DNA from: Chrysomallon squamiferum | Lineage: Eukaryota; Animalia; Mollusca | Reading direction: 5' to 3' | DNA length: 64,000 nt | NCBI GenBank assembly: GCA_012295275.1 | Contig: CM022679.1 | Span: forward strand, 17,670,001 to 17,734,000 | Shown here: positions 1 to 64,000 of the stretch, in pieces | Position numbering within the stretch: the first letter of the stretch is position 1 | Layout of the letters: every line of letters starts with the position of its first letter | Made by a program: the position numbers and the translations under genes | The notes under the pieces: generated by a model | Seen by the model: the letters and a program-made list of their open reading frames with translations, nothing else | Databases searched by the model: none | What the model was told of the DNA's origin: nothing

Positions 1-202
1 AAAGACATTGTTATTGAATGGAATATGTGCTATTTAAAGTTAATTAGCCTAACAAATATTCATTTTCATGAAAATAGTCAATTCAACATGATTGTTTTAA
101 ATAAAAATTTTAACATTTTGTTTTTTTGATTATTACTTTAATAATTAATTTATTTCACATGAAACATTTTTATCTAAAAGTTAATAGTATTTTGTATCAT
201 AC

Positions 203-3200
203 CCGAGATCATCAACATCAGCTGAACTGAAAGACCCATGACTGGATCGGGAGCAGAGATCAGATGAAGCTACTGAAACTGAACTGACAGTACTTGATAC
301 TCGGTCTAATGAGGCATGTTTTGTTGAAGTGTTAACATTAACAGATTCATAATTTTCTTCATCTGTGCCAGTCTTAAACACATCTTCACTGCCAGCTGAC
401 ATGTTAGATATGCTATCTTTGTCATGTTTAGTTTCAGCACTTTGTCTGGCATCATCATCATCAAAACTCACAATGTGGGCTACCTTTTTCTTCTTCTTCT
501 TTTCTTTTTTCTTCCCAGTTTCCACTTCATCTGAAACATGAATTTAGAAAAAAAATAAGATTTCCAGCAACTAACTCTGGGATAAAATTTATCTGATCAT
601 ACATCCAAAGTCATAGTCTTGTATAAATTATATAAAAATACTTGTTTAAGTTGTGTATCAGTTATAAAATTTCAGATTTCTACCCTTTATTCACAAGTTT
701 CAGAATTCTCTAAATGTAACATTTATGCTATATGAATTACATCATCAATCATCTTTCTTAAGCACTGACATATATCATAAATGCAATATATAACATTGAC
801 TATGACACATACTGCCACAGAGTGTGTAGATGCAGACATATACAAACCACTTGGCCAGGTGTCAGCTGCTATCACAGGACTTGGCTCATCTTCAGTATTG
901 GAAATTAAATGAGGTGAAGACTGGCTGATGTGTATACTGTGCATAACTGGACTCTTGTTAAATTCCTGTCGGTCAATGTTGATAGCAAAGAGAATGGATC
1001 CAAGACCTGCAATGGAAAACATATCATTAACAGCAGAATGTCTGATGGAAAAAGTTTGTCTTTGGTAATAAATAAAAATAATTATTTTGTTATCATAATA
1101 ATATGCTAATATAAATATATTATGTCGACAAACAACATTTGAATTTTTTCGTTTACCATGAATTTTAGATAAACAAATCTTCTTTACAGCAAGAATAAAA
1201 TTAGAAATTATTCCTACTGAAATATATCTTACCAGCAGCCATCATTGGAAGCATGCTGCTTCTTTCTTGGTCTCGAAGAAATGCCCAGTCTTCATAATTC
1301 TGCCTGAAACACAATGAATGTATAAAAGAATGATTATTTTTTAAACAGATCTCAGTACATTTCACTGACAAGTGTTATTTGGTGTCAAACATTTGCTATT
1401 TTTGGTTTTAAGATCAAAGCTTTTCTCCACTCCACAAGCTACTCCTTTTGAGCAGCAACAAAGAACTCTGTATTATCTCAAAAATATTTATTCTATAAAT
1501 CACTAAGATAAAAGTTGTGTATCAGATGAGTCAACTGATACTTTATGTAATAACACACTATAAATACCTGAGAATGTCCTCACTGTCAATCAACATGTGC
1601 ATGTAACGTTCCAGTGAATGTTCATTGAAAGCTGCTCTCAGCCAGGCTCGACCTCGGCCCATGTCTGTGTTTACAAGCTTCAGATTGTGAAATCTTTGTA
1701 CATCATGGTGAGTCAGATGTTCCTTTACACAGTGCCAGAACACTAAAATAAATAAATAAATAAATATAAACTGAACACAACAGATAATATCTACTAAACA
1801 TCATGATAACCCATTTGTTAATTTAAAAAAATATATGAATAATAATAACAGCAGAAAAATTCAAATGTCAGACTAGAATACAAATAGTGGATAATGTAAG
1901 AGACAGTAAAAATATTGGCAACTGATAAAATATTTTAAAACTTCACTCAATAATTGAAGCCCTGGGAATAGTCTACACACATCACCATAAATTTTATATG
2001 GAGTGATTTACATATTTATATACATTTTCAGGGTTACAAATTACCTGGTTCGGTTTCCAAATTTTTTATTTCAGAGAAGAAATCTGTTACTTTACCCAAT
2101 CCAGCTCTTTCAGTAACTTGTCTATGAAATTAAATTAATAAATACATAAATAATTTTAACAGGTAAGCATTTTTAATACTATTTGGAATAATGAATAAAA
2201 TTTTAATAAAAAATATAATTAGATAAAAAAAAAAATGAATTATATTGAGTCTATTCTAAAATAAATGCATTGGTCAGAATGAAATGTAAATATTTCACAG
2301 ATCCATAATCTAACTGGTTTAATGTTCAAGCTGTTAAAAAATTATGAAAAAACAAGCTGTGTATTTTAAGTATCACATTGAGCTCAAGCTAGTAGTGTAT
2401 TTTAATTTGTTCATCAGTAACATCCACTTTAATATTATAGTTGAAAGTGACTTTTTGATTTTCATGACAAAGAATTACTTCTGACTTACTTTCATAAAAA
2501 TATTTGTTTTTGAAAAATTCTGCAATTGTACTTGATTTATAAACACACAATATGTTAAATTTAAAAAAATAGAATTGTGATATATAGCCATTAAACTATA
2601 ATTTACTTTTGTCATCAGACATCAAATTACCTCAGTGCCAGCTTGGCTCTGTTGTTATGTCGAAGTCCATGTTGCAGAGAAGCTTCCCATGCAGCACAAA
2701 GACAGGACACTCTATAATGAGAAAAATACCATTACTTAATCCTTAAAATCTTAACAGGACATAAAAAAAGTATTAAACTTGATATGATAAACTTCATTAT
2801 ATTTTGTATGTAAATTTTAATAATTCTCTATAATTAAACAAAGAATAATCTTCCAATTTTACATGTTAATTTTCTTTATGTTAAATATTAGTTTATTTAA
2901 AAATATTATTTAAATTTTTTAAATCAGTACTTGTTACCTGCTATCTGAATCTGTTGCCAACTCTGATCTACCTCCAAACCGAACCTGACACTGAAATATG
3001 AAATAGAACACATTCATTACACATCTTACTACTACTAGATTTTATCAGTCTCTTGATACATTTTCAGCAGCTTTTGATCATAAAAATGATCTATTATTAC
3101 AAATGTTAACATTCTTAACAAATACAAGATTAAAAAAAAGGATTTATAGGACAAGGATCTTTGAAGAGATTTTGAGAAACTTTAATCACAGACTAAAACA

Positions 3201-5282
3201 TTTACTGATATTGTTAAATTCTTTTATTTTTTTATACTTATTTATTGGACTTAAAAAAAGAAGATGAGAAAACATACTTAAATTTCAATATATTGTGTGT
3301 ATGTGTGTGTGCATATGTGTGTATCTTCATATAGTTCACATCATTGTATACTATTTTACATTTTTTAATTTTTTAATATATCCATGCACCACAGCAGATG
3401 TATGCATCCCTAGCAACCACTTAATATGGGCCTGATACATATAGATTATATATGTGGTTTGAATTTTAAACAGAGCACTATCTGGTTTGGCTCCAATCCC
3501 TTTCCATAAATTCCATTGATTCACTGACCATTCAAATAAAAACTAAGTCTGTTTTGTGCTAATTAGGTATCTACTTATTTGAACTAGAAATATCCATGAC
3601 AAAAGAGAATATAAAACCAGCAAAGAAAAGGCAACAGCAGTTGCCAAAGGTACAAGTAATTCAAATAAACATAGTTTTGTTAAATTATTTGCATTATATA
3701 TACTATAGCTATTGAGCTGCATCATCCTCAGACTTGGCACACTGGCTATGCATCCCATACAACATGTGAATAAATGTCAGTGTGATTATTGATCAACTGC
3801 ATTGGAATAATGTACTTCCCAAAGCTGATATTAACCCCAAATCATGTTATAGCATCATGATAACTCCTATTTTCATGCTGTGATAATCATGCTATGACTC
3901 CATAAAATGTTTGATATTTGGCTCATTACTGCATTACTGAAGCAATTGAAAAAAGATACACTCAGTACATATCATGGCAAAATTATCATAAAGAGATATG
4001 ATTGGTCTATCTTTGCTTGCCTAATATTTCTAACTAAATCCAAGGCAACACTTGCCTTGCCATAAAAAAGTTAAAATTCTATCCCTGTATATATATATAT
4101 ATATATATATTTATACATTTATTTATTTATTTATTACCTGTTTTACAGCATCAAGTAGTCGTGTCAAAATGTTTTGTCGTTCATTGAATCTAGGACCATC
4201 ACCTAATGAGAAAATTATTAGAGAAAAAAAGACTCCTAGATTACAGAATAATATTTAAGACATTAAAAAAAAAAAAAATAAAAAAAAAATGTGTTTTTGT
4301 GTAAATAAATAAAAGAACAATAAAAATTTGTTTTAATGTCACATAATTATGGAAATTTTAATTTGTAATGCACTTTATGAAGAGTGCTATTTTGATATGG
4401 GGGAATAAGAAATCACTATTGTAAAATATTTTCTTATTAACATTCAACAATGATAACTAAAGAATGAATGAACATTTTTTTATTATTATTAATTAATTAA
4501 TTAATTTATTTATTTTATTTTTTTTGATATCTTAAAGTCAATCATTATATGAGATTCTGAAACATTATTACTATTGAATGAAGTAAGTTTTCACTTTAGC
4601 TTTCATGTGTGAAGGGTGATAGGATCAAGCTACCTTGGGCAGCCATTTTTCTTTTTCTATTCCAGTCAATAATACATGACAGGATATAGTAACAGCTCAT
4701 TTAAGTAATTATTCTGCATGTGTTTCCTTTGTTTCGGATTTATAATTTTCTGGCATAATTATTATTAATGTATTGTTAAATAAATATTCTTGTATAATCT
4801 TGATTCACAACAAGAAAGAGACTCCAGACTTGATTTTAAAATACACATCTTATATTATGCTTAAAATTATTCTTTCTAATGTATGGCTATTCAGAATTGA
4901 TTTATAGCTAAACAGAATAGTTAAAAACAATATTTTTATGTAGTCGAATAAAAATAAAACATACTTTGAAAAATCACTAAACAAAAATTATATTTAAGAT
5001 ATTCTTAAGGTTTTTTTATCTGAACACTCTAGTCAGTCAGACTGTTATAAATTTATAATATATATATATATATATATATATAAATAGCCTAATTAATATT
5101 TAATGATTTTTTTAAAATAATGTTATGACAATACTGTAAATATATTTAAATCCAATTATAAAAATATATTATTATATTGATCATTCTCTGACAAACTACA
5201 TCAGTTAAATCATCTTGTCTACAAACTGGTAAATAATACTATTTAAATTGAAGATAATAATTAATACGAAACACGAATCATT

Positions 5283-5333
<51 letters not shown>

Positions 5334-5351
5334 GTATTTGTTAATGATTCG

Positions 5352-5445
<94 letters not shown>

Positions 5446-5776
5446 AATGCCTATACTGCAATCGAGTATTATCTCAGTATAGTGATACTGATAGTGATAG
5501 ACACGGTTTCTAAGTTTGTAAATTTTTTAAGATAAAGATGTGTATGTTCAAACGTGAATTCCCTGTAACTGCGTAAGTGTGACAGGTTTTCTCACTGTTA
5601 TTTAGATAAGTCAATAATTATGATGAATGTGGAATCCATGTCATTGTCTATGACATATTGACAGTATCTGAGTATGAGTGCGAGTGCTGACAATGGGGCA
5701 ACCCGCAATACCACACGCAGTTAATGAGTTATTATGCCCTTTGGCTCACCATAAGTATATATTACTTACCGTTCAT
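203..5776 (-). CDS. SNX29: Sorting nexin-29 (RUN-domain N-terminal part); gene continues beyond the left edge
   Basis: Phase-consistent GT-AG exons 5770-5776, 4138-4202, 2938-2990, 2631-2711, 2045-2121, 1568-1742, 1233-1303, 848-1006, 203-530. They give MNGDGPRFNERQNILTRLLDAVKQCQVRFGGRSELATDSDSRVSCLCAAWEASLQHGL...EPVFWHCVKE...GRGRAWLRAAFNEHSLERYMHML...YEDWAFLRDQERSSMLPMMAAGLGSILFAINID...KKEKKKKKKVAHIVSFDDD, closely matching the SNX29 RUN domain and the basic/acidic linker after it. The PX domain is not in the window. Confidence 0.92.
5371..5442. repeat. (AG)n microsatellite preceded by (AT)n tracts, in SNX29 intron 1
   Basis: Pure AG dinucleotide run; it explains the spurious RE/SL ORFs at 5248-5535. 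Confidence 0.95.
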
Positions 5777-5899
5777 GATCGTAAAAAATAAAATTTCACA
5801 AATGCCACAACGTCTGTCATGTTACAGTTCTCTGTGGATTATGAAGAAGAAAGAGAGAGAAAGAAAGAAAGAAAAAACCTCTATCTGTACAAATGAAAA

Positions 5900-5986
5900 C
5901 AAAAACATTCGATCAAAAACTGGGCGGTGATTGCCCCGATCACATGACCTGAATTTCCGGAATATTAGAGTTCTTTCCCTTCTAAG
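5900..5986. promoter_or_regulatory. Bidirectional SNX29/RPL10 promoter, with TCT/5'TOP non-coding first exon of RPL10
   Basis: GGGCGG at about 5922, TCACATGA E-box at 5940-5947, palindromic ETS-like TTCCGGAA at 5955-5962. Polypyrimidine start TTCTTTCCCTTCTAAG (5971-5986) is followed by donor gtactt. The SNX29 ATG lies only about 200 bp away on the other strand. Confidence 0.75.
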
Positions 5987-6168
5987 GTACTTGTGAGATA
6001 TGGCTGCTTTTTAAATTTGGTCATATTTTTATCTTGTTCAATCGTGATTTTCTTTAGTGATTTAATCAAATTGAAATTAATATTTAGAAAGGAATATATT
6101 CCATTAAATTAAAACACTGTAAATTGTGTGCATTTTTTCATACAAACTTTATTATTTTTAGGTACAAG

Positions 6169-8104
6169 ATGGGGCGGCGACCCGCACGTTGGTAAGTTTC
6201 GTTTAATTTTTATAGGCATCGACAAATGTGACTAGTAGATTCATGGTTATGCGATAACGATTAGAAATTATATCCATTAATCGCCATGGAGTAAACGTTC
6301 TTGATCATCATCAATGTTTACTTTTTATATTACATCTGCTTTACTGATGGCCATAACTGAAAACATTCAAAATAATAATAATTATTATTATTATTGTTTT
6401 TATTAGAATCTAAAACTGTTGTAATGTTATTAATAATATTGTTATTGCATATTAAATGTTTATTTAGTTTTTTCAAATAGAGGAAAGTCTAACATCATAA
6501 TGGAATTATCAAATAGAAATGAGTATCATTTCCACAAATTTTTATTTTGGCAATCGATTTTTCAAAGTATGTTTTATTTATTTGAATGTTATGGCATATT
6601 TTTTCATCCACTGCACACACGTAACTGAAAAGCTTACTCAGTAAGTTACTGTTGATCTAACAAAGCCAAAAAGATAATTGGGGGAAATAAAAGATTTGAA
6701 CAGTTAAATTTTGGTAAATTCTGAATACCTAAAATGCTTTGTTTCTGTGAATGATTGATGATTGTATAACATGAATGTTGCACTGTTTTGTTTTTCAGTT
6801 ATCGGTACTGCAAAAATAAACCTTATCCAAAATCACGTTTCTGTAGAGGTGTTCCAGGTAAAGTAAACACGGTCTTAGAATTAAAATGAAAATACATCCA
6901 TTAGTAAGTACACAATTAGTATACCTGCTGCAAATCCTTCTAGTCTGAAAAAGAGATAAATGATTTTGATTTGTATAAAATATCTGAATTATAAGGCTAT
7001 AAAAATCATTGTTAAAATGGAAATTTTATTTCAGATCCAAAGATTCGTATCTTTGATCTTGGGCGAAAGAAGGCCTCTGTGGATGAATTTCCATTGTGTA
7101 TTCATCTGATTTCTGATGAATATGAACAACTTTCATCTGAAGCTCTTGAGGCAGGTCGCATCTGTGCTAACAAGTACTTGGTGAAGAACTGTGGCAAGGA
7201 TGCTTTTCATCTAAGGGTGCGATTACATCCGTTCCATGTCATCCGAATCAACAAGATGTTGTCATGTGCAGGTGCTGATAGGTGAGCTACATTTTGTATA
7301 ATAATATTGACAGATCCAGTTTGATAATCTTGAAAAGAATGGAAATATGTGAATTGGAGAATAACTTGAGATGGCATTTGAAGATAGGGTGTCACTTATA
7401 AATTATTTCAATGCTAGTGTTTTCTGTAGAAGTAAATAGTTTAAATAATGTAGAAATTAGTACCAGTAAATGTCTCATAATTTAAAGTACATGTAAATTA
7501 TATTTTTCCAGACTTCAGACAGGTATGCGTGGAGCATGGGGCAAGCCACAAGGAACTGTTGCCAGAGTACACATTGGTCAGCCCATTATGTCTGTGAGGG
7601 CTCGAGATCAGCACCAGGCAGCAGTTATTGAGGCTCTGAGACGAGCCAAATTTAAGTACCCTGGCAGACAAAAGGTATGTTAAAAAATAAAAAAATTCAC
7701 TGGTCTGTGGAACCTCAGAAATTAGACAGAATGGTTTTTTTTGTTTATATATGTTGTGTAAACAAACATTTTTAAAGCTGATAAACACATTTTTAGTTTT
7801 GGTTTACTATATTCCACCAAGTTAACATAAAAGCATAATAAAAGTACTATAGAATTGGGTACAAACTATTTAAATATCCACTTATAACATTTTGGGTTTA
7901 AAGTAATTTTTATTCTTTTTAAAAAAAAATTAGATTGTTGTTTCAAAGAAATGGGGATTCACCAAGTGGCCACGTGACAAGTTTGAGGAAATGAGGGCTG
8001 AAGGACTTTTGATTCCTGATGGAGTTAGTGTCCAATACAAACCTCCACATGGGCCTCTGAAGGCCTGGATGGAACGTGTTGCAGCCACACATAGATCCAA
8101 GTGA
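6169..8104 (+). CDS. RPL10: 60S ribosomal protein L10 (uL16), 220 aa
   Basis: Exons 6169-6191, 6799-6857, 7035-7281, 7512-7674, 7934-8104: [41 protein letters not shown]...[26 protein letters not shown]...[22 protein letters not shown]...; AATAAA at about 8117. Confidence 0.99.
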
Positions 8105-8392
8105 TTGTAAAAACAAAATAAAAAATAATGGACTAAGAATGTATTTTTTAATGAGTTATTCTTTTATTAATTTTTATATAAATTCAGCTCAAATGTTAAC
8201 AGTGATCTAGAATATAAATTGTTGAGAATCTGGTTTGAAAAGCTAGTTTGGCTAGTTATTTTTAATTGTCATTCAATCTGAGTTACCAATATAATTTGTT
8301 GTTTAGTTTCCGTAATATATTATATGTATTAGTAATTTTATTTTGTGAATGAGGGCAGTACTACTGTTTAGTGGAAAAGATTAAATGCTTGC

Positions 8393-9920
8393 CAGGGTTC
8401 ATACATGTTTTGGAAATTCATCTATTTTGAGTAATCTGATTTTGTTACTGTGGCTATGGAAGTGTTATGGAAAATTAAGCCCTTGCCATGAAAAAAAAAA
8501 AACTGGTTTGTTTCACCGGTGTTTAGTATTGACCAGACGCCTGTTTTAACCAATGTAATGAGGTACCATTATAGCCTAGCCGACGAAAATGGATCCATTT
8601 TGGTAGTGGTTCTATTTAACCTGATCCAAAAACATTACCTCAGGCAATCTGTGCTTGCACAGATCAACACAAGTTTGGTGTGTCTGATTTGAATGACCAT
8701 TGCATCTAACGACATCGTTTAAAATCTCCAGAATCTGGTTAATAATGAACTTTTTCTATGGCTCGCGAAAGCAGGTCAAGATGGTGCAGATGCATATATT
8801 AATTTTAGGGCCATTCAACTATCACGTAAAACGTAATTGGTGGGGGTGTAATTTAAGTCTAAACGTGTGGCCTTATACGGGTAACGCTGTTCAGAACAGT
8901 TTTGTTTTCCTGTATTTTCCGGACTATAATGCACCCTATTATTATTTTAAAAAATTGACATTTTAGAGAAACTATTCACATTGTAAGAAGCATCGTTTCA
9001 CAAGTCCTGCATTACTTTCAAGTATTGACGGTGCAGTGGCGAAATGTATCCGTTTTGTTTTTTAAGACTTGTTCTTGTTTATAATAACTATATTCTTAAA
9101 GAACTTGTAATGTATATATTTTAACTCATTAAGTAAACCTATTTACAATTACTCTTCGTTTCTTTCTCTTGGAATTTGAGAAAGAAACAAGGCTCATAAT
9201 AAACCTCACCCTCCCGATATGAAAAGAAAGTAGTGGGGCTACTGTCTGAAAAATACATTAATGTTGGTTTTTACAGATAAATGTAAACCCAACTCAATTA
9301 TAAATCCTGATGAAATGCTTTAATACACCAAATATTTTAATTATTAACACTGTATTTATATGGTGATCAATTAAAATGGCACAAATGAAAACCCGCAGAT
9401 TTTTTTTTTTCGATCTTAGCAATAGGTCACATTAATGACATCATTGTAGTACATATGCTTGGGTATAAATAAAAATTGCCACGTTGTTCAGTCTGTGTGT
9501 TGGAGGGGGATCTCCTAGCGTTATCTTTTATTTTGTAGCATTACAAGAGGGTGGGTGTTTAATTTTGACAAAAATTGCGTATAATATTTGAACGGCCCAT
9601 TAGGGTTAATTTTTATTTTCTGTATTAATGTTTCTGGCAGTCTGTCTTACATATCATAGTTATGTCCACTGCAAGACTAAAACTCTATAATAAAACACCA
9701 AAATAAATTACATTAATTTTGTTATTACTAGTAATCATACATGTATACCATGCAGCTTAGCCAAGACAAAGGTTTTAATTCTGACAAACGGGTCTAAAAA
9801 GTGCAAAAGTACCACTGTGTTGTGATTGAGTTGGCTTGGAAATGGTTTTGGAAATTAGGATTTGTGGAAAGTTTTGGAAAAGTTATGGAAATTTTGACAG
9901 CCCAAGGTGTACGAACCCTG
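8393..9920. mobile_element. Non-autonomous DNA transposon (hAT-like ends) with 6-bp TSD
   Basis: Left end CAGGGTTCATACA (8393) and right end TGTACGAACCCTG (ends 9920) are inverted repeats. Direct repeat GCTTGC flanks both sides (8387-8392, 9921-9926), and TGGAAA subterminal repeats occur near both ends. Confidence 0.75.
8808..9598. mobile_element. MITE-like element (PIF/Harbinger-like GGGCC ends) nested in the 8393-9920 element
   Basis: GGGCCATTCAACTATCACGTAA at 8808 versus TTGCGTATAATATTTGAACGGCCC ending at 9598 (imperfect TIR). Flanks are TTA-like but there is no clean TSD. Confidence 0.5.
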
Positions 9921-10366
9921 GCTTGCACACGTTACAACCATATCCCAAAAATCCACATATATTTTGTTTACACTATGCTATAAATGTGTGCTATAGGTAA
10001 ATAAATAAAAGAGAAGGAACACATTTTATTTCGAAACCTTTTAATACATATGAAAATAATTCCAACATCTTCAGTTGTTAGCACTTGATGCAAGTTAAGA
10101 AAAAAGTTGTAAACACTTGTACTAACTCAGTATATAGAGATAGGTAATAAGTTAAATAATACACTGTTAACGCGAACTTTTAAATCGAAACGACTTCAAT
10201 CATTCATTCATTAAAGCAGTGAGAAATCACCCTATATTTTACGAACAAAATAACATGTTTATAGCAAAATATATCTAATAAATCGAACAAAATGTTATTA
10301 CAGAAAATGTTCATTTTACACAATATTGCTGAATATCAAAGGACATTCAGATTTCAGCCTATTATA

Positions 10367-12087
10367 TTACAAAATATTTTTGTGCATGTTTCTCTGATGT
10401 CTATACACATTTCCTGATTGGGCAAACAATTTTCCGCATATGTTGCATTTGAAAGGTTTATCTCCTGTATGAACGCGACAATGCTTGCTCCACGTAGATC
10501 GGTCACTGAAGCTTCGCTTGCAGATATCACACTTAAATGGTCGTTCACCAGTGTGAGTTCGTTTGTGAGTCCTCATGGAACTTTTCAGCCTAAATTCTTT
10601 CTCACAAATATCACAGATAAAAGTTTTTTCTTTTCTGTTCATTTTCTCTATTTCCACAAATTGAGGTATGTTATTTTGTATATCATAAGATATACCGCTT
10701 TCTTTTAACACATTCAGACCTGACAGTCGTGTTTTCTGTTCATTTCCTGATTTCCCATTTCCCTTACATTTTACGATAGATGACTGCATGGTTGCATCTT
10801 CTGAAATACCTCTACAAAGAGATAATGGTGTTGGCGAGTATCCAACACTGGAATGGTTTTCATTCGTTCTCGTTAAAATGTCAGTATTCAATGATGGCAT
10901 AAAAGTGTATTTATCAAATTCATTCCAGTTTTGGTTGTCTTCTGGCTTTAAACTGTCTCTTTCTTCTTTAGATTTCCAGGTGTACATTTCTGTTTCGTCA
11001 CGTTCGTCCTCTCTTGTATCGATATTGTCGAGAGCTTCATCTAGGATGCTTTCGTTTACTGACTTGTAATTGATGTCTGGAATGGAATGATGATAACTAA
11101 GTGTCGATTCTTCTGTCATGATGCTCTCAGCTATGTTCGGCGTGAACTGTAATGTAATGGATCTTGGGGTATACTGACAGCTAGGTAACAAATACTGTTT
11201 TTGCACCCTCTCTTTTAACAGTGTGTTCATTTCAGAACGTCGACAGGCGTATCTCGTTGAATGGTTCCGAAGATTCTGACTGATCATCTTATTAGCAGAA
11301 GAGAAGTTATCATCAAAGGTGAAGGTCGGATTTTCAGACGGTAGCGGTGCAACTGGTGATGTTATATAGAAACCATCTCCGCACACCCTGTAACTGATCT
11401 TTGTCAGAAAGTCACACACATCTTCACCATGGTTTAAGGAAACTATATAAATATAAATATAAATATAAATATATCTTGAACGAAATAATATATTAATGCA
11501 TGTACTAAAGACAGTTGTTTTTATATTTACTTTATTAATTTATTAGTGTAGTAACATTAAACTTTAGAGAACAACAATAAATCAATACATAATTTTCTAG
11601 ATGATTAAAATATACTGGGCAGTTAAACTTACTGGTAGAAGAAATTTTCAACTGAAGAGGACATTTCACGAGATAACGTGCATCATCTGAAAAATATAGC
11701 ATTTATAAATTTCAAATAACGTTTGAAAAGTTTATTTTTAATGAAACATAAATACACACGCAGTTCCACATACGTAGTTTATACAATATAAACCTTTGTT
11801 AATGGTTTTGGATAGGCATGACAGCCTTACATCTAGAAAACTGGACTTAGATAAATCTTTTAAATGTAGAATTGTCAGGAAGGGTAGTCGTTTTATACAA
11901 AATGTATTTGAGATTTATTTATCGAGAGAAAGATCATATATTGTTAATCGTGTTATTAAATATACATGAATTATACAAATGATTTCAGTACATTTTTAAA
12001 AGTTTGACACAAGTATATATAATTATATCGAATAATAAATAGAATACCCCTACAAATACCTTCGTTTTTCATTCTAACAGCATCCAT
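10367..12087 (-). CDS. C2H2 zinc-finger protein, about 385 aa, with three C-terminal Kruppel-type fingers
   Basis: Exons 12060-12087 (MDAVRMKNE), 11633-11686 and 10367-11442 are phase-consistent. Three CxxC...HxxxH-type fingers are joined by TGERP/TGDKP linkers. TATAAATA on the minus strand at about 12211-12218; AATAAA on the minus strand at about 10025-10030. Confidence 0.85.
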
Positions 12088-13615
12088 TCGGTACTTCTAA
12101 TCAAGCAATTTACAACTGATAAATGAGTAAATTCTTGAACCTTGAAAAAAATTGTCGTGCTAATCAGAGCAAGCTGTTGTGAAGCACATTAAATTCTTCC
12201 ATATGCTGAATATTTATACTGGTAAACAGTTCTTAAAATAACAAGTGAGTACTGTTTAAAACTATTCTGTCAGTTGTCTAACAGTGAACTGACACTGTTA
12301 GAGCGATGTCATATTTGTGAACAATGTTACATTGATTATCTATTGTTTTGCAGTTACGTTATACAAACATGTCATGTAGCTGGTAAGTTTATTAACATTT
12401 ATTTGATTGATGTCGTTAATCTTTTGATTAACATTCATTCTAATAAATATTTTATTTTTTAATTATTTTTTAAACTATTTAAAAAGTAAAAAAAAAAAAA
12501 AAAATATATATAAATAATAACGATAATAATAATAATAATAATAAAATTAAATGTAATTCATGTGCACATAATTAATATGACAAACAGACACATTTTGATT
12601 TTTTTAGATAAAATTAAGAGTTCTATGCCATTGAGGATATAAATAAATTTTTACACAAAATATTAACCAGTAAGAAAAATTAATTTTTTGGCTACATTGC
12701 TTCAGACTACCAAATTAGTGACTCTGTCTACTGTGCCTAATAGAAGTGTACCACACAGTCCAATGGTTATACAAATGACAGGATTAGCTGAAACAAAAAT
12801 GAAAAGAAAAAAGAAAAACAACAACAAACAAAAAAACATGAAAAGAAAGCAAAACAGACAAATGTCACTACTAATAAATATATAAATAAATAGTAAATAA
12901 ATAAATAAATTAAAATTTATAAATAATAATAATAATAATAACAACAACAACAACAACAAAAAAGAAAAGAAAAAGAACAACGACGACTTGCTGTATTTAT
13001 TTTTTGTCTTATAGGCTGAACAACTCAGTTTGTTTTCTTTAATTATTGAGCATCCGGTATTATGTAGGAGACAAAAAACCAACAACAAAAAAACAAAAAA
13101 CAAAAAAACATCAACAACAACAACAACAACAAAAATACAACTCACCCCCACAAAAAGTAAATAAATAAATAAACCCACAAAACAACAAACAAACAAACCA
13201 AACCAAACAATAAATAAATAAATAAGTCCCCAAACTGAAATAATTTCTGCATAACATGTTTATTATTATAACTTGTAATTCTGGCCTCTGTATATATATA
13301 TACGTATATATGTGGACTTTAAGCTTATTTCACATTTTAACTTCTATCGTTCCTTTTTCTTCCGTTGTGAGAATTAACTTGTGGATATTTATTTATTTAT
13401 TTATTTATTATTATTTTTGAATCCAGAAAATATGTCAGATATAATCCTTTGAAAAGTATTTAAATATATACATAAAACAGGCAATATTCAGTCTTATTGT
13501 GATTTTTTTATAGGGTATAAAGTCTATGTTGTTTATATTATAAATATAATTATCTAGTCACTAAATCAGTGAATCAACTTGATTATCATGTTTTGCCAAC
13601 GTTTGGATTTTCTAT

Positions 13616-13650
<35 letters not shown>

Positions 13651-13944
13651 TTAAGTTGAATTCAGTATTTCAGCTTAATATCCGAGAATTCTGTATTACA
13701 GTATTCATTATTCATTCTGTTTTAAATTTCATGGTTAATTTTTGTCAGAATCCAGTCTGAAATGTCCAGCTAATAGTTTTGTTAGGTTACAATTCAGTAA
13801 AACATTTTCAAGATATTAATTCGTAAACATTTCTTGCATTTTTAAAAAGTAATATTCATGGAACAAATTAATTAACTACAGGAAAGTCTTGTGGAAAGTC
13901 TTATTTTCATTATAATATATTATTTATATTTATATTTATATTTA

Positions 13945-13983
<39 letters not shown>

Positions 13984-13986
13984 ATA

Positions 13987-14625
13987 GGGGGTAAGGTGGG
14001 TGTAATTCTGGCCCCCAGGGTATATTATGACTTACAGCAATTTTACTGTTCTATCCAGGCTTCTGAAACTTTGTTGATATAAATATAACCTTACTACCTC
14101 TCATTAGAACAAAGGATATAGGTAAACACCCATTTACACATGGAGATAGTGAAAACAACAAGGTTGTAAAAAACGTGCATTTTGAGGTTTCAAAAATGAG
14201 TGTTATTTGTTTAATTCTTTAGACATAAGATTAGTGATAACTTTTAACTGGTAAATATAAAATCAATTATTAAGTTCAGCAGAAGAAAATTGATTAATAT
14301 GTGGTAATTAGGCAAGGAGTGTGTGTTTTATTTTACTGCAGCACTTGGGGCAATTCTGGCCCTCATGGATGGGGTAAATCTGTCCCCTAGATGTGATGGT
14401 GAAATCAATAGTTTTGGCATTGATAGTCCATTCTGAGTTTTATTTAGGTTTTTTGAAACAATTGAAAGTCCACGGTCCATCTGGTGGGGCATGTCATCAA
14501 ACTTCAAATAAAATGAAGAGGATAAGGTATGCCAAGGCACTGACAGACAAAAGTGTCATGAGGTATGAAAAAGAAGAAGAGGAAGGACGAAGAAAAGGCA
14601 GTGAGAGAGAGAAAAGGTGAGAGAG

Positions 14626-14659
<34 letters not shown>

Positions 14660-15300
14660 ACAAAAAAAAAAAAAAAAAAAAAAACAGAAGAAGATACCAA
14701 AGGCAAAACGGCTGCTCAGTTTGAATGCTACAGCAGAACCGGTGGATGCACTCAAAGAAAACGTTGGTGGTTATGAGACTGAACTAGAAGACCGAGATGT
14801 AGTAGATACACAAGTAAAATGTGAACACTGGCAGAGTTGATCATAGGATGTGGCAGGTGCCCAAATTGGTGTTGTCTTGATCCTTGCCCAAACCTCGAAA
14901 TCCCAGCTGGTGCAGACTTGAAAGATATTGTATTCTTGTGTGATATTTGTCAAGGAGTTTAGTTTATTGAAGTTTTGAATCTGACTTGTATTAGGATTAG
15001 GACAAATTATTATTAGTAATAGACATTGATTACATAGCAATAATCAGTACAACAAATTTGAGGACCAAAATACATCATGAATATGGTGGCCAGGTTTATC
15101 TCAAATCATTGGGGCAAATCTGGCCATTGATAAAAAAATTTAAACCCGGTTCCCATTTCAAAAGCATAAGCACTACGCATATAGTATTTGTGCATACTGA
15201 AGCAGAAATGCATATTCTATACATTATTCACTCCATTTTGTTGTTTCCTTTTGTCTGTGAAGCTGTAGATGAGGTTGAATGGACAGGGGCCACCTTACCC
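13987..15300 (+). mobile_element. Internally deleted pogo/Tc1-mariner-superfamily DNA transposon retaining a Lys-rich segment and a PHD-like C-terminus
   Basis: TA|GGGGGTAAGGTGG ... CCACCTTACCC|TA (TIR plus TA TSD). Repeated GGGGYAAWTCTGKCCC-like subterminal motifs. Broken ORF AKALTDKSVMR plus K/E-rich tract, then IGCGRCPNWCCLDPC...FLCDICQGV* at 14843-14962. Confidence 0.7.
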
Positions 15301-15302
15301 TA

Positions 15303-15644
15303 CATCTCGCACGTTTTTCTATGATTTCATGCTTTAATTCAGTGGACATCATCCGCTTCTTTTTCTCAGCACTGTCCTTTGCACTTATTTTGTTAGGATC
15401 CATAGAAATTTGGCAAAATACTGCACAAAACGCCAGTACAACAAAACAGAGATGCTTCCACGCGAGGTAATGTGAAGCGAACTAGTGAGACGCGTGATAT
15501 AGGGCAAATGCTGTGTTGTTCGTTGCGCCAACTAACTCTTAACTCGGGTTTTGGCTCGCAGCTCAGAGCAAAAACTCGACCAGGCGACTGCTCGTAACTC
15601 GGAAAACTCGTAAGTTGGTACACTCCTAAGTCAAGGTACCACTG
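15303..15644 (-). mobile_element. Tigger-like transposon 5' fragment (TIR plus start of transposase HTH)
   Basis: TIR CAGTGGTACCTTGACTTA on the minus strand at 15644, next to TA. ATG at 15403 gives MDPNKISAKDSAEKKKRMMSTELKHEIIEK (CENP-B/Tigger N-terminus). Same family as 52857-53335. Confidence 0.75.
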
Positions 15645-16164
15645 TATCTTCCTTTCTCATAATATTTCGAAACCTCTGCTTTGATTGGCTAATTTAATAC
15701 ACGTTTCTGCCCTTTTTATGATAATCGCTTTATAAAAAGAGAAAACTTATATATAGCCAAACACAAGATAAGTTACTAATTTCCATTAATTTCCTGTAAG
15801 TAAATCTGTTAATCACGTTACACATAATTTGTCTATATTCGGGCAATGCGTTTTGTTACTAATGATTGACTTACACATCGACGTACTTCAGCTTGCTCAT
15901 ATTTTCGTTAATTTATTAATATACACAATTTGCCATTACTGCATCAACAACGAAGTCCTTACGTGTAAAAACGCGCGCGTGCGTGTCTGTAAATAAATAA
16001 ATAAATAAATAAATAAAGCAAGAAAGAATATGAGTCACCAAAAATGGAACACTTCAGTTTTTCTCAATATAAGACTTGATATTGTCTTTTTACAAATGAA
16101 ATCCTACAATTTCTCAGTTGTATGACAAGTAATGGGTCTTCTCTACCTGCTGAAACAACTTCAG

Positions 16165-16216
<52 letters not shown>

Positions 16217-19200
16217 TTTCTTGTGTTGCAATTTTAAGAGTAAAAAAGTGGATATTTTTGCCATTATAATGTAAAGTAATTATACTAGGACATTTCTTCA
16301 TCATTTATTATCAGAAATAGGTGGTGAGGTTTCTCCTAATTTTTTTCTTCTGTAAAGTATTAATGTTAAGGTTTATTTCAGTGAAATCATTATCATCTAC
16401 CCATCTGAAGATATATCTTTTGCATTTTTATGTTATACATACCATCCTATGCTGAAGCCTAAAAGTGAAATTAAAAAAAGATATCATGTCAAAAAGAATT
16501 AATGTGTTATAAACCATCAGTTTTTTTGGGGGGGTATACCCTAATTTAGTCAAAAAGTAAGAGTTGCAAAAATATGAAAGAAGATATCTCAGACATCTTC
16601 AATCAAAAGCTAAAACCAAACATGAAGTGACTAATCTGTGCCTTCATGTTAATTTGTAGCAGGGGGAAATAATGACTCCATCTTTTGAAGCTGTTTGCAG
16701 GCTTATGTATCCAACGTTATGGTGAAATAAGATGTATCACTATATCTGAAAGACTTTGTTTGTACTGAGAGCCAAGTGATCTCAGTTTAAGTACAGACTA
16801 TGTCACATTCAGTATAAAGTATGTAATGAAATAAGATGCTATCTTAATTACTTTGTTTTTTATTGAGAGCCTATGCATCTCAGTTATCATAGTTAACCTT
16901 GGATAACAACTACAGAGGTCTGACAAAAATAATACAACATCCTCGCATACTTATTGAATGAACACTTAGTGAGTGACAACAATGTCCAATCAGTGTGTCT
17001 TAGTTGGTAAAGTTGTATGACAATTGCAGCACTAATTGCCATGTAAAACAAAATGAAACCTTTGTGCTATGTACAGATAGATGTCAGCACACGATTCTCT
17101 AACTGACCATGTGAAACAAAAGGAAACCCCCAAATAATATTCAGATCTTTTTGTTCACTTCTTTGCATTGCAGAGTCCTATTTTTCCTTTAAAGCCAAAC
17201 CTCAGCTTCAGCTGCTCAAAAGATCTCACGTAATTGTATGAAATAAATCCCAGAATCTGATAAATCAACAGTAATGGGCCTTTGCAATATAGCAGTAGCC
17301 CATGATGAAAATCTAGGCCTGCTATCAGGGGTTCTTCTAGAGGTCTATAGATACAAAATGCACATGACAGTCATTTGGGTTGAATTATCTTGAACATAAT
17401 GAATCACATTTAATTAGTCATTTTTATTTCCTTTCTTTTCTTAAGGCAATATAGATAACCCTCCAGATCCAGTGGAAGTTTAAAGGCAAAAAACAAGAGA
17501 GTGAAAAAGAATGTCCTGAGTAACTAGACAAATGTAAGAGAAAGGATGCAGAAGTGATACAGACAGAACAAGGTAAAGAGAATCAAGTAATAACCTTAAG
17601 GAAAAAGTGGAAGAAGTGAAAGGAGGCAGAGATTGAAAAGGAAAGCAGGACAATAGAGCTTATGAAAGCCAAGAAGTCCTGATTCCTGCAGAAAAAAAGA
17701 ACTAAAGAGGGCATGCAGTGGGCAAAAATTACACCACAAAAAAACGAAGAAAAAAAACACTGCATGAAGGAAAAGAAAAAAGAACATTGGAAGGTACAGT
17801 TTCAAATGCCCTGAGAAGATCCAATTGATACTGCAAATGAACTTACTCAGAGTCAGAATAGACCTACAACTAGCACTAGACAAAACTGATATTACCATAG
17901 GCAAATACTATTAGCAAGGATCCTAACAGCAAGGGATCAAAGAGCTGTGGTAGAGCAGTCAGAACTTCTTTCTTAATTTCCTGCTTTGAAAATAATGTAC
18001 TATCAAAGTGGGATACTGGTCAGACCTGGATGCAATGGGAAAATGTAAACCTTTACTGGAAGAACACCAAAAGTGAAGAGTGTAAAAAATAAAAAAACAA
18101 CAGCTAATGAAAAAAGAGGGCACTGTGTGAACTTTTAGCAGAAATGAAGGATGATCGTGAAGATTTTGCCAGACAAATAGCTTTTGTTGTTAGATTGTAA
18201 CAGCTGACAATTGACTTGTTGGATGTGTTTCGTTTATTTGTTATCAATGTTTATCTTTTAGAAAGACTTGTATTATCTAAAGACATTTTATTTTTCATGG
18301 CAAAATAGAAATATTATGGAAAAATAACAAAATATACTATAATTTCAATACATTGTCACTTATGTCATGTCCATCATACTGAAGTGATGTTGCCTTTAAT
18401 GGTAACTCTACTATATTCTGTGGACTGAAATGGGTGAAATCAAAACATTTAGCATACAACACAATTTAGTGGTATGTTGTACCAATTATTTGAAGACTTC
18501 ACACATATTTTTCAGATACATTGCAGCTCCAATTAACATGTATAAAAGTGAATGTTTACAAAAGAATTGATACATATAAAGGTATAGATGATGTTTCAGT
18601 GTAAAAGTAATAACAAACAAAGGTTAGATACTTTATTCAGAAATATATAAACAAAGATACACAAACTTGTTCTTTACATCTCAACAATTTTGTTGTCCTA
18701 GTTTAATTTGTTCTCCTTATTTATCTTTTTATTTATTTATTTCTCTTCTTTAAAACTGATGCATCAGAAATTTCAGTTTCTATTTTCTTAACAGTCCTTA
18801 TTTTAAAAAGATAACTATATCCAAATTATACAGATAAATGTATACACATACACACGTACACATAAATAAACTGTATATTTTAAAAATGAAAATAAATGTA
18901 GAAATAATATTAACTTTCACAGCTGAAATTGATGGATTCAACCCACAATTGAATTTAAAGTCTAAATTGTTTATTATGTATGAAACAAACTCTTTAATAT
19001 CATTAAAATTTACTACTTTAAAATCAATTAATTTCTGTATGGTCCAAATCTCCAGTTTGGTCTTCTTCAAATGGTTAGTTTATACATATTTATAAAGTAC
19101 ACTTCAATCATGGCATCCCTTACACAGAACTACTTATGAAATTCATAACATTTAATACTGCAAAAGTTAAAAGAAGGTAAAATTAAGGTGTAGTAGCTTT

Positions 19201-21595
19201 TCTTTCTTATATATTTATTTTGAGGGTTGGATGGGTATGTTGAAGAGGTAGTTGGTTTGTAAAAAGTGCTTTGGAAGAACTATATATTTTCTGTAACAAA
19301 TGTAAACATTAATATTTTCAATTTCTTAAAATCATAAACAATATCAATTAATTACTAAATATTTTTATCTAAATAGGTTCTACATTACATAATAATAATA
19401 ATAATAATAATCAGAAATTATTGATTCTTTGGGGAAAAATGAAACCAAATAAAATATGTTTAAAAACAGTAATCATTTAGACAATAGTTAAAATAATTTA
19501 TGAAATATTACCAAATTCCTATTTCACTTTACCTGTGGACAGAAGACAGAATAGCAAGGTTATAGACTGCTACATTCGATCAGCTGTATTTATTATTTTT
19601 TTTTTTTAATTTTTAACTGATTTATTATTTGCATCAGTTTTTCATTTACATTTTCTTTCGTGTCTTCAAAATCCACAAAAGACTGAGGCTACTTCAGCCG
19701 TCAATGAGTTGATGCTTAAGTTATTGCATTTTCTTTCTTTTTTTAAAAAGAAATGTACCAATTGACGTCACGGGAAATACCCGTAGTAGGCTTCGTGTGT
19801 TTTCTTAGTTTTGTTATTTTACTGCCATACTTTATTATTAGCAAAGGTAATGTCGAGTTTGTTTAGTTAAACTCTTTATCAAATAAAACTTAAAGAAAAT
19901 TTGAAAATGGTAAAAACGAGTAAATTATTCTAACAGCAGTGAAATATAATCTTATCAAATAAAAACATTTAATTTTCTTTGTATACAGTGTTATTTGTAA
20001 TAACCTTGGAAATATTAAAGCATTTTCTTATCATGTCGTATCTGTGCAAACTGTCAAAACAACAATCTCATACATTTATGGAACGAATCATTGTAAGACT
20101 GATTCAATAGACATAAAACATTCGTAGAATCTTTTTCTTATCAGATCATATTCAGTTCATAGAATATACATAAATCAGGTGTCTGGCTTTGTCAGTTACA
20201 GAACAAGAAACAATTACCTTAGTTACTCACAGCAAACTCTTTTTTATTTGTTTTATTTTCACTTTGTATCTTAATTCTATTATCTATTAAAAAACAGAGT
20301 TCACAAAACATAAATGAAAGACCAGTACCAACCTGGCTAGAATATAACGATGTATACCTGAAACCAAAAATACAAAACAACAACAACGACAAAAAAATAT
20401 TATAAAAATGTTAAAGTATATATAATAAAGTATAATTATATAATAAAATTATGAAAACATTTGTTTCTAAATTAAAATAAATAATAAATAATGTTAATTT
20501 CGTATATATTAAATGAAGTTTGAACACAAAAATATGAAAACTAATGTATGGAATTCATTTCAGAACAAAGAAACAGGTACATCACTGAATTTAATTTAAA
20601 CTCGTTTGACAAGTGGATAATAAAAATTATGGTCAATGATTTTAATTGACGAACATTTCAATACAGTGGTATCGATAGGGAAACAAAGAAATAATGTACA
20701 AAGATGATGTTTACGATGACAACAAAAATGCTAATTGTAACAGTAGTAGTAGTAATAGTAATACCATACATTTCTGACTTTAACAAGAAATATAAAAAGG
20801 AAGCAAATGAAGTTTAAGGTTATATAACTAGACTGCTTACTGCTATTTTCGTTTAGACAATATGCTTTTGTGATAAATAATTAAAAATATAAAGTGAAAA
20901 ACTGTATTTGATAAATAAATATTTCTGTAACAGTGGTGTAAATGTTCATTTATTTTATTTGTATAATGTCCTTTCACTTTCAACGACTCCTGGTAACAAA
21001 TCTACATCAACATATGTTGAATAAACATTTTCTCTGTATTTATAACATTTTAAAATAGCTGGTACATTTTTGACGAAAAAAATAATATTTGTACCATAGT
21101 AAAGGTTTCAGAAAGGTTAGTGGCTAAAATAGCCTCGATAGTTTCATATCTTCTCTCTATAATTTCAAATGTCAGCGTGTGTGTGTGTGGATGTGTTAAT
21201 TTATTCGATATTAAAGTAGTTGTAAAAGAAAAGCCTGTATTGTAGTTTGTATATTTATTAAAGCTGTTATGTTATTCTCCACATGAGCTGCTTAGGACAG
21301 GACCGTATCAGATCTGTCAGTGTTGAGATGTTTTGCAGAAAAGGCCAAGTGACCAAACGAAAAAAGTGTAAAGAAATGTCAAATGACCAATGTCGCATGC
21401 TGGAATAGAACATTTCTAGAAACAGCGCGAAAACGTAAAAAAAATTAAAAAGTGCACGATAATCTTTTACAAAATTAATTAAAACATAGATATATCGGGA
21501 AAAATCTTTAAACAAATGATGGAATTTTGAACTGTGTAAATATCGCCAAAATTGTGCTGGAATTTGGTAAAAATGTGTAAAAACTAAGACATCTT

Positions 21596-29631
<8,036 letters not shown>

Positions 29632-32286
29632 GGTTGAAAATGTCTAACAAAACGATGTTATTTTTCAAAAGATGATTCCTTTGTTAGAATTCTGTTCTCA
29701 CTAATCCATGTGATAAGCCTTGCATTGAAAGAACACATAGCTTGAGTAATCCTACCACCGCTACGGCCTGCCTATGAAAAAGTCTAATAGGATGACGATG
29801 GTCGATATCTAGTAGTGTCCTTAGCACAGTTGGGGAAAAAAAAAAAAAAAAAAAAAAATGTAATATCTTTCTCGCATGAACTAGACAGTTTTGCGTCGCA
29901 TCAATAGTCTAAATTTATCGAAACAATCAACGTCTGCTTTACGTTTTACCATATAATTAGACCATCATTATGAAAAGAATATGTTTCCGTCGGTACTCCT
30001 CAGCAGAGAATGTGTAAAAACAGTGAATCACACGTACACACACTTCTCGATTGCTGCCAAAGCTGGCAGCCGACAAAGCGATAAAGCTCATAGGCGGGAA
30101 ATAATCGATTGAGGCATTCTCTCTTATACATGTGCATGCACATGATAACGATTATTCTACGACTTTGATTCTACCGTACCAAACCTCATACTTACTTTTC
30201 TAAAAATACATATTTCTTCCAAAAAGTCCTACCGTGTCGACGATTTTAGTTATCATATTATATTCCATTGTGTTTAATTATTTTGTCGTTTGGGATTTTT
30301 GTTGATGTTGTTTTTATCGCTGTTTTCTTTACCGCTTTCTTTATCAATTTATCGTCATCAGATGGACTTAACAAGAGTTTACCCATTTCTTCACGTTAAA
30401 TGTCTCGTGAAATAGCTATAGATTCGTTTTGTTGCAGTGTTCATTGTGTAAGCAGGTGACAAGACATGAAATAGTTATCTGTCATCATTTGAAAAATTGC
30501 CATTTAATATCAACTGTTAGAAAGTGATCGGAGGAAACCAATAACAATAATAAAAATGGTAATTGTTGCAATTACAATAGCAATAACAGTAACAACAACT
30601 AATAATATTACATTGCCATGGAAGTGACTTTCTCACAGCGATGATTTACTGTAGACATAAATGCAAAAATGATTACTTTAAATATAATTAAATGTCATAA
30701 CACATACACACACGTAAATCACATCTATACATGTAAATAACAGTAGCTACTGACATATTGACAAAAGTATGGTAATTGTGTTTACAGTCATCTAAAAAGA
30801 CGCGTGTGTCTCAGTATACATGTATTCTAATTATTTACTGGTTAAATAAATGTGTACAGCGTTATGTGATCGGAGATTGAATAAAGTTATTTGTTTATTT
30901 GTATAATTCATTTATTTATTCTTACTGGCTTATTCAATTACCTGCCACCAGTGTATTACTGACTGATAAATATACACGTATTTAATGAAAACAGGTTTGT
31001 CCTCTAACTTCAAGTACATTGGTTATAACAACATGTGACTATTAACATTTTCATTTAATTTTTAATATGAGATCATCTAAAACGTTACATGCTGATTACC
31101 AAAATGTAACATCATCACCACCATTATCATCATAATAATCATCATCATCTGTATTATTATTATTATTATATTTAAAAACATACAATAATGTTAGACATTC
31201 CCACATCTGTAATTTCAATAATGAAAACGGTATTGATTTTTTTCTTCTTTCTGGATAGTTTTATTGTTAGTCTGCTTAGTCGATTACTATGACCGGCAGG
31301 TTAATGTTTTCTGCTCACTATACAGTTATTTCTGGTGACTTAACGGGAACATTTCAAAGGATAGACAGTGTGTATTTGTCATTTTTCTTTGTAATGCTGT
31401 TTTATTTAGCACCAATGATAGACTTCATTATAATTATAAAACTGTGCTTTAAAGAGTACTAATGGATTTTAAAATTGATAAGAACAGAGCCAGATGGAGA
31501 TAAAAAAAGACTGAAAATTGATGGTAAATTAATCGATTTTAAGGTTGTTAGATACTTTGATCTAATCCCCACTCCAAAAGATACAATTGGTGAGCTGATT
31601 TTAGTATATATATATGTTTGTATGATGTTATGTATGTGTATGGATGTAAATATGTATACATGTGTGTATTGGTGTGTGTATTAATAGTATCTAACAGGAC
31701 TATTTAGGTTAAAGACTATGTATTTTATATCAGTACTTTTATTTTTAGTTTAAATCAGCATATTATTGTTTGATTAATATAATAATAAGAACAAAAACAA
31801 AAACAATCTAATACTCTAACATTGTCTTTAGGCAGAAAAATCTATTCTCTGAATTGTAAACTAATGATGAAAGTGTTTCAGTCTGCTATGAATGTAAGTA
31901 TGATGATTGATATATTGATTTATTGGGTATCGGAATAAATAAGTGAATGTTTAATGATGCAGAACGAAAACATTGGCCAGTAGGTGTTAAGAAAATGATA
32001 AATGATGAATTAAATATCAGTGATGTAAAGGTTGTAAAACATTACATGGTTCTGAATCAAATATAAACATAATGGTTTTTTCAAGTTGCATTTTAAACTA
32101 ATTATCGTTGCTCATAACAAATTTATAACAGTAAAATAATATTATTATAAAAAAATTAAAACCACTACGTTTCCCCTTCATGCATGAATTCATGACATAA
32201 TCAAGTTTCCATACCAAACTGATGGCAGTACTTTTTCTGAAAATGCTAGAAGAAACTCCAGAAACAGAAACAAACAAACCAAACAT

Positions 32287-32319
<33 letters not shown>

Positions 32320-34399
32320 AAAGAATACATATATAAATTAGGAATATGCAGAATATACTTAAACCATCTTTTGAACAAAAAAAGGTAGTTTTTATAATGA
32401 TTTGTCAAGCAATCATTTGAAAAGATGGAATGGGACATTTTAGTCATTCCTAAATTTTCATCAAGTAAAATGAAGTATAAAAATTGATATATTAAACATC
32501 ATACAATGCTATAACACAACAGAAACAAAATCTCATATGAAGGATTACTGAGAAGAAAACAAAAGTAGTACATTTATACAAATCATTATATTAATTCACT
32601 AGTCACGGCAGCCTAGCAGTTTAGCTATTAGACAATTTGATGATAAACTAAGCACAGAACCTCTCTAGTATATGTTAAAATAATTATTTTGATGAGATGT
32701 AATTTGACTTTAAGTATGCTTATAAACATATATACATACATAATTTCTTTATAATTTACGTATCTTGAAATGACTCTTCTGGTAGAATCTTATGTTTCAC
32801 TAATCATTTACAAAATGTACTATTTGAAGTGATATAGTCCAAGAAGATATAGGGGTAAAAATGCTTTCTGCTCACTGATCACACGAAATGCAGATGTGTT
32901 TTTATTCAGGTCTAGCTTCAGGCTAATAATAACAAAAATGAATTACAAAAAACCTCACCACAAAGTCTTCAGATTTAATTAACAGAACATAACACATGTC
33001 TGCAAATGTCAGCTCTTCCTTTTATGCTTGTGCAAGTATTGATTGTTAAACTTTATGAATTTGGGTTCATTGAAAATTGCCAATAGGTAATCGTCAGTGT
33101 TCAACAATGTCAGTTTTCTAATCTAACTGTGAATTATATCTAACAAAACAAAAATAATATCAGTTTTCTTACGCTGATAATAATATGTAGCTTGAGAGCT
33201 CTGAGCTTTATGATATAAATGCCAGCAGACAACATTATGTCTGAAACAGTTTTGAAACAGCGAGAAGCCTTCAAATAAAATGCCATAATAGTACATAGTT
33301 CTCTTTAACACAAATATATTTTAAGCAAACTGACAGAAAAATAGCAATAAATAACATCAGCATAAAAAACCCAAAATAAAATAAAAGATTAGTTAAACAA
33401 AGCTTAAATGATTATATAAATATTTTTTTGATATACACCTATCTACTCATATCCTGATCTGGAAGAGTTATATTTGAAGCTATTTGATCAGGATGTTATC
33501 TTTCTATCAGGGACAAAACATATTTTTAAATATTCAAGTTTTCTTTATTATGTATATCTTTCTTACTTTCTTTCCTTCTGTTTGAAGATACATAATAATA
33601 AATGAAATGTTCGAATATTATTTCCCGTTGGGTAGTTTTCTTAACTGAATACAGCAGAAAAGTTAATGAATATGCAATAAGGGATCTTTTACCTATTCAT
33701 TCTAACAGACAGCAAAATATTTATTACAAGATAAACTAACCGGAATAGTCCTCTTCACTGTTAACGTAATCGACATCATCATTACTAAACAGAAATATTG
33801 CTGCAGTACTGTCACCATTTAATAATATTCTACTTCTTTGAGTTTTCATAGGCTTGATTCATAACAAAAATATTCCTTTATGCTTAAGCTACTATCAGCG
33901 TGATTCCACAAAAAGCCAAAGCAATGAAATGAACATTATTTAGCACATTTAAAAATTTAGGCACAGCCAACAGAACTATTTATTTTTACTAATATGATTT
34001 CTTGGCTTTTTTTCTTCTAAACAACAAAATAATAAAAATAAAGAACCAAATTACAAAGTAAACAATAAAATGAAAGCAAAAAATTCAAGTTGCTTTTTTG
34101 TAAAGAGCAAATACATATAAATGAATGAGATATGACAAATCCATTTTTAACAATATTTTATTTAAAAAATAAAACATTTCTGTACAGTGAAGTATCTTCT
34201 CATCTTCATCATATTCATTTTTTTTCTTCATATTGTTCTCCTCTGATACCATCAACAAATCTTTAATAATGATGTTTTGTAATTTCAACTCAAAACAAAA
34301 GAAATTTGTCTAGTTAACAGTAACTTGATCACAAGTGGCTAAATGTTTTAAAACCCTTCTCAATGTTCTTGAAAAATGTAAATGAGATCATGTTAGAAC

Positions 34400-34435
<36 letters not shown>

Positions 34436-34813
34436 TATATAAATATATATATTTATATGTAATTCTGAAATGGCAAATCAGAACTTTGATGTTGGTAACT
34501 CTATTACTTGATACTTTAAAAATTGTAAAGAGAAGAGAAAATTACAATAATTATAATTGAATCTACTACTTTATTGTAATACTCTTTAATATTATTATAT
34601 TTACCTGATCATTTAAAATAATATTTTGACTGACAGAGGACACTGCAGATAGCCATTTCAAGATGTGTCTACAAAGTTATACTAATCCAACTCGGTCAAA
34701 TAACCTATAAGAATACAACCTTGGGTACAATATTGCTGTTCCACAGCATTAACATTAAAAAAAAGAGATTGAGAACAGTCTATATAAAATTCACTACAGT
34801 CTCTTTCTGTGTA

Positions 34814-37800
34814 TCATGAATTCCACCAAGACAATAGTCCAAGGCCCGGTTCACTGATAGAACCCTGAAAATAAAAACAATCATTCTTTATCCAGCCTTT
34901 CTGTGGTCTTTAAGATGTTTGAAAAAAATCGTAACCTAAACATATAAAAAAAAAAAAAAAAAAAAAAATTGATGTATTAAGGAAAGGTAAAGAAAAAATC
35001 AAATTAACATCTGAAAATATAAATAAAGAGGCATAAACAGAAAATTTAGCATGGGAAATTATCTTGATTACACAAACAACAAGCTAACTACAGACAACAT
35101 TAGCTAATCAAAAATGTAACCAGTAATATTAAACATGTAATTCAGTAAATGTAACCAGGAGTAAATAAATAACCTTAATTACAGCTTTAGTTGCAGCTTG
35201 GCAAAACTACTGTCGTATGAACAGTTTCTACTGAGTTAAACACATTCTTGGATAACTCACCGTTAATGAGAATGGAGACTTTCGTGATTCTGCATCAAGG
35301 AAAGTAGTTTCAGGTGTCTCTGGAATTCCACCATCTGGTCCACACGGAGTCGTGTCAGTAAACACTTCATCAACAACACGGAATCTGAAATCAGTTACAT
35401 GAATTAACACTGGTTTTAACGTTCATGTAAACTTGTTGAATTTAATTCAACACTGGTTTTATCTGTATTTACATAAACAATTGAAAATGGTTATAATTAT
35501 ACTTAAATCGGTTTTCAATATTTACGTAAAATCTGAAATCAGTGACATTACACTTAAATTAACATTTTAGATTAAATACTCACATATAGATCTGAAATCA
35601 GTTAAATTATATATCAAACATTTTATTCATAGATTTTGTCTGAATTTGTAAATGAAAAGTAAAAAGTACTGCTTTTTTAACAACTTTATTGCTGTATTTT
35701 TGTTGTTATTTTTTATTTTTTTTGTTATTGGTTTTCTTTCTTTTTCTTTTATATTTTTTATATTTCAATAAAATATATTTCAGAAATATGAGGCTAATTT
35801 ACAGACGCTTTCAAGATGTCAAAATAATAATCAATCTGACCATAAAAATCTTTATATTAAATGAATAAGTTTCTGCTTAGAGAAACAAAATTATTATTTT
35901 TTTAAATATATATTTAGCATATCTGATAAATGCTTGTATAGACAGGTACACACTTTCTGCACTGGTTTGTTATTATTATTATTATTAGTTGCTGTTGTAA
36001 TAGCTGCAGGATTACCATTTTTATTACCAATATTACTATGACATTATAAATGATTATTGTCATTATTATTTTTCAATACCCGTGGAATTCAAAATCTTAT
36101 CAACGTTTCTCAGTGAAGAAGTTTAGTAAATATCGAAATGTCAGTAAACATAAAATTTCAAATAAACAATTCCTAATGAAGAAAATTAATAATGTACAAA
36201 AATGAACATAAATCTAACATTGTTCAAAATGTTGTGTATAGGCATTGTCAAATACAAGATTTCTTAGAATACTGTGACATCCAGCCTGTCTCATTATTTT
36301 AATTATTAGAAAATTACAGGCTGTATATATCAACTATGGCTAATACACATGAAAATACAAACTAATGATTTGACCATACTAAGTATGGGGATGTTGGTTT
36401 TCATTAATTCAAGACTAATTAATGGCATACACCCACAAAAAACAAAGATGATCTATTTTGAAGTCTACCCACGCTTTATATTTCTGTATTACTGAATACA
36501 ACAACATTAGCATGCAGTTAGTTATATTGAAATTAATCATCTTATTTAACCATAGTTCAATCTCCTGTGGGTATTTATGAGCTGGTTTTATTTTTGTTTT
36601 TCATAACAAACACACACACACAAACACACAATACACAAAGTTCCGGCAAGCCTAGTGTTTCATACAGCCCACCTGATTTCTCAAATATTTTAAACACTGT
36701 CAGATATGTGAATTGAAACAAACTTCAGTTTCACATGTGTTAGTCACAGATAAATTCTAAGATGAAATTACCTGCTTACAGTAATATTAATATCATTAAG
36801 ACAATGTTTGAACCACTGATAAGGATAATACGATGCTTACAAGAGCTATCTTAGCTCATTTCCTCTCCATGGTCTTAGCTTTGTTCACCAGGTTTTTGTA
36901 AATTGTAATTCATATTCTATATTTTATACAACATAATTGCACTGGACACTGATGACATCCTACTGGGAAATGTGTTAAAAGATTGTAAATAAAACATATA
37001 GAATATTTCTAAACAAAATAAACTACTTCAAAGTATATCTGTGCTGGTATAAATAATTCATCTACTAAAGTTCATTATAATTTTACTTGTTTTTTTCTTC
37101 TTTTTTTTGTTGTTTTTTTTTGCTGTTTGTATGTTAGCTTTGGAACTCTGTCATAGCTTAATGCAGTTTATGATATTAAAATAATACTGTTATGCAGCAT
37201 CAGAACACCATGGTTTTATCTCTTTACAACTGGATTTCTGACATAATCATATATATGTACATGGCTGCCTGAAGAAACGTTGTAGCAAATTGGTCACTAC
37301 AGAAAAATGGCCATGCCAAGATATTTTTATTTTGTTTTCATACTACATAAAAAACAACTCTAAGTATTCTGAATACATTTAGATTATTTCTTTACACATA
37401 TACAGGTATAGTTTAATCTTATTATTTTGTTTTTACTTCATTTTACTTATGATGTATTATGGACCTGCAACATGCAGACAAAAAAGGTAAATTTATAATA
37501 AAAAATCTTTTTTTTTTTTTTTTATGAAAATGTATTGGTAATTTGTTTATATTTTTATATTTTTTATTTATTTAATTTTTATTTTTGTAGTTGTTTAAAA
37601 AATATTAAAACTAAAACAATATAAACATTATTGTAACTACTTTCATTTTAGCTTAATTAGTCAGCTTGCTCCAAATATATCTTTCATTTATTTATCACAG
37701 TTTTGTTTACTAATGATGAAAATGTCAGAATGTCTGGCATACTGATATATATCCCAGTTAGAATTTGGTTTGGAGATAAGGATCATCATTCAGAAACATC

Positions 37801-40800
37801 CAGTAGCTGTTCCAAAATTTTATAAAATGTATGTATAACCATTATTTCTTAAAACAAACAAAACCATTAATCATTCAATAACAACAAGGTGAAGAAAAAT
37901 GAAGGAAACATCTGTATCCAAATGTCATTTCATAAAATAAAATAGTAAAAAGAAAAAGAAAATTAGAAAGACAGCAAGACACTGAAATAATTTATAATGA
38001 AACAGCCCAAATACAGCAAATAAAAACAAAAAAATTCCAGATAATGAAAGCCTGAAAATAACAAGGAGGGTGTATTCTAAATTAAGTCTGAAATTTGTAT
38101 GTTTACAAGAACACTTACCTAATCTGTTCCCCAATGTCCATAAACAAATTGTGTTTGTTGCCTTCGTCTGGTTGATATTCCCAGTACCACAACTGTTCTT
38201 GCTCATCACGAATACCATTAAAGATAACTCAAACTAATAGTCTCTTAAAATATCTTTCTTTCATATTTAACATGGAAATATGTTTTAGTGCTGTTGTCTA
38301 CATAAACAACAGTTACAGAACTTCTACTGTAATATAGAAAACAGCATTAATACTTATAGTCTAAAAATGTTTCATTTGACTAAAATGACCACTACTTATT
38401 CTTTATGTATTCATCCCACTAACATCATAACAGATATATTGAATATTCTGTTTAATTTCTTGGTCTTGGCAAAAATGTACTAAGAATGGAAATTCTGATA
38501 AACTTGTAATTTGTGTTCACAATGTTCAAAGGATACAATTTTGAGGGATGCTGCATGGAATCTGCTGGAATTAGTATGTCATCAAAGAAACCAATAGAAA
38601 CTTGAAAACAATAGGAAACAAATGTTATTTTATTATCAGAAAAAAAAAAAAAAAAAAAAAAATTAGATTTAAAAAAAAAAAGAAGAAGAAAAAAAGAAAT
38701 GAAAATAAAAAGAATTAATAATTCCTTGTTTTATATGCCAACAAAAATAATGTCAACAAAATTCTTTCCTGACATGCACAATACTAGCTGTGAACGTAAG
38801 AATTTAAATGTCATGAAAATAATTAATGTCTTTTCAAACAACTTGAAGATCAAAATTTTGATATTTGGTTATTTCCCTTTATGTTATTTTACTTCCAAGT
38901 TTGTTAAAGTAATGAAGATATTTCAAAGCTTATCTGAAATTCTCATTTTTTTTTACAAATGCTGATATTAACACATAAACTTTGATCTGATGATGTTCAA
39001 AATCAAAATTTAATGACTAATTTTAAAAAGTAATTTAATTAAAATAAATTCAGTTTTCATAAACAAAGACATGCAGAGACAGCTTTGGACCTGAAGTGAA
39101 AACTTTACATGTACATTACACATAAAGCTACATAATCAGAAGCATATATTCTGGGTATGTTAAGAGAGTGCTGTATACCCACCCAGGATGGTAAATTCAT
39201 GATAAATATTAAAGTCAGTCAATACTATGATCACAGATCATCATAGGAAACTAATTATTCTGTCCCTTGTTATGAAATATTGTGGTAGTGGTTCACCTAA
39301 TATGCCACATGGTGGATAATGGGACAGTGACAAAACTAAGAAGTAAAAGAATGAGTTTCATCTCACCATATACAGAAGTTAATTTTTTATATGTGTTTAT
39401 CCAGTTTAAAAAAGATTAAAATCCATATAACTGTGCACACAAAACAACAGAAACAATAATTAACCTTTGATATTCACTGTCACACCATTGGCTATGCCCA
39501 AAAGTACTGCCAAAGAATAGTGACACAAAAGGTAAATTATAGCTTTTTAACTCCAGATTATATAAATTCCAAACATTCAGCAGTAAATGACAGATAATTA
39601 ATTACTTTTTTGGTGATGAATATTATCAACAAATAGAATAAATAAAGCAATTGGCTATCTTTACAAACTCACCAATAACTCCCTCTTTGCTGCTTCCTTT
39701 AATCTTTCCTATCAAAATTTCATCAATAAATGGCCGAAATACTACATATCGGAAATGAACTGAAAATAACAAATAATTCATAAAAGCATAATAGAAACCA
39801 ATATGTTAAATATAAAGATTTAAGTATATTTTAAAGGTGTCATGATTCTAAAAATTAGCAGATTTAAATGAATTTTACATTTCATTGTTTCTGTTGTCAT
39901 TAATCCATAAAGCTTTTAAAACTACTAACTTGAAATATTCTAACAACCTTCCATTTCCAAAAACAAAACTGACACTGAGACACTAGGAATACATATATAT
40001 ATACACACATACATACATACAAGCAATATAAAATTATTAAAGATCAGCATAAGAAATTGAGAGTTTTCAACAGAAATTTAATTTTTAAGTAGTAATTAAA
40101 AAACTAAACACATGACAGTGATAGACCATCAGGCTTACATCATTATTTCAAATACTGCATGGTGATAAAACCAATAACCAACAACATTTTTTTAAGCCAT
40201 GGAAAAGAAACAAATTATAAAGATTATTAATGTTACTTATCTAAGGATATACATTTCATAGTTTTGCTATCAATATTAATTATATGTTATCACAAAAGTA
40301 ATTTTAAAAATTAATGATTTCCTTGCTTAAATGCATAAATTTGTTTTAATAAATAGTTGTTAAAATTTATTAAAAAGCAATTTTCAGATGATTCTTTTTT
40401 TTTTTTTTTTTTTTGTCAGGATTTTTATTTATTTATTTATTGTTTTGTTTTTGCTGTTGTTTATTTTTGTTTAAAAGTTTGTAAAAGTATAAATCAAGAA
40501 TGCTCACATTGTATTATGTTTTTGTTGTATTTACCTATTGTATGTGATGCACCATCTCCTGGGAATATATAGCTATCTTCAAATTTTTCAATGTCCCATA
40601 AGGCTATGCATAATCCAACATTGTACAGAACCTTGAAATTAAAATAAGTGATTCTGTTTTCACAAATTTTACACGTAAAATTGTTTTACATTTAAAAAAA
40701 ATAATTATAAAAAAAAAAATAAAAAAAATAAGGTAAAAAAAAGAGAAGAGAAATAAAGAAAAAAAAGAGAAAATAATAAATAAAGACAAATAAAAATGTG

Positions 40801-41275
40801 CAAAATTATCTAGTTCTTTTAAATATGCTAAAAAGTATCTTTTCTTTTATTTAAATATTTTTAATAGTGTCATCAGTTTATATATATGTGTATGTCGTGT
40901 GTTTGTGTGCCATGTGTGTGTTAGAATAATAAAGAACAAATAACACATCAGAATTTTGGGCATTTGCAAATAATCTTCTGGCAACTATAAACATGTCTTA
41001 TGTTTATCATTTTCAAAAGATTATTTGCTGTTGTCCAAGATACTACTGTCTAATCCTGCAAATTTTGCAACCTGTTCAAAAAATTATAAATAATTTTAGT
41101 AAAATTGCCTCAAAAAATGTTACTGATAACATTTTACTTTAAGTATGTATGTAAGAAAATTTACTTTATTTGCCAATTTTTTATTAAGAGTTTCAATGAT
41201 GGCATCTTTTGTGTCAAGATGAAACAACCATGGTGGAATCCGCACTGTGTCTTTCATTTCAGAGAGGACAAACAT
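34814..41275 (-). CDS. POLR3H: RNA polymerase III subunit RPC8/C25, 207 aa
   Basis: Exons 41165-41275, 40535-40631, 39673-39759, 38537-38600, 38119-38208, 35261-35384, 34814-34864: [16 protein letters not shown]...[22 protein letters not shown]...[32 protein letters not shown]...[12 protein letters not shown]...[13 protein letters not shown]...[18 protein letters not shown]...[17 protein letters not shown] probable non-coding exon ends at 42107. The gene is missed by the ORF track. Confidence 0.96.
38209..38536 (-). other. U12-type (minor spliceosome) intron of POLR3H with apparent GT-CG termini
   Basis: 5' end is GTATCCTTT (38536 downward). Branch-like TCTTTAAT at 38224-38217. The junction that restores K-F-D-E-Q-E-Q is ...ggtattcg|T GAT GAG. 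Confidence 0.8.
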
Positions 41276-42106
41276 AATGCTGGACTTCAGGATAAACTAA
41301 CAGACATTAAATCTAAAATGTGTGTCAGTCACGTTTTTGTCGCAGAATTCAACACAAATAACCCTGAAATGTATAGTTTGATATTGATATTAACCAACAG
41401 TTTAAATGTATAACAACATGAACAATTTAAATGCAGTTATATACAAAATTAGTCCAATATCCAGCAACTTTACATTAAGCATTTTTTTATTACTTAACTT
41501 TCTTATAACACATTCATTTTTATTGTCTGTAGAATATGCTCTGATATAGTAACAGTTTAATTTTATTAAGCATACCTATTTGGGGTACCAGAATGTACTC
41601 AGTAAATCATGTAGGCAAATAAAGGTTATTAATATTATTTAAGTAACTGCCAAAAAAAAGAAGAAAAAAAAAAGAGATGAAGTTATATATAATACTGGTT
41701 TAATTTCAATGGAGTTTTTGACACATACATAATTAATGTATAATTAGTACAAATTACTAATTCATTCAAATTCATGTGTGTTTGCACCATGCTTAAAAAC
41801 ATTTTAGAGTTCTAAAACTCACTGATTTAAGAGATCTTGGTGTCGTTTTATTATGCTTTTTCTGGTGATTTATAGTTTTATAGGAAAGTTATATTTTTTT
41901 TAAATTAGGTCACAGGTACATAATTATTGTACAAGCTTATACTATAGGCTATATTTATAATTATTCGTGATTACCGGTTTACTCGTGATTACAATCATTC
42001 ATTCTCCCAGAATCACTGCATTAGCTAACCTAAAGTTACCAAATTTAGAATCCACTCGCAATCACTGGTTGTCTCATTAGAAAAACTTTTAAAATGAAAC
42101 ATTTAC

Positions 42107-42475
42107 CTTTTGTCAGTTTTTTCTGTATAATTATATTTCTTGTCATTTGTTGCTAAAACGAAAGCAACATGCTTATTTTTGATGTTGATTTTATTTGAAC
42201 CGGAAATGGGATAAAAAAAAAATACGTTTACGACATCATAAAACAAACAAATAATAATAGAAATATGAATAAACATTTGTGCAGATTATCAGAATGACGT
42301 AAATTAATTTGATTATTGTTATTATTCAAAAAAAAAAAAAAAATAATAATAATAATAATAATTTGTTGTAATTTTTTGTTGCAGTTTGTTTCATGGACAG
42401 CATTTATGGCAGTGTTTAGTGCTCCACGTTTATTTCGTAGTATATTTAAATCGATGTCAAGTTACAGCAATAATT
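42107..42475. promoter_or_regulatory. Bidirectional POLR3H/JMJD8 promoter region
   Basis: Divergent genes with first exons under 400 bp apart; ETS-like ACCGGAAAT at 42199-42207; local CpG enrichment. Confidence 0.6.
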
Positions 42476-45400
42476 ATGAAACGGCAATTAATTTTGTTTG
42501 GTTTTCTCGTCAGCATTACATGTGAAGAAATTGTTGATAATGGAGGATGGTACGTCTCTATTTAAATGCTAACTGACATTAAAAACTATGAAACAATAAA
42601 ACAGAACATAAAAACAACAAAAATAAAAGCCATTTTTATGATTTGTATCACTTAGGATTTTACTAGTTACATTATACTGTGTAAGTAGAACATTATTTAA
42701 ACTAGTTTAACATGTCTATTTTATTGCACATCTGCATAATGAATTTTATTTACTGTCCAATTACATTTTTAGGTCAACAGACAAGAAATTTCTCCTTGCC
42801 CAACCAGGACCGTGTTCTATTGATATTAGAGATACCAGCTCTCTGACTCAAAAAGAATTTGTTGAAGAGTTTGTATATAATTACGTTTAAATGTATGATA
42901 CAGTTTGAAATACACTTTTCACATGGGTTGTTATTACTAATATTTAGTCTATTAGCTACTTCATTTTATTAAGACAAATAGTCACAAACTGTTAGGAATT
43001 TTTTATCATTATTTAAATAAATAATTATTAAAAAAACATTAAAAAATTTGGAAGTAGAAATTGACAGCCACTGCATTTATATTGCTAATTTTCAGTTAGC
43101 AACAAAGGATCTTTGATACCTGTCTTTCCATAGACAATTCAGTACACATCACAGCTAAAAGGCCCAAACAGTTCTAAAAATCATCACAATAGTGTGTTTT
43201 TTATTCACAGATATGCTTACAAAAAGCCTGTTGTGATAAGAGGAGCTTCAAACAATACTGTAAGTACTTACAGAGTGAAAAAAACAACAGCTGGTTACTA
43301 AAAACATTTCATCTGCAGACTTGAATTGGTTACTCACTACAGTATAAATATATATATATATATAATATATGACATTTAGACAAACTCAGATAAGTAAATT
43401 TAAAAATAGTAAATATTTGGCAGTCTTAACAATTAATTTAATTGCAGTTATTTTCTTATTTTCAGAAATTTCAAGATATGTGCAGAAAAAATTCACTTCT
43501 TTCCAAATTTGGATCCAAAAAAATACGTCTAAGTTCTGCAAACACATATTCGTATACAAAAGGTAACATCTCCTCAAAAATTATTTTCACAGCAGCATAA
43601 CTATATTAATAAATATTTATAAATGTTTATTCAGATTTTTTCAAACTCTGGCTATAAAGTTACTAGGAACAGTATTTTAATACAGTGAATGTTTAATAAC
43701 ATTAAGGAAGAATGATAAACAGATATTTATGTAATGATTCAGTAATTATTAAGTAAAATTCTCCAATAATTAACCTTTTTTTTTCCTTCTACATTTAGTC
43801 ACTTCTTTTAGAAGAGTTAAACTGGTTTTAGTAAGTTTTATTTTTGAAGTGTTCATTCTGTAGTTATGTTTAATATATTTTTTACAAGTATATTTTTACA
43901 TGTGATTTATAATATTAACAAATATAAATATGTTTTTCTAGTTGATATCAGCCTTTACAAGTATGTAAAAGAAGTGATGAGACCTCAGTCATTAGACATG
44001 CTTGGCAATGGTGACTTAATGTTTCTTATTCATTTACTAATTGCATGGATAATATATCATATGTGCCTAAAGATCAAACTGTTTTCACATTAATAAGTAA
44101 CATCTGATTTAATGTTTGTTATTGCAGTGATATGTTTAAATTGATTTGAAATGGAGAACAGCATGACTAGGTGAACAGAAAACTAAATGCAGTGTTTATT
44201 AAAATTATTAATTATATTTCACTTCAAAAATTATTTTGTACTGCAATTACAGATTTGTTAGTCACATTGTTTTGTTTACAATTTTCTTTTTTTTTTCTTT
44301 AGAAACACTCTACTGGTTTGGTGACAACAACTATACTGAATTTGTGGATTTATTTAATGAATACAAACCACCTCCCTATCATGTACCAGGTATGACAGGT
44401 GCCTATAGTTTTGGACTGGCAGGTGATTATATTATATAAAATCTCAGAATACACCATTAATTAGATGTTATTTTAATATCAGATTCTAAGAAAGAAAATT
44501 AATAATGAATATATGTATATCTATATGTGAATACATTAAGAATGTGTGTGTGTATGTAGATATATGTATAGAGATGTATGTGTATGTGTGTGTGTATATA
44601 ATACATATATATATATACACACACAGATACACACATATATACACATCTATATATATATATATATATACATGTACACAAATACATATAAGTGTGTGTGTGT
44701 GTGTGTGTGTGTACACACATACACATTTTCATTCTTTGAAATATTTTATATATACAAAATATTAACAAAGTCTTGTATTTTTTTGTTGTATAATATAAAA
44801 TTCTAACAGGCTTGTAATATTATTCATTTGGAAAATTTAATATTTCATGTAGGAGCTGGTACAGGTGTTCCCTTCCATTTCCATGGGCCAGGATTTGGAG
44901 AAGTTGTTTTTGGCAGAAAGGTAGAGTTTGTTTGTTAAAGGCATTTAATATAAGAAATATTTTTAAAGAAATTGAATTTTTTCTATTGAATTCATAAAAT
45001 AAATAACACTGTCATGACAAAAACTGAAAATATTTGTTGAATTAAATGATAGCTGGTATCCTCAAGATCTGTGCATCCTCCATTGGCAGACTGATCACTG
45101 GGCAAAGGTCTTGCTACATACTGGAAGAGATGGTGGGCCCACCATTCGTCAGCAATGGCAGCAATATCCACCACCTGTTTATTTAGTGAACTTCCTTTTG
45201 TATAATAAATTAAACAAATACTTCGATTTTATTTAATTGCAAGTAAAATAAACTTGTTAATAGTTAATGCATTTGATGGAATTATTTAAAGAAGTATTTT
45301 TGACAAACAAGTAATTTGAACATTGATCAAAGTACTTGTACCTTGAACATTTTCTGTACAATCCCTTTGTTAAACTAACACCAGATACACCGATTCCCAC

Positions 45401-46123
45401 CATCCCTTTCATAAATTCTGGGGAGATCACTGCTACGACAAAAATATCACTTAACAGTACACAAAATGCATTTATACTAATTTTAAATATTACAAATAAA
45501 TTTATAATATCTTACAGAGATGGTTTATGTATCCACCTCATTTTGAGCCACATTTTGATCCCAATAGGACAACCTTACACTGGATGGTGGAAGAATACCC
45601 CAAACTTGAACATTGGCAACAGCCACTGGAATGTACAATAAAACCAGGAGAGGTTTGAGATTTTCTACCTAAAATTTATTTTTTTGTTGTTTTTTCACTG
45701 CAAATGAATGATTATGTATGGGTTTTTTAATAACATAAACATTATTTAAAATAATGACGAATCATGTGATTTCAATTAAATGGAAAAATTGATCCGAACT
45801 TTTTTTAATTAGTAGTACCATATATTGTTTATTTTCAGTTTTGAAAATGATTATATAATTTTGTAATGGTATATTCCAAAATGGTAGATTCTGTAAAATA
45901 ATTTCAATCTTCTGAATCCATAAAATATTATATAATATAGTGAGATGGGGGAAATATTTTACTAAGAATCTTATACATTTTTGATATATATTAAAAGTAA
46001 TAATAAAATTATAATTATTAGTTCAATATTTTTCAGATTATATACTTTCCTGATCGATGGTGGCATGGAACTTTAAATACTGATACTAGTGTTTTTATTT
46101 CAACATTTTTAGCTACTATTTGA
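42476..46123 (+). CDS. JMJD8: JmjC domain-containing protein 8, 264 aa, with N-terminal signal peptide
   Basis: Exons 42476-42549, 42773-42868, 43211-43259, 43466-43562, 43942-44010, 44303-44422, 44853-44920, 45518-45652, 46037-46123: MKRQLILFGFLVSITCEEIVDNGGW...RLSSANTYSY...GNETLYWFGDNNYTE...AYSFGLAGAGTGVPFHFHGPGFGEVVFGRKRWFMYPP...PLECTIKPGEIIYFPDRWWHGTLNTDTSVFISTFLATI*. Confidence 0.97.
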
Positions 46124-46552
46124 TTATCAGTTTAATTATTAGTAATCATTCCAATTCCGTTTCCTGTCAAAAAAAATATGTATTTATTTAGTTATGAGGG
46201 AACACAATTTCATTTTCAGTGATGAATCAGTTGGATGTTACCAAATTTGTAATGCATTGTATCTGCTACTATTGTTCTAGATCATTTTAATTTTTGATTT
46301 TGTATACTGTCAAAAATGATGAGCCGAGATTGCTATTCAATCAGAATGCAAAAGAATATGACTATTTCTTTAATAAGAGATTTAATTTATTTTCATTAAT
46401 ATAATTTGCATGTGTGTACATTTCAAATAAATTGCTATTTTATTTCATGAGTTTATAATTTATTGAGAGCTTAGTCTTTCATATGATGGCAGTTTTCATC
46501 TTGGCATTAATAACATGTAATCTTCATTTAAAAATATTTACTTGAGATATTC

Positions 46553-46635
46553 TCTATAGTGCACTCATCAGTATTGTATGTAGTTCTACTTGTCACCAGT
46601 AGAACTACATACAATACTGATGAGTGCACTGTAGA
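46553..46635. repeat. Near-perfect inverted repeat (38-bp stem, 7-nt loop)
   Basis: TCTATAGTGCACTCATCAGTATTGTATGTAGTTCTACT-tgtcacc-AGTAGAACTACATACAATACTGATGAGTGCACTGTAGA; a single T/G mismatch. Confidence 0.95.
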
Positions 46636-48935
46636 TAAAAATCATCAGTAAAAATAATATTTCCCATTTTACCAAAAAGGCATTGAGACAAAAAAAATAA
46701 AATAAAATAAAATAAAATAAAACCAAATTTGGCCTTGTTTCTTGCTCAAGTCCAAGTAAATGCCTCTTTTCAGTCATTATGCACTGACATAACTAAGAGG
46801 AAAGGCATGATGCCAGTTTTTTTTATTGAAAAACAAAAGTTCTGTTTCACTGTCTTACTTTACTAGTAAATAAAAAAAGAATAAAAAAAGAAAATGAAAG
46901 AAAAACATACAAAGGCAAAGATTATAATTTGAAAACATTAATTTTTGTATTTTTAATACAAGAATATCAGGTTATTAAAAAAAAAAGAGGAAAAACTGAG
47001 ATAACATAACAAGATATGTAAAACAAGAGATTGGTTGTTTGTCATTTACAGGTTTTGCGATATATTCCTTGAATTAGATCTGAAAAATAACGGAACAGTA
47101 TTTACATTGCAACCGGCCATTCCACTGGTTTAAAGTCTGAAGCAATTAGGAACACGTTATGTCATGAATGATATTATTAGTCTTTAAAAAATTGTGATGG
47201 GATTAAGATAGTGTAACAGCTCTGTTAAGGAAGGAAGTTAAAGTAGGTAGTGCCAGATACTGTACAATCTGTAGTTTTTGACAGGTTTTAATTTGGCTTA
47301 CAAACAGCCTGGAACATTATGAATTGCAATTACTTTTATATCATTCGAAAGCTTTGAATGGTATTTTAAACTAAGCATAATGGTCACAGGATCAGTGGAC
47401 ATTGCTAATGTAATAACTGCTATCACTGGCCAATTGAACATTTTTGTGTTCAAAATACCATTGAGCTCAAGTACAGTTTATCAGCAAAATCCATCTTGGT
47501 AAGTCTGTTATCACAATCACGTTATTTAATGTTTCTTACAAACTTATTCAAGGAATTCATTTAATTAATTTTTATTTTTATTTTATTTTATTTTTTACCA
47601 ACTTTAGCATATTTACAGACAATCTGATTCACTTAGAGAGAAAGAAGTTTTTTTTCACTTTTTACTGCTGAAATGGGTTGTGGTCTCAATTATTAGACTT
47701 ATATACACATCTTTTATTTTATTTAGGAATAAGAAATAAGATTCATGTTCTAAAATAATTTTTGAAATTTAATTTTTTTAAATTCTGGAGGTTTCCAGGG
47801 ATCTGGTGACATTGTGAAAGTTAGCTTCCATTGATACTTCAGTATTAGCCTACAGCTTCTACTTCTTGTATCACTTTTGGTTTTAATTACTGAAACATTA
47901 TTTTAACTCAAATGATCAATTATAAAAGAAAGTCAAGAAATATACTTGGACATTCATCCAGCAATAAAACATAGATGTGTCTGCCTGAAGGTAACTGACG
48001 ATGATTAGAAGTTGAAGACAGTTACTTAGTTAATGGAGGAAGAACTGAAAGAACTACTAGTAATCGTCTCCACATAAAAGTATTATTAATAAAATAAAAT
48101 GGTATATATAATTTCACATTTCACTTATTTTGACATATATAATCTGCCTAATATTTGCCTGAAAAGTACAAGATCACAACTAACAAATCTCAAGTGCCTA
48201 GCCGTTAATCTCATAGTTTTGGACTTATGTTAATTCAAGATATGCAGGCTGCTTTATCACTATCATGTAAATACCAAGTAGAAATTCAGCAAAATTTTTG
48301 AACATTGCACTTAATGACAGAACAGTTCATTATCTTTAAATGGAAATTGTGAAGAAAATCCATGCAATAATTTTGCAAAAGTTATGGCTATTTATGTGTT
48401 TTTTTATATGGCAACTGTTCATGTCTGCAGAAATCATTTTGGGCCTCATCTCATGTTTGGAGCATGGCATCATAAAGCAGAATAAAATCTTCATAGTGGA
48501 AAAAATTACAAGTGCTCTTTATGTTATAAGTAGCTAAAAATGGTTCATCAACTTCATGTCACATTTGCTGATGCTGTTGCAGTGCCATCAATGTTCCAAA
48601 CATTGTATCTCAAAAAGTAAGCAAGAAATATTAATTTTTGGTTCTGTGTTTATATTCAAAAGTTCTGTTTAACTAAAAAAAAGAAAATATTTATATATAA
48701 ATATTATAATTTTTTTAATTGTGGCTGCTGCTAAAGACCACAAATAAAATCAAATGCTATAAATTAACAGGTGAAACTTTTCAGGTAAGTATTTGATGAC
48801 TTAAGTATAAAAATAATAATTACATTTTCTAACTTTATGATTATATCAATACTTAAATTTCAAAAATGCAGAAAAATGACTGAAAAATAAAATGATTTCA
48901 AACTGTAATGTTTCCAAATAACAGTACTGAAGTTT

Positions 48936-49152
48936 TTATTCATATTTTCTTTTTGCTGGGTTCATCAAGTCAGTAATCATCTGTCCAGCTTTAGGAATAA
49001 CAGAAATGAATATAACAGCAGTGATCATGTAAGGTAGTCGGAACAGAGAAACCATTGAATACATCTGAGATAATACTGTAACCACTAGGATCAGCCAGCC
49101 AGCAGTTTGACACAGATTTCTGAAAAAAACAACCAAAAACCCTATATATATA

Positions 49153-49239
<87 letters not shown>

Positions 49240-51217
49240 TGCACACAGTGATACCTGTCTTGAATGGGGTTGAGCAAAAGTGTCCCTATATTGGTGTCCT
49301 TTCATTAGAGGGACAGAAATTACAGTTTTTTAAACATATTTACAATTTTTATTCACATACATCACTCTAGTACCCACAACAAACGTAATTATCATAGCTG
49401 GGCACTGCCATAGTAAGCATCTGGGCTTCATCCTAAAATACATGTAAAAAGCCTAAGATATTTTTATATTTTCAAAAGTATTGTGTTTGAAACTCAAATA
49501 TAGCTCCAATTTGTGCTAGCTGCACCCTCTTTTCAACCTCAAAAGTCTAAGATGCAGTGTTTATGCAACATAAATATGGATGGAATGATGTTGAATGTTT
49601 CAGTTAACAAAATTAAGTACCAAATGGTTTGACCTTGATCTGTTTGGTGGGCATTTGGTGACTGCAGTTCAAGACCTATTGTGATTTGGCAAAAACAATA
49701 TTCCCTGCATGCACTGTTCAGTGCAGAAAATGGGTGATGCCATTTTAAAAAATATTGTATATAAACCCAAATCACTGTGACTGTATATAGAATAATAATA
49801 ATACTAATTTAAAAAATGCTGTTCACATCCACATTCAGTAGATGTCCACTGATCTAAAGGACATCTATTGAAAAAATCAGGACTCTGCACTGAGCCGCTC
49901 ATCTCAGTGGCTGCTGAAGACAGATACCACTGTAGTTGTAATACTAATACAATGACCAAGAAGGTACAAAAAAAAAAAGAAAAAAAAAAAAAAAGAAGAA
50001 ATAACATGATTACAAGAAATTGTAATAAAACCCCAAAATATATATGTGTTTACTCATTCAAGTTGGTGACATTATCATCAAGCAGAATGAAGAATGTGAT
50101 AATGGAAAGCATGGCTCCACCCACTCTGCTAGGATCAGGATTGAGCACAAAACTATACCTACAAAAAACATGATCTTTTTAGTGGGAATGTCTTTATTCA
50201 TTTCCAAAACATAAATGATTAGAATTTATGAACAGAAGTTAGGTAAATTACCCAAACTACTCTCAAGAAAACAATAAATGATGTTTCAGTTTAAAAAATC
50301 ATTTATTTAACACATGCTACTGTATATTTAAGAATTCTGTTACCTTCATATAAAGTCACTTTTTATAGTGAGTACATATCCTTAAGTTGTTAAATTCTTT
50401 CTCCAGTTATTAAATATTAAAAATAAAATAAAACTCTCAATTCTACTGTGTGTATATGAAAGTTTACCTAAGAGATAGTGCCCAGATCAGCAGAGATGGA
50501 ATGTTTAAAGCCATCAGCCACATACACAACATAAGCAAAATGCTAAAATAAGCGAGTTTGGCTCTATCATCTCTCAGTCGAGACAGTGATGTTACTCTGT
50601 ACAGTTTCAAAACCTAAAACATTTAAATACTGTAAATCACTATATACATTACTGCTAAAAAAAAATTCTTCTATTGTTATTTTCTTAAAAATCCAGTTTT
50701 TAAACTAAAAATATCTCGTAACTAGTAACACTCCATTAAAAACTCCATTACAATTATAGCTAATAATCGTGTTTATCATTAATCCACATCAGGTGAAAAA
50801 ACATTAGCTGCTGCTATTTTATCACATTTTAATTTCAACGGAGCAAATTTATTATTTTTACCTTTATGATAAATAAAACATAACACAGTAGTATTCCTAG
50901 TGCTCCACATAAAGTGACAGATGAAATTACTGCTAGAAGACAACATGCTAAAAGCAGATAGTTTCCTGGTGAAATTACATACTGTGGAACCCTGCAACAT
51001 TCAAAACATTTATGGTTAATCAAATGGAACTGAAACATTAAAATAAAATTTCTTTCTGATTGTATCAACATATGTTTGTTTTTTTATTTAAAAATTATAT
51101 AATTACAAACACAGACCATCCTCTTTACTAAACTCTTGGATCTAGTCCTAAACATAGTACAGATGTAGTTGTTTTTATAATTATCTATGTTCAATTTAAA
51201 ATTCATTTCCACAGCTG

Positions 51218-51262
<45 letters not shown>

Positions 51263-51818
51263 TAATAAATATCAGTACAGTTTAAATTTAGTTTTCTTTA
51301 TTCGTGTACTTTTCTTTTTTTTTTTTTTATGGGGGAAATAAAAATACTTACCAGAAAAACATTACTGCTAAAATTTTACTAAATACAAAGAGTTTACAGT
51401 GGACTATCCAACAGTGGAAGTAAGTAACAGTGAATGACAGAAAAAACAACAACACTGGTAACAATCCAAACCACAGGCTCTCATCTTCCAGAAATTCCTT
51501 ATCATCTTGAGGAAGAAATGACATAATCTTTGATAGTGAAGAAAAACTAAAAAACCCCAAAGAAAACAAAAACAAATACAAATATATAAACAAGTTTTAC
51601 TTAACTTCAGAAAAAGAAAAAAATTATAATTATGATACAAATATAAAATTAATAATGGATAATGAATATTATATGTAATAATTTTATTCTTATTAAGTTA
51701 TTAATTAATTATAAATTAAAAGCATAAAGAATCTTTATCAGGGATGCAAATTTAAGATATATAATCAAGATGTGTATTGCTAATTTTATTTTCTTAAATA
51801 TTATATCAATATAGAAGG

Positions 51819-51849
<31 letters not shown>

Positions 51850-54289
51850 TAAATAAATTAAAAAGTAAGTAAGTAAAAACTAAAAGAAATAAATAAAAGA
51901 AAATAAAACTAACCCAAGAAAAAAACGTAGAATCAGAATAACCGGAAGAACAAAATAAGGTCTTCCATACTGCCACACTATCTGAGCTGGGTTATCCACT
52001 GGTTTACCTTTAAATATAACATGTATATTTATTATCACAATAAATGACTTTAGTATCAGTTTATAGATGATTAAAATATTCAATTATTTACAGAGGTATC
52101 AAAATGTCATATCAGGACCAGTAGATTATAAGAGACAGACAATATTTTTTTTATTATTTATTTTTTTGCGTCTTTTTAGGTGTGTGCATATATGTGAAGC
52201 CTTGTCCTTTGATTGGAAGTATCATAAAATAAACCAAAATTATATTCCTAAAAGAATACATATAGAGAAAGATATCTATAATTGATACTGAGTATATTTA
52301 AAACTGGACAAAATACTTAAAAACATTAATAAACCTGTTGCAAAAGCCAAGAAGCAACCATGAAGACTGAGAAACAGCACACCGACCATGAAAGCTGGAA
52401 ACAAGACTCCATAGAAACGTACCAACTGAAAATACAATTTAAATAAGAGATTAAATAGGTATTGTGAGCAAACATACAACCAAGAGGTGGTTGGCTCCTT
52501 TCTTCACCTAGCAATAAAGAATATTTTAAATGCACTTCCCACAGACAGGAAAGTTCTGTAATAAGAAATTTGTGTAGTACTTCTAGATTGGGAATTAGTG
52601 ATGGGAAGTAACCAATCACACTAGAGCTTGTTACTCTATCACAGAGTTTAAGACGATAATAATGAAAATATTTTCAAAAATTTCTTAATTTCAATGTACA
52701 CATGAAAAGAAAGTATTATAAAGATAATTTAATTCCTATATTTAAGAAAAGTATCATTCAGAAGAGAGGAATATCTTATGTTTTGCTAACAGGTTATAAT
52801 TAACTTTTTATATTAGTAATCAAATAATCACAGTCGATAATTAAATATATAAAATACAGTGGTACCTTGACTTATGAGTTTAATTTGTTCCGTGACTGAG
52901 CTTGTAACTCAATTTGCTTGTATATCAAATCAGTTTTGCCAACTGAAATTAATTGAAATACCATTAATTTGTTCCAGTCCTCCAAAACCAACCCATTTTT
53001 TTTTTATAACATGTTTTTAAATAAGAAAAATGTATTTAGAAATAACAAATATTGTATAAAAACAAAATAAAAGAGAAAGTAAAGAAATAAATTGGTTTTT
53101 TAGAGTATTTATATTGGAGATCAGACAAATTATTTTAACGCCTTTGGCTGGAGTTACAGCCTTTATTAATTCCTTCTGCTTCAGTATTACACTCATACTG
53201 TCTAGCCAAGATGACTACATGCACACCTCACTCATGTTTTTCTGTCATTTCATGCTTTAATTTGATGGACATATCCACTTCTTTTTAGCACTGTCCTTTG
53301 AACTCACTTTCTTACAATAAGTCAAGGTACCACTGTATATAAATAACATACTCAAGCAATTATAAAATGAAAATAGTTAATATAGTATATAATACATATT
53401 CATATACACACACACATACAAAATTCTATCCATGCATCTACTCCCCTAGTTTCAGACCAAAGCTGCAACTGTATCTTCAGTTGTATCATAAAGATGGCCC
53501 TGAAATGCTGGATATATGCCCAAATTATATTTATTGTTAAACTTGTTGAATATTATAAATAAGATAAATACTAAGTTTCACACAGTAATAATAATATAAA
53601 ACATTCTTTCTGTTTATACAATTGTTTAAATTGTGTTTATTTAGAAGTATGGACATGCATCTTCAATCAATCAATCTCTCTCTCTCTTCCCCCCCACCCC
53701 ATCACTGGTAAGAACTCATCAATCCTCTCTTGTTGCACTGGATATTATTCAGTAATCTCCCTGTCTTAGATAGAATGCTTTGCTAATATCAGAAACTGTC
53801 TGTGAAAGACATACTTCTACAGTTGTATGACAGAAACATGACAAACATTACCCATTTCATTCCATTGTTCTTAGAATAAAATTTTGAGAGGAAGGTTGCC
53901 ACAGAAATCTTTTTTCATACAAAATATTTCAATGGTTTCACTAATATCATGTGGATCTAATATAAATAAAACAAAATTGATGTTATTCAGAGATATTCTC
54001 TTTGACTTTGCACACTTTTATTTTAAAGTTGCCAGGCCTGATATCTGATCATTTTCTGAAGAAAACCAGTCCCTGTTAGCCATACGAATTTGAAATCTAC
54101 AACTTCTTTAATCATATACCTTTAATTTTATAATGCTTGCATTGTTTTTGTTTTCTGGAGGGTATGTGTGATTGTTTGTTTTACCATTATGTATGAATAG
54201 AAAGGAAGAGAAAAATGTTTATAAATTAATCAAAGAAACTGCAAATAAATATACTAATAATGTGTTCTGAAAATGAAATCAATCTTGCT

Positions 54290-54326
<37 letters not shown>

Positions 54327-57300
54327 GTTTATTGATTTTGTATTGCACCTTATCGAAAGCATAATACCTAACTGCTTATATATATGTATGTATGTATGTA
54401 TTATTTCTACATATAAGCAGCTAGTTATTTTGATTTCAACAAGAGGCAACATAAAAAGAAAAGAAAACAGATTGCTGTAATAGAAATTGGGCAAAAACTA
54501 CAGCAGCTTGTTATTTCCTGTAAAAGATAAAGGCTATAAAGTGATTACTTTATCATAAGTATACAAACAATAAGCTTTAGAAAGTTGCACCACACCAGAT
54601 TACTGCTGAAAGAACCAGTCATTTCTATGCAGACCCTGACGCTGTTTTATTTTTGTATGTGTGTTAAATTACAAAAGTACATGATGTATTTTTTTAATTA
54701 TTCTAAAATACCTAAAATAATTGTTTATTGTTCAGAGATAATTAATCTATTTCAAACTGTTTTAATGTCTTTAATATTTAATTTTTTAAATTATTAACAT
54801 TTGTGTACCTAGCAACCATGTGTTATATTGATTACTTGGTGTTTTTCTCACTGCTCAAACAGTGCTGCTGAATACTGATGGGTTGGCAACACTGGCAAGC
54901 AAGACAAAAAGACAAAATAAGCAAGTAGTTATTAAGTCTATAATTCTTCAAGTGGTCTGTCTTTCAAGTGAGACTTGACTCAATCTCAATGGCTCTAAGA
55001 AGACTGAGAAGAGAAAGAAGAATTGTTACAGTGTGAAGGGATTATCACAGAATAATCTTCTTATTGTCAAGAAATAAGCTGTCAAGAAGCAGACTAAGCT
55101 ACTTATAGAAAGTGAATAGCAGCCATAGGTGCTTTTCATACCTGTTTGAGTCTAGAAATCATTTGGCAAGGTAAAATTTGTATACACTGATCAATATATC
55201 ACATTTGTTTCCTATTTTTAAATGTATTTAGATGGATTGTAAAATTCTGGGAAGTAAGTAAAGATAATTATTTTTAAGTAAGAATAATAAAATTTAAAAA
55301 AAAAAATAAATCACTTGAAACTAATTTCAATTTACATTACAATGTATATAAAAAGAAGCAGAAAAATAAATGATAAAATAAATCTTTCATTGCTTGAAAA
55401 GCACTGATACAGACAAATATGTGAACTATCAGAAATATAAAGACTTTCTCTTTAAAAAATTTACAACAGCAATAATAGTCATATATGCAGATTATTTCTA
55501 TACCACTAAATACTGCAATCGCTGAAGCTCAACACTGTCAACTAGTTAATCTGATCATTTAAATTTTGCACAAATTCAGTTTTGTATATTTAAAACTTCA
55601 GTTTATTTAAAATGTTTTTTTTATACAAAATATAATATCAAAGTTTATAAATAACCAAAGATATATGTACATCTGAAAATTATTGGTCAATCTATCTGTT
55701 ATTCTCATCTACCACAATCAGAAACCTTAACTTCTGTAGTGCAGTATATTTTATGATATTATTTAGAACCTTTCTGCAAAAAACCCAACAGAACAAAAAA
55801 CAAACCCAAAGCAAACAAAAATAAAACAACACAACAACAACAAAAACAAAAAGCCCTAATGCAACAGGATACAGCCTCAAACAGCTATTGAAGAAACTAA
55901 TCTCCAATATCTGTATAACAGTCTCTGTTCCATTTTATCTTGTTCCTGACTATTAAATGGATTTTTTGAGCAAGAACACATTAAATTTTTAATTTTGTTT
56001 TAGATTTCTTTTTATTTTTGGTGGGGGCTTTTTTTTTTATAGTGTGTTGTGTGTAATTTTTTTACCTTATTCTTTCAGTTGAACAAATAAATAAATATAC
56101 TTTTATTAATGTGAATTTTACAACTGTCCATAAACACAAATTGCAAACTGTAACAATGTTATGAAGACTGCTAATAAAAAGGGTTTTTCTCCCTTAATAC
56201 TCAGAAATACACACCTATTATAGTTACTTGTTGAAGATTTAAGTAAGCACAGTTCAGTGTAAAACAGATCAAAGAGAACATTTATATACAGATACATTGT
56301 GAAGACATTAACATTGATATGTATATGGAAATTTTGTTTTGTTTTTATGCCACCATACTAAAGCAGTAAACAACGGCTGCTTAAATGTGTGGTACACTGG
56401 CAATCAATTGATAGTGAAAAACAAAAGTATGTTCTAAAAGTTTACAATGTTATTAGGCATAAAAAAATATATATATGAATTTAAAAAGAAAATAGATAAA
56501 AATAAATAAATCAATATTAATAATAAAAAAAAGACAAATAATTTAAGAAAGGGAAGTAATATGTTGGTTTAATGTGCTTTTATTATTCATAATTTTGAAT
56601 AGTGGGAGGAATAAATAAGTTTATGCAGTTTCTAACACGGTATTTAGGTCAAAGAATTTTACCATTCTACAAGATACTGGGCAATAAAATGCAGACAAAA
56701 TGTTAGAAAGAATTAATATCATCTAGTGATCTATTTGTTCTGGTAATTTAATACTTTCTGTACCATTTTTAAAACACAATTCACAGAAAGTTAGCATTTA
56801 TCTGCTTATTTACCTTTGTACTATTTGTACAAGTTCATTTCTGAATATGTTTTGAAACTATTAACTAGGTAGGTGGGTAACTGTGTATACAGTAAATGAA
56901 TGTGTGAGTGTAGGTGAATCAGTGGAAAACTTTAAGCTAGTTAAATAATTAGATGAGTAGACAATTTTTGAAAATGGACCAGTATAAAATAAAACAGAGG
57001 TAATACCAATATACATTTTGAAGTGATGAAAAAAATCTGTAATTTTAAATATTTAATAAACAGTTAAGCATTTCATTACAAACTGTTGTTTAATACTGCC
57101 AAAATAACATATTTCTTTTATTTAAATAATATGTAAGAAATAAAATTTTGCAAGGCTACAACAAATATGTTTATCATAAATTATTGTGGAACAAGTTTTA
57201 TACTGGCTGTATGAATTGTGTTATTGATTCCTCTTTGTACTTGGGATTTGTCTGATTTTAGGTAAAACCTGTATCACTCAGAGATGATTAATTATCTAGT

Positions 57301-60300
57301 AACTTATGTTAGATGCAAATGGCAGAATCAACCATTGTTCACAGTAATATACAATGTAACTAAAACCCGAAGTTAAGATTCAAGATCTACATTAATTTTG
57401 TTGTTGTTTACAGGTAAAATGCTCTGATGAAAGCTGAGATCTAAGATATGCTAATAACTTGTGATGATGAATTCTTGTGGAAAACAGGAAAATAGGAAAT
57501 TAAACAAAATTATAGTAAATATTTATAGATGTAAATAAATAAATAGCATGTCTATTGAAGAATACATAAGGTAAAAAAAGGAATTCAATTAAGACAGAGT
57601 TGATAAATGAAATATAGAAATTTCTCAAAATGGATGAAAAGATATTGACATATCATACAAAACTTCATCACTGGTATGAACTTCACCATATTAAACTGAC
57701 TGGTGATGAAGCGTGTCAAAGGCTGCCTGCTGCAGTGACTCATATGACACCAGAGAGAGCTGTTGAAATTGACACTTGGAGAAGGGAAGTTAACAAAGAA
57801 TTTATCAAACCAAAGAAAGCTGAACTTAAACCACCTTTCTGGAGATGTCATTACAGTGCTACGACTTCTGCTTCACCCAAATTGGTAAACATCAAGTGCA
57901 AGACAGAGTCAGCTAAATGTTCAAGTGATTGGAGAAATAAATATGGATCTGTGGACATCACAACATTACCCAATTACCTAGCAGGAAAATCTGTTCATTA
58001 TTCAGCAGAAAGGAAAGGACTCTATCACAGAAAATATAACACACTGAAAATCACTGGAAAAAGAGAGGAAATTCATAGTCCCAGTTTCCCTCGTGAACTA
58101 ATGAGGAGGGGATCAATGAATGCAGATAAAGTTTGGAAGGACACAACACAAAGTGGCAGACAATCATTAGACAGTGAGAATTCAGCATATGAAAGTGACA
58201 GCATCACACCAGACATTAAACAAGGCAATGTCTGCAACAGATCTGTGAGTAACAGACTGTTAAATGTTATCACAATAGATGACTGCAATGTGAATCTAAG
58301 ATATTCTCCAAGAAAGGTAGTCAGCTGTAAAACTGTTAAGTTTGAAAGTGATGAAGAAAATAAATTCAGTCAAAATGACTGTTATCCCATAAGAATAAGT
58401 AAAGGATCTGCAGTAACAAATCTTTCATCCCAGAATATAACAAAATCTTATAAGGATATGCAGCAGAAATATATGAACTATGGCTACCTCTGTCCTGATG
58501 GTCAGTCAAAATCTGCTAAGGTGGAAAAGGCTTTTGATACAATACTGGACCAAAAAAGTGTAGGTAAAAGTAGCTTACAGATTAAAGAAGCCAAATTCCT
58601 AGATAAAGACAGAACTGAAAATACTGGAAAAGGAATGTACCATAAACTAAATGTAGCACTGAAAAGGAAGATGGTTAATTTTGTAGATTCATGCTGGATG
58701 AAACATAATTCTGGCTTTACAGAACCCTACAAATTTAATAAAACAAGCAAAAACAACAGTTTAATATCATTAGTGAAAAAACCCTGTTAAGCTACTGAAT
58801 CCATAAATAGATATGATGTTACCTAAAATAAGAAAATAATTCATCTGCATTGCTTGAAAATGTTTTAAAATATATATTTGGGTGTTTGAGCATATAAATA
58901 ATATAAATACTGCAATCCAGTATGTTTTTGTGACAATATGATAGTTTTTAAGGACAACAAAATGAAAGCTGTTCAGTTAAAATATAAAACTTAGTTTCTA
59001 TGGACATTATATTTTTCTTATATTCATCATGATTCCTTAAACAGAAAATATATTTAGATATAAATTATTTGAATTAAATAGAATAAACAGGTATTATTTA
59101 TTTATATTTAATAGACCAGAATATATAAGTAAATTTATTTAATATGAAGTATTCAATACTAGGGACATTTAAAAAAAAAAAAAAAAAAAAATGTTATTGT
59201 ATTAAATCATTATTTATTTATAATGTTAATAATTGTGTTTCTTGTATGTTTCTAATTATGTGTATGTTAACACTATTAAAGTGTAATTTCATGTCTGAAA
59301 CTTTTATTTAATTTTTTTATTAATTACATATTTATTATCTGATTACCTTACTTTTCTTTTTACTTTTCATTTGACCTAACTCATACGTATTAATTTTTTT
59401 GTTGTAGGTGATATTTTGCAAACATAAACATTTAAATTTTAGGTAAGTTAAAGAAAACAACTGCTAATGTTTCTTAAAAACAGTTACCGTTTTCATTTTA
59501 ACAATATACTGTATACAATTTTATATGATTTAACAATGTACCATTTTCTATAATCTAATAATATACAATGGCCTATAATTTAGTCATTCTATCAAATAAA
59601 TAAAACTATTGATCAATGTTTGAGTAATGTTAACATTTCCATACTTGAAATATTAGATATTAATTCCTAATTAATCTTGGATTATTGATGTAATCAATAA
59701 TTCAATAATTCTCCAGCATTGTATTGATTTCTAGTTCCTTGTTTAATAACAGGAAACCAGGCAACCACAAAACATCTGCTAAACAGATTAACATATACAA
59801 CAATAATTGTCAACACATTAAATAAAAGTTTAAAAAAATATATGTGAAATTATTATTTTTACTTTTAGGTTTGTAGATTGTCATTTTTTTTACTTATTTA
59901 TTATTATTGATATTTTGAAATTATTTTTAATGCTTAAAAGACATTGTAAGTTATTATATTCTTAGTTTCAATTTTTTTTTTGTTTATTGGAAAAACAACA
60001 AATAATAAAAAACACATAATAATAAAAAATTAATGCTGAAATTTTTATGAAAGTTTGTTGATAGTATCACGTGTCCACATCTGTGATTATCAGTAAATGA
60101 GTCCAGATTTGATGCTCTAGGTTTTTCCAACATTTCAATATTTTATATTTTAATTTTTTAATTTTTTTTTATCTACTATTATTATACACATTAACACATT
60201 ATATACTAATGTGTATTTTGATTTTAACTGTAAAATGCAAATACAGAAACACAATTTATGAAATTGATTTATTATGCACAATTGTTTGTTTATAACATGA

Positions 60301-61256
60301 ATAAAAGATAGAGACATCTGGGACAATATCTGCTTACTGAGTTTAAAAGTATTAACATTTAATTTAATATGAAAATATGTGATTAAAAATAATTCTTTAA
60401 AAACTTTAAAGTAACAGTTACGTTAAACTAATATTGCTTTGCTGTTGTTGTTTTTTTTTATGTGGTTTATTTCTTTTGTTTTTGTTGTTGTTTATTTCCG
60501 TATCATGACTTTAAATATCTACAGATGGCATGAACTATTAAAAAAAGATAATGAAAAAAAAAAGTAAAAAATAACTGACCTGACCCATTACTTCTGACAA
60601 GGATGACTTCAGCTTAAGTTGGTAATAACAAGATGGGTGTAGATACATTTCTAAATGAACAGCATGGGTATCATAGTCTGTTGTTTTGGCATTCTGCAGC
60701 TTGACTGGAAGAGTCAGTTTTTCACGAAATTTGCCAAATCTATAAGTATTCTCATTGGCCCATGGAACATTTAATGTCAGAATGTTCCCATCAAAATCAC
60801 CTGAATTACCAAAGAAATGACATAACTAAAATACCTTATTTTTTTCATGGTGGATTTACATGAAAATAAAATTAGGAAAATTTTGATTCTTCTACTTAAA
60901 AAAAACAAACAAATGTAATAAGAAAATATAAAAATAGATCTGCATACATACATACACACCACAACAATGAAGAATTACTTCCAGAAAGGAACTGTACAAC
61001 TTAATAATGGCAGAACTATTTAAAAGGGATATAGTTAAACCTGGAAAATATTTTTATTTACTATCAAATTTTGACATTTAAAGTAATACACTACTGCAAC
61101 AGATTTGCTGATTCACAAATGTGATTAATAAAACTAAATTTAAAATAAAACATTGTACGAATAATAATTTAACAGCAATAATGATACCAGTAGTAATAAT
61201 AATTAAGTAATTACACCAATCGTAACGAAATATTTAAAACTGAAAACAGATAATAA

Positions 61257-61291
<35 letters not shown>

Positions 61292-63852
61292 TATTGCCTT
61301 TGAAAATAATGTTTATTTATGATAAAAAACAAGAAAAATATGACAAAGGCAAAATACATACTTGTGTGAATCTTTCTACACTTGTAAGGTATTAATTCAG
61401 CCACATATGATCGTAAAGGTCCAGTTAAACCTCCAAGGTGAAGGCTATAGTAGACTGAATTATTCTGAATTCGTAACATGGCTGCCATGTCAAGTACTGA
61501 CACAGGGTAAGAAACAATTGTGTCAACAATGTTGGGAAGGGTGTAGAGCAAATGACGAGCTATCATGGTATACTGTTCTACAGTGACCTCCACCTAAAAT
61601 AAAATTTATTAAGAATGAAATCTTGAAAAGAAATATTAAGCCATTCTATACAGTCATCTTGATATTTAATAATAATTCAAAAATCATTATGTACACAAAA
61701 TTTAAGAATTTAATTGTTTTTCTCCAGAAAGCAAGGATATTTTGCTAAAGACACTGAATAAAAACACATTAGGATGCACTCTACTGAAATAATAATATAA
61801 TAATTCATAAAAGATGAATACTGGAAAACCTATAGGCCATGTTTTATAATGACGTTTGTATGAAACAGTAATAGGTATGCTATATTTTAAGAGCTAAATA
61901 GTTAAAGTCTTTTTCTCTAAAAATAAAAAAAATAGAAAATAAATGAAATTTGTAAAGGATGAATGCTGGAAAACAAATAGAATGTTTTTTAATTTTGTTC
62001 TGACATGAGATTTTAATAATACTCTCACAAACAGGACTTAAATGTTTGTCTGACAGCCAATTAGTGCAAAAGTTGGTGATCTGAAACAAAATATTTTCTA
62101 TATCATGACTATTTACCTTTTTATTGCTTGCTGGTACAATAACAACAATATGTGTTGCATTTTGCAACTCTTTCAGGAACATCCTCAACACCTACAAAAT
62201 TTGAGTAGATAATACTAATCTGTGATAAGATAGATAGACAGATAGACAGATGCAATCTCTGTAGACAATATCGTCAGCTGTCATAAATAAAACATAATGC
62301 CATTTTCTTCTAATTTATATTAAAAAAAAAAAAAAAAAATCACATTTAACAAAATACTAACGATAACTCAAAAGAGAACGAAAAAAACAAAGGAGGTTTT
62401 TAAACTAGTTTAAAAATAAATAATTCTCATCATGTTTTCTAAATATATAGAATCTGATTAAGTTTGATAAAATTAAACAAAATATTTTATTACAACAAAA
62501 ACATTATCTTTCAGTAAGCAGAAATTCACTTCAGTAACCTAAATACAAAAGTGAAGAAATATTTATCTTTATAACATTACCTAGAAAAGAAATTAAAGTT
62601 TAATACTTACTTTTTTACCAGAATAAAGTGGTGGTAATACTTGGCCTCTGTCTGACAGATTAATGCAAGTGGAACTATAATTTAAATAAGAAAGAAATGT
62701 TTCTTAAATATTTCATGTAAATATTATAAAAATACATTTACTTATTAACATTTTATTTGGTATCTGTTATTACCAGCATATGTTTAAATGAAAGGATAAT
62801 CTTTTTACCATGTGACATGTGGAAAGTGTCCACTTACATGGTAAAAAAAAAAAAATAATAATAATACATATTTAATAGTAATACTTCTAATTATTAAATA
62901 TATGAAAATAAATTACCATCTGTCTTCTTGGCTTGGCTTTGTACAAACACAGACCCAGTCATCTCTTGTCTTGAAAACAAACAAATTTTAAACAACACTC
63001 TCTTTAAACTAATTATAAATAAAGAGAATTATTCCACTGGCTTAATTTATATCTAATTTAGCTTGTTTTAATGAAAAAAAAAAAAAAAAAAAATACATAT
63101 CTGAAAAGCTAATAATGTGTGGTGAAAAGAGGCCTTCAAGAAGTGATGTTGAATATTTAGTTAAATTTTAATTTGTTTCATTTACTCACCACATTGCTCA
63201 GAACCATGACTGAATCAACTCCTTCATTTAAAATAGGAATTGCATAATATTTTGAACGTGGCATCTACAATGCATAAACATTCATATATAAATATATAAT
63301 AAAAACTTTTAAATATTATTACAAATAACTTGCACTGTACTGTCAAAATTACTAGAAACAGCAGCTATACAAAACACTACATGCAGATGACAAGACTGCA
63401 AGAAATCAAAGATGAGGTAAAAGGATGGTATATATCTTATAGACATATAAAATGACAAAATCCAGATTGAAAATGTCTTCTGTCTTATCCATGGGTTATG
63501 TGTGATAAAAGTATTATTTACATGATGAAAAATATATCCAAACAAAATTTTAATAATATGACTAATTGTGTATGTTGTAAACAGATTATTGTGGTAAACT
63601 AAATGTTCAATATATAATTCAGTACATGATGCTGAAAATTAAATATTCAATGATTATTATTCATTTTTAATGTAGAAAAAAACTTACTGAGGTACTTCTG
63701 AATGAGAAAATTGGTCCAGTCTTCTCCTCCCATGCTATGTTTTTATCTAGAGTAATCTCACCTGGAGTATTTTCCATAAACTTTCTTGTGCCAGAATGTG
63801 ACAAAAAATGATGTCTAAAAACATTCATTCTTTTATTTTTATCCATTGTCAC
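48936..63852 (-). CDS. PGAP1: GPI inositol-deacylase, C-terminal about 609 aa; the catalytic 5' part lies beyond the right edge
   Basis: Phase-consistent exons 63688-63852, 63190-63264, 62917-62969, 62611-62674, 62117-62191, 61362-61593, 60580-60800, 52335-52425, 51914-52007, 51352-51546, 50862-50991, 50468-50613, 50054-50158, 48936-49119. Motifs CYYQLKLKSSLSEVMGQLVRFYGVLFPAF, LCGALGILLCYVLFIIKV, LNIPSLLIWALSLRYSFVLNPDPS and LFRLPY match the PGAP1 multi-TM C-terminus. The protein ends in KRKYE (KxKxx). Confidence 0.9.
49246..49932. mobile_element. MITE-like non-autonomous Tc1/mariner-pogo element in the last PGAP1 intron
   Basis: CAGTGATACCTGTCTT (49246) versus AAGACAGATACCACTG (ends 49932, followed by TA): a 16-bp TIR with 2 mismatches. 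Confidence 0.6.
52857..53335 (-). mobile_element. Tigger-derived MITE (479 bp) with TA TSD
   Basis: TA|CAGTGGTACCTTGACTTA ... TAAGTCAAGGTACCACTG|TA, a perfect 18-bp TIR. The internal minus-strand remnant EKHE*GVHVVILARQYE is homologous to 15303-15400. Confidence 0.85.
53440..54120 (-). mobile_element. Highly degenerate mariner-like transposase remnant
   Basis: Broken minus-strand fragments (FCMKKISVA..., FQGHLYDTTEDTVAA) loosely follow mariner segments; no intact ORF or TIR found. Confidence 0.3.
57630..58790 (+). CDS. Uncharacterised 386-aa protein, single coding exon, nested antisense in PGAP1 intron 52426-60579
   Basis: A 1161-nt ORF with a good Kozak context (aaaATGG) in otherwise stop-rich DNA. 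Putative 5'UTR intron from donor AAG|gtaaaa (55171) to acceptor tttacag (57413). AATAAA at about 59082 and 59596. No domain recognised. Confidence 0.75.
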   Translation: MDEKILTYHTKLHHWYELHHIKLTGDEACQRLPAAVTHMTPERAVEIDTWRREVNKEFIKPKKAELKPPFWRCHYSATTSASPKLVNIKCKTESAKCSSDWRNKYGSVDITTLPNYLAGKSVHYSAERKGLYHRKYNTLKITGKREEIHSPSFPRELMRRGSMNADKVWKDTTQSGRQSLDSENSAYESDSITPDIKQGNVCNRSVSNRLLNVITIDDCNVNLRYSPRKVVSCKTVKFESDEENKFSQNDCYPIRISKGSAVTNLSSQNITKSYKDMQQKYMNYGYLCPDGQSKSAKVEKAFDTILDQKSVGKSSLQIKEAKFLDKDRTENTGKGMYHKLNVALKRKMVNFVDSCWMKHNSGFTEPYKFNKTSKNNSLISLVKKPC

Positions 63853-64000
63853 CTGTAAATTTAAAAGATAATTGAAAAATAATTAAATTTTAAAGTAGAT
63901 AAAATCATAAATTTTATAGAGTTTATTCAAATCTACTTTAAATGTAAATAAATTTTCTGCTGAATATGAAGATGCAATCCAAATATATTCTATATTTGGA

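What the first reader, a model, noticed from the sequence alone, without database searches (positions are those of the whole stretch)
38209..38536. U12-type intron in POLR3H that appears to use a non-canonical CG 3' splice site (GT-CG)
Seen: the intron starts with the minor-spliceosome signature GTATCCTTT and has a branch-like TTATCTTTAAT about 9-10 nt from the junction, with no polypyrimidine tract. The conserved peptide P-x-K-F-D-E-x-E-Q is restored only by splicing at ...ggtattCG|TGATGAG. The two nearest upstream AGs give an in-frame TAA, and the three nearest downstream AGs shift the frame. Established: U12 acceptors are positioned largely by distance from the branch point and tolerate rare terminal dinucleotides. 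Inference: an essential Pol III subunit depends on a GT-CG minor intron, which could be a rate-limiting control point and would be mis-modelled by gene predictors.
Basis: partly seen in the sequence, partly recalled or inferred. Interest (0 to 1): 0.85.

Follow-up and report, generated by a model that had tools for sequence, protein, structure and literature searches.

The report
Real minor intron ending in CG
In a gene for an RNA polymerase III subunit, likely from a snail, one intron is cut out at a CG instead of the usual AG; it is likely removed by the rare 'minor' splicing machine, and is a new case of a known but very uncommon intron type that is probably tolerated rather than regulatory.

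Summary
Intron 4 of POLR3H/RPC8 (38536-38209, minus strand, 328 nt, phase 2) begins GTATCCTTT and ends CG. RNA contigs from 2 of 2 RNA runs join 38537 to 38208 with no positional ambiguity. DNA contigs from 4 of 4 same-species runs laid (three studies) read CG, so this is no assembly error. The intron sits at an old U12 position. It is GT-AG in human, in a close relative (organism B) and in 13 of 13 orthologous loci with both ends, so the CG is derived and lineage-specific. Loss of the A of an ancestral CAG would explain both the CG and the short branch distance (inferred). GT-CG minor introns are known: 46 of 73,671 conserved animal minor introns, and human NAPG and OCRL have CG alternative acceptors. 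What is unusual here is that CG is the only junction seen and the only nearby route to the conserved protein. Intron-retaining RNA contigs exist (roughly 17% and 31% by contig depth), but human GT-AG POLR3H also shows 6-20% retention, so a special rate-limiting role is not shown. Verdict: new member of a known, rare kind.

The parts
41165..41275 (-). POLR3H/RPC8 coding exon 1 (ATG at 41275)
   Evidence: Pfam PF03876, E 1.5e-06; gene model
40535..40631 (-). exon 2
   Evidence: Pfam PF03876, E 2.4e-05
39673..39759 (-). exon 3
   Evidence: its 3' end appears as the loose end of RNA contigs at 38601; no Pfam hit alone
38537..38600 (-). exon 4, ends in the first two bases of the conserved Phe120 codon
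   Evidence: Pfam PF08292, E 0.002; RNA contigs
38209..38536 (-). intron 4, 328 nt, phase 2, U12-type, GT-CG
   Evidence: RNA joint 38208>38537 in X8 and X9
38528..38536 (-). U12-type 5' splice site GTATCCTTT
   Evidence: sequence; consensus RUAUCCUU in PMC10853781
38217..38224 (-). candidate U12 branch sequence TCTTTAAT; predicted branch A at 38218 (-10)
   Evidence: 7 of 8 positions match UCCUURAY; use as branch point not shown
38209..38210 (-). CG 3' terminal dinucleotide (context TTCG)
   Evidence: 0 differences in 4 DNA runs and in the intron-retaining RNA contigs of 2 RNA runs
38202..38203 (-). nearest downstream AG (GAG context, 7 nt into exon 5, branch A at -17); frameshifting, not seen used
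   Evidence: no such joint (contigs drop rare forms)
38119..38208 (-). exon 5
   Evidence: Pfam PF08292, E 0.00024; RNA contigs
35261..35384 (-). exon 6
   Evidence: its start appears as the loose end of RNA contigs at 38119
34814..34864 (-). exon 7, coding part to TGA

Best explanation
Intron 4 of this POLR3H gene is spliced out at a CG instead of an AG; it is likely removed by the minor (U12) spliceosome, and the CG is likely a recent, tolerated change to an ancient GT-AG minor intron. Shown: the junction, the genomic CG, the U12-type donor, and GT-AG at the same position in other animals. Inferred: U11/U12 recognises the perfect donor together with the branch sequence TCTTTAAT (its one non-consensus base can still pair as G-U). 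The acceptor is then set by distance from the branch point and not by an AG-binding step. At exon ligation the terminal G(-1) would still pair with G(+1) and the pyrimidine at -3 is kept, so only the A(-2) contact with the branch adenosine is lost. The competing AG 7 nt downstream has a disfavoured G at -3 and breaks the frame. The simplest origin is deletion of the A from an ancestral CAG, which also shortens the branch distance from about -11 to -10. The likely cost is somewhat slower splicing, with retained transcripts carrying a stop at codon 148 that would be degraded.
For: RNA joint GT..CG with 0 ambiguous letters in 2 of 2 RNA runs, absent from the DNA runs. CG in 4 of 4 same-species DNA runs laid, from three studies. 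Human POLR3H has a U12 GT-AG intron at the same K-F codon (donor AAGTT|GTATCCT), listed as responsive to U12, U4atac and U6atac morpholinos. Organism B ends TCCTTAAC + 9 nt ending CCAG, branch A at -11. 13 of 13 orthologous metagenome loci with both ends are GT-AG, 12 of them ending CAG, branch A at -12 to -17. All 123 homologues covering the junction keep the same length across it. In the yeast P complex G(-1) pairs with G(+1), A(-2) with the branch A, and a pyrimidine is preferred at -3 (bioRxiv 10.1101/212811). U12 acceptors depend on branch distance, and non-canonical ends splice, often less efficiently (PMC3584512). GT-CG is catalogued among minor introns, and the human NAPG and OCRL CG acceptors also have a pyrimidine at -3 and a branch A at about -11/-12 (read).
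Against: U12 dependence and branch-point use were not tested in this species; no genome was held in which to look for U11/U12 snRNAs. The branch A at -10 is 1 nt short of the stated 11-13 nt optimum, and the branch helix is among the weakest scored (-3.8 kcal/mol, against -3.4 to -6.5 in 8 orthologues). The structural argument comes from the yeast major spliceosome. Both RNA runs are from one study and are contigs, not reads, so minor acceptors could be hidden. The deletion origin rests on one close relative whose intron is too diverged to align. Retention of 17% and 31% by contig depth could be a real regulatory effect.
Confidence: 0.82

Rival explanations
1. The CG was kept by selection as a throttle: it makes this minor intron especially slow or condition-sensitive and so limits RPC8 and Pol III output in this lineage.
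For: Intron-retaining contigs at 17% and 31% of junction depth, while RNA contigs run from exon 4 into exon 3 and from exon 5 into exon 6 sequence (loose ends). The retained form has a stop 457 nt before the last junction. CG is present in every same-species run laid. A rate-limiting role has been proposed for U12 introns in general (PMC3584512).
Against: CG is not conserved in organism B, human or 13 other loci. The human GT-AG orthologue already shows 0.06-0.20 retention in control samples. Contig depth is a poor measure of expression, and two samples show no regulation.
Confidence: 0.12
2. The junction is real but is made by the major (U2) spliceosome using a non-canonical CG, as in the GT-CG introns listed for Drosophila.
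For: FlyBase lists 8 GT-CG introns not marked U12 (PMC4528330 Table 3). U2-type AG-less acceptors exist (PMC10853781). The branch sequence is degenerate.
Against: The donor is a perfect U12 consensus with C at +5 and T at -1. All 8 fly cases have a similar alternative splice next to them, whereas no in-frame AG is usable here. All orthologues examined carry U12 signals.
Confidence: 0.04
3. Artefact: assembly error, rare allele, RNA editing to AG, template switching, or mRNA from a paralogue or retrocopy.
For: None found.
Against: 0 differences in four DNA runs from three studies (depth 10-135) and in intron-retaining RNA contigs. No repeat at the junction (both = 0). The joined form is absent from the DNA runs. 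No second exon copy appears in X2 or X4 at 80% likeness.
Confidence: 0.02

Closest known systems
GT-CG subtype of U12-type introns (Larue and Roy 2023, PMC10639083, Supplementary Table S1)
   Same: Same termini and class; 46 of 73,671 conserved animal minor introns (0.062%) and 5 in plants.
   Different: The table gives counts only, no genes and no RNA evidence per intron; whether any of the 46 is a sole acceptor, or lies in POLR3H, could not be seen.
Human NAPG and OCRL U12 introns with CG acceptors (de Wolf et al. 2021, PMC8280824, supplementary tables)
   Same: U12 donor, CG end with a pyrimidine at -3 (NAPG also ends TTCG), branch A about 11-12 nt upstream.
   Different: Both are listed as alternatives beside another acceptor of the same donor (AG 14 nt further in NAPG, AT 3 nt further in OCRL). 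Here CG is the only junction seen and no AG gives the protein.
POLR3H minor intron of human and mouse (PMC8280824, PMC6717393, PMC11347168 supplements)
   Same: Same gene, same codon and phase, U12 donor and branch sequence.
   Different: The human intron is GT-AG, 1205 nt long, branch A at -17.
Non-canonical U12 subtype switching (Sheth et al. 2006, PMC1557818)
   Same: Single-position changes of termini between orthologues are frequent: 14 of 24 human-mouse pairs with a non-canonical member had switched.
   Different: Their Table 2 of 66 non-canonical U12 introns has GT-GG, GT-TG and GT-AT but no GT-CG.

Membership tests
U12-type intron | 5' splice site RUAUCCUU | tested here: met
   GTATCCTTT at 38536-38528; consensus from PMC10853781
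U12-type intron | Branch sequence UCCUURAY near the 3' end | tested here: met
   TCTTTAAT, 7 of 8 positions; the other five introns of the gene have 3-4 mismatches to TCCTTAAC at best
U12-type intron | Short branch-to-acceptor distance, optimum 11-13 nt | tested here: inconclusive
   Predicted branch A at -10, short as expected but 1 nt under the optimum and shorter than in any orthologue seen (-11 to -17)
U12-type intron | No distinct polypyrimidine tract | tested here: inconclusive
   0.58 pyrimidines at -14..-3, equal to the lowest of the five U2-type introns of the gene
U12-type intron | Orthologous position is U12-type in other species | tested here: met
   Human, organism B, 13 loci with both ends; the metagenome loci were selected by a pattern that demands a U12 donor
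U12-type intron | Removal depends on U11, U12, U4atac and U6atac snRNPs | not testable with these tools
   Shown only for the human orthologue in a published table; needs knock-down here
GT-CG subtype | Transcript-supported GT and CG termini without junction ambiguity | tested here: met
   Joint in X8 and X9, both = 0; genomic CG in four DNA runs
POLR3H/RPC8 (Rpc25) | SHS2 N-terminal domain (PF03876) plus Rpc25 domain (PF08292), high identity to RPC8 | tested here: met
   4 of 6 exon peptides scanned hit these families; 190 of 207 residues identical to P0001, which matches human RPC8 chain 7a6h_G at E 2e-89

The most novel reading that the evidence does not exclude
A single-base loss removed the near-invariant A(-2) from the minor intron of an essential Pol III subunit and became fixed. 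The resulting CG out-competes a canonical AG that lies at a branch distance (-17) used by the human orthologue, and its slower splicing now acts as a lineage-specific throttle on RNA polymerase III supply.
Probability: 0.12. Interest if true: 0.7.

Novelty: new member of a known kind. Interest (0 to 1): 0.42.

Why it matters
The A at -2 is the one 3' position shared by both main U12 subtypes, and it is thought to contact the branch adenosine. Only 234 of 54,903 GT-xG minor introns in animals (0.43%) lack it. A transcript-supported case in which a housekeeping gene gets its full-length protein only through a CG acceptor is a clean natural test of how far the minor spliceosome chooses its acceptor by position instead of sequence. 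A close relative with the ancestral AG provides a ready control. In practice it is also a junction that AG-only aligners and gene predictors would miss.

Tried and rejected
No whole genome is held, so U11/U12 snRNAs and other minor introns of the species could not be searched. Eight other RTATCCTY matches in the window were only looked at in context; none was linked to an exon, so they give no in-species comparison. In-frame non-AG alternatives (AT at 38212, GG at 38215, GA at 38206) would add or remove residues where all 123 homologues have constant length, and RNA shows only the CG joint. RNA contigs give no cover over the laid part of intron 5 or the end of intron 3 apart from a low-complexity spot; this is not counted as evidence, because contigs drop low-depth paths. 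The pattern scan gave 86 loci, of which 66 showed no RPC8 exon 4 and were dropped, and 7 of the 20 RPC8 loci lacked exon 5. Earlier findings of this scan: nothing for this place or for GT-CG; eight U12 notes on other genomes do not bear on it. The two experimental papers of Dietrich et al. (2001, 2005) on U12 acceptor dinucleotides are not held. Full-text searches found no paper on a POLR3H CG acceptor or on a U12 GT-CG intron in main text: POLR3H + minor intron, GT-CG + U12, GT-CG + intron + splice, GU-CG, mollusc or gastropod minor introns. These searches do not cover supplements or subscription journals, and the positive GT-CG records were in fact found in supplements.

Full report
Gene and organism. 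The finding lies in a seven-exon gene on the minus strand, 41275-34814. Joined by coordinates, the exons give 207 residues with 190 identities to P0001, which its source names RPC8-like of Gigantopelta aegis. Four of six exon peptides scanned hit the Rpb7/Rpc25 Pfam families, and P0001 matches human RPC8 in Pol III structures. The gene is POLR3H. The host is inferred to be a gastropod related to that species. Five introns are ordinary GT-AG; intron 4 (38536-38209, 328 nt, phase 2) reads GTATCCTTT...TCTTTAATGGTATTCG.

Is the CG real? Eleven runs were listed and eight laid. DNA runs X3 and X5 and X2 and X4, from three studies, each cover the laid stretch in one contig with no difference. Both RNA runs, X8 and X9 (one study), contain a contig joining 38208 to 38537 that skips 328 bases with ends GT..CG on the coding strand and no letters that fit either side. 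This joint is absent from the DNA runs. Their loose ends continue into exon 3 and exon 6 sequence. Both RNA runs also hold a contig across the whole intron with no difference, so the precursor is not edited to AG. No second copy of the exons appears in X2 or X4 at 80% likeness. Limits: all data are contigs, which drop rare variants, and the near-identical DNA runs may include the source of the window.

No AG rescues the protein. Of 16 AGs between 38330 and 38125, fourteen shift the frame and the two in-frame ones run into stops. All 123 homologues that cover the junction, of 125 fetched, keep the same length across it. The AG 7 nt downstream deserves note. It lies at -17 from the predicted branch A, the distance used in human and in five of the metagenome loci, and its product would stop only 2 nt before the last junction, so by the usual 50-nt rule (recalled) it would escape decay. 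Still no such joint was listed. Its -3 base is G.

Orthologues. Human POLR3H has a U12 GT-AG intron at the same codon (supplement rows of PMC8280824; PMC6717393), and it responds to U12, U4atac and U6atac morpholinos (supplement row of PMC11347168). Organism B (X10 and X11, one sample) has exons about 89% alike; its listed exon 5 changes give the L-E-D residues of P0001 (read by hand). Its alignment runs through the nine donor bases (single bases there are not listed), and its acceptor reads TCCTTAAC, then nine bases ending CCAG, with the branch A at -11. A pattern scan of metagenome contigs gave 86 loci, 20 with RPC8 exon 4 and 13 with both intron ends. All 13 are GT-AG, 12 end in CAG, and the branch A lies at -12 to -17 (L047 read by hand). 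They fall into about eight peptide types, so they are not 13 independent events, and the pattern selects for U12 donors but not for acceptors. The CG is therefore derived and, as far as seen, confined to this species.

Mechanism. Shown: junction, termini, donor consensus, orthology. Inferred: removal by the minor spliceosome. U12 introns are defined by donor and branch sequences, lack a clear pyrimidine tract, and place the acceptor by distance, optimum 11-13 nt; non-canonical ends splice, often less efficiently (passages of PMC3584512). The branch sequence here matches UCCUURAY (passages of PMC10853781) at 7 of 8 positions. In the yeast P complex, G(-1) pairs with G(+1), A(-2) pairs with the branch adenosine, and Prp8 favours a pyrimidine at -3; the authors expect a similar mechanism in the minor spliceosome (passages of bioRxiv 10.1101/212811). 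TTCG keeps G(-1) and the -3 pyrimidine and loses only the A(-2) contact. Deleting the A of an ancestral CAG explains both the CG and the one-base shorter distance in one step, whereas substitution needs more changes. This is parsimony only, since the introns no longer align.

Rate limitation. Contig depths give 7.6 retained against 37.6 spliced in X8 and 6.4 against 14.1 in X9, or 17% and 31%. The retained form stops at codon 148. The tool warns that such depths are a poor measure of expression. Human POLR3H, with AG, shows 0.056, 0.112 and 0.197 retention in three control sets, and typical minor introns about 0.08-0.13 (passages of PMC8280824). The values here are at or above the top of that range but come from a different library type. 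An extra cost of the CG is plausible but not shown, and the lack of conservation argues against an old regulatory role.

What is known. GT-CG makes up 46 of 73,671 conserved animal minor introns (Supplementary Table S1 of PMC10639083; passages). Human NAPG and OCRL have CG acceptors listed as alternatives beside an AG or AT acceptor (file 13 of that supplement was not searched). Sheth et al. list no GT-CG among 66 non-canonical U12 introns but report frequent single-base switching of termini (passages and tables of PMC1557818). FlyBase lists 8 GT-CG introns, all with a nearby alternative and not marked U12 (PMC4528330). PMC2831892, PMC7367187 and PMC4176328 were seen as passages and add only general background. 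The Dietrich papers were not held, so experimental data on GT-CG efficiency were not seen. My searches found no report of this particular intron.

Verdict. A real, transcript-supported GT-CG intron, very likely U12-type, fixed in the samples seen and recently derived from GT-AG. It is a new member of a known rare subtype. Its distinctive feature is that the CG appears to be obligatory in a housekeeping gene. Interest 0.42.

Noticed in passing
protein P0008 (Magallana gigas RPC8 model), junction region: The model reads S-R-L-Y-P-F-E-Q instead of S-R-F-D-D-K-E-Q. L-Y-P-F is what the U12 donor gives when read as exon, so the oyster likely has the same minor intron and the model misplaces it (1 of 123 homologues).
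   Followed up: partly
window 44212-45655, + strand: Exon-like frames that resemble JMJD8 (label recalled; three of these frames and a neighbouring one gave no Pfam hit). The gene would lie head-to-head with POLR3H.
   Followed up: no
window 28522-29643, - strand: Long exon with F-box and leucine-rich repeats, FBXL16-like by recall. FBXL16 and JMJD8 are neighbours in human (recalled), which hints at old synteny.
   Followed up: partly
window 7016-8101 (+) and 1561-1800 (-): Ribosomal protein L10e exons and a RUN-domain exon (Pfam; SNX29-like by recall).
   Followed up: partly
window 46557-46632, +: Only Rfam match in the window: mir-142 at 57.2 bits against a cut-off of 57; probably an AT-rich hairpin, since mir-142 is recalled as vertebrate.
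   Followed up: no
window 38338-38377: A 40-base piece inside the U12 intron matches another genomic contig in X2 and X4 with 7 differences, perhaps a short dispersed repeat.
   Followed up: no
window 22670-23125: About 450 bases of uninterrupted CT/AG dinucleotide repeat.
   Followed up: no
L047, donor at minus-strand match 4001-4025: The orthologous U12 intron is only about 93 nt long here, against 241-1401 nt in the other 12 loci.
   Followed up: no
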